64,000 bases of DNA from an uncultured delta proteobacterium (GTDB lineage Bacteria > Desulfobacterota > Binatia > Binatales > Binataceae): assembly GCA_963808235.1 (NCBI GenBank), contig CAWEEQ010000004.1, positions 2,880,001 to 2,944,000 of the forward strand, read 5' to 3'. A program made the translations under genes and the position numbers. Below are positions 1 through 64,000 of this stretch, one piece after another (position 1 is the stretch's first letter; each line of letters starts with the position of its first letter). A model generated the notes under the pieces. It saw only the letters and a program-made list of their open reading frames with translations, had not been told where the DNA came from and did not search any database.

Positions 1-1
1 G

Positions 2-223
2 CAGGGTCCTGACTTCATCTTCGACGACACACCAGTCACAGGGACCGCCGGTGACGACGTCGACCCCGTACCGACATCGGTGCAGGTACGTGCCGAACGA
101 TGCGCCAAAGACAAGACGGCGCGCGTTTACACCATCGACGTCACGTGCAGTGATGAGGGCGCCACGGATGACGTGCAGTTGTTCGTCACGGTCTCGCACG
201 ACAAGGGCAAGCACGGACACTAA
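2..223 (+). CDS. 3' end of a probable secreted protein (partial, runs off window start)
   Basis: Frame 2 is open from base 2 to TAA 221-223: QGPDFIFDD...VQVRAERCAKDKTARVYTIDVTCSDEG...VTVSHDKGKHGH. It resembles the RAER..RVYTI..VxVPHD C-terminal module of secreted proteins and is followed by a hairpin. Not in the ORF track. Confidence 0.65.
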   Translation, partial: QGPDFIFDDTPVTGTAGDDVDPVPTSVQVRAERCAKDKTARVYTIDVTCSDEGATDDVQLFVTVSHDKGKHGH

Positions 224-243
224 ACCGACTCGTGAATGACTAT

Positions 244-276
244 GAAGCCGCGTCCGTAATAGGGCGCGGCTTTCTT
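244..276. terminator. Intrinsic terminator between convergent genes, probably bidirectional
   Basis: Stem AAGCCGCGTCC / GGGCGCGGCTT followed by TCTT. Confidence 0.7.
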
Positions 277-296
277 ATTGGCGGTTAATTGATCGC

Positions 297-1349
297 TCAG
301 ATTCCGGCGGTGAAAATCGCGTCGGCGTCGGTGCCGGCCAGACAAGAATCGACGAACGCGCGATCCGCCCCGCGGAGCGCCGCGTACCCTTCACGCAGCC
401 AGTTGAGGCATTTGCCTTGATACGGGAACGGCTGCTGTATCCATGGGCGCCCGTCGATCTCACACTCGACTCGCTCGGCATGCCTACTGAGCGCGCGAGC
501 GTTTGCGATCAGGAACGGCGCGTACACGCGGCCGATCTCGGCGAAGAAACCCCGCATCGTCGGTGCAAGCTTGTCGCGCGGAGTCCATTCCTTCGCTTCG
601 AGCCCCGACAGATCGTCCATATGCGACACCCAGGATACGACGCGCGGCGTCTCGCGCGCGGCGATCGCAGCCGGAGTCGGATCGAAATGCGCAAGCTGGC
701 TTAGCTGCCCGAAGAGTCCGAAATCAGCGACTCCCGGCCGCCCACCCATCAGGAAGTAGCGGCCCGCTTTCAGATGATCGTCGAGCAGATGGAGCAGACG
801 GCGGTAACTGTCCTCGATCACCGGCGCCGTGATCTCGTTCGAGCCGACCACGCGCAAGCGGGCGATTTGCCGCTCAGCAATATACGACGACAGCTTTGCG
901 AGAGCGTCGTCGCCGAGATGCAAGTCGCGATCGAGCGCAAGGACGTGCGAAGCCTTCTGGATATCGGCGTCGTACTTCCATCGGTAGTGAAACATCGGCT
1001 TGGTCAGCCACTCGTCGGCGTAGTCCTCGACCAGCTCCTGTATAAAAGCGAGCGCTGGATCCGGCGGAACCAGCGAGCGCTCGGGATACATCGACTCGAG
1101 GCGTTTGATCTGAAAGGTGGAATCGATCATGACCTCATCGGAAGTGGCCTCCTCGCGGGCTCCGTCGCGGCCGGGGAAGACAAGCACCGGGATCAGCGCG
1201 ACCGGCACCGGCGGAATCCCGACGTCGGCGGAAGAGCCGCGCATAATCCATCGAAACGGAATCCGTCGATAGCGCATTACCGCGCGCATCTTGCGCGAGT
1301 AAGGCGATCCGTAGCCGCCGACGAGTTTCAAAATGGGGATCTGGGTCAT
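297..1349 (-). CDS. Glutathione S-transferase family protein
   Basis: N-terminal GSPYSRKMRAVMRY, IP and DST motifs; C-terminal FLMGGRPGVADFGLFGQL. Confidence 0.85.
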   Translation of the reverse strand: MTQIPILKLVGGYGSPYSRKMRAVMRYRRIPFRWIMRGSSADVGIPPVPVALIPVLVFPGRDGAREEATSDEVMIDSTFQIKRLESMYPERSLVPPDPALAFIQELVEDYADEWLTKPMFHYRWKYDADIQKASHVLALDRDLHLGDDALAKLSSYIAERQIARLRVVGSNEITAPVIEDSYRRLLHLLDDHLKAGRYFLMGGRPGVADFGLFGQLSQLAHFDPTPAAIAARETPRVVSWVSHMDDLSGLEAKEWTPRDKLAPTMRGFFAEIGRVYAPFLIANARALSRHAERVECEIDGRPWIQQPFPYQGKCLNWLREGYAALRGADRAFVDSCLAGTDADAIFTAGI

Positions 1350-1365
1350 TTTGTGAGCCTTGCCG

Positions 1366-1833
1366 TTACTTGCCGCGGTGGTGGCGCGGGCGATCGTCGC
1401 GGCCCTCGGTCTGCGCCTTTTTCCAGTAGCCCCAGGGGTTGTGCACGAGTTCCAGTTTTATTCCGTCAGGATCGGCGAAGAAGACGGCGTAGTAATTCTG
1501 GCCGTACTGCGGATACTCGGCGGGAGTATCGAGAATCGTGATTTTTTCGCGGACCAGGAAGCGGTGGAATTCGTCAACGTCGGCGCGGGAGCGGGCGCGG
1601 AATGCGATGTGATGGAGGCCGACGCGGTAGCGATCGAATTGCGCGCCGCGATTTGGGTCCGATGCGGGGCGAATCGCGAGCGTCATGTGCGCGTTGGACC
1701 AGTAGATGTAATTTTCGTTCTCGCCTTTGCGAAATCCGAGTTCGCCGAGCACTTGGTCGTAGAAGGCGCGCGAGCGGGCGACTTCGTTCACGGTCAGATC
1801 GATGTGTTCGATACCAAAGACTTCGATTGGCAT
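1366..1833 (-). CDS. VOC/glyoxalase family protein
   Basis: IEHIDLTV, GLHHIAF, FFADPDGIKLELV motifs. Confidence 0.9.
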   Translation of the reverse strand: MPIEVFGIEHIDLTVNEVARSRAFYDQVLGELGFRKGENENYIYWSNAHMTLAIRPASDPNRGAQFDRYRVGLHHIAFRARSRADVDEFHRFLVREKITILDTPAEYPQYGQNYYAVFFADPDGIKLELVHNPWGYWKKAQTEGRDDRPRHHRGK

Positions 1834-1840
1834 GCGATTC

Positions 1841-2371
1841 TCAGCGGCGCTCGAGGTCGAGGAAGTCGCGGGCGCGGTAGAGGGCGGCGATCGTTTTTGC
1901 GTCGATGATGTCGCCGCGCCGGATCATCGCGAATGTCTCCTCGAATGGAACGCGGCTAACGCGAATTACCTCGTCGTGATCGAGTGAGCCCGCGCCCGCC
2001 GATAACTCCCGCGCGAGAAAGAGTTCGATTCGCTCATCGCAGAAACTTGGGATGGTGACGATCGCGCCCAGACGGTCCCATCGCGCGGCCGCCAGGCTGG
2101 CCTCTTCGCCGAGTTCTCGGCGCGCGCATTGAAGGAAATCTTCGCCCGAGTTGCGGCATCCGGCGGGGATTTCCGAGAGCCATCCGCCGATCGCATGACG
2201 ATACTGGGTGAGCATCGCGACTTGCTGGTTGTCATCGAGGGCGACGATCGCGCTAGCGCCGGGATGGCGGATTACGGCGAGATCGACTTGTTTGCCGCCC
2301 GGGAGCTCGGCGGTCTCGATTCCGAGATCGACAACTCCAAGTTTGAGCACGGGCCTGCGATTGGAAGACAT
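1841..2371 (-). CDS. NUDIX hydrolase (ADP-ribose pyrophosphatase-like)
   Basis: Nudix box PAGCRNSGEDFLQCARRELGEEAS, QYRHAIG, IIDAKTIAAL. Start set at ATG 2371. Confidence 0.85.
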   Translation of the reverse strand: MSSNRRPVLKLGVVDLGIETAELPGGKQVDLAVIRHPGASAIVALDDNQQVAMLTQYRHAIGGWLSEIPAGCRNSGEDFLQCARRELGEEASLAAARWDRLGAIVTIPSFCDERIELFLARELSAGAGSLDHDEVIRVSRVPFEETFAMIRRGDIIDAKTIAALYRARDFLDLERR

Positions 2372-2781
2372 TGTGAAGTTAAACCTAGGAATAAACATGG
2401 GCGAGCCGTAGGGCTCGTGCAAGCGCGGGCGAGAGGGCAACGGGCATTTGCGGACGGGTGCGGAACGCACCGGGGACAGGGTCAAGAGTACACTACTATA
2501 GTGGGAAAGTATAGAGGAAACCCAAGGGATGGGAAAAAGATCCGGATGCGAAACCCATAGTGGGTTTCGCGCTTCCTCTGGTGGGAGAAAAAGATCAAGG
2601 ATGCGACGCATCGCGCCTGTTGGAAGGGTTAGTGCTGAGAAGATCGTTCTCTGTATTGCTGTTGATCCGCAGAACCCCTCACCTACCGGGCCGCTGGGCG
2701 GCTGGCCTCCTCTCCGGTGAAAATAACGGGCGAGGTAACGAATTGCGGGCGTCGTGGGAGTGCGGGAGTATCGGAGACATC

Positions 2782-3387
2782 ATGGAGCGGGTGCGGATTC
2801 CGATTTATTTCGATTATGCGTCGACGCTTTGCTATATCGCATGGCGGATTGTGGGGCAGCTCGAAACTGAGCTTAGGTTTGAGGCGCTGTGGAAGGGGGT
2901 GCCGATTGCGTTGCGCGATTTTCGGGCCAAGCCCGGGCGGGTGCTGGGCGAGCGCGAGCGGCAGAAGGTGTTGTTGGTCGCGGCTGAGACGGGAATTTTA
3001 GTTGCGCCGCCGGCGAGCTGGATCGATTCGGGGGCGGCACTGCAGGGATCGGAGCTGGCGCGCGATGCAGGGGTTTTTCGGGCGTATCATGACGGTGTGT
3101 TTCGCGCGGCGTTCGATGAGGGTGGCGATATTTCGCGGCTTGAATTGCTGGAGGGAATTGCGGAGCGGGCGGGGATGGATCGAGGCGAGTTTCGCGCCGG
3201 GGTCGAGAGCGGACGGATGGAAGCGCGGTTGGAGGATAACAAAAGAGAAGCTGAGGAATTTTCCGCGCTTGGGTATCCGACTTTCATCCTTGGTGATTTT
3301 CCGATGATCGGGATTCAGCCGATCGAATCGATGCGGCTCTTGCTTGGGCGGTTTATTCGGCAGCGTAGTGGGGAGCCGAATGCTTGA
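2782..3387 (+). CDS. DsbA/FrnE-like thioredoxin-fold protein
   Basis: IYFDYASTLCYI and GYPTFILG...GIQP motifs; ATG 2782 preceded by GGAG. Confidence 0.8.
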   Translation: MERVRIPIYFDYASTLCYIAWRIVGQLETELRFEALWKGVPIALRDFRAKPGRVLGERERQKVLLVAAETGILVAPPASWIDSGAALQGSELARDAGVFRAYHDGVFRAAFDEGGDISRLELLEGIAERAGMDRGEFRAGVESGRMEARLEDNKREAEEFSALGYPTFILGDFPMIGIQPIESMRLLLGRFIRQRSGEPNA

Positions 3388-3394
3388 GCTGAAT

Positions 3395-4026
3395 TCCGGC
3401 GCCGTCTCCCGATTGTGCGGATCGCGACGTTAGTCGCGAGCCGCGGGAGAGGTCAGATCGACGTGGCAGGCGTGTCGCCGGTGCGGGAGATGGCGTGGTG
3501 TGATTGACGTTGAGAAAGATCCCGGATTCTTCGCTGCGCTCAGAATGACACGGACAAAAAATAGAAAGACGCAAAACAGTTGTCGTCTTGGCGGTGGCTT
3601 TGAAGTTCGGCGATAACTTCTCTCGACGCGAATCGCGTCGACCTCTCCTTTCCTTGGACATAAGAGCATAACCCTAGCGCGGCTTTCGGAGCAGAGCAGA
3701 ATCTTGAATCGCGCGCCAAAAAAGGCGCGCTGGATAAGGTCCCTCACCTGCAATCCTCTCCCATCGGGAGAGAGGGGATGATGCCGCGACCAGGTATGCA
3801 TAGCCTTCTTGGACAAGGAGAGGTGAGATCGGCCTGGCGAGCGTGTCGCTGGCTCGAGTGATGGTGTGGTGGGATTCGCGTTGAGAAAGATCCGGGGTCC
3901 CTCGGCTTCGCTCGGGATGACACAAAGATAAGAATTGCGCTTGGGCGTGAGCTTTGGCCCGCATCGCGATTTCGACTGGCTTACTGGCTTACCTAACCCC
4001 TAACCCCTTCCCTTGAGGGAAGGGGA
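3395..4026. repeat. Intergenic cluster of palindromic (REP/BIME-like) repeats
   Basis: Diverged direct repeat 3446-3551 vs 3817-3923, each ending in a reverse TGTC-tagged hairpin (3521-3550, 3892-3922). CCCTC/CCTCTCCC..GGGAGAGG hairpins at about 3401-3454, 3741-3777 and 4004-4025. Confidence 0.8.
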
Positions 4027-4057
4027 ACAATCGCTTTTATTTTGAGCGCGGCAAGAA

Positions 4058-4894
4058 CTAGCGGGCGAGGAAGACTGGGCAGGGGGAGTTGCGCAGGACG
4101 TACTCGGTGGTCGAGCCCAGGACCATCTCGATGATCCGGCTGTGGCCGTAGGCGCCGATGAAGAGCAGGTCGGCATCGTACTCTTTGAGGAATTTGACGA
4201 CTTCTTCGTTGGCGTGTCCTTGCAATAATTTGAACTCTGCCTTCGGGGTGTAGTTTTCGAAATAGACCTTCGCCTCGGAGAGCGTGCGTTCGCCGAGCTT
4301 TGCATCGCGCGCGACCGTGACGACGGTGAGCGGCACGCCGAGGACGTTGGCAAACTCCGCTGCCGAGCGCATCGCACGCGAGGCGCGCTCGCTGCCGTCG
4401 TAGGCGAGGACCGGGCGTTTCACTTCTCTGAAGCGATTGGGCGAGATGAACATCTGGCGCGGCGATTTGCGCGCCACGCTTTCCGCGGTCGAGCCGAGGA
4501 GCCCGGTCGAAAAGCGCTCGTTGACGCCGCGGTGGCCGATCATCACGAGATCGGCGCTGCGGGCGCGATCGCAAATCTGGTTGGCGACGATGCCCATATC
4601 GAGGACGGTCTCGACGCCGAGGTTCTCGCGCTTTGCCGAGGCGGTGAATTCGTCGAGCACTTCGCGGCCGCGCGTGGTCAGCACCTCGCGCATCTTGGAG
4701 GAGAAATCCAGATATGGTTCCAGCCCGAGCGAACCTGATATATCATGGAAAAACGAGCCTTCGATCGAAACGATATCGACGACGTGCAGACCGATAAGGG
4801 TGGCACTGAAAAGGCGGGCGAAATAAAAAGCATACGCCTGTGCGTTGCGGGAATGTTCGGAGGTGTCGATACCGACGAGGATTTTTTTGATCAA
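4058..4894 (-). CDS. Universal stress protein (tandem Usp domains)
   Basis: KILVGIDTSEHS, LLGSTAESVAR, LAYDGSERA, VLGSTTEYVLRNSPCPV. Confidence 0.93.
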   Translation of the reverse strand: MIKKILVGIDTSEHSRNAQAYAFYFARLFSATLIGLHVVDIVSIEGSFFHDISGSLGLEPYLDFSSKMREVLTTRGREVLDEFTASAKRENLGVETVLDMGIVANQICDRARSADLVMIGHRGVNERFSTGLLGSTAESVARKSPRQMFISPNRFREVKRPVLAYDGSERASRAMRSAAEFANVLGVPLTVVTVARDAKLGERTLSEAKVYFENYTPKAEFKLLQGHANEEVVKFLKEYDADLLFIGAYGHSRIIEMVLGSTTEYVLRNSPCPVFLAR

Positions 4895-4988
4895 GTGGGT
4901 GACCTCCGCGCCAGCTATCGCGATAACATGAGGCGCGGTGAAGCCTCAAGAGGGTGCGAAGATTGCGCGTGGAGCTTGAGTCGGGGGG

Positions 4989-5074
4989 CCCTCATCCGTC
5001 GCGCGACATGAATGTCGCGGGACGACCTCTCCCGGTTTGCGGATCGCGACGTAGTAGCGAGCCGCGGGAGAGGT
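4989..5074. repeat. CCCTC-tagged multi-hairpin palindromic repeat
   Basis: CCCTCATCCGTCGCGCGACATGAATGTCGCGGGACGACCTCTCCC...GCGGGAGAGGT. The 3' half matches 3401-3454 (GCGGATCGCGACGT..GCGAGCCGCGGGAGAGGT). Confidence 0.75.
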
Positions 5075-5097
5075 AGGATAGCGATGGTGGAGAAGAT

Positions 5098-5391
5098 ATG
5101 AGCGAGTTGAGTGAGGCGCGGGTTATGAAAATCGTCGACGAGCTTGCGGAGGCGGCGGAGCGGGTGGGACTCACGGTCCGGCGCGAAAAGATCCTGCGCG
5201 AAATCGGCTATCGCACTCGCGGCGGCTCGTGCCGGCTGCGCGAGCGCGACCTGGTGATCATCGATCGCGACCAGCCGGCGTCCGAGCAGCTCGAAGTGAT
5301 CGCGGAGGCGCTGCGCTCGCGCGACCTCGAAAGTGTCTATCTATCGCCGGCGGCGCGGCGCGTCGTTCACGTCGGAGAGACCCAAACCTGA
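5098..5391 (+). CDS. Hypothetical protein upstream of Fur
   Basis: GGAGAAG RBS, typical codon usage, 8 nt from the Fur start. Confidence 0.75.
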   Translation: MSELSEARVMKIVDELAEAAERVGLTVRREKILREIGYRTRGGSCRLRERDLVIIDRDQPASEQLEVIAEALRSRDLESVYLSPAARRVVHVGETQT

Positions 5392-5399
5392 GTGCCGAG

Positions 5400-5903
5400 A
5401 TGCCTCGTCCGGGCGAAACCGCGTCGGCCGGTCATACTGTAATCGACCGCAAACCCGCGATCAGCGCGGAAGAGCGGATGCAGACCTTCCACGCGCGGCT
5501 GAAAGAGCGCGGACTCAAATCGACCGGCCAGCGCGACGATATCGCACGCGTGTTCTTCGACTTGGGGCATCATATAAGCGCCGAGGAATTGTATGCCGAG
5601 GTCAAGAAGATCAATCCTCATGTCGGTTACGCGACGATCTACCGCACGCTGCGGCTGCTGAAAGAATGCGTGCTTCTTTATGAGCGGCATTTCGACGAGG
5701 GGCAGGCGCGCTACGAGGCAGTCGGCGAGCGGCATCACGATCATTTTATCTGCGAGCGATGCGGGCGGATTATCGAGTTCGAAAATGCGGCGATCGAGCG
5801 GATGCAGAATATCGTGGCGCGCGATCTCGGGGTGACGCTGACGCGGCATAAGATGGAGCTTTACGGAATCTGCGCCGATTGCCACGCTGAACAGAGAATG
5901 TGA
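5400..5903 (+). CDS. fur: Fur family transcriptional regulator
   Basis: GLKSTGQR, HISAEEL, ATIYRTL, HHDHFICERCG and C-terminal CADC. Start uncertain (5400 or 5478). Confidence 0.88.
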   Translation: MPRPGETASAGHTVIDRKPAISAEERMQTFHARLKERGLKSTGQRDDIARVFFDLGHHISAEELYAEVKKINPHVGYATIYRTLRLLKECVLLYERHFDEGQARYEAVGERHHDHFICERCGRIIEFENAAIERMQNIVARDLGVTLTRHKMELYGICADCHAEQRM

Positions 5904-6331
5904 TCACGGCATCTGATCGCCATTTCGCTGTCTCGTTCATGAAAAACGGATATCTCCTGTTCTTCATCAGTTTGTGGATCATCTCGACGGCGGCCGTCAT
6001 CGCGGCCTTCCGCTACGGGTTAGTGCTAGCGGCTGGCCGATTACCCTGGCTGCTCCCTGCGCTGGCTGTTGCACTTTTGTCGTTCGCCGCGTTTTGTGCG
6101 AAACAGTACACATCTGGTGGCGGGGCTTCCATACAACGACGCCTTTCTCTGTCTTTGGCGATTGGCAACGGCGCCTTAGGTCTATCTGTACTGGCAGTAG
6201 TCCTATGCGATCCGCCTACATCGCAAATGATGAAATGGGGACTGCCGAGTCTCGTCATATTCAGCTTCATCCTATTTAAAGGGCTTGTACTATGGAGCGC
6301 ATACGCGAAGGAGGACAAGAGTCCGCTGTAG
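5900..6331 (+). CDS. Hypothetical membrane protein (about 4 TM)
   Basis: Hydrophobic segments, visibly lower GC than flanks, GTGA overlap with the fur stop. Confidence 0.55.
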   Translation: MITASDRHFAVSFMKNGYLLFFISLWIISTAAVIAAFRYGLVLAAGRLPWLLPALAVALLSFAAFCAKQYTSGGGASIQRRLSLSLAIGNGALGLSVLAVVLCDPPTSQMMKWGLPSLVIFSFILFKGLVLWSAYAKEDKSPL

Positions 6332-6404
6332 CCATTCGCCTACCGCCGTTCGGTTCCGCATCCTGATCTTGGACTTCCCGCGCATCTGGTTCTAGGATAC
6401 GGCG

Positions 6405-7687
6405 ATGGACAAAACGCGCAGGATGCTCGAAGGATACCGGGTTCTCGATTTCACCCATTTTGTGGCGGGGCCGACCTGCACCCGGATCATGGGCGAGATG
6501 GGCGCCGACGTGATCAAGATCGAGCGGAGCAGCGGCGGCGATCACGTGCGCCATCTCGGGCTGGTCCGCGACGGAATGAGCACGTACTACTTCCAGCACA
6601 ATCATTCGAAGCGAAGCCTCGCGCTCGATGTGCAGAATCCTCGCGCGCGCGAACTTATTCTTGCGATGATTCCGAAAATCGACGTGGTGGTGGAAAATTT
6701 CGCGCCGGGCGTGATCGCGGCGTTGGGTTTTGGCTACGAGGTGCTTCGCAAAATCAATCCGCGGATCATCATGTGCTCGATTTCGGTCGCCGGGCAGAGC
6801 GGACCGCTGCGAGACAAGCCGGGCTACGACTACCTGGGAGCGGTCGCTGGCGGGAGTGATCGATCTGATTGGCGAGCCGGACCGCGCGCCGTCGGTGCCG
6901 GCGCTGGCGATCGGCGACGTATCGACGGGAGTTGCGGCCGCGATGGCGGTGGGATTTGCGCTGCTCAATCGCGAGCGCACCGGCGAGGGGCAGTATATCG
7001 ACGCGTCGCTGCTCGACACTTATTTTCACATGCAGGAACTGGCGGTGCCGGTCATCTCGCTGCGGCCGGGCAAGTTCTCGATGACGCGCGCGGGCTCGTC
7101 GCATCCGACCGGCGGCCCGTGCGGCGTGTTCAAGGCGAGCCGACGGCTACGTGTTCCTGGTGGTGCAGCAGCATGAGATGGCGCGACTGTGGCGCGCGAT
7201 GAAGCGTCCCGATCTGGCCGAGGACCCGCGCTTCAAGACCAATCGCGATCGAATTAAAAACAATGTCGAGTTCAAGCGCATCTTCGAGGAGTGGCTCGGG
7301 ACGTTTCCCGATCGCGAGGCGGCGATCGCGGTGCTCGACGCCGAGCGGGTGCCGTGCGCGCCGGTCTACAAGGTGGCGGAGACGATGGCGCATCCGCATA
7401 TGCGCGCGCGCAAAACAGTGCGCCGGGTGAAGGACGCCGCGATGGGCGAATTCGATATCCCCGGGATGCCGGTGAAATTTTCCACGTGGCCGGATCGGAC
7501 CGACGTGAAGGCCTCGCGGGTGGGCGCGGACAACGACGCGATACTGAGCGAAGTACTCGGGCTGACGGCGGCGGAGATTGCGGATTTGTATCGGGAGAAG
7601 GTGCTGATCGCGGCGCCGGCGGTCGAGCCGAAACCGGAGGCCTCGGCAAGGCCGGAGGTCGTGCCAAAACCGGAGGTCGTGCGATGA
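6405..7687 (+). CDS. CaiB/BaiF family CoA transferase, split by two frameshifts (about 6845 and 7140)
   Basis: RVLDFTHFVAGP, GADVIKIE, VVENFAPG, GQYIDASLLD, DPRFKTN and GMPVKFS lie in three consecutive ORF pieces. Confidence 0.85.
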
Positions 7688-8051
7688 TCAAATCGCGCGG
7701 ATTGCATCATATAAATCTCAACGTCAGCGACATCGCGCGCTCGCTCAAATTTTACCAGGAGGCGTTCGGGCTCGAGGTGGAATTCTGGGAAGGCAAGACG
7801 ATGGTGTTTCTTCATTCGGCGGGCGCGACGGACACGATCACATTGTGCCAGGCGAAGTTGGAGAGCCGGTCGCGGGCGGCGGCGTTTCGCACTTCGGATT
7901 CTCGCTCACCAAGGGCGGTCTCGACGAAGCGGTGGTCCAGGTCGAACACGCGGGCGGCAAACTGCTCAGCCGCGGAAAGCATGGCGGACAGTTTCCCTAC
8001 GCATACATCAGCGATCCGGACGGCTACGTGATCGAGCTCGGCAACTCGTGA
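7684..8051 (+). CDS. VOC family protein, frameshift at about 7858
   Basis: GLHHINLNVSDIARSLKFY, then in another frame GGVSHFGF...YISDPDGYVIEL. Confidence 0.8.
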
Positions 8052-8085
8052 AACTGTGAAACTGTGAAACGGTGAAAAGTGAAAC
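8048..8085 (+). repeat. Short tandem repeat GTGAAAC(T) x5 at a gene junction
   Basis: GTGAAACT GTGAAACT GTGAAACG GTGAAAA GTGAAAC. Confidence 0.85.
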
Positions 8086-8366
8086 ACGCGGGACCGGATG
8101 CGCTCGATCGGCTGGAGCCGATACTGCGCGAGATCAGAAAGCTCGAGGGACTTACAGAAGAGAAACGCGGGACGTTCTACTGTCGCGGGAACGCGATGCT
8201 GCATTTCCATGAAGATCCAGCGGGATTCTTCGCCGATCTCAAGGTCGACGGAGAATTCGTGCGCCTGGCGGTGAATAGTAAACGGGAAGTGGCGGCGTTT
8301 TTGCGTGGCGCGGCCGACGCGCTCAGGAATGTCGCGGCGGGCCGTCGTCAGAAGAGCGACGCTTAG
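8079..8366 (+). CDS. Conserved hypothetical protein
   Basis: MKHAGPDALDRLEPIL...GTFY...LHFHEDPAGFFADLK, a compact globular sequence. Confidence 0.7.
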   Translation: MKHAGPDALDRLEPILREIRKLEGLTEEKRGTFYCRGNAMLHFHEDPAGFFADLKVDGEFVRLAVNSKREVAAFLRGAADALRNVAAGRRQKSDA

Positions 8367-8574
8367 GCGGACCGATGTTGCGCGCGGCCGGCGGGACCGA
8401 CTCGGGGCCGGCGCGATGACGGAACTTCATGTCGTCGCCGCAATATGGGCAATTCACGTCGTTGTATTTCACAATTCGTCCGCAGTAGGGGCATTTGTAG
8501 CGGCGGCTCGCGACCCAGTAGAAGGCGGCTGCCGTCAGCGCGACCATCAGCAAGCCGATAATTGTCTGATACAC
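8323..8574 (-). CDS. Small membrane-anchored zinc-ribbon protein
   Basis: GTG 8574 with AGGAG RBS; TM helix followed by CPYC..CPYC. Confidence 0.7.
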   Translation of the reverse strand: MYQTIIGLLMVALTAAAFYWVASRRYKCPYCGRIVKYNDVNCPYCGDDMKFRHRAGPESVPPAARNIGPPKRRSSDDGPPRHS

Positions 8575-8600
8575 GAGAATCGGCTCCTGGAGCGGGCGCG

Positions 8601-9023
8601 CTACGCCAGACCTTTTTTGAGCGCGTCCTCGAGCGCGCCGATATTGACGCGATGCCCCTCGGCCATCACGGTCAGAAACGCGCTCAGATGCGGGTCGCGA
8701 ACGGTCGCAGCATTTTCCTCGATTTTGCGGATCACCCATCGTTGTCCGCGATTGAGCAGATCGAGCCGGCCGCGAAAATCGGCAACGGCGCGAACTTTCT
8801 CCACGAAGTCTCCCGTTTTGGTCGACGGAGTACCGCCGAGGCGGCGCACGTGCGCGGCGAGCTCGCCGGCGTAGTAGCCCTCGTCGTGACCGACCTTCTT
8901 GAGCATCTCGCGGAGTTCAAGCGAGCTCGCCTGCTCGGTGAGCTCGTGCAGGATGCGGCCGCCGGCGCGCTCGGCCTCGCCGAGCAAGTTGAGGAATCCT
9001 TCGATTTGCGAATCCATCGTCAC
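8601..9023 (-). CDS. Ferritin-like fold protein (DUF6306-like)
   Basis: LNLLGEAERAG, DEGYYA, TGDFVEK, LNRGQRWV, H..NI carboxylate/His pattern. Confidence 0.75.
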   Translation of the reverse strand: MTMDSQIEGFLNLLGEAERAGGRILHELTEQASSLELREMLKKVGHDEGYYAGELAAHVRRLGGTPSTKTGDFVEKVRAVADFRGRLDLLNRGQRWVIRKIEENAATVRDPHLSAFLTVMAEGHRVNIGALEDALKKGLA

Positions 9024-9061
9024 TAACCTCAGAACATTTGCTCTCTCGCGCCCCTTGCCTA

Positions 9062-10810
9062 TCAGAGCATCGGCACCACCGGGCAGTAGGCGGCGCTGAT
9101 CATGCCGTGACCGGTTAGTGCGGCGCGAATCAGGGCGATAACCGGCTCGACAATTCGGGCTGACGGCGTCTCGGTCATCGCGGCGGCCAACTGGCCGCTG
9201 AGCAACGTTTTCAGGAGTCCCGGCTGCTCCGGCAATTCGACGATTCCAACCTGCTGATCGGGCCCGAGGCGCGCGAGCGCCCTGGTCGCCGCCATCGCGT
9301 CGTCGAAGCCGCCGAGCGAGTCGACCAACTTATTTTTCAGCGCCTGCTCGCCGGTCCAGACCCGTCCCTGCGCAACCGCGTCGGCCTGCTGAACGCTGAG
9401 GTGACGGCTGGCCGCGACCAATTTGAGGAAGTACGCGTAGGTATCGCCAAGAATCTGATCGTGGAACATCTTTGATTGCGCGGGAGTGAAGTCGGTCCAC
9501 ATGTCGAACATCTCGACGTTGGCGCCGCGGGTCACGGCGCCGGAGTTCACGAATATTTTCTGGGTCGCGGGCGAGACGTTGAATTTGCCGCCCAGCACTC
9601 CGATCGAACCGGTGATCGTACCGGGCTCGGCGATGATCCTAGCCGCCGGCGTCGATACCCAGTATCCGCCCGATGCGCCGTAGCCCGACATGCTGACGAC
9701 CACTGGCTTGGTTTTCGCGGTAAGCTCGACCTCGCGGCGGATAAGTTCCGATGCGATTACCGATCCTCCGGGTGAATTGACCCTGAAGATTACGCCGCGA
9801 ACGGAGTCGTTCTCACGGGCGGATTTGAACGCCTCGACCATGTCGTCGGAGGTCATCGCGGCGCTGCCCGGCGTCGAGAAGGGGTTGAGGCCCTCGCTGC
9901 CGCGCTGGATCGCGCCGTCGCCATAGATCACGGCGATCTGGTTTTGCGCGCCGCCGATAGAGCTGAACAGGCTCGCGCGCGCGTAGTTGGAATAGTCTAC
10001 GATCGCATGATTGGTGCCGCCATGATCTTTCACGCGGTCGTCGAATTGATCTTCGTACTCGAGGCGATCGACCAGATGGGCCTCGAGCCCGGCCTCGGCG
10101 TTGAGCGGCGCCTGATCGATCAGAGTCTTCACCGTGTCGGGATTCAGGCGGCGCTCGGCCGCGGTGGTGGCGACGATTTGATCGTACATGCTGCCGACCA
10201 GCTCTTCGTCTTCTTGCTTTTGCGGGGCCGTAAAGTCCTTGTTGGTGAACATGTTGGCCGCGCTCTTGTATTGGCCCATCGAGGCGAAGTTGGGCGTGAT
10301 TCCGAGCCAGTCCAGGGTGCCGCGGGTGAACAACTCGCGCACGCCGACTCCGACCAGATTGAGTTCGCCCTGCGGCATCAGCGAGACCTCATCGGCGGCG
10401 CTCGCGACGATGTACGACAGGTTGCCGGGATCGGATTCGCCGGCGGTCTCGATATAGGCGGTGGTCCATTTGCCGTGACTCTTGAAGGACTTGATCAGCG
10501 CGGCAATTTCCTGCGCCTGCGCCAATTCCATCGCGGGATCGATCACCTTTATTTCCATGCCCACGATATGCGGGTCTTTCGCGCCCCGGTTGATCGCCCA
10601 GCGGAGCAGGTTGAGCGGCGTCTGGTGAGTATTCAGGATGCCGAGAACTCCGGCGCCGCCGCGCTCGACGGTCTGTCCTTTAAGCTCGACGTTAAGGACC
10701 GAGTCGGGCTGGATGCGATGCGAGATCTGATCGGAGATAACGGCAATCAGCAGCAGTACGACGAGCACGATCACGGCTCGGAAAATCCATCGAAAAAGCC
10801 TTCTCAGCAT
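9062..10810 (-). CDS. sppA: Signal peptide peptidase SppA (protease IV, long form)
   Basis: GQYKSAA, RVNSPGGS, GASGGYW, TITGSIGV, VAQGRVWTG. Confidence 0.95.
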   Translation of the reverse strand: MLRRLFRWIFRAVIVLVVLLLIAVISDQISHRIQPDSVLNVELKGQTVERGGAGVLGILNTHQTPLNLLRWAINRGAKDPHIVGMEIKVIDPAMELAQAQEIAALIKSFKSHGKWTTAYIETAGESDPGNLSYIVASAADEVSLMPQGELNLVGVGVRELFTRGTLDWLGITPNFASMGQYKSAANMFTNKDFTAPQKQEDEELVGSMYDQIVATTAAERRLNPDTVKTLIDQAPLNAEAGLEAHLVDRLEYEDQFDDRVKDHGGTNHAIVDYSNYARASLFSSIGGAQNQIAVIYGDGAIQRGSEGLNPFSTPGSAAMTSDDMVEAFKSARENDSVRGVIFRVNSPGGSVIASELIRREVELTAKTKPVVVSMSGYGASGGYWVSTPAARIIAEPGTITGSIGVLGGKFNVSPATQKIFVNSGAVTRGANVEMFDMWTDFTPAQSKMFHDQILGDTYAYFLKLVAASRHLSVQQADAVAQGRVWTGEQALKNKLVDSLGGFDDAMAATRALARLGPDQQVGIVELPEQPGLLKTLLSGQLAAAMTETPSARIVEPVIALIRAALTGHGMISAAYCPVVPML

Positions 10811-10915
10811 TCACTCCTCCAGGGGGGTTGCCAGTGGATAATGCGGTGCGCGACCCAGGTTCGATTCGTATTATCTTGACAGCCACGAGCCGCTTACCCA
10901 ACCATAGCCGATTCC

Positions 10916-12200
10916 ATGGAACCAGTCGCCAAATCGCAACCATCGAGGCAGCGCACTGCCGACGCCGGCGATGCGATGCTGATGAACGAGCGGGAGCCGG
11001 GCGCGATTCATGCGCGAATCGTCGCGCTCGCTTTCGCGGCATGGATCTTCGACTTTTACGATCTGATCCTTTATTCATTCCTGCTCGTTCCGGTCGCGCG
11101 CGAACTGCATTTGACGCGGGCGGAGTCGTCGCTTGCCCTGGGAACATCGCTTCTTGATGACGGCGCTCGGCGGAATAATTTTCGGCTTCATGGGCGATCG
11201 CTTCGGGCGCAAGCCGATGATCGCAATCACGGTCGCAATCTACGGCGTCGGCACCGCGCTGTGCGGCTTCAGTCACAATCTGGCTGAGCTCATCGTGTTT
11301 CGATCGATCACCGGGCTCGGAATGGGCGGCGGATGGGCGCCCGGGCAAAGTCTCGTCGCGGAGAGCGTGCCCGCGGATCGGCGCGCGCGATACGCAGCCT
11401 ACGTGCAGACCGGCGCTCCGCTAGGAGTGCTGCTCGCGGCGGCGGCGGGCGGCTATCTCGCGCCGCAAATCGGATGGCGCGCGACGTTCATGATTTCCGC
11501 GCTGCCCGCGCTGTTCGTGGTGGCCGCGGTGCTCAGGTGGATGCCGGAGAGCGATGTGTGGAAGCGCACTCGCGCCGGTAATCGTCGCGGCGTCGACGTG
11601 AGCGCGATTCTCGCGCATCGGCGAATCTTCGCGCTGCTATTCGTGATCGTACTACTCAACTCGGAAGCGTACTGGTTCACCTACACGTGGATGCCCGGAT
11701 ACCTGGAGCTGAAACGCGGACTCACCGCATCCGCCGCGAGCCGGCTGATGATCAAGATGCAAATCGGCGGAGTGCTCGGCTACCTGACCTTCGGCCTGGT
11801 CGCCGATCGAATCGGGCGGCGCCCGGCTTTTTGCATATATGGATTGCTGATGGCGGCGGGCACGATTCCCTCGACGATATTGTGGGACTGGGCGGTAATG
11901 GCACCGGGCATGGTCTCGGCTGCGATGGTCGCCGCGGGATTCGGCACCGGCATCTGGTCGGGCGTCGCGCCGATGATCTCCGAGATGATGCCGACGCGGA
12001 TTCGCAACACGTCGCTCGGGCTGCTGCTGAACGTGACCCGCGGTTTCCAATTCTTCACCCCGATCCTGATCACCGTGCTGAGCACGCGCCTGGGTTTCGG
12101 CGCGACGCTGTCGCTCGGCGCGATCTTCTCGACCCTAGGCGCCGCGATGGTCTGGCTGCTCCCCGAAACGCGCGGCACGTCGATCACCGCGATGGATTGA
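10916..12200 (+). CDS. MFS transporter, frameshift at about 11155
   Basis: WIFDFYD, then GFMGDRFGRKP, FRSITGLGMGG, ADRIGRR, LPETRG. Confidence 0.85.
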
Positions 12201-12398
12201 CGGTTACCGCGAAAGTGCGGCAGGTTCCGGGGCTGTCCTGCTGAAATCTGCGGGTCTGCGGTAGAGATTCAGACTCGACTGCTTGCGGGGGGCGCGGGGG
12301 TTGGGCTATGCGTACGTTGGTCCGTGGATCAGAAAACGGGAATCCCGGCAAACAAAAATCCGGGATCGATTGCAATCGGCGAGAGGTAGAATCCTCCA

Positions 12399-13157
12399 GT
12401 GCCAAACCGTCACCGACATAATGGATTCATTGGCGCGGCCGTGTTTCTAATGGCCGTCTGTGCGATGGCCGGTGCGAGCATGGCCCGAGCGCAGAGCGCC
12501 GCCGGTACCGTCTCCAGCGCAAGCGGTGGGATTCAGATCCAGCGCGGCACCGCGATCCTTGCTGCCAAGCCGGGTATGCCGGTCAACCAGGGCGACAGGA
12601 TCGGTTCCGGCGTGGAGGGCATCGCCCTCATCACCCTTAGCGATGGGAGCCAGCTGGAACTCAGACCTTCAACCGTTATCACGCTCGACCGGTATACCAG
12701 CGGTGGCCCCACGCCGACGCGGGTCGAGCTGACTGCCGGAGTATTGAAATCAGCAGTAAGGAAGACCGGCGGAGCACCTGCCGACTACCAAGTGCATACG
12801 CCCAACGCGATCGTGACAGCGCGCGGCACGGTCTTTTACACCTCCTACACTTCAAGTTCGCCTCAACTCGGCAACCTCCCCGGAGTCTCCCACTACACGG
12901 AAGTGGCCGTACTCGATGGCACTGTCAACCTGGCGCAGGCTGCAGCGCCTGACAGCGGCGTTGAAGTGGCGCAAGGAACGACGGGGACGGTGGCGGGTGG
13001 CAATGCGCCAGAGGGACACAAACGAAAATTTCCGACGTGCTCCTCGCCGCCTACTTCAGTCGATCAGTGCAAAGATGGCGGCTGGCGGAATTTCGGTAGT
13101 TGTGAGTTCAAGAACCAGGGCCAGTGCGTCAGTTTTGTCCGGCACGAACAACACTGA
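12399..13157 (+). CDS. Secreted FecR-domain protein
   Basis: Signal peptide; LSDGSQLEL, VHTPNAIVTARGT, VAVLDGTV; C-terminal Cys module DQCKDGGW..FKNQGQCVS. Confidence 0.8.
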   Translation: MPNRHRHNGFIGAAVFLMAVCAMAGASMARAQSAAGTVSSASGGIQIQRGTAILAAKPGMPVNQGDRIGSGVEGIALITLSDGSQLELRPSTVITLDRYTSGGPTPTRVELTAGVLKSAVRKTGGAPADYQVHTPNAIVTARGTVFYTSYTSSSPQLGNLPGVSHYTEVAVLDGTVNLAQAAAPDSGVEVAQGTTGTVAGGNAPEGHKRKFPTCSSPPTSVDQCKDGGWRNFGSCEFKNQGQCVSFVRHEQH

Positions 13158-13257
13158 ATGAACCGCCGGTAATAGAACCTTCTGACTTCGACCTTGGGCC
13201 GGAGACTGACCGTGATAGAGCCGAAACCAACATTTGGCCGCAGAGGAATAGTCACCG

Positions 13258-15366
13258 ATGCACTGGCGCAAGCGAGGCATCTTTCGGGTTGCCGGAATCG
13301 GCATTTTCGGATCGTTGCTGCTGGCGATATGTTGGTCGGTCACAAACGCGCCGCTCGATGTCTCGAACGCGCAAGAAGAATCACCTAATTTCGAAAAGAT
13401 CAGTCAGCGCAAGCGCGCGAGCATCTCGGCGGGCGGGCTTGAAGCTCCGGAAATCGAAAGTAGCCTCGGGGAAAACCTGCTCGTCAATGGCGACTTCTCC
13501 AGGGGGTTGGAGGGTTGGCGCGCATCGGCGCGTTGTTTCCGTCCTGACTCTTCGACTCGCGCCCCCAACGGAAAACCAAGCCTGAAGATCGAGAACCCCG
13601 ACTCGTGTGCGCCGTCCGGGGAGCTGGCGGTGAACGAGTTCGTGGCTCCGCCCGGCGTCTATTCGATCGGGGGAGAGATCAAAACACCGGATCTCACCGA
13701 CCAGAAGAGGCAGGTCGTCGGAGCGCAGATGGACTTGTTCACGGACTGCGAGACAGAATTGGTGAACGGCACGGCCGGCTGGCAAAAGCTCATCGGTAAG
13801 CACTGCATCGTTGCGCCCGGCACCCGTGCCCCCTTCCAGCTCGGAATCAATGGCAAGACATCCGGCGGCACCTGGTTCGCCAACATGTACGTGCGAAGGG
13901 AAATCGCTCCTCTGTTCCGGACTTTCATGTTGTATCCGAACTATCGCGGATACCTCTTTGCCGACCAGGCGCAGGAAGTGCGAGCGGCAGTGACCCTCAA
14001 TCGAGGTCCTGACCTGCGCCGCGAAGATTTGGTCTTTGAGTTCGAAGCGGTCCGCACTGGTTCGGGCGCAAAAACCGATCATACCTACAAGGCGCCCGCT
14101 GATGACTTCACGGCAACGCTGGATTTTCGCCCGCTGCCCGCCGGCGTTTACGAGGTGCGCGGAAAGCTTTTGGGCAAGAATGGAGCGGTACTTTTCGAGC
14201 AGCCGCCCTACCGGGTGGTGAAGGTTAGTTCAGAGGCCACTGCCTTCTTGAAAGCGTGGATTGACGATCGCAATCTCGCGCATTTCGGTGATGGCGGGCC
14301 CCATTTGGTAATTGGAATCTACGACACTTCGAACTATTACAACCTGGCGCAACCATACTCACGCGCGGTCAACGAGATTTCCCAGGCGTCGATCAACATG
14401 ATGATAAATTATTTCATCACCAATGCGCCGATCAGAGCTATCAACGCCTATACGGATGAATTGCAAAAGCACGGCATCTTCTTTTTGCCGACCGTCAATA
14501 ACTTCTATGAGGACGACCGGAACTACCCAAAGGGATTGGCGGCCAAGCTGGACGCCTCGACGGAAACTGATTTCATGGCGCGATATGCCGACGCTCTCGA
14601 AGAGAACCGGGCGGTTGCCGGCTACTATGTCCAGGATGAACCGAAGGTTGACCAGGTCGCGCGCACCTTCCATCAATATCAAGTCATCAAGGCCAACGAT
14701 CCGGGCGGATTCAATTTGACCGTTCTCGACCGTCCGCACGATGTCCAGTTTTGGAAGGATGCGGTGGACGTCGTCGGGGTCGATCCCTATCCGGTGTGGC
14801 TACCCGTCGAAAACTACACTGCTGAAGTGGGCGATTGGACCAGGATGGCGGTGGATGCAGTCCATGCTTCCAGACCGGTCTGGACGGTCATCCAGTTTTT
14901 CCAGGCGGACGCGATATCCTCCTGGCCGACGGAACAGCAACTGCATGATATGAGCTGGATGGCGATCGCGGAGGGCGCAACCGGAGTTTTCTACTGGTCG
15001 CACGGGATGCGTGCGCTCGGGTGGGTGAAGGATCCGGCGGAAAAGGCGGCGCTTTGGGGGACGTTGGTCCGGGTGACCAAAGAGATCAAGGATCTAGAAC
15101 CGGTACTGCTGCGGCCCGATACGCAGGTCCTTAGCGCCAAGCCATCTGAGGACATAGTCACCCGCGAGAAGACCGGTGCGGACGGTGCCCGTTATGTGAT
15201 CGCCTACAATCATAACAGTGGTGCGTCGCAGGCCCAGTTCGTCCTGCAATCTCCCGCGCGATCGGTGACGATCCGGCGCGGAATGGTCAAAATAGAAATC
15301 AAGGATGGCAAGACTTTCGAGGATCAGTTTGACGGCTACGAAGCGAAAGTCTACGAAATCCGCTAG
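13258..15366 (+). CDS. Secreted glycoside-hydrolase-like protein with a CBM-like N-terminal domain
   Basis: N-terminal TM, NLLVNGDFS (CBM4/9-like), AGYYVQDEP, DVVGVDPYP, GATGVFYW barrel motifs. Confidence 0.65.
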   Translation: MHWRKRGIFRVAGIGIFGSLLLAICWSVTNAPLDVSNAQEESPNFEKISQRKRASISAGGLEAPEIESSLGENLLVNGDFSRGLEGWRASARCFRPDSSTRAPNGKPSLKIENPDSCAPSGELAVNEFVAPPGVYSIGGEIKTPDLTDQKRQVVGAQMDLFTDCETELVNGTAGWQKLIGKHCIVAPGTRAPFQLGINGKTSGGTWFANMYVRREIAPLFRTFMLYPNYRGYLFADQAQEVRAAVTLNRGPDLRREDLVFEFEAVRTGSGAKTDHTYKAPADDFTATLDFRPLPAGVYEVRGKLLGKNGAVLFEQPPYRVVKVSSEATAFLKAWIDDRNLAHFGDGGPHLVIGIYDTSNYYNLAQPYSRAVNEISQASINMMINYFITNAPIRAINAYTDELQKHGIFFLPTVNNFYEDDRNYPKGLAAKLDASTETDFMARYADALEENRAVAGYYVQDEPKVDQVARTFHQYQVIKANDPGGFNLTVLDRPHDVQFWKDAVDVVGVDPYPVWLPVENYTAEVGDWTRMAVDAVHASRPVWTVIQFFQADAISSWPTEQQLHDMSWMAIAEGATGVFYWSHGMRALGWVKDPAEKAALWGTLVRVTKEIKDLEPVLLRPDTQVLSAKPSEDIVTREKTGADGARYVIAYNHNSGASQAQFVLQSPARSVTIRRGMVKIEIKDGKTFEDQFDGYEAKVYEIR

Positions 15367-15389
15367 GGTGCTTCATCGCGGCGCTGCCT

Positions 15390-17174
15390 TCAATCCCCGG
15401 CGCCTGCTTCGATCAACACGGTGAGGCTGTCGTTTCCTTCGTTGGAAACCCAGACGTTTCCCAAGTCGTCAATCGCGATGCCGTAGGGTCGATTCATCCC
15501 GACGCCGGAGAAACTCGACGCCGAGAACATATTCCTGTGCACGGTAGTGCTTCGGCTATCGAAGTACTCCTGAAGTTCGGTCACGCTATTCGAATTCCGG
15601 GCGTGGTTGGCTACCCATGCATTTCCGCCGCCGTCGCATGCGATGTCTTCCGGCTCGGCCAAGCCGAGGCCGTGAAACGGCGAGCCCAGCAGCGGCGTCA
15701 CGCCATGCTCGGAATCGTTGAACGCGGTGACGCTGCTGTTCGCTCGATTGGTGATCCAGGTTTCAGTCCTGCCGCGGAAACACCTGACCATGTGCGCCGG
15801 CTCCGCCAGACCAAGACGCACCGTTCCACCGTTCACGTCGCTCAGCGTTCCGAGCAGCTTCGCCTCGTCGCATCGCGCATAGTCAGGCTGCTTCACAACG
15901 ACGATCTCGTCGGCGCCGGCGTTGGCGATGCAGAGGTCGCCGCCAAGGACAAAGCAACTCGTCATTCCTTCCGCGTCCTTCAAGCCCAGACTGTTCGATG
16001 GCTTTCCGCAGGGAGTGCCGTCGCTCTTCAGAAAAATCAGTTTGTCATCGACCAGCCAGGCCGAGGGTTGCGAGAACCATCCGGGCGGCTTGGGCCGGTC
16101 TTCGCTCCCGTAATCAAGACCCCGCGGCTGAAACCAGAATGCGATCGGACCCTTTCTCAGCGATCCCGGGAGTCTGCGCTCTGCGAGCACAGGCGCGGTG
16201 AGATCCTTGGGATCCGTGCTGATTTCCACGAGACTGTTGTTGCCGCGATTGAGAATCCACAGCGTGCGATCGCCCCAATCGGCGAGTATCTGGGTTGGAC
16301 GATGGAGACCGAGATTTCCGAAGTTGAGCGACAGGAGCCATCCAGTGGGAGGGTGATCGAGCACCGGTGTGTATGGCCGCTCCTTCGGCAGCAGCGCATA
16401 AGCCGAGGATTGCCCATGGCCCCATGTTGACGCGAGGTTCTCGATGGCGTCCATCGTGTTTTGCGGTTTTTGATTCCAGCGCTGCAAAGTCGCCGCCTTG
16501 AACAGCGCGTCACATACGTCTGAGCCTCTACCCGTTGAGGTCACGCATCCGTGCAGAATGTCGGCCAAGGTGTTGACCAGTGCGGGGCTATTGGCGCCGC
16601 GATCAAACACCGGTCGAAGGCGGCCTGTGACGGGGTCCACAAGCTGGCGCGCCAGTACGAAGCGCTCATTTGTCGGAGCGATGCCCCCTAGCGTTAGCGT
16701 ATTCAGCGGGAAAGCGGCGACCACGGTTGTCAGCTCGTTGATGATCACATGGCCTTCGGACGGAACGGTCCCCATCGCAGTAGTCAGCTTGATAGCAGGG
16801 TTGTTGCCCTTGCCAACGTCGCCACCGCTGGCAACCAGATACAAGCTGCCGGCCCGCGGCTCTTGCTCTCGTTCCTCGGTGCTCGACGATTTCATCCTGT
16901 CGAGGATTTTTGCGTGCGCCTTGGAGAGATCGAGCGAGAACCGGCCCTCGGCGTCGGTGGTAGTTTCCTCGACGGATTTCGAAACCGAAACGCACGGGTC
17001 AGGAACGCACGTTTCGACTGTCCCATAGAGCGCAACTGTCGCGCGTGCGATCGGAATCGTCCCGGCGAGGACCCGGCCCGTGAGGATTTGGCCGGTGCCG
17101 ACGTTCGCACGCGAGGAACTTAGAGCGATGGCAAGGAGCGCGGCTCCCGCTACGTAACATGCCGCTCGCATCAC
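15390..17174 (-). CDS. Secreted NHL/beta-propeller repeat protein
   Basis: Signal peptide; INELTTV; PEDIACDGGGNAWVAN and PYGIAIDDLGNVWVSN repeats. Confidence 0.8.
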   Translation of the reverse strand: MMRAACYVAGAALLAIALSSSRANVGTGQILTGRVLAGTIPIARATVALYGTVETCVPDPCVSVSKSVEETTTDAEGRFSLDLSKAHAKILDRMKSSSTEEREQEPRAGSLYLVASGGDVGKGNNPAIKLTTAMGTVPSEGHVIINELTTVVAAFPLNTLTLGGIAPTNERFVLARQLVDPVTGRLRPVFDRGANSPALVNTLADILHGCVTSTGRGSDVCDALFKAATLQRWNQKPQNTMDAIENLASTWGHGQSSAYALLPKERPYTPVLDHPPTGWLLSLNFGNLGLHRPTQILADWGDRTLWILNRGNNSLVEISTDPKDLTAPVLAERRLPGSLRKGPIAFWFQPRGLDYGSEDRPKPPGWFSQPSAWLVDDKLIFLKSDGTPCGKPSNSLGLKDAEGMTSCFVLGGDLCIANAGADEIVVVKQPDYARCDEAKLLGTLSDVNGGTVRLGLAEPAHMVRCFRGRTETWITNRANSSVTAFNDSEHGVTPLLGSPFHGLGLAEPEDIACDGGGNAWVANHARNSNSVTELQEYFDSRSTTVHRNMFSASSFSGVGMNRPYGIAIDDLGNVWVSNEGNDSLTVLIEAGAGD

Positions 17175-17202
17175 TAGAGCTCGTTCACTCGCCGAGCCGA
17201 GG

Positions 17203-19212
17203 CTACGGGGAGCTGCCCAGGGGTTTGTGATCGACTGTGGAGTCGTCGAGGTAGGCTTCGTCGCCGACGAAAGTTACGCGGATTGTTGTGATCGCCTCGA
17301 CGCCCGGCAGCATCAGATCCGCCGTCATCGTTTGCGTATGCGAGCCGCCTGCTGCGTGACGGCCGTCGGTGAGCGCCTCGGCCATCGCGCGTCCGGTCGG
17401 CACGATTCCGCCGGAACCGATGTTGGGCAGAGTTCCGAGAATCTGCGTGATGGTCGGCGCGACGTCGATATTCGCGGTGGGATTCAGATCGACGAATCCG
17501 CGCCGAAAGTCCGGACCGGCCGCGGCGCAGAAGTTGTGAATCTCGCGCGCGCCGGCCGCGCCATGCATCCCCATCCCGGTGGTGAAAGTCTGGCCGGTGC
17601 CGGTGTCGGCGTACATCAGTCCTTTTACCGGATGCACCAACTCGGCGGATTTGTTGCGGGTCGAGACTTGTCCGATCTGGCCGATCAGAAATGCGGGATT
17701 GGCCGGTCCGGTCAGACCCTTGTTGTCGGAGTTGGGTTCCTCGCGAAATGAAATCACCAGGTCGGGTGAGCGGGCGGCGTTGTAAAGACCGACGATGCGC
17801 TGGCTGAAGGTTCCGTCGATCCAACCCAGATACGCTTTCGGCGCGCGCCTGTGCACGCGGCCGCGATGATCGGTCTCCTCGACTGTTTCCGCGGGCTCGC
17901 GCGAAAAGATAGAGCCGCACCATTCCTGCGCCTCGGCGAAGTTAACGATCTTTTGGAGCATCGCACGGCGCGATTCCATGGTGGGAAAATCCGTCGGCGA
18001 AAGATAAACGAGATCGGCGCCGCCGTTGGGAGCGACGATGATATCGGTGCTGTCGGCGGATTTCTTGAGTCCCGCCGCGACCAGCATCTCGGAAAGCACG
18101 ACGCGAAACTTGATCGTCGCGAATCCGTGATCCGAGACGACCATCAGGTCGGTGCGATCGGCAATGCCGAGCGAATCGATCGCGGCGCGAACCCGCATCA
18201 GGTTGTTGTCGCACATGCCGAGCGCTTCTATCGCGGGCATCGTGCCCAGTCCCGCGATGTGCTGCGTCAAGTCGGGATTGTGCTGCCAGAAGACGATCAG
18301 CGCGGGCCGGCCCTGGTCCGCGGCGCGCTTGGCGGCGGGAAGTGCGTTCTCAACGACGAGGCGCGCGAAGTACAAGTCGCGCTCGCCGTCGCTTACGCCG
18401 GTCCGCGACTCGGAGGGCATCGCAGATTTTATCTTCGCCGCATCCGACGCGGGCTCCGCGAGATCGTCAGAGACGAACAGGTAGTCCTGATGCGGCTGGC
18501 CGAGCGAATCTTTTCCGTCAACGACCGACTCGATGCGATTATCGAACACCGAGGTCGGTCCCTGCTTGCCGACGACCGCGACATAGCCGCCCTCGCGCGC
18601 GATTTCTTGCGTGATCGTGTCGAGACCGAACAGCTTGCCTTTGAACCCGTTGGGCCCGTTCAAATCGACGATCGCCTTGGGCCCTTCCGCGAAAACCATC
18701 TGGCCGTTTGACGGCTTTGAAATCGTTGAAGTCGAAATTGTGGAATTCGTGGGGGCGCTTTCGGGCTGTGAGATTCCCGCCGGCGACATCCCCGGGGGCG
18801 ACATCTCGGTCGTCGGCGGGCCTCCGGGTTGGGCGGTGGCTGGCGGCGCACTGACAACGGCTACCGGCGCCGGAGCCGCGCCGGCCGCGAGATAAAACAC
18901 GTTGCCCTCGAGTCCGTTGATGCCGGGCGGCGCGCCGGTCGCAAGTGCGGTCGCGTTGACCATCGTGATGGTCGGGAAAATTGAATGGTGGCGGTCGAAG
19001 CGCACGCCCTCCCGCGCCATGCGGAAAAGATTCGGCGTGTCGCGCTGCGTGACCATATCGGGCCGGAGGCCATCCCAGACCATCAGGATCACGATCCGTC
19101 GTGCGCGATGTGAGCCGGAAACGTCCTGAGCGCGCAACGGCGTAGCCGCGAAGACAATCGCGACTGCGAATATAAAGCGAATCGATCGAACAAACATACG
19201 ATCGGTCATCAA
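17203..19212 (-). CDS. Alkaline phosphatase superfamily protein (nucleotide pyrophosphatase/phosphodiesterase)
   Basis: VWDGLRPD, FPTITMVN (catalytic Thr), PDLTQH, VSDHG, GMHG, NIDVAPTI. Confidence 0.9.
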   Translation of the reverse strand: MMTDRMFVRSIRFIFAVAIVFAATPLRAQDVSGSHRARRIVILMVWDGLRPDMVTQRDTPNLFRMAREGVRFDRHHSIFPTITMVNATALATGAPPGINGLEGNVFYLAAGAAPAPVAVVSAPPATAQPGGPPTTEMSPPGMSPAGISQPESAPTNSTISTSTISKPSNGQMVFAEGPKAIVDLNGPNGFKGKLFGLDTITQEIAREGGYVAVVGKQGPTSVFDNRIESVVDGKDSLGQPHQDYLFVSDDLAEPASDAAKIKSAMPSESRTGVSDGERDLYFARLVVENALPAAKRAADQGRPALIVFWQHNPDLTQHIAGLGTMPAIEALGMCDNNLMRVRAAIDSLGIADRTDLMVVSDHGFATIKFRVVLSEMLVAAGLKKSADSTDIIVAPNGGADLVYLSPTDFPTMESRRAMLQKIVNFAEAQEWCGSIFSREPAETVEETDHRGRVHRRAPKAYLGWIDGTFSQRIVGLYNAARSPDLVISFREEPNSDNKGLTGPANPAFLIGQIGQVSTRNKSAELVHPVKGLMYADTGTGQTFTTGMGMHGAAGAREIHNFCAAAGPDFRRGFVDLNPTANIDVAPTITQILGTLPNIGSGGIVPTGRAMAEALTDGRHAAGGSHTQTMTADLMLPGVEAITTIRVTFVGDEAYLDDSTVDHKPLGSSP

Positions 19213-19246
19213 AGCGGTCGGAAACCGATCGTGTCAATCGCCTTCG

Positions 19247-19546
19247 TTACGGATGCGGTGTGATCGCGATGATTGTCATTTGATCGGATTGCGGTCCGTA
19301 GAACCAGAATACCCTGAACGCCGCTGGTGTCTTGTTTTCGGCGTACGCCTCGAAAACCTTCTCGCCGTGCGGGCCGGCGAGCCTGGAGTATTCATGTGTT
19401 TGCAGACCCGGATGACGAGGATTGGTTTCCAGAAGCCCGAGTGTTTTCCGAACGGCGCGGAGTCGTTTTGCCGCGCCTGGATCGTTGGCCAGCTTCACAA
19501 GCATCGCATGTGCTTGTGGCGTGAAGAGCAATTTGAACTTCGCCAC
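19247..19546 (-). CDS. RelE/ParE-like toxin
   Basis: 99 aa, basic; NPRHPGLQTH, VFEAY, AFRVFWFYG, IIAITPHP. Confidence 0.7.
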   Translation of the reverse strand: MAKFKLLFTPQAHAMLVKLANDPGAAKRLRAVRKTLGLLETNPRHPGLQTHEYSRLAGPHGEKVFEAYAENKTPAAFRVFWFYGPQSDQMTIIAITPHP

Positions 19547-19557
19547 GCGCTGCTCTG

Positions 19558-19908
19558 CTATTCGATATCGTCATCCGCATGCCGCTCGAACGATCCCAGG
19601 CTCTTCAATTTGCCTTCGCGAGCTTCTTCCAGACCCTTGACCACCATCTTCAGCGCTTCAGGATTTCGATAGAGCCACAATTCGTGCATCGGCACGGAAA
19701 CCTCCGGCGAGAGCAATACCTGCCCGGCGTCGTTCACGAAGACGCCGAATCGGATTGAGCTTTCCAATTCGTCGCCGAGAATTTTGCTCAGGGACTCCCA
19801 TGCCCTCGTCAGGGAGACTCGCTTACGTTCGTCGAGTCCGACATCGCCGATCCGTTTGAAGCTTTCGTCCAACAGTATGTTGCGCAGTATGTTCCGTTTC
19901 CTTGACAC
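19558..19908 (-). CDS. Putative antitoxin (AbrB-like N-terminus, acidic C-terminus)
   Basis: LDERKRVSL, GQVLLSP, ELWLYRNPEALKMVVKGLEEAREGK and a DDDIE tail. Lies directly upstream of the toxin; GTG start inferred. Confidence 0.65.
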   Translation of the reverse strand: MSRKRNILRNILLDESFKRIGDVGLDERKRVSLTRAWESLSKILGDELESSIRFGVFVNDAGQVLLSPEVSVPMHELWLYRNPEALKMVVKGLEEAREGKLKSLGSFERHADDDIE

Positions 19909-19921
19909 GATCCCACAATAC

Positions 19922-19958
19922 CACAATGTACCATTGTGTCGCATGGGTATTACCCATG
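19922..19958. promoter_or_regulatory. Two palindromic operator candidates upstream of the TA pair
   Basis: CACAATG-TAC-CATTGTG (19922-19938) and CATGGGTA-T-TACCCATG (19942-19958). Confidence 0.55.
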
Positions 19959-19981
19959 GGAAACGTGAAAAAGATAAGAAA

Positions 19982-21010
19982 TCAGGAAGGTTTGCGGGCA
20001 ATGGTCGGCGTGTCGGTGCGTGGATGCGCTTTGAAGAAATCCCAGATTACGTCGGTGGCGTTGAGCGCGTTGCTCGGCTTGCCGACCCATTTTTCCGGCA
20101 GCCGATTCTCTCCGCCGGGCCAGACGTGGCCGAGTCCTTTGACAGTGTAGTAAATGACCTCGCCGCCCTTCGCGCACTGATCGTAAGCGATTTCATTGAC
20201 GCCGTTGCGCGCGAGAGCAGTGGTGACTTGCGGACCGCATCCGAGCATCCGTTCCCATTCCTTGAGCGAATCCGCGACCGGTGGATGATACTGGGTTACT
20301 TCCCACGGCAGTTTCACGACCCCGCCGGCGATCGGATTCAGCGGATCGTCGGTGCCGATAATAAACAGCAGCGGGACGGGATAAGCGAGTTGCTTTCCCG
20401 TGTACCAGAGATGGCCCGAGACCGGGGCGACCGCGGCGAAACGATTGGAGAGGTTCAGGCCGACGCTGAAGGTCATCGAGGCGCCGTTGGAGAATCCGGT
20501 GCAGTAGATCCGCGCTGGATCGGCGCTGTAGTGAGCCTCGAGGTAATCGATCATCGCGGAGATGAAACCGAGGTCGTCCACCTTCTGCACGCCAACCGAG
20601 CCGCGCCCCGAGCCATCGTTCCATAGCCGCGGGTTAATCAGGAATCGCGCCGGCAGCTTCGGATTCGGCGGCGTGCCGTCGGGAAAGACCGCGATGAAGC
20701 CCTCGCGATCCGCCTTCGCCTCCCATCCGGTTTCAGGAATCGTACCGGCTCCGCTGCCGCCCGCGCCGTGCAGCATGAAGACCACCGGCACCTTCGATTT
20801 GCCGTCGAAGGTTGGCGGCACGTGCACGATGAAGGTGCGCGCCATCTTGCTCGCGCCAATCCCGACTTCGAGCGACTCGTTGTGATCGCCGGGCGCCGCG
20901 ACCGGCTTGTAGTCCGGTGCGGGCGCTGTCGCCGCAAACGCGGCCAACGCCAGCATCGCCGTCGCGAGCGTCAATGAGGTGCCGAATCTGGAAATCCCGA
21001 ATCTGCGCAT
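19982..21010 (-). CDS. Secreted esterase, PHB depolymerase/LpqC family
   Basis: MLHGAGG, VFPDG, VDDLGFI, GFSNGA nucleophile elbow, GHVWPG. Confidence 0.9.
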   Translation of the reverse strand: MRRFGISRFGTSLTLATAMLALAAFAATAPAPDYKPVAAPGDHNESLEVGIGASKMARTFIVHVPPTFDGKSKVPVVFMLHGAGGSGAGTIPETGWEAKADREGFIAVFPDGTPPNPKLPARFLINPRLWNDGSGRGSVGVQKVDDLGFISAMIDYLEAHYSADPARIYCTGFSNGASMTFSVGLNLSNRFAAVAPVSGHLWYTGKQLAYPVPLLFIIGTDDPLNPIAGGVVKLPWEVTQYHPPVADSLKEWERMLGCGPQVTTALARNGVNEIAYDQCAKGGEVIYYTVKGLGHVWPGGENRLPEKWVGKPSNALNATDVIWDFFKAHPRTDTPTIARKPS

Positions 21011-21127
21011 CGATGCAAAGCCTCTATCCGCACCCGGATCCTTATACGCCGGGCGCGGCCGCGAGTTTCAGGGTGCGACCGCATTTTTGGTATTGATTGC
21101 GCAGCGAAGAGATGGCACCGGGCGGCC

Positions 21128-22903
21128 CTAATCGCTCTTCATCAGACCGGTCACGCCGGCGATCAGAATCGCGCTGAGCAGCCATCCGGAAAAGATTTGC
21201 AACCACAAGTAGTGGCGCACCAATGATCCGCCGAGGCGAAACTTGTGACCGAAGACCGTGCAGTCGCCAGCTGCCTTGGAATTGGGCCACCAATAGTGCT
21301 CCTGATGGAGATCCACGAAGGGCAGGAACGCGTCGAGCGAGTACAGCAACGGATGCAACTCCTCGTAGTCGGGCTCTGACGAATGTGGAATGTTCTCCGG
21401 GAAGGTCGGGCGCATCACACCGGCGCGCTTGGCCATCCACACGATCGGCCATCCGATCAGGATGACCAACAACGACCAGCCGATGGTCCGCAGGGGCCTG
21501 TGTCCGTAGCCGATAGTCGCGTTAAGAAAGTCGCCCCATAGAGCGCTTGCGCGGCCGTAGCTCGCGTAGCGCAGATCTTCCGAGGCGACTAGCACAGCAA
21601 TTGCGCCCTCTTCATCACCTTGCTCGCGCAGCACCTTTGCCAGCTGACGATAAGGTTGCGGGTGATATTCCGGTTGCAGCGCAAGCCAGCGCAAACGTGA
21701 CGACGCGTCGGCCACGCCAAGGTGCTCATAGGTGAACCCGTTGAGGCTCAATTTGCCAGGCGCCGGCCAGCTATGCGGATCGTCGAAAAAGTCGTCTACC
21801 GAGGCCCCGTCCAGGTTCAGGACAGCTCCATCTTCGAGCGCCACGTTCTGCCAGACGAGGATTTTCGTCGACATTCCCAGAGCATTGAAGCCATAGAACC
21901 CCCGAAAGGCACCAATGGTCTCCATATGCGGGCCCGAGAAATTCGCGTCTTGCACGAATACGGCGGCTCCGACGCGGGCCTCTGCGATGACAGCGCTTCC
22001 GTTCACGTGAATCTTTCCAAATAGCCCTCCGAAAAACATCTCGCTGGCCACAACGATACCCTGGGCAATGATCGCGTCATTGTCAGGGTTGTTGAATGTT
22101 CCGGAAAACACCACGCTGGTGCCGATAGTCGCTGTGATGAAGTCCACTGCGCCGTCGGCTTCGAATCCGTAACACAACCACACGTCGCCCCCGATTCGGG
22201 AGGATTCAAAGTCGAGCGCTTTTTTAAAAAACGCCGCTTCAGTTTCGTGTGGCTCGACCGTGGAGTGCGTAAAGTGGCCGCCTCGCGCACCAAGATCGCC
22301 ATCGATAATCGAATCGTTGAACCACACCTCGCCTGACGCGTGTACTGAATCGAGGATGAGATCGCCGTGAATCACCGCTGCTCGGCCATCGATCTCGCCG
22401 GTGTAGCAGCCCCCCAGGTCGAGGCGCGGGAACGATGCGTGTTCGAAGGTCATCCGCTCGCTGATCGAACAGTTTCGCAGCGTGAGCGCGAACGGGATCG
22501 CTACGTCAGCCAGGTAGAGCTTGCCGATGATTCGCGCGCCGAGCAGGAGGATGCCTTGCGGATCGATTAGCGCCTTGGCCCGAGGATCCACGCACAGCCA
22601 TCGGATGAGTTCGGCGCGGACTTCGCGCTCCATTCCCCACTTGTCGGCGTGGGCGGGATCATTGGACGGATCATCCGGCTTCGCGCTTGGTCCGGCGAGC
22701 GCGAATTCGCCCGGCCCCGACCTATACGAGCCGGCGAACTTCAGCAGCGCAGTTTCCGCGGGGGTGAGGTTCGAGAACTCGCCTTCGGCGAGGTTGAGCA
22801 GCTCGGGCGCGGGAGCGGCGGACGCGGCACGATCGGCGATGCTGGCAAGCATCGCGGCGAACAGCATCGTCGCGAAGATGGTCTTCGATTGTCCGAGTCT
22901 CAT
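21128..22903 (-). CDS. Hypothetical protein with a beta-helix-like repeat region and C-terminal membrane domain
   Basis: VRAELIRWL, repetitive beta motifs, PQPYRQLAKVLR, IGYGHRP, LYSLDAFLPFVDLHQEHYWWP. Confidence 0.8.
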   Translation of the reverse strand: MRLGQSKTIFATMLFAAMLASIADRAASAAPAPELLNLAEGEFSNLTPAETALLKFAGSYRSGPGEFALAGPSAKPDDPSNDPAHADKWGMEREVRAELIRWLCVDPRAKALIDPQGILLLGARIIGKLYLADVAIPFALTLRNCSISERMTFEHASFPRLDLGGCYTGEIDGRAAVIHGDLILDSVHASGEVWFNDSIIDGDLGARGGHFTHSTVEPHETEAAFFKKALDFESSRIGGDVWLCYGFEADGAVDFITATIGTSVVFSGTFNNPDNDAIIAQGIVVASEMFFGGLFGKIHVNGSAVIAEARVGAAVFVQDANFSGPHMETIGAFRGFYGFNALGMSTKILVWQNVALEDGAVLNLDGASVDDFFDDPHSWPAPGKLSLNGFTYEHLGVADASSRLRWLALQPEYHPQPYRQLAKVLREQGDEEGAIAVLVASEDLRYASYGRASALWGDFLNATIGYGHRPLRTIGWSLLVILIGWPIVWMAKRAGVMRPTFPENIPHSSEPDYEELHPLLYSLDAFLPFVDLHQEHYWWPNSKAAGDCTVFGHKFRLGGSLVRHYLWLQIFSGWLLSAILIAGVTGLMKSD

Positions 22904-23007
22904 AGTTGTCGTTATTGACGCGATTGCAATTTGTACCCCAACCGCTTCAAGGTGCAACCGCATTTTGGTTTTGGTAGCGTGACGGTCGAACGGCGGAGGG
23001 AACGACG

Positions 23008-23928
23008 TTGCGCATTGCATTGCTGGGACAGGCTGCTTTTGGAGTCAAAGCGCTCGAGGCGCTGATCGATCATTCGGACGAGATCGTGCACGTATTCGCG
23101 CCGCCCGATCCTCGCGAAGGCATGATTGACCCGCTCGCCGCGAAGGCGCGCGAGCTCGACCTCCCGCTCAGCCAGCCGAAATCGTTCAAGAACGATGCGG
23201 CGTACGAGCACTTTCGGGTGCTCGGCGCGGATCTCGCGATCCTCGCGTTCGTGACGCTGATCGTACCCGAGCGGATTCTGTACGCGCCTCGCTACAAATC
23301 GATCTGCTTTCATCCGTCGCTGTTGCCGCGGCATCGCGGGGCGAGCGGAATCAACTGGACGATCATCCAGGGCGATGCGGAAACGGGAGTGACCTGGTTC
23401 TGGCCGGACGCGGGAATCGATACCGGCCCGATCGTCGTTCAGAAACGCGTGCCGGTTGCGGAGAACGACACGGTCGGCTCGATCTACTTCAACACGCTTT
23501 TCCCGATGGGAATCGATGCGATGATCGAGGCGGTCGATTTGATCAAGAAGGGTAATCCGCCGGCGCTAGTTCAGGACGAGAGCATAGCGACCTATGAGCC
23601 GCCGTGCCGCGACGAACACGCGAAGATCGATTTTGCCAGGCCGGCGCGCGAGGTCTTCAATTTGATTCGCGGATGCGATCCGCAACCGGGAGCGTTTGCG
23701 GCACTCGGCGAGAAGCGAATCCGTCTCTACGAGGCCTCTTTCGGGCGCGAAAGCGGCACCAGCAAAGCAGGAACAATCGTCGCGATCGATTACGACGGGA
23801 TGAAGATCGCGCTAGGCGGCGGCACGATCAACGTGAAGCGCGCGCGAATCGATCCGAATCCGAAGAAAGCGGCGCCGGAACAACTGGCGGCATCGGGAGA
23901 GATCACGGTTGGCGCTCAGTTGACGTAA
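23008..23928 (+). CDS. Formyltransferase family protein (Fmt / 10-formyl-THF hydrolase-like)
   Basis: FHPSLLPRHRGASGINW, DAGIDTGPI, FNLIRGCDPQPGA. Confidence 0.85.
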   Translation: MRIALLGQAAFGVKALEALIDHSDEIVHVFAPPDPREGMIDPLAAKARELDLPLSQPKSFKNDAAYEHFRVLGADLAILAFVTLIVPERILYAPRYKSICFHPSLLPRHRGASGINWTIIQGDAETGVTWFWPDAGIDTGPIVVQKRVPVAENDTVGSIYFNTLFPMGIDAMIEAVDLIKKGNPPALVQDESIATYEPPCRDEHAKIDFARPAREVFNLIRGCDPQPGAFAALGEKRIRLYEASFGRESGTSKAGTIVAIDYDGMKIALGGGTINVKRARIDPNPKKAAPEQLAASGEITVGAQLT

Positions 23929-23965
23929 AAGAATTCACCACGCCGGTGCGCGGTACCACGATCCA

Positions 23966-24493
23966 CTACACATCGCGTTCGAGGTGAATATCTTCCGGCT
24001 CCAGTTCCACTAGTTCTGGATCCGGCGGGACAGCAAGGGTGCAGCCTAACTTCAGGTAAAAGTTGACCGTGTTTTCTGAGGGAGTCGCCGAGATGTACAG
24101 TCTTTTTGCTCCTCTCGCGTGCGCGGTAGAGCTGGCGAGTTCGAATAGCTTCGCGCCCAAGCCATTGTTCCGATAGGCGCGACTCACGTGAAGGAACTTG
24201 AGTTGGAGCTGATCCTTGCGCTTGCCGATAAACTTGCTTTCCAGCACTGCCGCTCCGATAAGGGCCGCGTCATCGAATGCCCCATAGAACCATCCGCCGC
24301 GATCAAAGCAATCAAGCAGAATCGGCGTGTACTTCTCGGTTTCCCCGGGTGGCCATCCAGGGACATCGATATGATGTGGGCGAAGCACCAAAGTTCCGTT
24401 CTCGAGGCTATAAAGGTTATCCATCACTTCGCTGCGGTCGATATTCCAGACCTGCGCGATTTCCGAGCGGCGTAATTCCCTCTCGCTGATCAT
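23966..24493 (-). CDS. GNAT family acetyltransferase
   Basis: LHVSRAYRNNGLGAKL, LYISATPSENTVNFY. Confidence 0.88.
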   Translation of the reverse strand: MISERELRRSEIAQVWNIDRSEVMDNLYSLENGTLVLRPHHIDVPGWPPGETEKYTPILLDCFDRGGWFYGAFDDAALIGAAVLESKFIGKRKDQLQLKFLHVSRAYRNNGLGAKLFELASSTAHARGAKRLYISATPSENTVNFYLKLGCTLAVPPDPELVELEPEDIHLERDV

Positions 24494-24514
24494 TGCCGAG
24501 CTCCTGAGCACCCC

Positions 24515-25210
24515 TCATAACTTGTCATTCAGAGCAGCTTTGGGCTCCCGGCGGAACGTCCAAAAGCGCAAGCCGCTCACTGGCTCGACGTCCTCGACCA
24601 GAATTCTGAAACCCTGGCTGCGATAAAACGCAACATTTCGCGGTTGCGCCGTGTCGAGATAGCAGGACAACCGAGCCGAGTCCGCAGCCGCCAGGATGGG
24701 CTTCATTAGCGCGCTACCAATACCCTTTCCCTGAAGTGCCGGATCAACTCCGATAATTGGCAAATACCAATGCGGTGCCTGCATATCGCGCTCGTGCAAC
24801 GCGGCCAGGAGATTCAGCAACTGCCTGGAACGCGCGAAGGCGGTCGCGCCAAAAGTCTCCGGCAGGCGGTCAAACCCAAAATCTCTCTCCTGGTCGACAC
24901 TGATGTGCTGAACACCAGGCGGCATCCACAGCGCGACGCCGGAAAGCCTGCCTTGCGTTCCATAGGGTTCACCAACAGCAAAACAGTGCCCTACAATACA
25001 TCGGAAACTCTCTCTGAGGAGACGCATTCTCTCCCCGGGATCTGGAGCGAAGTAGATCCAAGGCGGATCGCCATGAAAAGCTCTCGATAGAAGTTCGACG
25101 GCTTCATCACACTGTGAACGCTGGAGTTTGGCCACCTCAACCGGCGAATTCTTTTCCATTCCTCCGAGAGTAGTTGGTTGTCGGTCAGCGAAGAATAGAC
25201 GCTCATTCAC
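24515..25210 (-). CDS. GNAT family acetyltransferase
   Basis: HWYLPIIGVDPALQGKGIGSAL, RNVAFYRSQGF. Start may be 25160. Confidence 0.85.
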   Translation of the reverse strand: MNERLFFADRQPTTLGGMEKNSPVEVAKLQRSQCDEAVELLSRAFHGDPPWIYFAPDPGERMRLLRESFRCIVGHCFAVGEPYGTQGRLSGVALWMPPGVQHISVDQERDFGFDRLPETFGATAFARSRQLLNLLAALHERDMQAPHWYLPIIGVDPALQGKGIGSALMKPILAAADSARLSCYLDTAQPRNVAFYRSQGFRILVEDVEPVSGLRFWTFRREPKAALNDKL

Positions 25211-25323
25211 GCCTCGTGACGATCCGGGAGTCCTGCGAACGAGCAGACGCGTTCGATCTGCGCCGCTGTTCGATCGGAGGCGTTTGCGCTACGATCCCTG
25301 GCGATCTCAGAGGTTTGAACCAG

Positions 25324-26328
25324 ATGCGACTCTGCATCGGAACGGCAAAAGGAATCGTGATTCTCGATCCTGCGCGCGGCGCGACTCCGCTGATGGTGCT
25401 CGCGGATCCGTCGGCGGTCTGGTGCATGACGCAGGATGCCGCCGATCCCAATCTGATCTACGCCGGATCGACGGAGCATACGCGCGGCAAGGGAACGCTT
25501 GCGCGCTCGACCGACGGCGGGCGGACGTGGACGGACATTTCGCCGCCGCTCGCGCGCGAGGAGGAAGTCTGGTCGATTGCGGCTTCTCCGGCGGTGAAAG
25601 ACTGCGTTTACATCGGGACCTCGCACGCGCGGCTTTTTCGCAGCGAGGATCGCGGGCGCATCTTCAAGGAATGCGCCGGCTTCCTGAAGATACCGGGCCG
25701 CGACCGATGGTCGTTTCCGCCGCCGCCGCATATCCCGCACGTGCGCTCGATTGCTTTCGATCCGCATGAGCCGTCCACGATGTACGTCGGCGTCGAAGAG
25801 GGCGGCGTCTTCCGCTCGCGCGACAACGGCTCCAGCTTCGAGACACTCAACGACGGAATCTACACGGACATCCATACGGTGGCAGTCGATCCGCGCGATT
25901 CGCGCCGCCTGTACGCGACCACTGGCGACGGCTTTTATCTCTCCTTCAATGCCGGCAAATCGTGGGAGCCGGTTACGCATGGGATCACGCGCAGATACAC
26001 CGTGCCGCTACTGGTGAGCGCGCCCGACAGCGAGAAAATTTTCACCGCGGCCGCGATGGGTCCGCCGCCGACCTGGCGCACGGGTCCGACCGGGCCCGAC
26101 GCGATGCTGTTCCGCAGCGACGATCGCGGCGAAAGCTTCACCGCGATTTCCGACGAGCAGGTATTCGGACGCGGGATGCCGATGCGGCTGAAACCCGATC
26201 CGCAAAACGGGGGCTTCTTCGCCGTATGCAACGACGGCAACGTGCTGCGAGGATCCGCAAACGGAATGTCGCTCGAAACGATCGCGGAAAAGCTGCCAGC
26301 CGCCTACGACCTCGCGGCGATCCCATGA
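25324..26328 (+). CDS. BNR/Asp-box repeat beta-propeller protein
   Basis: Repeated RSTDGGRTW, RSEDRG, RSRDNG, SFNAGKSW, RSDDRG. Confidence 0.85.
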   Translation: MRLCIGTAKGIVILDPARGATPLMVLADPSAVWCMTQDAADPNLIYAGSTEHTRGKGTLARSTDGGRTWTDISPPLAREEEVWSIAASPAVKDCVYIGTSHARLFRSEDRGRIFKECAGFLKIPGRDRWSFPPPPHIPHVRSIAFDPHEPSTMYVGVEEGGVFRSRDNGSSFETLNDGIYTDIHTVAVDPRDSRRLYATTGDGFYLSFNAGKSWEPVTHGITRRYTVPLLVSAPDSEKIFTAAAMGPPPTWRTGPTGPDAMLFRSDDRGESFTAISDEQVFGRGMPMRLKPDPQNGGFFAVCNDGNVLRGSANGMSLETIAEKLPAAYDLAAIP

Positions 26329-26359
26329 GTTCATCGCAACCGGTTACGCCTAGTTAGCC

Positions 26360-26758
26360 ATGTTAGACGCGTTCGGATTGCTTGGCGCGGGATCCGGAAT
26401 CGCAATCGCAATCTATTTATTCTCGTCGATCCGCAGGCGCACCGTTCGCGTGTCGGATCCGGCCGCATCGATCCGATTGCCGAACCGAGTCGATCTCGAG
26501 CAACTGCTTTCCCAGGTTGTCGTGGTTGAGTGGGGCGCGCTCGCGATGTTTGTACTCTCGGAGCTGCTTCCCGGAGAATTGAAAACCTGGCTGAAGCTCA
26601 TGTCCGTGTCATGCGGCGCAGCAACCGCGATACTCTACCTGCACTGCGTGATGCAGCTTCGGCGCCTGGGCGTGATGAATTCGCAGCATCCAGCGGAGCC
26701 GCCTCGCGGCGGCGCGCGCCGCGGGCGTCTACGCGGCAGAATTCGCGCACGCGATTGA
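26360..26758 (+). CDS. Hypothetical membrane protein
   Basis: Three hydrophobic segments; fills the gap between convergent genes. Confidence 0.5.
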   Translation: MLDAFGLLGAGSGIAIAIYLFSSIRRRTVRVSDPAASIRLPNRVDLEQLLSQVVVVEWGALAMFVLSELLPGELKTWLKLMSVSCGAATAILYLHCVMQLRRLGVMNSQHPAEPPRGGARRGRLRGRIRARD

Positions 26759-26836
26759 GCGTGCAGATTCAAACATCCCGTCTAATCCACCAGCTCCGTC
26801 TCATTCGCATCCCGGTTGAGCGCGTGACCGGGATGC

Positions 26837-29254
26837 TCACTCGATGCCCTGGTCGGCGATCGCAGCACCGCGGTCTTCCTCTTTCCCGACCTCTGCGGGC
26901 GGCGGCGTCACGGCGATGGTCACCTTATCGATCGTGCCGGTGAATTTGTTGTCGCCTTCCTTGTAGTCCTCGGTCACAGGTGTTTCGAGGTCTTCGCCGA
27001 TGTCCTCACCTTCTCCGGAAAAGACGTACGGTTGGGTCTTTTCGATCCGTCCCTCCCCAACCTTTTGATCGTTGACGTAAAGGGTTGCGGTGCCGCCTTT
27101 GCCGACGCCGCCCCCGTCGTATTTGAATTCGAGTTTTACGATTGCCTTGCCGGGTGGAATCGGATCCTTCGACTCGATTGTGTAGCGCTCCTGGTTCAGC
27201 CAGTTGTAACAGTACTTGAGCTCTCCGCCCTTCATGTAGAGGGTCCAGCCGCCAAAGCGTCCGCCCTGCGCGACGATCACTCCCTCGCCGCCGCTCTGCG
27301 GCACTTCAACCGCCGCGATAATGGTATGCGAGCGATTCTTAACGTCGAGCGTCGCGTTTTCCATCATCCCGCTCATCCCTGGATAGAGCGTCACCGAAGT
27401 GCGACCCCACATCAGCGACGGACGGCCGGCCAGCGTTGGCACGAAACGTTCGACGCGCCGATCATCCAGCGGCAAGACGTTGTACTTTTCCCCTTCGGCG
27501 AGAAAGAGACTCTGCAGCTCCTTGAGCTTGTCGGGAAATTTCGCGGCGAGGTCCTGCGCCTGACTGAAGTCGTCGTTGGTGTTGTAGAGCTCCCACTTGT
27601 CTGCGCTGAACTTGGGCGGTGTCCCTGCAACGTCCCATGGAATGCTATGCTGGGTCACCGCGGTCCAGCCGTCGTGATAGATCCCGCGATTGCCAAACAT
27701 CTCAAAGTATTGAGTGGTATGGGTTGTCGGCGCTTTAGCATCGGCAAAGGAGTAGACCATGCTCACCCCTTCCATGGGTTTCTGCTTGATGCCGTCGACG
27801 GTTTTCGGCTGGGGGAGTTTTGCCGCGGCAAGGATAGTCGGCGTGACGTCGATGACATGATGCCACTGCGTGCGGATACCTCCGGCCTCCTTGATGACCG
27901 CAGGCCACACGATCACCATTCCGTTGCGCGTGCCACCGTAGTGTGACGCGACCTGCTTGGTCCATTGAAACGGAGTGTCACCCGCAAGCGCCCATCCGAC
28001 CGGAATGTGCGGGAAACTGTTGGGCCCGCCGATGTCGTCCAGATGGGCAAGGATGTTTGCGGTCGTATCCGGCACTCCGTTGAACGCGGTCATTTCGTTG
28101 AGCGTCCCGGCCAAGCCGCCCTCGGCGCTCATGCCGTTGTCGCCGGCGATGTACACGATCAAGGTGTTGTCGGAGACGCCGGCCTCTTTGAGTGCATCGA
28201 ACAGCCGGCCGATTTCATGATCGCAATACTCGCCGAATCCCGCGTAGTTCTCCATCAAGCGTTCGGCCGCGGTCTTGTCGTCGGCGCTCAGATCGTTCCA
28301 GTGCTTGACGCTCGGGGGCCAGGGCGCGAGCCGAGTGTTCTGCGGGACCAATCCCAACTGCTTCTGACGCGCCAGGGTGTCCTCGCGGTACTTGTCCCAG
28401 CCTTCGTCGAATTTGCCCTTGTACTTATCGATCCATTCTTTCGGAGTATGGTGCGGCGCGTGCAGTGCTCCAGGTGCGAAGTACATGAAGAACGGCTTGT
28501 CCGGCGTCATGGTGTGCTGGAAGCGCATCCAGGCGATCGCCTGGTCGGTCATGTCGGTCATGAAGTTGTAGCCGGGTGTGTGCGGAGGCTCGATACGCGT
28601 CGTACCTTCGAAGACCATCGGCGCCCACTGGTTCGTCTCACCTCCCAGAAACCCGTAGAACTTTTCGAAGCCTTCTCCGACCGGCCAGCGCGTAAACGGT
28701 CCCGAGGCGCTTATTTCCCAGGCCGGGGTCTGATGCATTTTCCCGAACGCGGCGGTGTTGTAGCCGTTCAACTTCATAATTTCGGCAACAGTTGCGACCT
28801 GATTCGGACGGATGGAATTGTATCCCGGCGCGCTGGTCGCCAATTCGGTAATCGCGCCCATCCCGATTGAATGATGGTTGTGGCCGGTCAGCAACGCCTC
28901 GCGGGTCGGCGAGCAGAGCGCGGCTGTATGAAACTGGGTATAGCGCAAGCCCTCCTTCGCGAGCGCATCCAACCTGGGCATGTTGACGCCGCCACCGAAG
29001 GTGCTCGGCGCACCGAAACCGATATCATCGAGCAGGATTACGACCACGTTGGGAGCGCCCTCGGGCGGCCGGAGCGGCTTGATCGGCGGAAACTCTGCGT
29101 CGCGCGCGTCGAGCGGAACTTTGCCGGGATACTTGTACTGCGTATCTGGAATCGGCAACTGCGTGCGATCGATTTGTTGCGCGTTTGCAGGAATCACCCT
29201 CGCCGCGCCTGCCAGACACAGGGCAACTCCAAGAACCATCGCCAGGTTTCTCAT
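26837..29254 (-). CDS. Secreted arylsulfatase with a C-terminal LamG-like domain
   Basis: PNVVVILLDDIGFG, formylglycine motif CSPTR, FGKMH, GDNG, WELY; start at ATG 29254 after AAGGAG. Confidence 0.95.
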   Translation of the reverse strand: MRNLAMVLGVALCLAGAARVIPANAQQIDRTQLPIPDTQYKYPGKVPLDARDAEFPPIKPLRPPEGAPNVVVILLDDIGFGAPSTFGGGVNMPRLDALAKEGLRYTQFHTAALCSPTREALLTGHNHHSIGMGAITELATSAPGYNSIRPNQVATVAEIMKLNGYNTAAFGKMHQTPAWEISASGPFTRWPVGEGFEKFYGFLGGETNQWAPMVFEGTTRIEPPHTPGYNFMTDMTDQAIAWMRFQHTMTPDKPFFMYFAPGALHAPHHTPKEWIDKYKGKFDEGWDKYREDTLARQKQLGLVPQNTRLAPWPPSVKHWNDLSADDKTAAERLMENYAGFGEYCDHEIGRLFDALKEAGVSDNTLIVYIAGDNGMSAEGGLAGTLNEMTAFNGVPDTTANILAHLDDIGGPNSFPHIPVGWALAGDTPFQWTKQVASHYGGTRNGMVIVWPAVIKEAGGIRTQWHHVIDVTPTILAAAKLPQPKTVDGIKQKPMEGVSMVYSFADAKAPTTHTTQYFEMFGNRGIYHDGWTAVTQHSIPWDVAGTPPKFSADKWELYNTNDDFSQAQDLAAKFPDKLKELQSLFLAEGEKYNVLPLDDRRVERFVPTLAGRPSLMWGRTSVTLYPGMSGMMENATLDVKNRSHTIIAAVEVPQSGGEGVIVAQGGRFGGWTLYMKGGELKYCYNWLNQERYTIESKDPIPPGKAIVKLEFKYDGGGVGKGGTATLYVNDQKVGEGRIEKTQPYVFSGEGEDIGEDLETPVTEDYKEGDNKFTGTIDKVTIAVTPPPAEVGKEEDRGAAIADQGIE

Positions 29255-29405
29255 CTTCGTAACTCGCTCCTTCAAGGACGTTCGCACACGGTTGAGTTGC
29301 CAGTCTGCGACACTTTCAGGCGGGCGGCTATTGTACGAAGGTACAATACTTTTCGGGACAACCAATCATCCAAACGTCTCTTGCAAGGGTCTCTTGCCCG
29401 ACGCT

Positions 29406-30215
29406 TTATCTAAGCTCGGTGGGGGTTTGGCCGGCCATCACTCGCTTCGCCATTATTGCCGCGGTCGAGCGCGGGACCAGGCGGATTGCGTTGGCGCGCG
29501 CCCAGTTGAACCATCCGGAGATCACGCTCGGATGCTTGCCGAGTGCGTCGAGCGCGACCTGCACCACGTCGGCGGCCGGCTCGCCATGATCGGGCCCGAC
29601 ACTCTCGCCGGCGACCGCCTGGAACTCGGTTTGCGTCGGCCCGGGCTCGATCACCAGCGCGTCGACGCCAGTGCCGCGCAACTCGCCCCATAGACCCTCG
29701 CCGAACAGGAGATCGAAGCCCTTGGTCGCACTGTATACCGCGCGCAGCGGCAGCGGCTGGCGTCCGGCCACTGAGCCGACCACGATCACGGCGCCGTGTC
29801 CGCGCTGAATCATTCCGGGCAGGATGCGGCTGGTCAGCACCACCGGCGCCAGGCAATTGACGATGACCATCGCGCGCAGCCGGTCAGTCGGAAGCTTGTC
29901 GAAGCGGCCCGCCAATCCAAAGCCGGCGTTATTGACCAGGAACGCGATCGGAAGATCCGCAACCGCGTCGGCAAGGTGATCGGCGCCGTCGGGCGTGGCG
30001 AGATCGGCGGCGACGACTCTCGTATCGACGTGAAATTCATTGCGGAGCTCAGTCGCGAGAGTGTTCAAGCGATCTTCGCGGCGCGCGGTCAGCACCACCG
30101 ACATCCCTTCGCGCGCGAGTGCTCGCGCAAACTCAAGTCCGATTCCCGCCGACGCTCCCGTCACGAGAGCCCACTCGCCATACTGCTCACGATATTTGCG
30201 TTGATTGGCTGCCAT
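29406..30215 (-). CDS. Short-chain dehydrogenase/reductase
   Basis: TGASAGIG, NNAG, YSATK. Confidence 0.93.
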   Translation of the reverse strand: MAANQRKYREQYGEWALVTGASAGIGLEFARALAREGMSVVLTARREDRLNTLATELRNEFHVDTRVVAADLATPDGADHLADAVADLPIAFLVNNAGFGLAGRFDKLPTDRLRAMVIVNCLAPVVLTSRILPGMIQRGHGAVIVVGSVAGRQPLPLRAVYSATKGFDLLFGEGLWGELRGTGVDALVIEPGPTQTEFQAVAGESVGPDHGEPAADVVQVALDALGKHPSVISGWFNWARANAIRLVPRSTAAIMAKRVMAGQTPTELR

Positions 30216-30330
30216 AGAATCCTCCGGGTCCGTGAGACCGATATCAGTATCGCCGGATCATAACTACATCTAGAATCTAGCCGCTCGCCGGGGAAGAGAG
30301 GCGCGCTGCACATTAAGCAGGAGCAAATAG

Positions 30331-31182
30331 ATGGCGGAGACCGTATCCAAGGCAGTGCTGATCACCGGATGCTCGACCGGAATAGGTCGAGCGACGGCGC
30401 ATCATTTGAAGTCGCGCGGATGGAACGTGTACGCGACGGCGCGGAAACCGGAATCGATTGCGGACCTGGCGGCGCTCGGATGCAAGACGATGGCGCTCGA
30501 CGTGTGCGACGAGGCCTCGATGCGCGCGGCGGTCGACGCGGTAGAGCGCGCTGAGGGCGCAGTCGGCGTGCTAATCAATAATGCCGGCTACGGACTCGAG
30601 GGCGCGGTCGAAGAAGTGCCGATGACCGAGATTCGACGCCAGTTCGAGACCAACGTGTTCGGGCTTATCACGATGACCAAGCTGGTGCTGCCCGCGATGC
30701 GCCGCCAGCGATGGGGCCGCGTCGTCAACCTGAGCTCGATGGGCGGGAAGCTGACCTTTCCCGGCGGCGGTTACTATCATGCGACCAAGCATGCGGTTGA
30801 AGCGCTCAGCGACGCGCTGCGGTTCGAGGTGCGAGGCTTCGGTGTCGACGTGATCGTGATCCAGCCGGGGCCAATCAAGACGCGCTTCGGCGACACCGCG
30901 GTCGGCATCATCGCGGCGTCGAAAGACTCGCCTTACGCGGCGTTCAACGTGGTGCTGGAAAAGCAGATTCGCGAGGCGTACGAGGGCGGGCCGATGGCTC
31001 GCTTCGCGGCGCCGCCCGAGGCGGTCGCAGAAGTGATCGAGCGGGCAATCTCGGCGGCCCATCCGAGCACTCGATACAAAGTCACGCTCGCCGCGCGGGT
31101 CCTGATGGGACTTCGTCGCGTGTTGCCAGACCGTGCTTTCGATGCGTTCCTGCGCACGCAATTTCCGCCGCCGACGCCGTAG
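30331..31182 (+). CDS. Short-chain dehydrogenase/reductase
   Basis: TGCSTGIG, NNAGYG, YHATK. Confidence 0.93.
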   Translation: MAETVSKAVLITGCSTGIGRATAHHLKSRGWNVYATARKPESIADLAALGCKTMALDVCDEASMRAAVDAVERAEGAVGVLINNAGYGLEGAVEEVPMTEIRRQFETNVFGLITMTKLVLPAMRRQRWGRVVNLSSMGGKLTFPGGGYYHATKHAVEALSDALRFEVRGFGVDVIVIQPGPIKTRFGDTAVGIIAASKDSPYAAFNVVLEKQIREAYEGGPMARFAAPPEAVAEVIERAISAAHPSTRYKVTLAARVLMGLRRVLPDRAFDAFLRTQFPPPTP

Positions 31183-31292
31183 GCGAGATCGCAAATTCGG
31201 CCCAATTCCGGCTAGTTAGGCCATGATTGGCGCATCTTGACGGGGATTATCCGGCTCTTGACTAACATCAGTAATCGCGCTAATGTCTGAAT

Positions 31293-32216
31293 ATGCCGAA
31301 CAAAAGCAACAAGCATCAGCCGCGCTTCACTCGTCAATTGACGCTCTCCGAGTTCGATGTGTTGTTCCCGAATGAGGAAGCCTGCCGCACTTATTTGCTG
31401 CTCCGGCGCTGGCCCAGTGGCCCGCATTGCCCGCGCTGCAATAACAATCATGTCTACGAAAGCACGGCGCGTCCGTGGCATTGGCAGTGTATGAAGTGCG
31501 GGCCGAAGCCGCGCTCGCCCTATCGCTTTGCGCTCACGACTGGAACGATCTTCGAGGAATCCAAGAAGCCGCTGATCACTTGGTTCAAAGTTCTGCACTT
31601 GATGGTTACGAGCAAGAAGGGAATGAGCGCGCTTCAGATTCATCGGCTGCTCGGAACCGGCTCGTATCAGACCGCGTGGTATATGTGCATGCGTCTCCGC
31701 GCCGGAATGAAAGACCCTGAGTTCCGCCAACTGATGGGGATTGTGGAAGTGGACGAGACTTGGATTGGTGGCAAGGAACGAAACAAGCATCTTGGGAAGC
31801 GTGGAAAATTAGGCACGCAAGGTAAGACGCCAGTGATCGGCGCGATCTCGCGCAAGGGTAATGTGGTCTGTCAGATGATTGAACGAACAGACACCGAGGC
31901 TCTAACTGGCTTCGTTCGCCAAGTGACGAAAGCGAAAGCCACGCTCGTGATCACTGACGAGGCAAAAGGCTACGACCCGATCAGCATTTACGACCGCGAG
32001 CATTATTTCGTTCGGCACTCCGCTAACGAATACGTGCGCGGTGACGTTCACACGCAGAACATCGAATCGTTCTGGTCACTGCTCAAGCGTGGCGTGATCG
32101 GAACGTACCATCACGTCAGCAAAAAGTATCTGCCGCTCTATCTGAACGAGTTTACGTTTCGATTCAACAATCGGAACGAAGCCGATATTTTCGGCAAAGC
32201 AATAGGAGGGTGCTGA
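31293..32216 (+). CDS. IS1595 family transposase
   Basis: N-terminal zinc ribbon CPRC..CMKC, VEVDETWIGG, VITDEAKGY, HTQNIESFWSLLKR, YLNEFTFRFNNR. Confidence 0.96.
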   Translation: MPNKSNKHQPRFTRQLTLSEFDVLFPNEEACRTYLLLRRWPSGPHCPRCNNNHVYESTARPWHWQCMKCGPKPRSPYRFALTTGTIFEESKKPLITWFKVLHLMVTSKKGMSALQIHRLLGTGSYQTAWYMCMRLRAGMKDPEFRQLMGIVEVDETWIGGKERNKHLGKRGKLGTQGKTPVIGAISRKGNVVCQMIERTDTEALTGFVRQVTKAKATLVITDEAKGYDPISIYDREHYFVRHSANEYVRGDVHTQNIESFWSLLKRGVIGTYHHVSKKYLPLYLNEFTFRFNNRNEADIFGKAIGGC

Positions 32217-32271
32217 GACACGAACACTGGCGAATGTCTCAGCTATCTGAGAACGTCGCCAGCGAGACGGT

Positions 32272-32538
32272 TCAATTGGAGCTTTCATTCAATTCAAAAC
32301 GCAATTGAAAGCCGAATGTATCGCCATGAGTTAGCAGCGTATTGAGCGATTGGGCCAGCTTTTGGAGCACAAATAATTCCTTCGCATCTATCAGCGATGC
32401 GGGACAATTAGGGCAGATCGTCGCTTCGGGTTTCCAATCCTTCACACGACAAGATACCCTTGCTGCGCAGTTCCTGCACTCCAATTGGATTGCTCGAATA
32501 TCAGACGGCTCAAAGTAAATCTGCTTGCTGGTTGTCAC
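32272..32538 (-). CDS. IS passenger: small double-CxxC (zinc-binding) protein
   Basis: GTG 32538 with strong AAGGAGG RBS; CRNC and CPNC motifs. Confidence 0.65.
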   Translation of the reverse strand: MTTSKQIYFEPSDIRAIQLECRNCAARVSCRVKDWKPEATICPNCPASLIDAKELFVLQKLAQSLNTLLTHGDTFGFQLRFELNESSN

Positions 32539-32552
32539 AACCGGATTCCTCC

Positions 32553-32927
32553 TTAAGGAGTTGCCATCGGAGCATCGGGTGGCACGAAGTCTTGCGGCCT
32601 CAAGCATTGCGGCTGCTGGTGATAATCAATCTGCGGGTTGCACCACCAACCGCCTCCTAACTCGATCCAACCCGACGCCAGCGGCTTCAATGTTTTCGGA
32701 TTTAATTCCGTTCCCGCGACTGTAGGCGCTGACGATGGACGCTTCACAAGTTCAGCAACGGTTGGCACGGACATTCGCGCTCGACCGCCGAACATATATT
32801 GAACGTCGCCAGTAAAACGATTGATGCGGTATCCAGAATTCGTTTCATAGATGCCGCCATTGAGACTTGCGGCCACAATCAGTGCCGCAGCGAGAATCAC
32901 GGCTGCTTTCATAGTGTCCGACATCAT
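32553..32927 (-). CDS. IS passenger: secreted or membrane-anchored hypothetical protein
   Basis: AGGAG RBS, hydrophobic N-terminus, RINRFTG motif. Confidence 0.65.
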   Translation of the reverse strand: MMSDTMKAAVILAAALIVAASLNGGIYETNSGYRINRFTGDVQYMFGGRARMSVPTVAELVKRPSSAPTVAGTELNPKTLKPLASGWIELGGGWWCNPQIDYHQQPQCLRPQDFVPPDAPMATP

Positions 32928-32937
32928 TTGCTCCTAG

Positions 32938-33597
32938 CTAGGAACCGGAATTGTAACCAACGGACAATTCTATTTGGTTAACAGGTAGGGCAGGGTCTAC
33001 GCCACGGCCCCATATTCTTAGTTGAGCACGGGCAAACGCGGCGTCTAATTGGTCACCATATGACGTTTTCCAATCGTTCGGACCGGCAAGCAGAAGGGCA
33101 ATGCCCGCTCCGCCATTTGCTGAATTGAAGACACCATCATCGGCTATAGTCCATCCTGCTCGCTTGAAGACCCTTTCAAAGTCGGTGGCGTATTCCCAAG
33201 CTTCGGGGTCTCGATCCGACGCCTCGATTTTAACCGTATGAACGAAAGTTATAGTTGCCAAACTAGTGGCTAAGGATTCCTCCTGGTCTGGCAACAATCG
33301 CCGACGCGCGAACATTGTTGCGGTTGACGGCGGTAAGTGTGCTGATTTTATGGCCGTTTGGTACTGCTCATCCCAAGCATTGAATCCCGCTATCAATAAG
33401 CCGACAACAAGCAACGTCCGTAGAACCACCACGCGCGTTTCTTCAACTATGTACTGATCGAGCCAGTTGCTGATCGACAAATATTGATTCTTGCGAAGCA
33501 CAAGACCACCAACGTCGAAAATCAGTGACGTTCCCCAAATGAGCGAAGCCCAATTGGAGAGAAGTGCGACGATGTACATCCAGATATCAGCAAACAT
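32938..33597 (-). CDS. IS passenger: membrane protein (2 TM plus soluble domain)
   Basis: TM helices, AGFNAWDEQY, DPEAWEYATDFERVFKRAGW. Confidence 0.7.
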   Translation of the reverse strand: MFADIWMYIVALLSNWASLIWGTSLIFDVGGLVLRKNQYLSISNWLDQYIVEETRVVVLRTLLVVGLLIAGFNAWDEQYQTAIKSAHLPPSTATMFARRRLLPDQEESLATSLATITFVHTVKIEASDRDPEAWEYATDFERVFKRAGWTIADDGVFNSANGGAGIALLLAGPNDWKTSYGDQLDAAFARAQLRIWGRGVDPALPVNQIELSVGYNSGS

Positions 33598-33652
33598 GGA
33601 AATCTAACGTAGTGCGCTTGACGACAACCCACCAACTGCGGAAACTGTCGGT

Positions 33653-33817
33653 ATGGGTTCCGGCTACGCGCAAAAGATTCTGTTCTTTTTCTGCCGGAAG
33701 TGCGGCGACTACCACGAGAAAACGCACCCGCATTACAAAGCGCAGAAGCAGCGTTCCTACCGTCGCCGGAAAGCCAAAGAAGCCGCTCAGCCCGCCCAGC
33801 CTGAACAGCACGCCTAA
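33653..33817 (+). CDS. IS passenger: 54-aa basic putative zinc-finger peptide
   Basis: MGSGYAQKILFFFCRKCGDYHEKTHPHYKAQKQRSYRRRKAKEAAQPAQPEQHA. TTGACG-17-GAAACT lies just upstream. Below the ORF-track cutoff. Confidence 0.5.
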   Translation: MGSGYAQKILFFFCRKCGDYHEKTHPHYKAQKQRSYRRRKAKEAAQPAQPEQHA

Positions 33818-33914
33818 TACTCGACCATCGTAGCGGGGGATCGTTCGATTCTGGCCCATCGCCGGAATCATTACAGAATCCAGCCTGATAGTCTACATCC
33901 AGATAATCCCCGTC

Positions 33915-33944
33915 TTGACTAATAGCGAAGAAAAAGCGAAAATA
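33915..33944 (+). promoter_or_regulatory. Promoter of the radical SAM gene with an overlapping GCGAA-N6-GCGAA direct repeat
   Basis: TTGACT AATAGCGAAGAAAAAGC GAAAAT, ending a few nt before ATG 33948. Confidence 0.5.
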
Positions 33945-33947
33945 ACC

Positions 33948-34979
33948 ATGCCGTCAAAGATGGATGCCGCCGCCACATTGCCCCTCTACGCCGACGGGTT
34001 GGAAAGCCCGTTGGAGGACTTGCCCGCGAGCCGCGGGGTCGAGTTTGTCGAGATGCCGGTGCGGCAGATTCTCAACCGATGCGACAGTCCGTGGATGCCG
34101 TTTCGATGGACGATCAATCCGTATCGCGGGTGCGAGTTCGGATGCGTTTACTGCTACGCGCGGTACACGCATGAGTTCCTGGAGCTGCACGACCCGATGG
34201 ACTTCGAGCGCAAGATTTTCGTCAAGCGGATGGCGGCCGAGGTGCTCGGGCGGACACTATCGCGCACGCCGATTGGCACCGACGCGATTGCAATCGGCAC
34301 CGCGACCGATCCCTATCAGCCGGCGGAGCGGAAGTACGGGCTGACGCGCTCGATGCTCGAGGTGTTCGCGCAACTTGCGGGACTTAACCTGTCGATCACG
34401 ACCAAGTCGAGCTTAATTGTTCGCGACCTCGAGCTGCTCAAGAAGATCAATCGGCGCTCGAAGCTGTCGGTGAACTTTTCAGTGATAACGCTCGATCGAA
34501 GGCTGCAACGAATACTGGAGCCGCGCGCGCCGCGGCCGGGATTGCGGCTGCGCGCGCTGTTCGAGCTGGCGCGGGCGGGTATCCGATGCAACGTGCTCAT
34601 GATGCCGATGATTCCGGGACTGACGGACGAGCCGGCGGCGATCGAGAGCGTGATTCGCGGGGCGCATCGCGCGGGCGCGTCGGGAGTATGGTGGCGCTCG
34701 CTATTTTTGAAACCGGCGGCGGCGCGCCGGTTCATTCCATATGTGAAGGAGCGATTCCCGCATCTGAGCGGACGTATCGATGCGTTTTACGCCCACGCCG
34801 AGTATGTACCGCATGCATACGACGAACGGATGGGGCGCCTGTTCGACCGGCTCCGTGCGCGATACGGGTTCCCGATCGATCACGAACGCTACATGGAACG
34901 GCCTCCGATCGCGCAGCAGTTACCGCGACAACTATCGCTTGGCGGCATGCTGGAATCGCGACCAAGCGAGGAGACATAA
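33948..34979 (+). CDS. Radical SAM protein, SPL/Rv2578c (DNA-repair-associated) family
   Basis: INPYRGCEFGCVYCYA (CxxxCxxC), IGTATDPYQPAE, ITTKS, LEPRAP, MIPGLTD. Confidence 0.92.
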   Translation: MPSKMDAAATLPLYADGLESPLEDLPASRGVEFVEMPVRQILNRCDSPWMPFRWTINPYRGCEFGCVYCYARYTHEFLELHDPMDFERKIFVKRMAAEVLGRTLSRTPIGTDAIAIGTATDPYQPAERKYGLTRSMLEVFAQLAGLNLSITTKSSLIVRDLELLKKINRRSKLSVNFSVITLDRRLQRILEPRAPRPGLRLRALFELARAGIRCNVLMMPMIPGLTDEPAAIESVIRGAHRAGASGVWWRSLFLKPAAARRFIPYVKERFPHLSGRIDAFYAHAEYVPHAYDERMGRLFDRLRARYGFPIDHERYMERPPIAQQLPRQLSLGGMLESRPSEET

Positions 34980-34983
34980 AGAA

Positions 34984-36006
34984 ATGCCGAAATCAAAGGT
35001 GAGAATCGGAATACTGGGCGGCGGTTCGATGGGCCTTGAGCACGCGGAGTCCTTCGGCTCCATCGAAGGTGTCGAGATAGCCGGGATATTCAGCCGGACC
35101 TCAGAGCGAGCAGCGGCCGCCGCAAAGACTTGCAACGCCAGGGCCGTAACCGACCCACGCGCTCTCATCGAGGATCCGGCTATCGACGCTATCGACGTAT
35201 GCCTTCCTTCCGTGAACCACGCAGAGTTCGTGACCGCAGCTTTGTCTGCGGGCAAACATGTTTTCTGCGAGACGCCACTAGCGCTTCGCGTCGAAGATGC
35301 GGTGGCAATGATCAAGGCGGCGCACAGTTCCAGGCGGATCCTGATGGTCGGACTGCTGATGCGATGTATCGCACAGTACGAGCACGTACATCGCGCAGTG
35401 GAGTCCGGCGAACACGGCAACCTGCTTAGTGTGATGGCGTATCGGCTCGGCTCCTACCTGCGCGTCGGCGGCCAGGATCACAAGGACCACTATTCGGACC
35501 CTTCGACCGAGCTCATGACCTTCGACTTCGATTTCGCGAACTGGCTGATGGGAACGCCGGTTCGCGTTTCGGCGACCGCGGTGCGCACTGCGGCCGGAAC
35601 ACCGGGCGAGATATCGGCAATGCTCGACTTCGAAGGCGGCCGCACTGCAACCATCCTCGCCAGCGGGATCCTGCCAAAGAGCTTCCCTTTTTCTGCCGGC
35701 TTCCGAGTTCTGTTCGAGAAAGGCGCGTTCGACCTCAAGAACGTGTTCGGAGACGGTCCACCCCAGAGCACGTTTACCTTCTTTCCAGAGGAAGGCGGCC
35801 AGCAGGCCGTCTCAATCGTGGGGCACAATCCGTATGAGGAAGAACTGCGGCTCTTCGTCGATTGCGTTCGCGGCGAGGGTGACCCATCTCTGCTAGGCGC
35901 CGAGCTCGCGGTGAATGCGCTCGTCTTGTCGCTCGCAACGCAGCGATCGCTCGAAGAGCACCAGGCTATAGACGTAGCGTCGATGCGAAAATCGCTGGGC
36001 ATCTAA
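34984..36006 (+). CDS. Gfo/Idh/MocA family oxidoreductase
   Basis: RIGILGGGSMG, AGKHVFCETPL. Confidence 0.9.
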   Translation: MPKSKVRIGILGGGSMGLEHAESFGSIEGVEIAGIFSRTSERAAAAAKTCNARAVTDPRALIEDPAIDAIDVCLPSVNHAEFVTAALSAGKHVFCETPLALRVEDAVAMIKAAHSSRRILMVGLLMRCIAQYEHVHRAVESGEHGNLLSVMAYRLGSYLRVGGQDHKDHYSDPSTELMTFDFDFANWLMGTPVRVSATAVRTAAGTPGEISAMLDFEGGRTATILASGILPKSFPFSAGFRVLFEKGAFDLKNVFGDGPPQSTFTFFPEEGGQQAVSIVGHNPYEEELRLFVDCVRGEGDPSLLGAELAVNALVLSLATQRSLEEHQAIDVASMRKSLGI

Positions 36007-36042
36007 CGAGACTAGTCCGCGGTTTGTGTTGTACCTTGCCGC

Positions 36043-36068
36043 TTGACAATGCGTAACCTATTGGTTAC
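36043..36068 (+). promoter_or_regulatory. Promoter and ArsR-type operator
   Basis: TTGACA at 36043; palindrome GTAACC-TATT-GGTTAC at 36053-36068. Confidence 0.7.
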
Positions 36069-36079
36069 ATATTTTCTCG

Positions 36080-36400
36080 ATGTCGCTCGACAAGACGATT
36101 GCTGCGCTGGGTGATCCGACTCGCAGGGAGATTCTTCGCCGGTTGGCTGAGGCGCCGCATCGAGCCGGTGAGCTCGCGCATGGATTTGCGATCAGCCGGC
36201 CCGCCATTTGTAAGCATACGCGGCTGCTCACTCGCGCGGGATTGATACGGGCGAAACAGAGCGGGCGAGAGCGGATCTATGAGCTGGCCCCGTCCGGAGG
36301 CAAAGCGATGCGCGACATGATCGAGCAGATGGAAGGTATGGAGCGGTTCTGGGAAGTCGCGCTCGACGCGTTCAAGCGCTATGCGGAGAAAAAGGCATGA
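36080..36400 (+). CDS. ArsR/SmtB family regulator
   Basis: ALGDPTRREIL, ISRPAICKH, GRERIYEL. Confidence 0.92.
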   Translation: MSLDKTIAALGDPTRREILRRLAEAPHRAGELAHGFAISRPAICKHTRLLTRAGLIRAKQSGRERIYELAPSGGKAMRDMIEQMEGMERFWEVALDAFKRYAEKKA

Positions 36401-36819
36401 CGATTCGCAAATCGATCTGGGTCGCACGATCGCCGGAGATTTCATTCAAGGTGTTCTGCGAGGATATCGGCGAATGGTGGCCGGGCGGGTTCGGCGGCAA
36501 GGACAGCAAGCTATCGCTCGCGCGGGAAGTAGGCGGGCGCTTTTTCGAAAGGCGCGGCGACGGCACCGAGTACGAGATCGGACGGGTGACGGCGTACGAG
36601 CCTCCGTCGCGGGTGGCTTTCAGCTGGCGCGCGCCGAGTTGGGACGTTACCACCCAGGTTGAAATTCGCTTCACCGCCGAGGCGGACGGAACCCGCATCG
36701 ATCTGGAGCATCGCGGATTCGAGCAGAGCGAGAAAACCCGCGACGCCGAGAAAAACTACAATTCAGGATGGGACGGGATACTCGGGCACTATCAGAAAGT
36801 GTTCGCGCCGGCCGCATGA
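36397..36819 (+). CDS. SRPBCC/AHSA1 domain protein
   Basis: YEPPSRVAFSW, TRIDLEHRGF, GWDGIL; ATGA overlap with arsR. Confidence 0.9.
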   Translation: MTIRKSIWVARSPEISFKVFCEDIGEWWPGGFGGKDSKLSLAREVGGRFFERRGDGTEYEIGRVTAYEPPSRVAFSWRAPSWDVTTQVEIRFTAEADGTRIDLEHRGFEQSEKTRDAEKNYNSGWDGILGHYQKVFAPAA

Positions 36820-36867
36820 CGACAAAATGCAAGCCCGGAACCAAAAAATTAGCCCAGGGGGAAGACG

Positions 36868-37482
36868 ATGAAACTCTACTATTTCCCTTCACCGAATCCG
36901 CAGAAGATTTGGTTCGCGATCAATGAGCTCGGCCTCGACTGCGAGACGGTCCCGGTCGATTTGCTCAAGCGCGAGCAACGCTCGCCCGAATTCCTGTCGC
37001 TGAATCCATGCGGTCGCGTGCCGGTGCTGGTCGACGGCGATCTCAAGCTGTGGGAGTCTCACGCGATCCTGGCGTACCTCGGCGAGAAGAGCGGGCGGCT
37101 ATGGCCGACGACTCCGGCCGGGCGCGCCGACGCATTGCGCTGGCTCTTTTTCCTGACCAGCGCGATTTCCCCGCCCGCGACGGAGGTGGCCTTCAATCGA
37201 ATCGCGGTCAAGTTGAGCGGCGGCACACCCGACGAGGCGGCGATCGCGCGCGGCGAAAAAGCGCTGCCCGATCCGATCAGAATCGTCGACCAGCACCTCT
37301 CCACCCGCAAATGGATGATGGGTGACGAATTTTCGCTGGTCGATTGCGACTATGGTCCCACCCTGAACGTTCTCGACAAGGCGGGATTCAGCTTTGGCGA
37401 TTTTCCGCGCGTTCGTGCGTACCTCGAGGCGATTCGTTCGCGGAAGGCATGGCAGGAAACCCCGAAGCTACCGGGGCTGTGA
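36868..37482 (+). CDS. Glutathione S-transferase
   Basis: LNPCGRVPVL, LWESHAILAYL, FSLVDC. Confidence 0.93.
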   Translation: MKLYYFPSPNPQKIWFAINELGLDCETVPVDLLKREQRSPEFLSLNPCGRVPVLVDGDLKLWESHAILAYLGEKSGRLWPTTPAGRADALRWLFFLTSAISPPATEVAFNRIAVKLSGGTPDEAAIARGEKALPDPIRIVDQHLSTRKWMMGDEFSLVDCDYGPTLNVLDKAGFSFGDFPRVRAYLEAIRSRKAWQETPKLPGL

Positions 37483-37618
37483 ACGGCCGCACGTGCCATT
37501 GCTACGAGAGATTTGGGTCGCACTTTTGTGCGATCATTTTTCTCGCCTTAAGGATTGAGAGAACGCGAGACGCGCTCGACATCCTCACGATCGTTGGGTA
37601 AAAGGCGCCGATTTTCCG

Positions 37619-38809
37619 ATGGGAAGTGCTCACAAACATGCCGGGAACGAGATCACGACGGCTCGTCGACGCTCCTCGAGCGGCCTGATCATTCGACAGA
37701 AGGATCCGAAAAATCTGGAGACTCCGCTCGATCAGGTTGACTCCTTTATCACTCCCGCCGCGCTGTTCTACGTACGCAATCATTTCCGGGCTCCGAAGCT
37801 GGATCTCGCCGACTACCGACTGCGCATCGATGGCGCGGTCAGGAATCCGTTTTCTCTGAGCTACCAGGAATTGCGAAACATGCGGTCCGAGACGCGGGTC
37901 GCCGTTTTAGAGTGCGCAGGCAACAGCCGCGCCTTCCTCGTGCCGCAGGTCGAAGGAGTGCCGTGGGAGCTCGGCGCTGTTGGCAATGCGGAGTGGACCG
38001 GCGTGCCTCTGGCCGCTTTGCTGGAACGGGCGGGCCTTGAAAACGGCGCGTGTGAGATCGTGCTCGAAGGAGCCGATCGAGGAACGCCGAAGGAAAAGCC
38101 GATACCTCCCGGTACGATCTCGTATGTCCGCAGTTTAGCGCGTGACAAAGCAATTCAGCGGGAAGTGTTGATCGCTTACCAGATGAATGGCGGCGATCTT
38201 CCACTGGACCACGGATATCCCGTGCGTGCGATTGTCCCCGGTCACTACGGAATGGCTTCCGTCAAGTGGCTGACGGGTATCCACGCGGTACGAGAGCCGT
38301 TCCAAGGTTACTGGCAGACATCGGACTACGCTTACTGGGATTACGTGGACAACGAGCCGGTGTGGCGCCCATTGGGAGAAATAAAACTCAAGTCCGAGAT
38401 CGCCCGCCCCCGCATTTATGAAACGCTTGAACCGAACCATCTGTACGTGGTTTTCGGCGCCGCGTGGACGGGCGAGACCGAGGTAACTGAAATCGCGGTG
38501 AGCACTGACGGCGGCCAAACCTGGGCCGCGGGAGAATTTCTGGACCCCGTTCGACGGCATACGTGGCGCCGATGGAAGTTCGAGTGGCTCACACCAAACG
38601 CGGCGGGCAAATACACACTGCTGGCGCGTGCCAAAGACTCAAAGGGCCGCGTGCAGCCCGTGACCCACGATCAAAAATACGGCGGCTACGTGATCGATCA
38701 TCCTCTTCCAATAGAAGTATTCGTCGCCCCCGGAACTCGGGATGTCACAAAGAAGATGAGGCCAGAGGATCGGAAGCCGGCGAAGATTGGTGCGCGGGGC
38801 GGGACTTGA
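37619..38809 (+). CDS. Sulfite oxidase family molybdoenzyme
   Basis: FYVRNH, LECAGN, GNAEWTG, DHGYPVRAIVPG, SVKWL, Mo-co dimerisation domain. The last codons overlap the tRNA on the opposite strand. Confidence 0.9.
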   Translation: MGSAHKHAGNEITTARRRSSSGLIIRQKDPKNLETPLDQVDSFITPAALFYVRNHFRAPKLDLADYRLRIDGAVRNPFSLSYQELRNMRSETRVAVLECAGNSRAFLVPQVEGVPWELGAVGNAEWTGVPLAALLERAGLENGACEIVLEGADRGTPKEKPIPPGTISYVRSLARDKAIQREVLIAYQMNGGDLPLDHGYPVRAIVPGHYGMASVKWLTGIHAVREPFQGYWQTSDYAYWDYVDNEPVWRPLGEIKLKSEIARPRIYETLEPNHLYVVFGAAWTGETEVTEIAVSTDGGQTWAAGEFLDPVRRHTWRRWKFEWLTPNAAGKYTLLARAKDSKGRVQPVTHDQKYGGYVIDHPLPIEVFVAPGTRDVTKKMRPEDRKPAKIGARGGT

Positions 38810-38873
38810 ACCCGCACGGTATTGCTACCACCAGCCCCTCAAACTGGCGTGTCTGCCGTTCCACCACCCGCGC
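38788..38873 (-). tRNA. tRNA-Leu (GAG)
   Basis: GCGCGGG/CCCGCGC acceptor stem plus ACCA, anticodon loop TT-GAG-GG, long variable arm, GGTTCAAGTCC T-arm; downstream of secG. Confidence 0.96.
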
Positions 38874-38878
38874 GCTTG

Positions 38879-39253
38879 CTACTTCTTCGTCGCGCCCGGC
38901 GTGCCTGAGCCGGCAGGATTCTGCGCCGGCGCGGCCGGGAGAGCGTTCTTGGGAATGTGCTTCGTCGACGGCATCACGGACGATCCTCCCGACGAAAACG
39001 GCCGGTCGAAGATACTTCCGGTAACGCGCTGCGCCGACGCGAGCGCCAGGAAAATCGAGGTCGCGAAAAAGATTGCCGCGAGCGACCAGGTTGCCTTGGT
39101 GAGCGCATTGCCGGCGCCGCTCGCGCCGAAGACGGTCTGGCTCGAACCGCCGAAGACCGCGCCGATATCCGCGCCCTTACCCTGCTGGAGCAGAATGATG
39201 ACGCATAGCGAGACGCATACGATCACGTGAACCGAAACTACAATTGATACCAT
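38879..39253 (-). CDS. secG: Preprotein translocase subunit SecG
   Basis: ILLQQGKGADIGAVFGG, LTKAT; follows tpiA. Confidence 0.95.
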   Translation of the reverse strand: MVSIVVSVHVIVCVSLCVIILLQQGKGADIGAVFGGSSQTVFGASGAGNALTKATWSLAAIFFATSIFLALASAQRVTGSIFDRPFSSGGSSVMPSTKHIPKNALPAAPAQNPAGSGTPGATKK

Positions 39254-39262
39254 GGGTTCTTC

Positions 39263-40042
39263 TTAACGAGTCCGCGCCCTGACGATGCGCGCGAACGAGT
39301 CAGCCTTCAAGCTTGCCCCGCCGACCAGAGCCCCGTCAATATCGGGTTTGGAGACGAGCGAGTCAACATTCTCGGGATTGACGCTGCCGCCATAGAGGAT
39401 TCGAATCGCGGACGCGCGTTCGCGGCCGTAGCGCTCGAGGATCACGCCGCGGATCGCGCCGTGAATCGATTCCGCATGCTCGGGAGTCGCGGTGCGGCCG
39501 GTGCCGATCGCCCAGACCGGCTCGTAGGCGACGGCCAGCGCGGGCATCTGAGCTTCGCCGACGCCTTCGAGTCCGCGTTCGAGCTGGCGGAGCACGACGC
39601 TGAGCGCGTCGCCGCTATCGTGCTGGGCTTCGGTCTCGCCGACGCACAGTATCGGCACCATCCGATGGTTCAGCGCGGCGAGCACTTTCTTGTTGATCAG
39701 CTCATCGGGCTCATGAAAGACGTGACGGCGTTCCGAATGGCCCAGGATGACGTGGGTAACGCCGTAAGCTTTCAGCATCGGGGGCGACACTTCTCCGGTG
39801 AAGGCGCCCTTCTCCTCGTAGAACATGTTTTGCGCGCCGAGCAGAATCGAGGAGCCCGCGAGCGCTTGCGCGACTGCGGGGATCAGGATGTCGGGCGGCG
39901 CGACCATCACGTCGCGATCTTTGGCGAGCGTGGCGGCGTCGCGATCGATGTCGGCTCGGAGCCCGGCGATGAGGGCGCGCGCCTCGACCGGAAGAAGATG
40001 CATCTTCCAGTTTCCGGCGATTAGTTTTTTGCGTGGTTCCAT
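39263..40042 (-). CDS. tpiA: Triosephosphate isomerase
   Basis: AGNWKM, GHSERR, AYEPVWAIGTG, YGGSV, LVGGASL. Confidence 0.98.
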   Translation of the reverse strand: MEPRKKLIAGNWKMHLLPVEARALIAGLRADIDRDAATLAKDRDVMVAPPDILIPAVAQALAGSSILLGAQNMFYEEKGAFTGEVSPPMLKAYGVTHVILGHSERRHVFHEPDELINKKVLAALNHRMVPILCVGETEAQHDSGDALSVVLRQLERGLEGVGEAQMPALAVAYEPVWAIGTGRTATPEHAESIHGAIRGVILERYGRERASAIRILYGGSVNPENVDSLVSKPDIDGALVGGASLKADSFARIVRARTR

Positions 40043-40055
40043 TTTCGCGCTAGCG

Positions 40056-41240
40056 TCACTTACCTGGCGCTTCGAGGGCTTTTACGCCGGGGAGTTCGCG
40101 GCCTTCCAGGAATTCCAGGGAGGCGCCGCCGCCGGTTGAGATGTGGGTGAATTTTTTCGCCCACGGTTGATGCGCTACTGCGGCGGCGGTGTCGCCGCCG
40201 CCGATTATCGACACGACGTCCAGTTGGTTGGCAAGCGCTTCGCCGACGCGCATCGTGCCCGACGAGAACGCGGGGATTTCGAAAAATCCCAGTGGGCCGT
40301 TCCATATCACGGTTTTTGCGCGGGCGATTTCCGCGATGAAGGCGTCGATGGTTTGCGGTCCGATATCGAGGCCCATCAGCTCGGACGGAATTTCGGTGAC
40401 TGTGTTGGCGCTGGCGTTGGCTTCAGGAGCGCCTGCGACTACATGATCGACCGGCAGCACGATTCTGACATTTTTCTTCGCGGCCTCGGCCAATAGCTCG
40501 CGCGCCAGATCGATTTTATCGTCCTCAACCAGCGAGCGGCCCACCGCGACGCCCTGGGCTTTGAGAAACGTGTAGGCCATCGCGCCGCCGATCAGGATCG
40601 CGTCAACCTTGGTCATCAGATTTCTGATGACTCCGATCTTGTCGGAGACTTTTGCTCCGCCCAGGATCGCGAGCGCCGGACGCTTGGGATTTTCGGTGAC
40701 GGCGCGCAGCGCCTCGAGCTCGCGCATCATGAGGAATCCGGCGGCGCGCTCCACGATGAAGCGGGTGACTCCCACTGTCGAGGCGTGGGCGCGATGCGCG
40801 GCGCCGAACGCGTCGTTGATGAAGACTTGTTTGCCGCGCGCGAGTTCATGGGAGAAGTCGCGATCGTTGGCTTCTTCCTCGCGATGGAAGCGCAGGTTCT
40901 CGAGCAGGATCGCTTCACCGGGTTTGAGTGCCTCGATCATTTTGCCGGTGTGATCGCCGATGCAATCGGGTGCGAGCGCGACCTTCTGCCCGAGCACCGC
41001 AGACAGATATTCGGCGACCGGCTTGAGGCTCAGCTCGGCGCTGCGTTCCTTGGGACGGCCAAGATGCGAGCAAAGGACCGCGGTGCCGCCCTGCCCCAGG
41101 ATGTGGCGAATCGTGTCGAGGCTCGCGTCGATGCGCGCGGGGTCCTGAATCTTGCCTTCGTGCATCGGCACGTTGAAATCGCATCGCACGAGCGCCTTCT
41201 TGTTTTTCAACTGAAGGCTCGTGATCGGAATGACGGGCAT
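40056..41240 (-). CDS. pgk: Phosphoglycerate kinase
   Basis: [35 protein letters not shown]. Confidence 0.98.
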
Positions 41241-41285
41241 CGGCGACGATTTCTTTTCTTGAGAGACTCGATTCGACTCGGGCGC

Positions 41286-42290
41286 TTACAGCTTGCCCGC
41301 GACGAATGCGGCTATATCAGCGAGCCGGTTCGAGTAGCCCCATTCGTTATCGTACCACGAAAATATTTTCACCAGCCGCTTGCCACTGACCTTGGTCAGC
41401 GGGGCATCGAAGATCGACGAATGAGGATTGCCGTTGAGATCGGTCGAAACGAGCGGCGCCTCGCTGTATTCGAGGATGCCCTTGAGCGGGCCTTCGGCCG
41501 CGGCCCTCATCGCAGCGTTGACGGATTTTTCGTCGGCGTCTTTCTCGACCGTCGCAGTGAGATCGACCACGGAAACGTTGGAGGTTGGAACGCGAATCGC
41601 AAGGCCGTCGAGCTTGCCCTGAAGCGCCGGCAGCACCAGGCCAATTGCTTTCGCGGCGCCGGTCGAAGTCGGGATCATCGAGAGCGCGGCTGCGCGGGCG
41701 CGGCGCAAATCCTTGTGCGGGCCATCTTGCAGCATCTGATCGGAGGTGTAGCTGTGAATCGTGGTCATCAGGCCGTGCACTACGACGAATTTATCGTGCA
41801 GAACTTTCGCGATCGGCGCCAGGCAGTTGGTGGTGCACGACGCGTTGGAAATTACGTCGTGCTTTTTCGGGTCGTAGGTGTCCTGGTTGACGCCGAGGCA
41901 TAGGGTGACATCGGCGCCGTCGGCGGGAGCGCTGATGACGACTTTTTTCGCGCCCGCGGCGAGATGCATCGCCGCCTTGTCGCGCGCGGTGAAGAGCCCG
42001 GTCGATTCGATCACCACCTGCACGCCGAGCTTGCCCCACGGAAGTTTCGAGGGATCGCGCTCGGCAAGGACCTGCATCTGTTTGCCGTCGAGGTAGATGT
42101 GCCCGCCTTCGGTCTTGACCTCGTGCTTAAGGGGGCCGTGGATGGAATCGTATTTGAGCAGATGGGCGAGGGTCGGCGCGTCGGTGATGTCGTTGACGGC
42201 GACGACTTCGAGGTCCTTCTTGGTGAGGGCCGCGCGCAGGAACATCCTGCCAATTCGGCCGAATCCGTTAATCCCGACTTTTATCGCCAC
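41286..42290 (-). CDS. gap: Glyceraldehyde-3-phosphate dehydrogenase
   Basis: GINGFGRIG, SNASCTTNC, WYDNEWGY; GTG start with GGAGG RBS. Confidence 0.98.
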   Translation of the reverse strand: MAIKVGINGFGRIGRMFLRAALTKKDLEVVAVNDITDAPTLAHLLKYDSIHGPLKHEVKTEGGHIYLDGKQMQVLAERDPSKLPWGKLGVQVVIESTGLFTARDKAAMHLAAGAKKVVISAPADGADVTLCLGVNQDTYDPKKHDVISNASCTTNCLAPIAKVLHDKFVVVHGLMTTIHSYTSDQMLQDGPHKDLRRARAAALSMIPTSTGAAKAIGLVLPALQGKLDGLAIRVPTSNVSVVDLTATVEKDADEKSVNAAMRAAAEGPLKGILEYSEAPLVSTDLNGNPHSSIFDAPLTKVSGKRLVKIFSWYDNEWGYSNRLADIAAFVAGKL

Positions 42291-42536
42291 CGCTCGATTC
42301 CTCCTGCCAGGCAATTCGCAATGATCATACGCCGAATAAAGAATACCAAAATTAATGACCCGAACCTTAGATAAGTCCGGGTCCGATATTCAAGGGCGAT
42401 CTATTAACTGATCTTACGCCCGGACGGAGCGCGAATCAGCAACCTAACCCGGACAATCGCGTCTAATAGGGTGTGCTGGTTTTGGGCGCGCCGATACCCT
42501 TATAATGAAACGATTCTCTGGTCGAGTGCGGAGTAT

Positions 42537-43250
42537 ATGCTCCATCAGGTGAGTGGTGCAGGCGGATTGGGGGTGGTGGATTTGGTGCTGGGCACTGGCC
42601 CAGTGGTTGCCGCTGTGCTGTGGCTGCTGGTCGCGTTCTCGGTCGGCAGCTGGGGAATTATCCTTTACAAATTGGTTCAGATATCACGGGCGCGGCGCGA
42701 GTCCGAGCGCTTTATCGCGATTTTTTGGGATTCGAAGAATCTTGCCGCAATCCATACCGCCAGCGTCAATTTCAAGCAGAGTCCGGTTGCGCAGGTTTTC
42801 CGCTCGGGTTACCAGGAGCTGCTCCAATTGACTCGAGCCAAACGGCAGGCGGTCGGCGCCGAGGGCGGCTTCTCGACGGACTTGGGCGGAATCGCGAACG
42901 TGATGCGCGCGATGAAGCGCCAGGAAAACGTGGAACTGACCAAGCTCGAGTCGGGGATAACGTTTCTGGCGACGACTGGATCGTCGTGCCCGTTTATCGG
43001 GCTCTTCGGGACCGTATGGGGAATCATGACGGCGTTTCTCGGGCTGTCGGCGTCGCATACGTCGAGTATCCAGGCGGTGGCGCCGGGTATCGCGGAGGCG
43101 CTGATCACGACGGCGGTCGGCCTGGTCGCAGCGATTCCAGCGCAGATGTTCTACAATTACTTCATTGCACGCGTGCGCGTGCTTGCAACCGAGATGGACA
43201 ATTTTACGTCAGAATTCTTGAACATCGCCGAACGTCATTTCCTTTCGTAG
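42537..43250 (+). CDS. tolQ: TolQ
   Basis: LATTGSSCPFIGLFGTVWGIM, VAPGIAEALITTA. Confidence 0.93.
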   Translation: MLHQVSGAGGLGVVDLVLGTGPVVAAVLWLLVAFSVGSWGIILYKLVQISRARRESERFIAIFWDSKNLAAIHTASVNFKQSPVAQVFRSGYQELLQLTRAKRQAVGAEGGFSTDLGGIANVMRAMKRQENVELTKLESGITFLATTGSSCPFIGLFGTVWGIMTAFLGLSASHTSSIQAVAPGIAEALITTAVGLVAAIPAQMFYNYFIARVRVLATEMDNFTSEFLNIAERHFLS

Positions 43251-43266
43251 AGCGAGCGGAAAACCG

Positions 43267-43737
43267 ATGGCAATGGATCCGGCACAACGCGGGCAGATGG
43301 TCTCGCAGATCAACGTCACGCCGCTGGTCGACGTGATGCTGGTGCTGCTGGTGATCTTCATGGTGACCGCGCCGATTATCCAGCAAGGCGTCGAAGTCTC
43401 GCTGCCGAAGGTCAAGGCGCAGGCGCTGCCGGGCAAGGAAGAACAGTTCGTGGTTTCGATAACGCGCGGCAGCGAGATTTATCTCAATGACTCGAAACTT
43501 TCGGCCGACGAGCTGACCGACAAGCTGAAAGCGATCTCGCAGGAGCGTCCCGACCGCCAGGTTTTTATCCGCGCCGACGACCAGGTGCCGTACGGCGAGG
43601 TGATTCGCACCATGGCGGCGATCAAATCGGCGGGGATCGAGAACGTAGGTATGGTAACCGAGATGCCGGCCGGCGCCGACGCGACGGCCCCGCCGCATTC
43701 GCGAAGTGAGCGCGGGCGTGGCAGCGCCGGACCGTAA
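43267..43737 (+). CDS. tolR: TolR
   Basis: INVTPLVDVMLVLLVIFM, IRAD..VPYG. Confidence 0.93.
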   Translation: MAMDPAQRGQMVSQINVTPLVDVMLVLLVIFMVTAPIIQQGVEVSLPKVKAQALPGKEEQFVVSITRGSEIYLNDSKLSADELTDKLKAISQERPDRQVFIRADDQVPYGEVIRTMAAIKSAGIENVGMVTEMPAGADATAPPHSRSERGRGSAGP

Positions 43738-44800
43738 CCGGGACGAGGGGCAGTCGCGGGCCGGATATTTCGGGGCGATTGTCGTCTCGGCGCTGGGTCA
43801 CGGTGCGGTGTTCGCGCTGATTTTCTTCGTCGCGCCGCGATATCTGCATCAACCGGATGCGCCGCCGCCCGCATACACAGTAAAGATCGTCGATAATATT
43901 CCGGCCGGGGATCTCGGCACGCGCTTGCCGCGAATCAATCGGCATCATGCGGACGAATCGAAGGCTCAGCCCAAGCCGGAGGAACCCAAGGTCAAAGTCG
44001 AGCCGCCCAAGCCGGAACTCGCGCCGAACGACGATAAAAACGCGTTGGCGCTGAATACGCTCACGACGCCGACCGAAACGCCGACGCCCGAGCCGACCGC
44101 CGCGCCTACAGCCGCGCCGACGGTCGAGGCGACGCCGACCGATACGCCAGTACCGACTCCGGAGCCGACCAAGCGGCCGACGCCGAGGCCCACACCCAGG
44201 GAGTCGAAGCGTCGCGCACCCAAGTCTGAGGCGTCGAAGATTGTGATCGCGAGAGCAAGTTCGACACCGAGCGTCGCGGAGCGGCTGGCCGCGCTGAAGC
44301 GCAGAAATTTCGAAGAGCACGTCAAGAACGTCGCCAAGATGGCGGCCGAGGCGAAAAAGAACGACGACGAGGACATGGATGACGATTCGGACGACGACAC
44401 CGACACTCCGGCGGCGTCGGCGGGCGGCGGACCCGTGGTCGGCAGCGTTGCGTCGGAGGGGCGCGGCTACGGAGTTGGGCCGGGCGAAGGCAGCGAGGGG
44501 ATTCTCAAGGACCCGGAATTTCTGCTGTACTATAAGACTGTGCAGGATCAGATTAAGAAGGCGTGGAGTTTTACCGGCGGTTCAAACGATCTGACCGCGA
44601 CAGTGGATTTCGCGATCGGCCCGGACGGAACTTTAGTCGGCGCCAAGATCGGCACGAGTTCTAATGACCCGGCCTTCGATGATTCGGTGATTCGAGCGAT
44701 CCGGCGCGCCGCGCCGTTCCCGCCGCCGCCGGATAAATTTCGCGATCAATTTTCATCAGGAATAAAAGCATTGTTCCAGCTCGGCGAACTCAAGTCCTAA
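43718..44800 (+). CDS. tolA: TolA/TonB-like protein
   Basis: TM with an S..H motif, Pro/Thr-rich linker, C-terminal SSNDPAFDDSVIRAI; lies between tolR and tolB. Confidence 0.85.
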   Translation: MAAPDRNRDEGQSRAGYFGAIVVSALGHGAVFALIFFVAPRYLHQPDAPPPAYTVKIVDNIPAGDLGTRLPRINRHHADESKAQPKPEEPKVKVEPPKPELAPNDDKNALALNTLTTPTETPTPEPTAAPTAAPTVEATPTDTPVPTPEPTKRPTPRPTPRESKRRAPKSEASKIVIARASSTPSVAERLAALKRRNFEEHVKNVAKMAAEAKKNDDEDMDDDSDDDTDTPAASAGGGPVVGSVASEGRGYGVGPGEGSEGILKDPEFLLYYKTVQDQIKKAWSFTGGSNDLTATVDFAIGPDGTLVGAKIGTSSNDPAFDDSVIRAIRRAAPFPPPPDKFRDQFSSGIKALFQLGELKS

Positions 44801-44875
44801 CAGGATGATGGTGCAGGAGGTGCGGATGAGCCAGGTGCGTGGAGTTCGAGTTGGCGCGCGACTCGGTCTGAAACC

Positions 44876-46195
44876 ATGAAGCGAATCCTGTGTTGCTCGA
44901 TCATGCTCGCGGCGTTCGCTTTCGTCGCGCGTTCGTCTGCGGCTGCGCCGATCACGATGACGATCGCCGGACCGGGATCGCAACTCTCGACGATCGCGGT
45001 GTCGGGGCTGAAAAGTCTCGGCGGCGACAATGACCATCAGATAAGCAAAGATTTTATCAGCACGCTCCGGAAGGACCTCGAACTCTCGGGATATTTCAGA
45101 ATTATCGATCCGCACGCGTACATCGAGGATCCGCAGTCCTCGGGCTTTGAGCTGGGCCAGTTCAACTTCGCCGACTGGAAATCGATCAACGCGGACTTCC
45201 TGGTCAAGGGATCGATCGCCGCGGACGCATCGGGGATGAAGCTGACGGCGTACCTATACGATGTAGCGCAGCAGCGGCGCATGATGGGCAAGAACTACAC
45301 GGGCAATGCGACCGACGCGGCGCGGATGGCGCGGCGATTCGCGGACGCTATTCTGGAGTCGGCGACCGGACAGAAGGGGCCGTTCGATTCAAAGCTCGGC
45401 TTCGTCTCGACTCGCGGCGGGCGCTTCAAGGAAATTTATACGCAATCGATAGACGGTCAGAACCTGTTCAAGCTGACCGACAACCCCACGATCAATCTAT
45501 TCCCGAGTTTCGATCACAGCACGCGCTACGTCCTCTATCTCTCGTACAAGAGCCTGGAACCAGCGCTTTATCTCGCCGATCTCAAGGAACGGCGCGAAAC
45601 GCGGCTCGACAGCCCGCACGGGCGCTTGATCGGCGGCACGATTTCGCCCGACGCCGAGCGAGTGGTCGCCGCGATCGAGCGTGGCGGCACCACCAATCTG
45701 TACCTGATCACGCGCGAGGGCGCCGAGATTCGTCAGCTCACCGATACCAACGGAATCAACGTGAGCCCGGCAATTTCGCCCGACGGCGAGAGTATGGCGT
45801 TCACGTCGGATCGCTCGGGCACTCCGCAGATCTACGTAATGCCGCTCGGCGGCGGCGCGGCCAAGCGGCTCACGTTCAGCGGCGACTACAACACCACGCC
45901 GGCGTTTTCGCCCAAGGGCGACAAGCTTGCGTACCAGAGGCGTGAGAACGGACGCTTCGATATATGGACAATTTCGCTCAAGGGCGGCGAGCCGATCCAG
46001 ATCACCGACGGCAACGGTTCCAACGAATATCCGAGTTGGTCTCCCGACGGGCGTTATATCGCGTTCAGCTCGACGCGCAGTCACAACTCGCGAATCTATA
46101 TAATGATGGTCGGCAACCGGAAGATTATTTCCGCTTTGACGGAGGGCAATGGTAATGATTCCTGTCCAGTGTGGTCGTGGTGGTTGGGTGAATAA
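44876..46195 (+). CDS. tolB: TolB
   Basis: Signal peptide, TolB N-domain, PD40 repeats (SPDG, FTSDRSG, PSWSPDG). Confidence 0.93.
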   Translation: MKRILCCSIMLAAFAFVARSSAAAPITMTIAGPGSQLSTIAVSGLKSLGGDNDHQISKDFISTLRKDLELSGYFRIIDPHAYIEDPQSSGFELGQFNFADWKSINADFLVKGSIAADASGMKLTAYLYDVAQQRRMMGKNYTGNATDAARMARRFADAILESATGQKGPFDSKLGFVSTRGGRFKEIYTQSIDGQNLFKLTDNPTINLFPSFDHSTRYVLYLSYKSLEPALYLADLKERRETRLDSPHGRLIGGTISPDAERVVAAIERGGTTNLYLITREGAEIRQLTDTNGINVSPAISPDGESMAFTSDRSGTPQIYVMPLGGGAAKRLTFSGDYNTTPAFSPKGDKLAYQRRENGRFDIWTISLKGGEPIQITDGNGSNEYPSWSPDGRYIAFSSTRSHNSRIYIMMVGNRKIISALTEGNGNDSCPVWSWWLGE

Positions 46196-46724
46196 TCGTT
46201 CGACATTGGCCAAGGCGATCGCAATTGTGAGTGTTGGCGTGATGCTGATGATGGCGGGATGCTCGTCGAAGAAGCCTGCGCCAGTCGGCGATACGAATCC
46301 CAACCCAAATGGAATTGGTGAAAATGGCACCGGCTCGGGCGGTACCAGCCTCGAGGACTGGGAGAAGGGCACAGTCGGGAGAGGTGGTCCGCTCAGCGAC
46401 ATCCACTTCGGGTACAACGATTCGACGATCAATGAGCAGGACGGTAGTGTGCTGAGGTCCAACGCAGATTGGCTGCAGAAGCATCCGCAGACCAGGGTGC
46501 AGGTCGAGGGTTATTGCGATGAGCGCGGATCGGAGGAATACAATATCGCGCTGGGCGCCAAGCGTGCACAGGCCGGCAAGGACTACCTGGAAACGCTCGG
46601 AATCAGCCCCAGCAGAATGTCGACGATCAGCTACGGGAAGGAACTTCCACTCTGCCAGGATCACGACGAAAGCTGCTGGCAGCAAAACCGGCGCGATCAC
46701 TTTATGGTAAGCAGATCACAGTGA
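46188..46724 (+). CDS. pal: Peptidoglycan-associated lipoprotein
   Basis: Lipobox MAGC, EGYCDERGSEEYNIALG, SYGKE, NRR. Confidence 0.95.
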   Translation: MNNRSTLAKAIAIVSVGVMLMMAGCSSKKPAPVGDTNPNPNGIGENGTGSGGTSLEDWEKGTVGRGGPLSDIHFGYNDSTINEQDGSVLRSNADWLQKHPQTRVQVEGYCDERGSEEYNIALGAKRAQAGKDYLETLGISPSRMSTISYGKELPLCQDHDESCWQQNRRDHFMVSRSQ

Positions 46725-46742
46725 GCGAATAGGGATTAACGC

Positions 46743-47597
46743 GTGCGAAATACCAACTGGCCGATCCGCGCCGCCATGCTTGCAGCAGCATTCGCGCTTG
46801 CGGGATGCACTCCGCAAGCCGACTTGCAGCAACTAAACCAGAACGAGTTCACGCTGCGCGGGATGATCGCGAGCGACCGCCAGCAAATCGACGCGTTGAA
46901 GGCGCAAATCGCGCGACAGAATGATCAGATCGAGGAACTCAAGCACGGCGCGGCAGGCAGCGGTCCGGAAGCATCGGCGCTGAACGACAAGGTCGCGAAG
47001 CTGGAAACCGAAGTCAGCGCGCTGCAGGCCGGGATGGCGGCGACACCGGGCATGGTGGTGCCACCGGTCGCCGATTCCACGGGTTCGACGCCGGGCGCAG
47101 TTGCGCCGGGCGCGCCGGCCGGCCCGGGACCGACGGCGCCGGCGATGCCCGCGGAAACTCCGCCATCGTGGCCGGGCGAACTCGATCAGGAGATTGCCGA
47201 CGCCGGTAGTTCGAGCGAGCCGGGAATAAAGATCTATCGTCAGGGTCTCGACGCGATGAAGGCGGGCAAGTATCCGCTTGCGGTCGCCAACTTCACCCGC
47301 CTGCAACATTCCTATCCGAAATCCGCGCTCAGCGAGCCGGCCGAATACTTCGCGGCCAACGCGCTTTACGAAACCGGCGAGTTCGACAAGGCGATTCTGC
47401 AGTTCAACGACCTGGTGATGCGCTTTCCGAAAGGCAAGTACGCCAGCGCCGCGCTGCTGCGCGAGGCGCAGGCTTTTCTGAAGCTCAACGATCGGATCGA
47501 CGCGCGTCTGACCTTGCAGAAGCTGGTCGCCGATCACGGCGGAACGCCTGAAGCGACGGCCGCAAACGGCATGATGAAAGATCTCGCGAGCGACTGA
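46743..47597 (+). CDS. cpoB: Tol-Pal protein CpoB/YbgF
   Basis: Lipobox LAGC, coiled coil, C-terminal TPRs; follows pal. Confidence 0.85.
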   Translation: MRNTNWPIRAAMLAAAFALAGCTPQADLQQLNQNEFTLRGMIASDRQQIDALKAQIARQNDQIEELKHGAAGSGPEASALNDKVAKLETEVSALQAGMAATPGMVVPPVADSTGSTPGAVAPGAPAGPGPTAPAMPAETPPSWPGELDQEIADAGSSSEPGIKIYRQGLDAMKAGKYPLAVANFTRLQHSYPKSALSEPAEYFAANALYETGEFDKAILQFNDLVMRFPKGKYASAALLREAQAFLKLNDRIDARLTLQKLVADHGGTPEATAANGMMKDLASD

Positions 47598-47599
47598 GA

Positions 47600-48523
47600 T
47601 TGGAGATAATTCGCGATCTCGAAACGCTGACGCGCCATCCTTATCCGGTCACCGCGATCGGCAATTTTGATGGCGTGCACATGGGCCATCGCGCGATCCT
47701 GAAGGCGGCGATCGATCGCGCTCGCGCGGCGGCGGGCACGGCGTTCGCACTGACGTTCGATCCTCTGCCGGCCAAGCTGCTGGTTCCGGATCGCGCCCCG
47801 CCGCTGATACTCATACCTGACGACAAGCTCGAGTTGCTGAGGCTGTCGGGAATCGACGGCGTGATCGTGCTCAAGTTCACGCGCGAACTGAGCATGCTCT
47901 CGCCGCGCGATTTTGTGCGCGACTACCTGAGCGGAAAAATCGGCGCGCGCGAAGTGGTCGCGGGGCACAGCTGGCGCTTCGGCCACAATCGCGCCGGCAA
48001 TCCGGCTGTGCTGGTCGAACTCGGGCGCGAGTTCGGTTTCGACACAACCGTGGTCGGGCCGGTCAAGCTCGGCGGCGTCGAGGTAAGTTCAACCAAGGTG
48101 CGCGAGTTGATCGCGTCGGGAGACATGCGCGCCGCAGCCAAATTGATGGGCCGTTATCATTTTTTGCACGGCCCGGTGGTGCGCGGGCGCGAGCGCGGAC
48201 GGAAGATCGGATTTCCCACCGCGAATCTCGAAAGCGAAACGGAATGCGTGCCGCCCGACGGGGTTTACGCGACGCGGGTGATCCTCGACGACGGCGCGTA
48301 CGGGTCGATCACCAACATCGGGATGCGTCCGACTTTTTCGGAGACCGCGCGATCGATCGAAGCGCACATCTTCGATTTCACCCGCGACATCTATGGGATG
48401 CGAATCAAACTCGAGCTGATCGAGCGAATCCGTCCCGAGCGCAAATTCGACAGCGCCGACGCGCTCAAGAATCAGATCGCACTCGATCTCAGCAAAGCCC
48501 GCGAAATTCTCGCCGCCGTCTGA
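47600..48523 (+). CDS. ribF: Riboflavin kinase / FAD synthetase
   Basis: GNFDGVHMGH, VSSTKVR, GFPTAN, NIGMRPTF, EAHIFDF. Confidence 0.97.
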   Translation: MEIIRDLETLTRHPYPVTAIGNFDGVHMGHRAILKAAIDRARAAAGTAFALTFDPLPAKLLVPDRAPPLILIPDDKLELLRLSGIDGVIVLKFTRELSMLSPRDFVRDYLSGKIGAREVVAGHSWRFGHNRAGNPAVLVELGREFGFDTTVVGPVKLGGVEVSSTKVRELIASGDMRAAAKLMGRYHFLHGPVVRGRERGRKIGFPTANLESETECVPPDGVYATRVILDDGAYGSITNIGMRPTFSETARSIEAHIFDFTRDIYGMRIKLELIERIRPERKFDSADALKNQIALDLSKAREILAAV

Positions 48524-48530
48524 CTCGCCG

Positions 48531-49414
48531 CTAAATTTTCGCCGGCGGGCTCGACCCAATCGTGCGCCAGGCGCTCGACCCATCGAGCGATCTGCGCTTC
48601 GTCCTCCGGCGGATTCGCAAGCATCACGAGTTCGTTCACGCCGGCGTCGCGGTACTTCTTCAGATCGTCCGGCGTAATTTTTTTTGTATACGGGCACACG
48701 ATGATTTCGACTTCGCTCGCGGCACGGCCGTTGGCTTGCAGCATCGAGTGCAGCTTTTTCACCAGCGGCGCCGCATCGTCAGGACCAACGTTGAAGCCGA
48801 ACCATCCATCGCCGATGTCGGCGGTGCGCCTGAGCGCAGGCGCGCTTTCGCCGCCAAAGATGATTGGCAGATTGCGTCCGCGCGCAGGCTTGGGGAAACA
48901 TCGCGCGCCATCGAAGTTCACGAACTCTCCGTGGAAGCTCGAGACCTCTTCGCTCCACAGACGGCGCATCACTTCGATATATTCGCGGGTTCGATTCGCA
49001 CGCCGCTCAAATGGAATGCCGAGCGCCGCAAATTCCTCCGCCGACCATCCGATTCCGACTCCGAGCGCGAACCGTCCTCCTGCAAGCCGATCGAGACTCG
49101 CGACTTCCTTGGCCAGCACGACGGGATTGTGCTCGGGCACCAGGCAGATGCCGGTCGCGAGCCGAATCGTCTTGGTCACCGCGGCCGCATAGGTCAGCGT
49201 GATGAATGGATCGAGCCAATCCGCGCCGCCCGGCAAGCGGAAATTCGCCGCTCGACGAGTATGGATATTTCGAATCCTGCCGATCGAACAGCACGACGTG
49301 CTCTCCGACCCACAGCGTCGAGATTCCGAAACGCTCGGCAGCTTGCGCAGTCTTCGCGATCACGCCGGGCCGGGCGCCGGTGCCGATTCCAAGTGAGAAC
49401 AGTCCTACATTCAT
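48531..49414 (-). CDS. LLM class (F420-type) oxidoreductase, frameshift at about 49237 and probably about 48543
   Basis: LWVGEHVV..YPYS, then DPFITL, LAKEVASLD, GVGIGWSAEEF. A TAG at 48531-48533 would avoid the overlap with ribF. Confidence 0.82.
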
Positions 49415-50265
49415 CGCGCCGAGCCGGACGCATCTGCGCCCGCGGCAAGCGACGGCGCCTTCTCAAACTTGAGCATGAAGCGATCGGTCTCGCCGCGATG
49501 CTTGAACACGTTCCAGGTACGGTCATCCTCCGGATGACGCAGCGCGGCGGACGCACCGATCAATTTGAAGCCGGCTTTCTCGACGTCCTTGATGAGAAAA
49601 TCCTCGTCGATACGATGCAGCGTCGTCGTTTCAGTGTCGCCGGTGCCCGGCTTTGCGCTGTGATCGACGATTCCGTAAATCCCGCCCGGCTTGAGCGCCT
49701 TGTACACCGCGGCGTTCACGTTCTCGCGATTCAATTTGAAGCCGACCATGTCGTGGTAGTTGAGATGTATGATCACGGCGTCGAGCGAACCGGGCGCCAC
49801 CGGCAGCAGGTCAGGCGCATCAAATGGTTTGTTGACGGCGACCACATTTTTGAGCGCCGGTTCCTTCAGCCGTTCGTTCCAGATGTCGCCAATCTTCTTG
49901 AACTTGTCGCCGAACGGACCGTTCTGCGAATACACCATTCCGCTCGAGCCGACGATTCGCGAATACAGCTCCGTCATGTATCCGCCGCCCGCGAAAATGT
50001 CGGCAACCTTCATCCCGGGCTTGATCCCGTAAAACGTCAAAATCTGATCGGGCTTTCGTCCGGCGTCGAGCGCCTTGTCGGCGGCCGGCCGGTCGGGCGA
50101 ATTGATCGCATCGGTGATCGGTTTCGGAATTTGCGCCGCGGGAATCGGCGCGCTCTCGGTCACCGCCGCTTCGAGCGTAGTCGACAATGTCCATCCGAGC
50201 GCTACCACCGCCAGCACAATCGATAGTGCGAACCGGTATCGGCGAATAGCCATTCCGATACTCAT
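49411..50265 (-). CDS. Secreted class I SAM-dependent methyltransferase-like protein
   Basis: DAGRKP, VADIFAGGGY, NYHD, ALKPGG, IVDH, LHRI, TDRF. Confidence 0.88.
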   Translation of the reverse strand: MSIGMAIRRYRFALSIVLAVVALGWTLSTTLEAAVTESAPIPAAQIPKPITDAINSPDRPAADKALDAGRKPDQILTFYGIKPGMKVADIFAGGGYMTELYSRIVGSSGMVYSQNGPFGDKFKKIGDIWNERLKEPALKNVVAVNKPFDAPDLLPVAPGSLDAVIIHLNYHDMVGFKLNRENVNAAVYKALKPGGIYGIVDHSAKPGTGDTETTTLHRIDEDFLIKDVEKAGFKLIGASAALRHPEDDRTWNVFKHRGETDRFMLKFEKAPSLAAGADASGSAR

Positions 50266-50361
50266 TTGGATCTCTCCTTTTACGAATCAGAAAGCCTCAT
50301 AGCCGACAGCTAACATACCGGCTGCAAGACGGGCAATGTGGTTTCTTGCGGACGAAAACGG

Positions 50362-52060
50362 CTATCGCGAGGCCTCGGATTTCTGAGGCGCGGGCGCGGC
50401 ATTCGGCGCCACAGCGGGCGGCTGGACGTCTGCATGCGCCCACGCCTTCTTGAATCGATCCTCGACTGTAGCGCTCTCGTCGGACGCGTTTCTCGCGCGA
50501 AGACATATCGCAAGTTCTTCGAGCGCCCATCCATCTTCGGGATACTGCTTCAAGTCGTCGCGAAATACCTGCTCCGCGTCCGCGGTCTTGCCGTCTTCGA
50601 TCATCTCGATGCCGAGAGTCTCACGGACCGGGTAGTACCAGACCGGAGGTTCTTCGTAGTTGAGTGAATCCTGAAGCGCGACCGCATCGCGAAGAGACTT
50701 TATCGCATCGTCATGGCGGCCCTCAGCGGATTCGATCTCGCCCGTCAGCGTCGACGAACCAATCTGCAAGCAATTTTTTTCCCGAGTTGAATCCGACGAT
50801 GCGATCGTCGGGCATCGCGGCAACGATAGCGTCGAGCGCGGCCTGCTCCTTGTTCGCCCTGTCAAGGCGTTTTTTCCCGACCAGCGCGAGTCCGCGCGCG
50901 TAATGCCATATTCCAGTTGAGTACTGCAGATCGGCAGGTGGCGCGGGCTCTTTGAGAATCGCGTCCCATCGGCTGAAACGAGCCTCGGTGAAATAGCGCG
51001 ACGGTACTTCGGCCATCGGCATCTGACGGACGGTCGCGACCGGCACCGCGGCCTCGAGCAGGCGTGACGCCTTCGTCGCGCCCTTGCTGTTGCCCTCCAT
51101 CATGTACGACTCCCACAGGAACTGGATGTTGTGCGGGTAGTACATCATTGGATACATGCCGGTGGGATTTCGCGCGCCGATGTACAAACGGTCGTCCTTG
51201 ATCGCGCTCAAGTTGGCGTCGGCGGAGGCATCGTAATTGCCGACTCGAAAGTAGATGTGCGACGGCATGTGCACCAAATGGCCGGCGGCGGGCGCCAGCT
51301 TTGGAAGCCGATCGGCGCTCGCGAGCGCGCGGCCCGGATCGTTCGAAGCTTCGACCGCGTGGATGTAATAGTGATTGGCGCCGACGTGGTTTGGATACTT
51401 CGCGATCACACCCTCGAGCGTCGCGACAATTTCGTCGGTGCCCGCGGCCGGCGTGCCATCGGCGTTCCAGAGCTTCCACGGATGCAAGTCCATCATCGAT
51501 TCGGCAAACAGCGCGCCCGCGTCGGGATCGTCGGGATTGCGATGCGCCACGTTGCGCATCGCGTCGGCATACGCTTGCTGTAGCGCGTCGTTCATCTTGC
51601 CGTCCGGCGCGTAACGTTTCGCCAGCGCCTCGATGTACTGGCGCTCCGGATCGCTCACGTTCGCTTCGAGTGATTGCGCTTTTTTGATTGCCTCGTAAGC
51701 AGCTTTGCCGCGATCGGTATCTTCGGGCAGGTTGATATTGGGCCCGAGCGACAGCGCGATTCCCCAATACGCCATCGCCATATTGGGATCGAGTCGCGCT
51801 GCTTCCTTGAACGAACCCGCGGCTTCGTCGTGATTGAAGGCATAGACAAAAGTGAGTCCCTGATCGAAAAAGCGCTGCGCGAGAGGCGAATTTGTCGTGA
51901 CGGCATGATGCAGATTGCCGAGCCCGTCGAAGATCGGCTCACGCGCGGAGTCTGCCGCAGGAGACGGTTCGGACGACGGCGCAGTCTCGGCTACGGATGC
52001 GCTCGCAAACGCAATGGAAAAAATCAGGGCAGCGGCCGCAAAAACGACGCGTCGATTCAT
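50362..52060 (-). CDS. Secreted TPR protein, frameshift at about 50770
   Basis: YAFNHDEA, GPNIN, GANHYYIH, GHLVHMPSHIY, YYPHN, then YEEPPVWYYP in another frame. Confidence 0.82.
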
Positions 52061-52178
52061 GGCGCTTCTCCAGCACGATTGTGGTAACACGCCGCCCGCA
52101 AATCGCAAAGCTCGCAGCGCTGGTGGACTTGCCGGCCTCGCACGCGGCAAGATTATCGAGGCGGCGCGGCCGCTCGCG

Positions 52179-54147
52179 ATGAATCCCGAAACGGTACCCA
52201 ATTCCTCCGACATAACACCCGGCTTCGGCGGGCTTCGCGTGGTCGCATTCGAGAGCCGGATGGCTACCGAAGTTGCGACCATGATCGAGCGCCGCGGCGG
52301 TATCGCGATCGTCGCGCCTGCGATGCGCGAGGTGCCGCTCGAGGACAACCACGCCGCGCTCGACTTCGCCGCTCGCCTGCTCGCGGGCGAATTCGACGCA
52401 GTCGTGTTCATGACCGGCGTCGGCACGCGTGCGCTGTTCCAGGCGATTGAAACGCGTCATCAGCGCGCCGCGATCGTGCGCCGCACTCGCGCGCCTCATC
52501 ACGGTTGCGCGCGGACCCAAACCGATTCGCGCGCTCCGCGATCTCGGCGTCGAGCCCTCGATAGTCGTGCCGGAACCGAATACATGGCGCGAGGTGCTGA
52601 ACGCGCTCGCATCGCAGGTTGATCTCAAGGGCAAGCGCGTCGCGGTGCAGGAATATGGCGTCTCCAATCATGAGCTGACCGCGGGACTCGAAGCGCGCGG
52701 CGCTCGCGTCACGATCGTGCCGGTGTATCGATGGACTTTGCCGGTTGACCGCGCGCCGCTGCGTGCGGCGATGAACGCAATCGCGTCGGGCAACGCCGAT
52801 GTCGCGATCTTCACCAGCTCCAACCAGGTCACCAACGTCATCCAACTGGCGGAAGCCGAAGGTATCGGCGCCGAGGTGAAGCGCGGATTCTCGCGCATCG
52901 CGGTCGGCTCGATCGGTCCGGTCTGCTCGGAGCAGATTCGCGCGTACGGGCTCACCGTGGACTTCGAGCCGGAGCACTCGAAGCTCGGCCATCTTGTGAA
53001 GGAGGCCGCGTCCGAGGCGCCTCGGATTCTTGCCGCGAAGCGCGATCGGAAAGTTCAGATCGAAGTTGTCGGATCGCCGAAACAGTCGCGCGCTGCGATC
53101 GCGATCCCCGAGCGTTCTCTGCTCGCCGATCATGCGATGATGAAAGCGTGCCGGCGCGAGGTAACCACCTACACGCCGATCTGGCTGATGCGCCAGGCGG
53201 GCCGTTATATGCCCGAGTATCGGCGCGTTCGCGAGCGTCACGGCTTTATCGAGATGTGCCGGCGTCCGGAGCTCGCTGCCGAAGTCACCATCACCGCCGT
53301 CGAGCGGCTCAAGGTGGATGCCGCGATCATTTTCGCCGACATCCTGCTGCCGCTGATTCCGATGGAAGTCGGACTGCATTACGAAACCGGCGACGGTCCG
53401 GTGATCGATCGTCCGATACGCACCGCCGCCGATCTCGAACGTATCCCCGCGGTCGATCCCGCCGCGCTCGGCTTCGTCGGCGAATCAATCAAGCTGGTGC
53501 ACTCCGCGATCGGCGCGACGACTCCGCTGATCGGATTTGCCGGCGCGCCATTCACGCTCGCCTCGTACCTGATCGAGGGCGGCTCGTCGCGCCAGTATCA
53601 GACCACGAAGACTTTCATGTACACGCAGCCCGAGACGTGGCATCGCCTGATGGAGATGCTCGCGCGGACTACCGCCGACTATCTGAAGATGCAAATCGCC
53701 GCCGGCGCCGACATCGTGCAGATTTTCGATAGCTGGGTGGGCAGTCTCGGCCCCGACGATTACCGCCGCTTCGTGCTGCCGCATACGGCGTCTGTGATCG
53801 CCGCGATTCCGGCGAACGTTCCCGTCATTCACTTCGGCACCGTGACCGGCAATCTTCTCGAGTTGATGCGCGAGGCGGGCGGCGACGTGATCGGCCTTGA
53901 TTGGCGCGTCGATCTCGCCGACGCGTGGGCGCGCCTCCATTACGATGTCGCGGTGCAAGGCAACCTCGATCCGATCGCACTTTTCGCCGACGTTAGCGAA
54001 ATTCGATCGCGCGCGCGCGCGATTCTCGACCAGGCAGCCGGCCGCCCCGGCCACATCTTCAACCTGGGACACGGAATCCTTCCCGAGACGCCGGTCGATC
54101 ATGTCATTGCACTCGTCGATGCGGTCCATGAAATGAGTCAACGATAG
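52179..54147 (+). CDS. hemE: Fused uroporphyrinogen-III synthase / uroporphyrinogen decarboxylase, frameshift at about 52482
   Basis: HemD part: FESR, MTGVG, VARGPKP, VYRW, SIGP. It continues without a stop into HemE: PIWLMRQAGRY, FADIL, QIFDSW, IFNLGHG. Confidence 0.9.
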
Positions 54148-54166
54148 TCATGAGTCAACGATAGTC
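54133..54166 (+). repeat. Perfect 17-bp tandem duplication spanning the hemE stop
   Basis: ATGAGTCAACGATAGTC x2. Confidence 0.9.
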
Positions 54167-54183
54167 GTCTCGACGATCTGTTC

Positions 54184-55108
54184 ATGAGCGCGAAGGCAAA
54201 GTGCGATTCGGTCTTGATGGTCGGATTCGGCGGACCGACGCGCCCAGATGAAGTGCGGCCGTTTCTCGATAACGTGCTGCGCGGACGCCCGGTGCCGCGC
54301 GAGCGCTACGAAGCCGTCGTGCATCACTACGAACTGCTCGGCGGCAAGTCACCCTACAATGAATTGACGATGCGCCAGGCGGATGCGTTGCGCATCGAGC
54401 TCGCCAGAAAAAATACAAACGTGCCGGTCGCAGTCGGGATGCGCAACTGGAATCCGTATGTCGCCGACTCGATGCGCGCACTCGCTAAGAACGGTGCTCG
54501 ACGCGTGCTCGCATTTATCCTCGCGGCCCATCGATGCGAAGCAAGCTGGGAGCGTTACCAGCAAACCGTGCACGACGCTCAGACCAACACCGGCGAGTCG
54601 GAAATCGAAGTCGTGTATCCGGAGCCGTGGCACGACCATCCCCTATTCATCAAGGCGGTCGCTTCGCGCACCCGCGAGGCCCTCGCATCGTCTCGACGCC
54701 AGTGCGCGGTCGCGCGCGATTCTCATCTTCACCGCGCACAGTATTCCGGTCGCGATGGCCGAGGCGAGTCGGTACGTCGAGCAACTTACCGAGTCGGCAC
54801 GGATGGTTGCGTCCGATCTCGGCGTTAGCGCGTGGCAGTTTGCGTATCAGAGCCGCAGCGGCAGTCCGCGCGACCAATGGCTCGAACCCGGCATCAACCA
54901 AACGATTCGCGATCTCGACGCCAATGTCGCGGTCGTCGTGCCGATCGGTTTTCTGTGCGATCACGTCGAGGTCCTGTACGATCTGGATATCGAAGCGGCG
55001 CAAATCGCGCGCGAAGCAGGAATCCGCTTTGAGCGCGCACCGACCGTCGGCGATCATCCGTTGTTCGTCGAAATGATGGCGTCGATAGTCCGCGGCCACG
55101 TCTGCTGA
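54184..55108 (+). CDS. hemH: Ferrochelatase, frameshift at about 54690
   Basis: FGGP, GGKSP, GMRNWNP, FTAHSIP, YQSRSG, WLEP, GFLCDHVEVLYDLDIE. Confidence 0.9.
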
Positions 55109-55219
55109 GAGTCCGTGAGTTTTTCAAAAGTCTTTGTGTCACCCTAGAGCGCAGCGAAAGCCTGTCCTGAGCTCTGTCGATCGGAATCCCGGATCGATCT
55201 CGGCGAATGGAAAAACCCA

Positions 55220-55274
55220 GTGGCACGGGCGTCCCTGCCCGTGGATCGATGCGCGAGCTTCCTGCTCGCGCCAC
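55220..55274. repeat. REP doublet (REPIN-like, GTGG-tagged)
   Basis: GTGGCACGGGCGTCCCTGCCCGTG and inverted partner GCGCGAGCTTCCTGCTCGCGCCAC. Confidence 0.6.
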
Positions 55275-55618
55275 CACCCTTTCTAGGAGACTTCTTGCAT
55301 AACTGGCTGTTGGGAATTGCTTATCCTACTGGCGCGCCTCTTTTTTGTGTCATTCTAGAGCGAAGCGAAGAATCCCGGTCTTTCTTTTCTCCCCCTCCGT
55401 CATCCCCCGTCCGTCATCTTGAGCGGAGGCTGCCGGAGTAAAATGCTCGGAGCCTGCCCTGAGTATTCTCGAAGGGCGAAGCGATGCTCTTTCTTTTTTC
55501 TTTGTGCCTTCTCCTTGTGTCATTCTAGAGCGAAGCGAAGAATCCCGGCTCCAATTTCTGCGATCTAGTCTTTGTGTCATTCTAGAGCGAAGCGAAGAAT
55601 CCCGGATCCGAAAGCTCG

Positions 55619-55918
55619 ATGCGGAAAACAGCTCACAGCAAGAACTACTACGTTTACATAATGAGCAGCCTGTCGCGTACTCTCTACACCGGGGTAACCA
55701 ATGACCTCGAGCGACGTGTGAACGAACATAGGAGTGGCGCAATACCTGGATTCACCAGACGCTACAAAATCGACCGTCTAGTTTATTTTCAGGAAACCAA
55801 CGACATCGGCGAGGCAATCGCTGCGGAGAAACAGATCAAAGGCTTGCTGCGGCCAAAAAAGATAGCGCTGATCGAGGAGGAAAACCCGACTTGGCGCGAT
55901 TTGAGTGCTGAGCCGTAA
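55619..55918 (+). CDS. Stand-alone GIY-YIG endonuclease (YhbQ/UPF0213-like)
   Basis: YYVYIM..LYTGVTNDLERRVNEH, FTRRY, LVYFQE, AIAAEKQIK, KKIALIEEENPTWRDL. Catalytic Y/R/H/E pattern intact. Confidence 0.95.
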   Translation: MRKTAHSKNYYVYIMSSLSRTLYTGVTNDLERRVNEHRSGAIPGFTRRYKIDRLVYFQETNDIGEAIAAEKQIKGLLRPKKIALIEEENPTWRDLSAEP

Positions 55919-56369
55919 CAAAAAACCGGGATTCTTCGCTTCGCTCTAGAATGACACAAAACTCAGAAGACAAACGGACTCAGGATCTCTGAGCAGAGTC
56001 CGATTCTTGTGTCATTCTAAGGCCAAGCGAAAGCCTGCCCTGAGCCCTGTCGGAGGGAATCCCGGATCCAATTTCTGCGATCTAATCTTTGTGTCATTCT
56101 AGAGCGAAGCGAAGAATCCCGGATCCAATTTCTGCGATCTAATTCTTTGCGTCATTACTAAGGCCAAGCGAAAGCCTGCCCTGAGTCCTGTCGACGGGAA
56201 TCCCGGATCTAATTTCTGCGATCTAATCTTTGTGTCATTCTAGAGCGAAGCGAAGAATCCCGGCTCCAAGCTCTGCGATCTTTGTGTCATTCTAGAGCGA
56301 AGCGAAGAATCCGGATCCGGAAGCTCGATGCGGAAAACAACCCGTAAGCGCTTCGCATGAGCGCTTCAA

Positions 56370-57797
56370 GTGACCTCCAACCCGAACATCAAGCTCGTCG
56401 CGATAATCGGCGCGGGAATCACGGGCCTGAGCGCGGCGTATCGACTGCGCGAACTCGCCGCTGCGCACGAACGCCCGCTCGAAGTGATCGTGCTCGAGCG
56501 CGGCGCGCATTTCGGCGGCCCGCTTGAAACAATTCGCCGCGACGGGTTCGTTATAGAGACTGGCGCCGACTCATTCCTCTCCGAAAAACCCTGGGCCGCC
56601 GATCTCGCGCGCCGACTCGGCATCGGGATCGAACTGATTCCGACCCGCGACGTTTACCGCAAGACGTTCGTCGTTCGCGCCGGGAAACTGGTAGAGATCC
56701 CCGCGGGATTTTCGCTGCTCGCGCCGGCGCATCTCGGCCCTGTTTTCAAAAGTCCACTCTTCTCGACGGCCGGCAAACTCCGCATCGCGCTTGAACCCTT
56801 GATCCCCGCGCGCGCGAGCGATTCCGACGAAAGCCTCGCATCATTTGTGACGCGAAGACTCGGGCGCGAGGTACTCGATCGCGTCGCGCAGGCGCTGGCC
56901 GGCGGAATCTACACCGCCGATCCTGAGCGGCTCAGCATCGCGGCGACGATGCCGCGATTTGTCGAGATGGAACGCCGCTATGGGAGCGTCATCAAAGGAC
57001 TTCGCGCGGCCGAACAAACTCGCGCGTCGAAAAGCGCGGAGGTGAGCGGCGCAAGATGGAGCCTGTTCCAGAGCTTCAGCAATGGAATGGCGACCTTGCC
57101 GGAGACGCTGGTCACCAAGCTCGGCGGCGCGATTCGCAAAGCGGCGGAAGTCGTCGCGATTTCGCGCAGCGGCGAGCGATGGAGGCTCGCGATCGCGGGT
57201 GGAGACTCCATCGAGGCCGACGCTGTAGTCTGCGCGGCACCCGCATTCGCCGCTTCGCGCATTCTGTCGACGCTCGCTCCCAGAGCCGCCGAGCTGCTCG
57301 GCGCAATCAGCTATGCGTCCGCGGCGACGGTCAATTTGACTTTCCGCGAGAGCGACTTCGCGCGTCCGCCCGAGGCGTTCGGCTTCGTCGTGCCGGCGTG
57401 CGAGCATCGGCGCATCATCGCGGGCAGCTTCTCCAGCTTCAAGTTCGAAGGACGAGCACCCGCGGGCGCAATCCTCGCGCGCGCATTCGTCGGCGGCGTG
57501 ATGCAACAATCGATGATGCGACTTTCCGACGACGAAATCGTCGCCGCGGTGCGCGACGAGTTTCGCGCCCTGCTCGGCGTCGAGGCCGCCCCCGGAGCGG
57601 TCGAAGTCAGGCGATGGCCCGACTCGATGCCTCAGTACGAAGTCGGCCATCTCGATCGCGTCGCCGAGATCGAACGCCTCGTCGCCGCGCTTCCCGCATT
57701 CGCAATCGCGGGCGCGGCCTATCGCGGAGTTGGCGTACCCGACTGCGTTCGCAGCGGCGAGCAAGCCGCCGACGCGATCTTTGCCGCAACACAATGA
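56370..57797 (+). CDS. hemY: Protoporphyrinogen/coproporphyrinogen oxidase, HemY type
   Basis: IIGAGITGL, ETGADSF, GIYTAD, FGFVVP, MPQYEVGH, GVGVPDC. Confidence 0.93.
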   Translation: MTSNPNIKLVAIIGAGITGLSAAYRLRELAAAHERPLEVIVLERGAHFGGPLETIRRDGFVIETGADSFLSEKPWAADLARRLGIGIELIPTRDVYRKTFVVRAGKLVEIPAGFSLLAPAHLGPVFKSPLFSTAGKLRIALEPLIPARASDSDESLASFVTRRLGREVLDRVAQALAGGIYTADPERLSIAATMPRFVEMERRYGSVIKGLRAAEQTRASKSAEVSGARWSLFQSFSNGMATLPETLVTKLGGAIRKAAEVVAISRSGERWRLAIAGGDSIEADAVVCAAPAFAASRILSTLAPRAAELLGAISYASAATVNLTFRESDFARPPEAFGFVVPACEHRRIIAGSFSSFKFEGRAPAGAILARAFVGGVMQQSMMRLSDDEIVAAVRDEFRALLGVEAAPGAVEVRRWPDSMPQYEVGHLDRVAEIERLVAALPAFAIAGAAYRGVGVPDCVRSGEQAADAIFAATQ

Positions 57798-59030
57798 CTA
57801 TCGAAACCACCGCGCACTGGCCGCGCATCATCGCGCATGCCGACATGGACGCGTTCTACGCCTCGGTCGAGGAGCTGGATAATCCTGCGATTGCGCGGAC
57901 TCCCTGTCATCGTCGGCGGCAGCAGCGCGCGCGGCGTCGTCACCTCGGCGTCGTATGCGGCGCGCAAATTTGGCGTGCGCTCCGCGATGCCGACCGCGCA
58001 GGCGCGCAAACTCTGTCCCGACGCTGTTTTCGTGCCCGGGCGGATGTCGCGCTACATCGAAATCTCGCGCATCGTTCGCCGCGTGTTCGAAAGCTTCAGC
58101 CCGGTCGTCGAACCGCTCTCGCTCGACGAGGCCTTTATCGATCTGACCGGCACCGAGCGCCTGCTCGGACCGCCACTCGACGCCGCGCGCGACCTGAAAG
58201 CGCGCGTGCTCGAGGAAACCGGCCTGGTCGTGTCGGTAGGTATCGCGCCAACCAAGATGGCGGCGAAAATACTCAGCGACTTGTCGAAGCCTGATGGGCT
58301 GCTCTGCGTCGGGCCGGAACATCTGCGCGATGTGCTCACGCCGCTGCCCGTCGAGCGGCTGTGGGGCGTCGGCCGCGTAACACTCGTACGCATGCACGAC
58401 GCGGGGATCAAGACGATCGGCGATCTTGCGATGCGCGACGTCGGCGCGCTGAAGGGCCTCTTTGGCAGCATGGGTCCGCATCTGCACGAGCTGGCGTCGG
58501 GCCACGACTCGCGCTCGGTAATCGCCGACTGGCAGCGCAAGTCGTACGGTGAGGAAAATACTTTCGCGCACGATCATGCGCTCGATTCGCTCGAACTCCG
58601 CCGCATACTGATCGCGCACGGCGACGCGATCGCGCGGCGTTTGCGCGCCGACGGAGTGCGCGCCCGCACCGTGACTCTGAAAGTCAAACTCGCGCGTCCG
58701 CTCGGCGGCGGCCGCTATCCGCTGATCACGCGCAGCTACTCGCTCGAAAAACCAACCAACGACGGCCCGGAAATTTCAAGCGTAGCAATTCGACTATTGA
58801 AAAAAATTCGCGAGAAAGAAAAAATTCGCCTCGCCGGCGTGCAGGTGCATCAACTCGAACGCGCCAACGACGCGCAACTCGGATTGTTCGAGTCCGCCCC
58901 CGTCGACGACCGCAAACGCGACCGCCTCAATCGCGCGCTAGACAGCGTCGCAAAAAAGTTCGGCGAAGACGCAGTCACCCGCGGCCTCGCCCGCGCCGAA
59001 AAAGCCGCCCCCACCACGCGAATCAAGTGA
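57794..59030 (+). CDS. dinB: DNA polymerase IV, frameshift at about 57885
   Basis: HADMDAFYASVE, then ASYAARKFGV, SLDEAF, SKPDG, LWGVG; ATGA overlap with hemY. Confidence 0.92.
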
Positions 59031-59096
59031 CCTGAGCATGATCGCGGACGAACCAATCGCAGCCTGATAAGCAGACGTGCGTTTCATCTGGTCGCA

Positions 59097-59330
59097 GCAC
59101 CCGAAGCTCGCGCCGCGAGCGCAGAAGATGGAACTCGGACAGCTTCGCGCAGCCGGCATACTGTCATCCTGACCGAAGCTCGCGGCACGCGAGCGCAGGA
59201 GAAGGATCTCGGACAGCTTCGCGCCAGCGAAGCCGGTACCGGTTTTGGGATCGCGAAGCGGTCCTTGCTTATGGAGTCTGTAAGCCTCCGCCATTCTTTT
59301 TGGATGCAGCGTCGCGAAACCGGAACCGGC
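59097..59330. repeat. Tandem degenerate TGTC-family repeats plus an inverted repeat
   Basis: 59101-59150 resembles 59173-59224 (CCGAAGCTCGCG..CGCGAGCGCAG..CTCGGACAGCTTCGCGC). The second copy starts TGTCATCCT..AGGATCT. Inverted pair GCCGGTACCGGTTT (59232) / AAACCGGAACCGGC (ending 59330). Confidence 0.7.
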
Positions 59331-59392
59331 GGGCGCATCAAATGATTGGCGCAAGATCGCGGCGACAAATCGCGGCACCCTGACGACTCCGA

Positions 59393-59770
59393 CTAGCGAA
59401 GCGTTCCGCGAGTGCCGGGGTTCCGATTGAGCCTCCATATCGTCCAGCCTAGCCCTAGGCCAATACCTGCGCAGTAACTCCACATAGCTAGCGAATATTG
59501 ACGAGGATAAGATGAGTATATCGAGGTCGCGTCAAAGTGCCATTTCAGGAAATACGGATATCCATAACCGTATGATAGGACGATGACAGGACTCGCGAAC
59601 AATAGCACTCTCTGAACCATCCGCCATCGAGAGTCACGCAGAGAATACTGACGTAATTTTTTTGCGGCTCCCACCAGAGGTAGGATAACGAGCCCCTGCA
59701 GTAACCCCAGCAACCATGACCAAGCTGTGAGCGGTTCCAGCAGTGACGCAAGGTGCTGAATTATCGGCAT
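59393..59770 (-). CDS. Hypothetical membrane protein (about 3 TM)
   Basis: Hydrophobic segments, lower GC than flanks. Confidence 0.5.
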   Translation of the reverse strand: MPIIQHLASLLEPLTAWSWLLGLLQGLVILPLVGAAKKLRQYSLRDSRWRMVQRVLLFASPVIVLSYGYGYPYFLKWHFDATSIYSSYPRQYSLAMWSYCAGIGLGLGWTIWRLNRNPGTRGTLR

Positions 59771-59795
59771 CGTACCTTGAAGTGCGGGTTCGCGA

Positions 59796-60362
59796 TCAAG
59801 TTTTAGAATGCTCAGGCTTGGCCTCCGCCATCCCCGTTGGTAGGCCGTCGATGCTGCGCAGGTTGTGAGCCTGCTGGTACTTTTCCTTTTTTTCTTCGCC
59901 GCGTGTCGTCCAGTATTTTTCGAGCGTGTCGCGTGCTGTCATCTCGCCCATCTTGGGCACGCCGTAACCGCATGAGGTCATCGCCGATTCGACGCAGATC
60001 TCCATAATCTGGCGCACTCCCGGGAGTTTCGTGAAGTGCGCGATCAGTTCTGGCCATCGCGCATCTGTAGGACGAACTACCGCGCCGCGTCCGTAGATGC
60101 GCGCGATCGAAGCGTTCTGGTCGAACGAGCAGAACATGATCGTGATGCGGCCGTCGTGCAGTAGATGCGCCGCGGTTTCGTTGCCGCTGCCGGTCAAATC
60201 CAGGTAGGCGACGCGCTTTTCATCGAGCACCCGGAAGGTGTCCATCCCCTTCGGCGACAGGTTGATTCGCGCTCCCGGCGCCGCCGTCGCGACGAAGAAT
60301 ACCGGCTGCGCGCGTATGAAGGTCGCGAGTTCCGGAGTCATCGTGTCGAAGAAGTTGGACAT
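59796..60362 (-). CDS. Pyridoxamine 5'-phosphate oxidase family protein
   Basis: FFVATA, INLSPKG, YLDLTGSGNETAAH, TSCGYGVP, SIDGLP. Confidence 0.92.
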   Translation of the reverse strand: MSNFFDTMTPELATFIRAQPVFFVATAAPGARINLSPKGMDTFRVLDEKRVAYLDLTGSGNETAAHLLHDGRITIMFCSFDQNASIARIYGRGAVVRPTDARWPELIAHFTKLPGVRQIMEICVESAMTSCGYGVPKMGEMTARDTLEKYWTTRGEEKKEKYQQAHNLRSIDGLPTGMAEAKPEHSKT

Positions 60363-60388
60363 GCGCACTTTCCTCTTGCAAAGATTGC

Positions 60389-60402
60389 TTAACTATAGTT
60401 AA
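60389..60402. promoter_or_regulatory. Probable MarR operator
   Basis: Perfect palindrome TTAACTATAGTTAA between the divergent PNPOx-family and marR genes. Confidence 0.7.
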
Positions 60403-60413
60403 TATCTTTCCTG

Positions 60414-60890
60414 ATGCAAGCAAATGGCCGCCGCGACCCGATCTTCCGCGCCATCGAAGCGATGACCGCGCTGGCGGAAATCTTCGAGCGCCGGCGCGAG
60501 GTGCTGGCTCGCGACGCCGGTATCACCATCGAGCAGTGGCGCGTGCTCGAGGAAATTTCGACTCAACATTTCATTCCCTCCATGTTCGCGAAGAGCCGCG
60601 ACAGCTCGGCCGCCGCGGTCTCGAAAATCCTGCGCCAACTCCTTGATACCGGACTGGTTTCCGCCGCGATAGGTAGCACCGACCGCAGAAACCGGCATTA
60701 CAAATTGACCGCCAAAGGACTTCGAACGCTCAGCGAGCTGCGCAGTGCGCGCGAGAAGGCGATCGAGGCCATCTGGACCGGATTTTCGCGCGACGAGCTG
60801 GCCGCATTCAGCAATTTCGCATCGACACTGTCAGATCGGATCGAGCACTATTCGCGCGCCAAGACTGCGCACCGCGCAGCGGCAACCTGA
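60414..60890 (+). CDS. MarR family regulator
   Basis: GITIEQWRVL, DRRNRHYKLTAKG. Confidence 0.9.
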   Translation: MQANGRRDPIFRAIEAMTALAEIFERRREVLARDAGITIEQWRVLEEISTQHFIPSMFAKSRDSSAAAVSKILRQLLDTGLVSAAIGSTDRRNRHYKLTAKGLRTLSELRSAREKAIEAIWTGFSRDELAAFSNFASTLSDRIEHYSRAKTAHRAAAT

Positions 60891-60950
60891 GCCGGGTTTC
60901 CAGTTCGCCGCCGGTTTTACTAATTACTGACTATCGGGAGTTGAAACGCG

Positions 60951-62360
60951 ATGGCCGCAAAAACTTTGTTCGAAAAAATCTGGGAGGAGCATGTGGTTCA
61001 CGAGGAGCCGCATCATCCGTCCTTGCTCTACATCGACCTGCACCTGATTCACGAGGTCACCTCGCCGCAGGCGTTCGCGGGCCTGCGAGATTCGGGGCGC
61101 AAGATTCGCGCGCCGCATCGGACTTTCGCGACCATGGATCACAACGTCCCGACCACCGATCGAAGCAAGCCGATCACAGACCCCGACTCGAAACTTCAGG
61201 TCGAGACGCTGCGCCGCAACTGCGAAGACTTCGGCGTGAAGCTCTACGATCTCGGCTCGCGAGAGCAGGGAATTATCCACGTGATCGGCCCCGAGCTCGG
61301 ATTGACGCAGCCGGGGATGACGATCGTGTGCGGCGACAGCCACACCGCGACTCACGGCGCATTCGGCGCGCTCGCGTTTGGAATCGGCACCAGCGAAGTC
61401 GAGCACGTGCTCGCGACGCAGTGCCTATGGGAAGAGCGGCCGCAGACCTTTGAAATTCGCGTCGATGGAAAGCTTGGCGTGGGTGTCGGCGCGAAGGATC
61501 TGATCCTCGGCATCATCGGCAGGATCACCACCAACGGCGCGACCGGCCACGTGATCGAGTATCGCGGCTCGGCGATCGAGGCGCTCTCGATGGAAGAGCG
61601 GATGACTGTCTGCAACATGTCGATCGAAGCGGGCGCGCGCGCCGGGATGGTCGCGGCGGACAAGACAACTGTCAACTATCTGCGCGGACGCCGCTACGTC
61701 CCGCCTGGTGCGGATTTTGAGAAACTAGCCGCGCGATGGCTCCAATGCCGCAGCGACGACGGCGCGAAATTCGATCGCAGCGTCACCTTCGACGCCGCAT
61801 CGTTCGCGCCGCAAGTGACGTGGGGCACCAACCCCGGCATGGTCACCGACATCCGCGGAGTCGTGCCCAATCCCAGTGACATCGGCGACCCGGCGCAGCG
61901 TGGCACGGTCGAGCGCGCGCTCGATTACATGGCGCTTCGCCCCGGAACCCGAATCGAAGACATCAAAATCGATCGCGTTTTTATCGGCTCGTGCACCAAT
62001 TCGAGACTCACCGATCTGAAAGTCGCGGCAGGCATCGTCAAGGGCAAGCATGTCGCGGCGAGCGTGCACGCGATGGTCGTGCCGGGATCACAGGAGGTTA
62101 AGCTCGAGGCGGAGAGCCTCGGCCTTGATCGCATTTTCACCGAGGCTGGGTTCGAGTGGCGCGAGTCCGGATGCAGCATGTGTCTCGCGATGAATCCCGA
62201 CGTACTTGCGCCGGGCGAGCGATGCGCGAGCACCTCGAATCGCAACTTCGAGGGACGCCAGGGCAAGGGCGGGCGCACGCATCTGGTGAGTCCCGCGATG
62301 GCGGCGGCAGCGGCGATCGCCGGGCATTTCGTGGACGTGCGCGACTGGGCAAAGAATTAA
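60951..62360 (+). CDS. leuC: 3-isopropylmalate dehydratase large subunit
   Basis: [42 protein letters not shown]. Confidence 0.98.
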
Positions 62361-62374
62361 GAGGGAGAAGCACG

Positions 62375-62980
62375 ATGCAACCATTCAAGAATTTCACCGC
62401 GATGGTCGCGCCGCTCGATCGCGCCAACGTCGATACCGATCAGATCATTCCCAAACAATTTCTGAAGGCGGTGGTGCGCACTGGTTTGAAGAAGGGTCTC
62501 TTTTTCGATTGGCGGCTGAATCCGGACGGCAGCGCGAACAAGGACTTCGAGCTGAACAAGCCGCGCTTCCAGGGCGCGTCGATTTTGGTCGCGCGCACGA
62601 ACTTTGGATGCGGCAGTTCGCGCGAGCACGCAGTCTGGGCGCTCCGCGACTACGGATTTCGCGCCGTGATCGCGCCAGGCTTCGCCGATATCTTCCACAA
62701 CAACTGCCTCAAGAACGGCTTTCTGCCGATTACCCTGCCCGATACCGACGTCGAGCACATCTTTCGCGCCACCGGCGACTACGAGGCGTATCGGCTGACG
62801 ATCGATCTGGAAAAACAGACGGTGTCAGATGACTTCGGATGGACCGTGCATTTCGACATCGAGCCATTCGACAAGAAGTGCCTGCTCGAAGGCCTCGACG
62901 ATATCGCGCTGACTCTCTCGCACGAAGATCGAATCGTCGCGTACGAGAAAACGCGTCCGCTCCCTCATCGCTTCGAATAG
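62375..62980 (+). CDS. leuD: 3-isopropylmalate dehydratase small subunit
   Basis: NVDTDQIIPKQFL, NFGCGSSREHA, FADIF, GLDDI. Confidence 0.98.
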   Translation: MQPFKNFTAMVAPLDRANVDTDQIIPKQFLKAVVRTGLKKGLFFDWRLNPDGSANKDFELNKPRFQGASILVARTNFGCGSSREHAVWALRDYGFRAVIAPGFADIFHNNCLKNGFLPITLPDTDVEHIFRATGDYEAYRLTIDLEKQTVSDDFGWTVHFDIEPFDKKCLLEGLDDIALTLSHEDRIVAYEKTRPLPHRFE

Positions 62981-62991
62981 AGGACGAGATC

Positions 62992-63189
62992 ATGAAATCG
63001 ATTGTGTCGATAGCTGTCGTCGCGCTTTGCTCGACCATCCTGGCCGGATGCTGGTTCTACTCGAGGCCCGTAGGTGACCCCAATGCCGGTTGCCAGAAAA
63101 CCACCTACGGCATCGTGACGGCGACCACCAGCAACACGAATTGCTCGCCTGACAACGCGCCTCCGCTACCGCCCCCTTCGAATCCGTAA
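62992..63189 (+). CDS. Small lipoprotein
   Basis: MKS...ILAGC lipobox with GAGGA RBS. Confidence 0.7.
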   Translation: MKSIVSIAVVALCSTILAGCWFYSRPVGDPNAGCQKTTYGIVTATTSNTNCSPDNAPPLPPPSNP

Positions 63190-63219
63190 TTTTTCTCCGT
63201 TCGTGGCATAATCGCTTTC

Positions 63220-64000
63220 GTGATTCTGCCTGCTTCAATCACCGCCGATGCGGCCCACGACCGGATGCGCCTCGACGTGTTTATCTCGACGCGCCTTGCG
63301 CCGGAATATTCGCGTTCACAGGTGGCGCGGATGATCAAGGCGGGTCTCGTGACCGTCAACGGCGCTGCTGCGCGTGCGTCGAGTGGCGTCAGGACTGGCG
63401 ATCGCGTCGAGGTCGCGCCGCCGCGTGCCGGTGAGCTGCACGAAGTCCACCATCAAACGAGCGGCGCCCCCGAAATCAGCGTGATCTTTGCCGACGACGA
63501 AATAATCGTCGTCAACAAGCCCGCCGGCATGACGGTGCATCCCGCTCCCGGGCATCCCGACGGCACGCTCGTCGACGGATTGCTCGCGAGGTTTCCCGAA
63601 CTCTCGGCGATGGCCGAGCCCGACGGAGTGCTGCGTCCCGGAATCGTGCATCGGCTCGACAAGGACACCTCGGGCGTGATGGTTGTCGCGCGCACTCCGT
63701 TCGCGCGCACCGCGCTATCGCGGCAGTTCAAGGATCGCAGCGTCAGCAAAATCTACCTCGCGATTGTCAAGGGAATCGTCGCGCGCGATCGCGTTACGAT
63801 CGAACGGCCGGTCGGGCGCCATCCGATCGAACGCAAGAAAATGTCCGTGCGATCGCACATGCCGCGCGACGCGATTAGCAAGGTGACAGTGTTGCGCCGC
63901 TTCGAGCCCGCGAGTCGCGACGGTCTCGAGCTGGGCGCGTCACTGGTCCGCGTGAAGCCCGAGACCGGCCGGATGCATCAGATTCGCGTCCATCTCGCGT
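63220..64000 (+). CDS. rluD: RluA/RluD family pseudouridine synthase (partial, runs off window end)
   Basis: S4 domain RLDVF..SRSQ, VNKPAGMTVHP, RPGIVHRLDKDTSG, ETGRMHQIRVH. Absent from the ORF track because it has no stop. Confidence 0.92.
   Translation, partial: MILPASITADAAHDRMRLDVFISTRLAPEYSRSQVARMIKAGLVTVNGAAARASSGVRTGDRVEVAPPRAGELHEVHHQTSGAPEISVIFADDEIIVVNKPAGMTVHPAPGHPDGTLVDGLLARFPELSAMAEPDGVLRPGIVHRLDKDTSGVMVVARTPFARTALSRQFKDRSVSKIYLAIVKGIVARDRVTIERPVGRHPIERKKMSVRSHMPRDAISKVTVLRRFEPASRDGLELGASLVRVKPETGRMHQIRVHLA

What the first reader, a model, noticed from the sequence alone, without database searches (positions are those of the whole stretch)
55131..56339. GIY-YIG endonuclease embedded in its own palindromic-repeat array: candidate RAYT/REP-analogous selfish system
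Seen: a lone intact 99-aa GIY-YIG gene interrupts the hemH-hemY cluster and is surrounded by about 11 copies of a 31-bp hairpin repeat (TGTC tag, ATTCT..AGAAT stem). The copies immediately flanking the gene are inverted (55575-55605 forward, 55926-55956 reverse) and identical. Related copies occur away from the gene. Established: this layout (a small single-domain nuclease bracketed by inverted tetranucleotide-tagged palindromes that also occur dispersed) defines RAYT/REP loci, where the enzyme is an HUH tyrosine transposase. Inference: the GIY-YIG enzyme recognises, nicks and spreads these repeats, making a non-HUH REP-type mobile system. I do not know of a mechanistic characterisation of such a pairing.
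Basis: partly seen in the sequence, partly recalled or inferred. Interest (0 to 1): 0.9.

Follow-up and report, generated by a model that had tools for sequence, protein, structure and literature searches.

The report
Ssn nuclease gene with hairpin repeats
This is a small GIY-YIG nuclease gene bracketed by its own hairpin repeats, a pairing already published in 2025 as the Ssn single-strand DNA nuclease system; here it sits as a lineage-specific insertion between two heme genes of an acidobacterium.

Summary
A 99-aa GIY-YIG gene (55619-55918) sits in a 1.26-kb repeat-filled spacer between hemH and hemY. It is flanked by a perfect 35-nt inverted repeat and about ten more copies.

Chenal et al. 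2025 (PMC11893778) described single-domain GIY-YIG "Ssn" nucleases flanked by GTC-tagged hairpin repeats (NTS/SRM). They showed site-specific ssDNA cutting just 5' of the hairpin and drew the RAYT/REP analogy themselves. Di Nocera 2013 had catalogued CGTC/TGTC-tagged REPs that lacked an enzyme.

Evidence for membership:
- The protein is 52% identical to a homologue flanked by canonical NTS-type repeats, against 32% to E. coli YhbQ.
- The GTC tag and the C after the palindrome are conserved.

Points specific to this case:
- The published SRM search pattern misses this repeat class.
- Covariation supports a hairpin of 5 bp, GA/GA, 2 bp and a GNA loop.
- The genome has four paralogues, and each enzyme clade has its own repeat variant.
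- A roughly 400-nt repeat-gene-repeat module recurs in at least four genomic contexts, with empty sites in relatives.

That the enzyme spreads the repeats remains unproven. This is a new member of a known kind.

The parts
55619..55918 (+). ssn-type gene (paralogue P1): 99-aa single-domain GIY-YIG nuclease
   Evidence: Pfam PF01541 at E 5.9e-16. It is 52% identical (E 2e-35) to L096, a protein flanked on both sides by canonical NTS-type repeats, against 32% to E. coli YhbQ. Y13, Y23, R32, R33, H37, E70 and N89 are invariant among the 4 paralogues.
55568..55608 (+). left cognate hairpin repeat (SRM) of the module, GTC tag on the + strand
   Evidence: (I4). The left limit of homology to modules in other genomes lies at 55560-55575.
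55925..55968 (-). right cognate hairpin repeat (SRM) of the module, inverted, GTC tag on the - strand
   Evidence: (I4). The right limit of homology lies at 55959-55968.
55131..55551 (+). left array: SRM copies at 55131-55195 (long variant), 55342-55378 and 55512-55551, mixed with other dispersed repeat families (55210-55280, 55410-55506)
   Evidence: nhmmer census and BLASTN to many other genome sites.
56003..56281 (+). right array: tandem duplication of a 141-nt unit (long SRM variant plus short SRM), 2.0 copies, 92% matches
   Evidence: (D2).
56279..56339 (+). truncated left end of a second module: SRM, leader and the first 4 codons of ssn, abutting hemY
   Evidence: Direct repeat D5, 55602-55630 and 56311-56339, 97%. 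It is 90-95% identical over 62 nt to module left ends in L138, L189 and L149.
54184..55108 (+). hemH (ferrochelatase), read in two frames because of a 1-nt insertion near 54686-54690
   Evidence: The Pfam PF00762 match is split over two ORFs. Alignment to congeners shows a 1-nt gap.
   Evidence: PF01593 at E 3.5e-62. Orthologues were found in 30 of 31 genomes searched.
3520..3552 (-). dispersed solo SRM copy in the window
   Evidence: Covariance model R1, 47.5 bits, E 1e-9; also an nhmmer hit.
3891..3924 (-). dispersed solo SRM copy in the window (ATCCC/GGGAC class)
   Evidence: Covariance model R1, 30.8 bits, E 1.5e-5; also an nhmmer hit.

Best explanation
The locus is a member of the published Ssn/SRM system. 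The gene encodes a small monomer-sized GIY-YIG nuclease of the Ssn family. The 31-50-nt repeats are its cognate Ssn-related motifs.

By homology to the four enzymes assayed by Chenal et al., the protein should act as follows (inferred, not shown here):
- It recognises the repeat only in single-stranded DNA and only on the strand that reads 5'-GTC-palindrome-C.
- It uses the hairpin and the C after it for binding, and the GTC tag for cutting.
- It hydrolyses the strand a few nucleotides 5' of the tag.

Here the hairpin has 5 base pairs, a tandem GA/GA step, a 2-bp GC clamp and a G-N-A triloop.

The gene and its two inverted repeats form a discrete module of about 400 nt. In this lineage a copy of a module type that sits elsewhere in most congeners was inserted between hemH and hemY. 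Local tandem duplication then enlarged the array.

Shown: the anatomy, hairpin covariation, family relationship, module limits, insertion polymorphism and purifying selection on the resident paralogue.

Inferred: the biochemical activity of this protein, and any role of the enzyme in moving the module or the solo repeats.
For: Published system. (PMC11893778) describe a 94-aa single-domain GIY-YIG enzyme with the NTS-ssnA-NTS layout. It binds ssDNA only and cleaves upstream of the repeat. The C after the palindrome is most crucial for binding, and the 3 nt before the palindrome matter most for cutting.

This locus.
- GIY-YIG domain and a perfect 35-nt inverted pair around the gene.
- GTC and the C after the palindrome are at least 90% conserved in 78 distinct repeat cores from homologue loci.
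- For the stated hairpin, 96.3% of 544 cells pair, 6 of 7 pairs have compensatory changes in 66 cells, and 0 of 500 shuffles reach this. Slid controls pair in 16-52% of cells.

Family link.
- 60 of 79 homologue loci from many phyla have a flanking inverted repeat above the 95th percentile of displaced-window controls.
- Profile hits pile up next to the gene: 53 within 250 nt upstream and 55 in the 0-249-nt bin that covers the gene and its downstream flank, against 1-6 per other 250-nt bin. Of the upstream hits 39 are + and 14 are -; of the gene/downstream-bin hits 19 are + and 36 are -.
- L096 has canonical NTS-type repeats on both sides and is 52% identical to P1.
- In the first set of 17 genus loci scanned with the covariance model, all 17 show a hit on each side of the gene.

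Enzyme clade matches repeat variant in the 30 genus loci tabulated.

Module. Homology to other genomes stops at the outer repeat ends: 399 nt with L017, 394 nt with L188, 397 nt with L189 and 402 nt with L194.

Insertion.
- The hemH-hemY site is empty in 16 of 17 congeners.
- The P2 site is empty (3), holds a solo repeat (1) or holds other sequence (1) in 5 of 5 ssn-lacking genomes tested.
- P1 nests in the P2-syntenic clade (support 100/98), away from this genome's own P2. It shares the extra-A repeat variant of its nearest relatives.

Function kept. Median dN/dS is 0.067 among 11 syntenic P2 orthologues; 36 of 55 pairs were usable.
Against: - The published degenerate SRM pattern matches none of the repeats at this locus or at the three paralogues. 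Genome-wide it is not enriched: 26 hits against 17 in reversed sequence. It is found near only 2 of the 80 closest homologues.
- CDD family cd10448, by which the paper defines Ssn, could not be tested.
- No Neisseria SsnA sequence was available for a direct comparison.
- Thermodynamic folding does not favour the hairpin.
- The closest solved structures are UPF0213 proteins, not Ssn: 1zg2 at E 5.6e-8.
- No assay exists for this protein or this repeat class.
- 19 of 79 homologue loci showed no flanking inverted repeat above control, and 31 of 80 had no profile hit within 250 nt.
- The covariation set kept only no-indel cores: 62 of 142 hits were skipped and identical rows merged.
Confidence: 0.82

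Rival explanations
1. Autonomous selfish element. The roughly 400-nt repeat-gene-repeat module is a minimal mobile element, and the solo repeats are its non-autonomous derivatives. The enzyme nicks each strand at the outer 5' edge of its repeat. Host replication or repair then copies the unit, or truncated ends of it, to new sites. This is not exclusive of the best explanation; it adds the claim that the enzyme drives spread.
For: - The module has sharp limits and occurs in at least 4 unrelated contexts in one genus.
- Filled and empty sites exist at two loci.
- P1 is a xenologue-like copy carrying its own repeat variant. That variant has only 5 copies outside the P1 locus in this genome.
- Frameshifted or stop-bearing copies occur in several congeners.
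- End fragments are duplicated: a left end plus 4 codons at 56279-56339; at P3 a 210-nt unit x2.9 with the first 30-odd codons and a 175-nt unit x3.0 with the last codons.
- The family is very large and spans many phyla: at least 7957 clusters at E<=1e-10, and 592 of 600 scanned stretches.
- The paper itself notes the IS-like layout.
Against: - No pair of near-identical copies was seen. Modules are 82-85% identical between contexts, and the paralogues here are 53-73% identical at protein level.
- No target-site duplication could be resolved.
- The resident P2 copy is syntenic in 11 relatives and under strong purifying selection. That fits a host-kept gene as well.
- 6 of 41 congeners have repeats but no gene.
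- GIY-YIG nucleases hydrolyse and form no covalent intermediate (established knowledge), so a joining step needs another activity.
- The two repeats are recognised on opposite strands, unlike IS200/IS605 ends.
Confidence: 0.3
2. Domesticated host function. The nuclease and its repeats serve the cell, for example by cutting incoming or exposed single-stranded DNA at marked sites. This would modulate transformation, recombination or repair, as proposed for Neisseria. The gene's own flanking repeats would reflect autoregulation or self-marking rather than mobility.
For: - In N. meningitidis SsnA lowers integration of NTS-flanked transforming DNA (paper abstract and Discussion).
- The P2 locus is syntenic in 11 relatives with median dN/dS 0.067.
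- Repeats are present in 41 of 41 congeners searched.
Against: - The gene was not found in 6 of 41 congeners, among them G050 (96% complete, 4 contigs) and G046 (98% complete). It is therefore dispensable.
- Copy number varies from 0 to 4, and several copies are broken.
- The P1 copy is a recent insertion into a heme operon spacer, which is hard to see as adaptive placement.
- Nothing is known here about competence in this organism.
Confidence: 0.3
3. Homing-type spread. The gene behaves like a free-standing GIY-YIG homing endonuclease. A head-to-head repeat pair without the gene is cut and then repaired from a gene-bearing copy, so the gene moves between existing repeat pairs by gene conversion.
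For: - Homology between modules ends at the repeats.
- CGTC-type repeats are mostly head-to-head dimers according to Di Nocera 2013.
- The P2 site of G013 holds a solo repeat without the gene.
Against: - The hemH-hemY spacers of 16 congeners hold no repeat that could have served as a landing pad.
- Ssn enzymes did not cut double-stranded DNA in the paper.
- No empty head-to-head dimer allelic to a filled site was found here.
Confidence: 0.12
4. The repeats are ordinary REP-like structural or regulatory elements, such as RNA hairpins or terminators, unrelated to the nuclease. Their presence around the gene would be incidental.
For: - Repeats persist in genomes without the gene.
- Di Nocera 2013 found that many REPs lie downstream of genes and are plausibly transcribed (abstract passage).
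Against: - Repeat hits are concentrated some tenfold or more in the 250 nt on each side of the gene, in inverted orientation, across phyla.
- Enzyme clade and repeat variant go together.
- No terminator or promoter signal above chance was found, and there is no Rfam match.
- The paper shows direct, specific binding and cutting for four pairs.
Confidence: 0.04

Closest known systems
Ssn nucleases with NTS/SRM repeats (Chenal et al. 2025, Nat Commun 16:2388; SsnA of Neisseria meningitidis)
   Same: - The enzyme is a single-domain GIY-YIG protein of about 95-100 aa.
- The gene is bracketed by inverted, oriented hairpin repeats that are also dispersed in tens to hundreds of copies.
- The repeat has a GTC tag before an AT-started palindrome and a C after it. 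Compare the published NTS consensus CGTCATTCCCGCGMAVGCGGGAATCYRG with the window's TGTCATTCT..AGAATCCCGG.
- Close homologues (L096, and clade C in this genus) carry NTS-type repeats.
   Different: - The stem is 5 bp plus GA/GA plus 2 bp with a GNA triloop, not the 8-bp stem of NTS.
- The published degenerate SRM pattern does not match.
- The host is an acidobacterium (Ca. Acidiferrales by record title), not a symbiont or pathogen.
- There are four paralogues with distinct repeat variants in one genome.
- No biochemical data exist for this clade.
CGTC/TGTC-tagged REP superfamily (Di Nocera et al. 2013, BMC Genomics 14:522)
   Same: These are short palindromic repeats with an unpaired CGTC or TGTC tag, stems starting with A-T, and short tails. 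They include Neisseria dRS3. They were described as lacking a dedicated transposase (passages read).
   Different: The four published families have 8-9-bp stems and 4-5-nt loops. Acidobacteria were not among the five phyla listed for CGTC repeats. That paper reported no associated transposase gene, and its main text does not mention GIY-YIG (0 occurrences).
RAYT/REP (REPtron) systems and IS200/IS605
   Same: A small single-domain enzyme gene is flanked by tagged hairpin repeats that are also dispersed. The enzyme recognises hairpins in single-stranded DNA. There are few gene copies and many repeats.
   Different: - The enzyme here is a hydrolytic GIY-YIG nuclease, not an HUH/Y1 transposase with a covalent intermediate.
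- The tag is GTC, not GTAG.
- The flanking repeats place the recognised strand on opposite strands at the two ends.
- Transposition has not been shown.
UPF0213 / YhbQ small GIY-YIG proteins (E. coli YhbQ; PDB 1zg2, 1ywl)
   Same: They have the same fold family and size. They are the nearest solved structures by sequence: E 5.6e-8 and 1.2e-5.
   Different: Identity to YhbQ is only 32%, and the alignment ends before the C-terminal ENPxWxDL segment. I did not examine whether YhbQ-type genes have flanking repeats.

Membership tests
Ssn nuclease family (Chenal 2025) | Single-domain GIY-YIG protein of roughly 90-100 aa with no extra DNA-binding domain | tested here: met
   The protein is 99 aa and PF01541 covers residues 9-81; there is no other Pfam family.
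Ssn nuclease family (Chenal 2025) | [quoted passage not shown] | not testable with these tools
   No CDD library was available. Indirect evidence: 52% identity to an NTS-flanked homologue against 32% to YhbQ of the UPF0213 group.
Ssn nuclease family (Chenal 2025) | Homology to N. meningitidis SsnA (the paper's criterion is tblastn E<1e-10) | not tested
   No tool gave a Neisseria SsnA sequence, and the 14 control genomes did not include Neisseria. The link is transitive only, through L096, L079 and clade C loci, which carry NTS-type repeats.
Ssn nuclease family (Chenal 2025) | Gene flanked on both sides by inverted hairpin repeats (NTS-ssnA-NTS layout) | tested here: met
   A 35-nt perfect inverted pair lies at 55571-55605 and 55926-55960. 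All four paralogues have the same layout, as do 17 of 17 genus loci in the first set scanned.
Ssn-related motif (SRM) | Match to the published degenerate pattern HGTCWYN(0-2)YYVSBRHN(0-5)WNVSBRGN(0-2)RNCYNB | tested here: not met
   There is no match at the locus or at the paralogue repeats. Genome-wide there are 26 hits against 17 in reversed sequence. The pattern occurs near 2 of the 80 closest homologue genes.
Ssn-related motif (SRM) | Functional determinants found by mutagenesis: three conserved nucleotides 5' of the palindrome, a hairpin-forming palindrome, and a C right after it | tested here: met
   G4 is invariant, and T5, C6 and C28 are at least 90% conserved in 78 cores. The hairpin is supported by covariation.
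Ssn nuclease family (Chenal 2025) | Site-specific cleavage of single-stranded DNA only, on one strand of the repeat | not testable with these tools
   This needs purified protein and oligonucleotide assays.
RAYT/REP (REPtron) | HUH/Y1 tyrosine transposase (IS200/IS605-like) as the associated enzyme | tested here: not met
   The only Pfam family is GIY-YIG.
RAYT/REP (REPtron) | GTAG-tagged palindromes | tested here: not met
   The tag is TGTC/CGTC.

The most novel reading that the evidence does not exclude
The roughly 400-nt repeat-gene-repeat unit is an autonomous mobile element of a mechanistically new type. A hydrolytic GIY-YIG single-strand nuclease nicks each strand at the outer edge of its hairpin. 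Host replication or repair then copies the unit, its truncated ends and solo hairpins to new sites. Ssn would then be the long-missing mobilising enzyme of the whole CGTC/TGTC-tagged REP superfamily.
Probability: 0.25. Interest if true: 0.8.

Novelty: new member of a known kind. Interest (0 to 1): 0.35.

Why it matters
The pairing itself was published in 2025, so the finding does not open a new class. It does three useful things.

- It places the Ssn system in free-living soil Acidobacteriota, with four enzyme-repeat pairs in one genome. That is a natural panel of specificities for a family promoted as programmable ssDNA cutters.
- It shows that a large clade of close homologues uses a hairpin class that the published search pattern misses: a 5-bp stem, tandem GA, and a GCGNAGC mini-hairpin. 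Published counts of repeat-associated homologues (71% and 42%) may therefore be underestimates.
- It gives comparative evidence bearing on the question the paper left open, whether the unit is mobile. That evidence is sharp module limits in several contexts, filled, empty and solo-repeat alleles, and a xenologue-like copy that carries its own repeat variant.

Tried and rejected
- Nearest-neighbour folding of single copies gave no support for a hairpin. It was superseded by covariation.
- Rfam gave only two sub-threshold chance matches at the locus. It gave none for a neighbouring repeat.
- Strand bias of repeats against GC skew was weak and confounded by arrays. I dropped it.
- An empty-site test for a solo repeat at C4:2004925 failed. 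Synteny is broken there and the flank holds another high-copy repeat.
- The target-site duplication at hemH-hemY could not be resolved, because the spacers are too diverged.
- 'Tag stutter' upstream of repeats is real at the P3 and P4 loci. It is not general: 14 of 101 repeats have a tag-like heptamer within 86 nt upstream, against 6 downstream.
- A nested-insertion reading of the P3 tandem fragments was rejected. The 5' fragment carries only the first 30-odd codons and the 3' fragment only the last 15 or so, so the middle of an outer gene would be missing.
- Defence or phage origin: no PADLOC or PHROG match.
- Promoter and terminator scan: nothing above shuffles.
- Literature searches that found nothing relevant: 'GIY-YIG' with 'repetitive extragenic palindromic' (0 papers); COG2827/UPF0213/YhbQ; the motif words themselves (3 unrelated primer hits); Ssn terms since 2024 (only the one paper).
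- The look-up of sequencing runs could not be reached in five tries. No read-level test of the assembly or of excision was possible.
- Supplementary files of both papers were not seen. Supplementary Data 3-5 of Chenal et al. may already list repeats of this class or acidobacterial genomes.
Full report
**What is there.**

The window is C4:2880001-2944000 of a 4.59-Mb, 4-contig genome. Between a ferrochelatase gene and a protoporphyrinogen-oxidase-type gene (56370-57797) lies a spacer of about 1265 nt. The ferrochelatase gene is read in two frames, 54184-54828 and 54383-55108.

The spacer holds one intact 99-aa ORF, 55619-55918. It matches Pfam GIY-YIG at E 5.9e-16 and nothing else.

- Its 29-nt core occurs 7 times in the window, all exact and all within 55347-56312. 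None is expected by chance.
- A profile finds 10 copies in 55131-56317, three of them long variants of about 65 nt.
- The two copies next to the gene form a perfect 35-nt inverted pair (I4).
- The right half of the array is a 141-nt tandem duplication.
- The array ends with a truncated module left end: repeat, leader and the first four codons of the gene, at 56279-56339.
- Other dispersed repeat families are mixed into the left half.

**The hairpin.**

Single-copy folding does not support a hairpin: -1.2 kcal/mol, and 179 of 200 shuffles fold at least as well. Comparative data do.

I used a sequence-only profile to collect 142 repeat hits in 80 homologue loci. I kept the 78 distinct cores without indels; 62 hits were skipped and identical rows were merged. 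I then counted pairs for the structure 5 bp / GA / 2 bp / 3-nt loop / 2 bp / GA / 5 bp.
- 96.3% of 544 cells pair.
- 6 of 7 pairs show compensatory changes, in 66 cells.
- 0 of 500 shuffles reach these values, and slid controls pair in 16-52% of cells.
- The inner pair switches G-C to A-T in 16 rows, and the middle loop base is free.

The core is therefore G-C-G-N-A-G-C flanked by invariant GA steps. From memory, not from any call: d(GCGAAGC) is a classic unusually stable DNA mini-hairpin, and tandem G.A steps stack well, which nearest-neighbour tables may undervalue.

The G of the GTC tag before the stem is invariant. T, C and the C after the stem are at least 90% conserved.

**It is a published system.**

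A literature search led to Chenal et al. 2025 (PMC11893778). I read the outline, the Results sections on NTS repeats, the ssnA association, SsnA biochemistry and the wider family, the SRM Methods section, the Discussion, and passages found by term. I did not see the supplements.

They describe Ssn as single-domain GIY-YIG proteins of about 94 aa (CDD cd10448). The genes are flanked by oriented hairpin repeats: NTS in Neisseria, with consensus CGTCATTCCCGCGMAVGCGGGAATCYRG, and SRM in general.
- Purified SsnA binds and cuts only ssDNA, only on one strand, a few nucleotides upstream of the repeat.
- The C after the palindrome matters most for binding, and the three nucleotides before it matter most for cutting.
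- Three further homologues cut their own repeats.
- 71% of homologue loci have a repeat, and 42% have one on both sides.
- The Discussion states that the NTS-ssnA-NTS layout looks like an insertion sequence. It compares it with IS200/IS605, RAYTs, REPs and BIMEs and proposes domestication. Mobility was not shown.

Di Nocera et al. 2013 (PMC3733652; passages read) had already defined a CGTC/TGTC-tagged REP superfamily, which includes Neisseria dRS3. They noted that it seemed to lack a dedicated transposase.

**Membership.**

Met:
- Size and single domain.
- Inverted flanking repeats.
- The tag, hairpin and post-palindrome C determinants.

Not met:
- The published degenerate SRM pattern matches none of the repeats here or at the paralogues.
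- It is not enriched in the genome: 26 hits against 17 in reversed sequence.
- It occurs near only 2 of the 80 closest homologue genes.

Not testable: cd10448 assignment, direct comparison with Neisseria SsnA, and activity.

The link to the assayed family is transitive.
- L096 (Cloacimonadota) carries repeats on both sides that fit the published pattern and look like NTS. Its protein is 52% identical to P1 over the full length (E 2e-35).
- E. coli YhbQ is 32% identical and lacks the C-terminal segment.
- Within the same genus, one enzyme clade (L146, L148) has GTCATTCCCGCGCG...-type repeats.

**Association beyond this locus.**
- 592 of 600 scanned stretches in species-representative genomes encode relatives, and the 80 best come from many phyla.
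- 60 of 79 loci have a flanking inverted repeat above the 95th percentile of displaced controls; one locus had too short a flank.
- Profile hits are concentrated in the 250 nt on each side of the gene, in inverted orientation. 49 of 80 loci have a hit on at least one side and 30 of 80 on both.
- The protein family has at least 7957 clusters at E<=1e-10. They are named only 'GIY-YIG nuclease family protein' or 'putative endonuclease'.

**This genome and genus.**

The genome has four full paralogues, P1-P4; P2-P4 are 53-73% identical to P1. It also has two 5' gene fragments. Each paralogue is bracketed by inverted repeats of its own variant.

Repeat counts in the genome:
- 149 profile hits at E<=1, and 101 at E<=1e-5.
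- 95 covariance-model hits; only 150 candidates per genome were scored, so counts saturate.

Across 41 genomes of the genus (G018 and G035 are unpublished):
- All 41 have repeat hits, from 1 to 129.
- 35 have a match to the enzyme at E<=1e-5.
- Six have none: G013, G014, G031, G043, G046 and G050. G050 is 96% complete in 4 contigs and has 75 repeat hits.
- Four more have only weak matches near 1e-6.
- Several copies carry stops or frameshifts.

Enzyme clades and repeat variants go together in the 30 genus loci tabulated.
- The P2 clade has ATTC(T/A/C)...GAAT with a CCCGG tail.
- The P3/P4 clade has ATCCC...GGGAC.
- Two further clades have their own forms.

By record titles the genus belongs to Candidatus Acidiferrales, Acidobacteriota. 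L017 is identical in protein to the G036 copy.

**Evidence on mobility.**

1. The hemH-hemY spacer is -3 to 68 nt in 16 of 17 same-genus loci. In the seventeenth, hemH was not found beside hemY. None of the 17 has the gene.

2. Homology between P1 and copies elsewhere stops at the outer ends of the two repeats:
   - 399 nt with L017;
   - 394 nt with the G045 syntenic copy;
   - 397 nt with a second G045 copy;
   - 402 nt with a second G006 copy.

   Two G045 copies share 388 nt. One module type thus sits in at least four contexts.

3. P1 nests within the clade of P2-syntenic genes (support 100/98) but away from this genome's own P2. Its peculiar extra-A repeat variant is that of its nearest relatives (G045, G034, G033, G036, G002, G001), not of its own P2. 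Outside the P1 locus that variant has only 5 copies in the genome.

4. The P2 site is syntenic and filled in 11 relatives. In 5 of 5 ssn-lacking genomes tested, the same two genes abut:
   - three have short empty spacers;
   - G013 has a solo repeat;
   - G046 has 222 nt of other sequence.

5. At P3 both module ends are triplicated as fragments: 210 nt x2.9 and 175 nt x3.0, 96% matches. A 16-nt stutter of the tag is also present.

Against recent activity:
- No near-identical copies were seen.
- No target duplication could be resolved.
- The resident P2 is under strong purifying selection, with median dN/dS 0.067 from 36 usable pairs of 55.

**How it most likely works.**

Shown: the anatomy, the covariation, the association, the module limits and the gain/loss pattern.

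Inferred from the assayed homologues: the protein binds the hairpin on the GTC strand of single-stranded DNA and hydrolyses it just 5' of the tag. With inverted repeats, the cut sites fall at the outer 5' edge of the module on each strand.

Speculative: such nicks could prime strand displacement from either end. That would explain the end fragments and the sharp limits. A hydrolytic nuclease needs host functions for any joining step.

Whether the system is selfish, domesticated or both is open. I put about 0.3 on each of the two pure readings.

**Verdict.**

This is a new member of a known kind, with a repeat class that the published pattern misses. Interest is moderate.

Not done:
- Read-level checks, because the run finder was unreachable.
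- Supplements of both papers.

Noticed in passing
window 54686-54690 (hemH, 54184-55108): Ferrochelatase is split into two frames by one extra base relative to congeners (L103, L109). This may be a sequencing error of a long-read assembly or a real pseudogene. It lies next to the insertion that also separates hemH from hemY by 1.26 kb.
   Followed up: partly
L003:1242-1464 (G000 C4:2004666-2004888), just upstream of a solo repeat: This is another repeat of about 110-220 nt with several internal hairpins. It is present in many copies per genome across the genus at 75-95% identity. It has no Rfam match. Its nature is unknown.
   Followed up: partly
window 55210-55280 and 55410-55506: Two further dispersed repeat families sit inside the spacer. 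One contains CACGGGCGTCCCTGCCCGTG. The other looks like a long-loop repeat variant followed by GCCTGCCCTGAG...CGAAGGG. Both have many copies elsewhere in the genome, and the array is a BIME-like mosaic.
   Followed up: no
L013 (G000 C4:1748197-1751469), paralogue P3: Both ends of the module are tandemly triplicated as fragments. One is the repeat plus leader plus the first 30-odd codons, 210 nt x2.9. The other is the last 15 or so codons plus the repeat, 175 nt x3.0. There is also a 16-nt x4 stutter of the TTTGTGTCA tag.
   Followed up: partly
L127, L132, L140-L144 (P2-type genes in G000 and congeners): In many orthologues the reading frame runs on into the downstream repeat, giving tails such as ...SSLRSE or ...GILRRSGSE. 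In G000's P2 it stops at the TGA that is the reverse complement of the repeat's TCA tag.
   Followed up: no
L161:1339-2346 (G000 C4:1301460-1302467): A 335-aa ORF with a GIY-YIG match looks like a UvrC/Cho-type N-terminus by eye; I did not test this. It lies about 400 nt from a solo repeat. The short ORF upstream is merely a translated repeat (...VILSEAKNPG...).
   Followed up: no
one search hits P0012, P0077: Proteins 81-87% identical to P1 are labelled as Candidatus Limnocylindrales (Chloroflexota) and Methylomirabilota, on short contigs. This indicates either cross-phylum transfer of the module or mis-binned contigs.
   Followed up: no
window 52429-54147: The ORF upstream of hemH fuses a HemD (uroporphyrinogen-III synthase) match to a HemE (URO-D) match in one 572-aa frame.
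   Followed up: no
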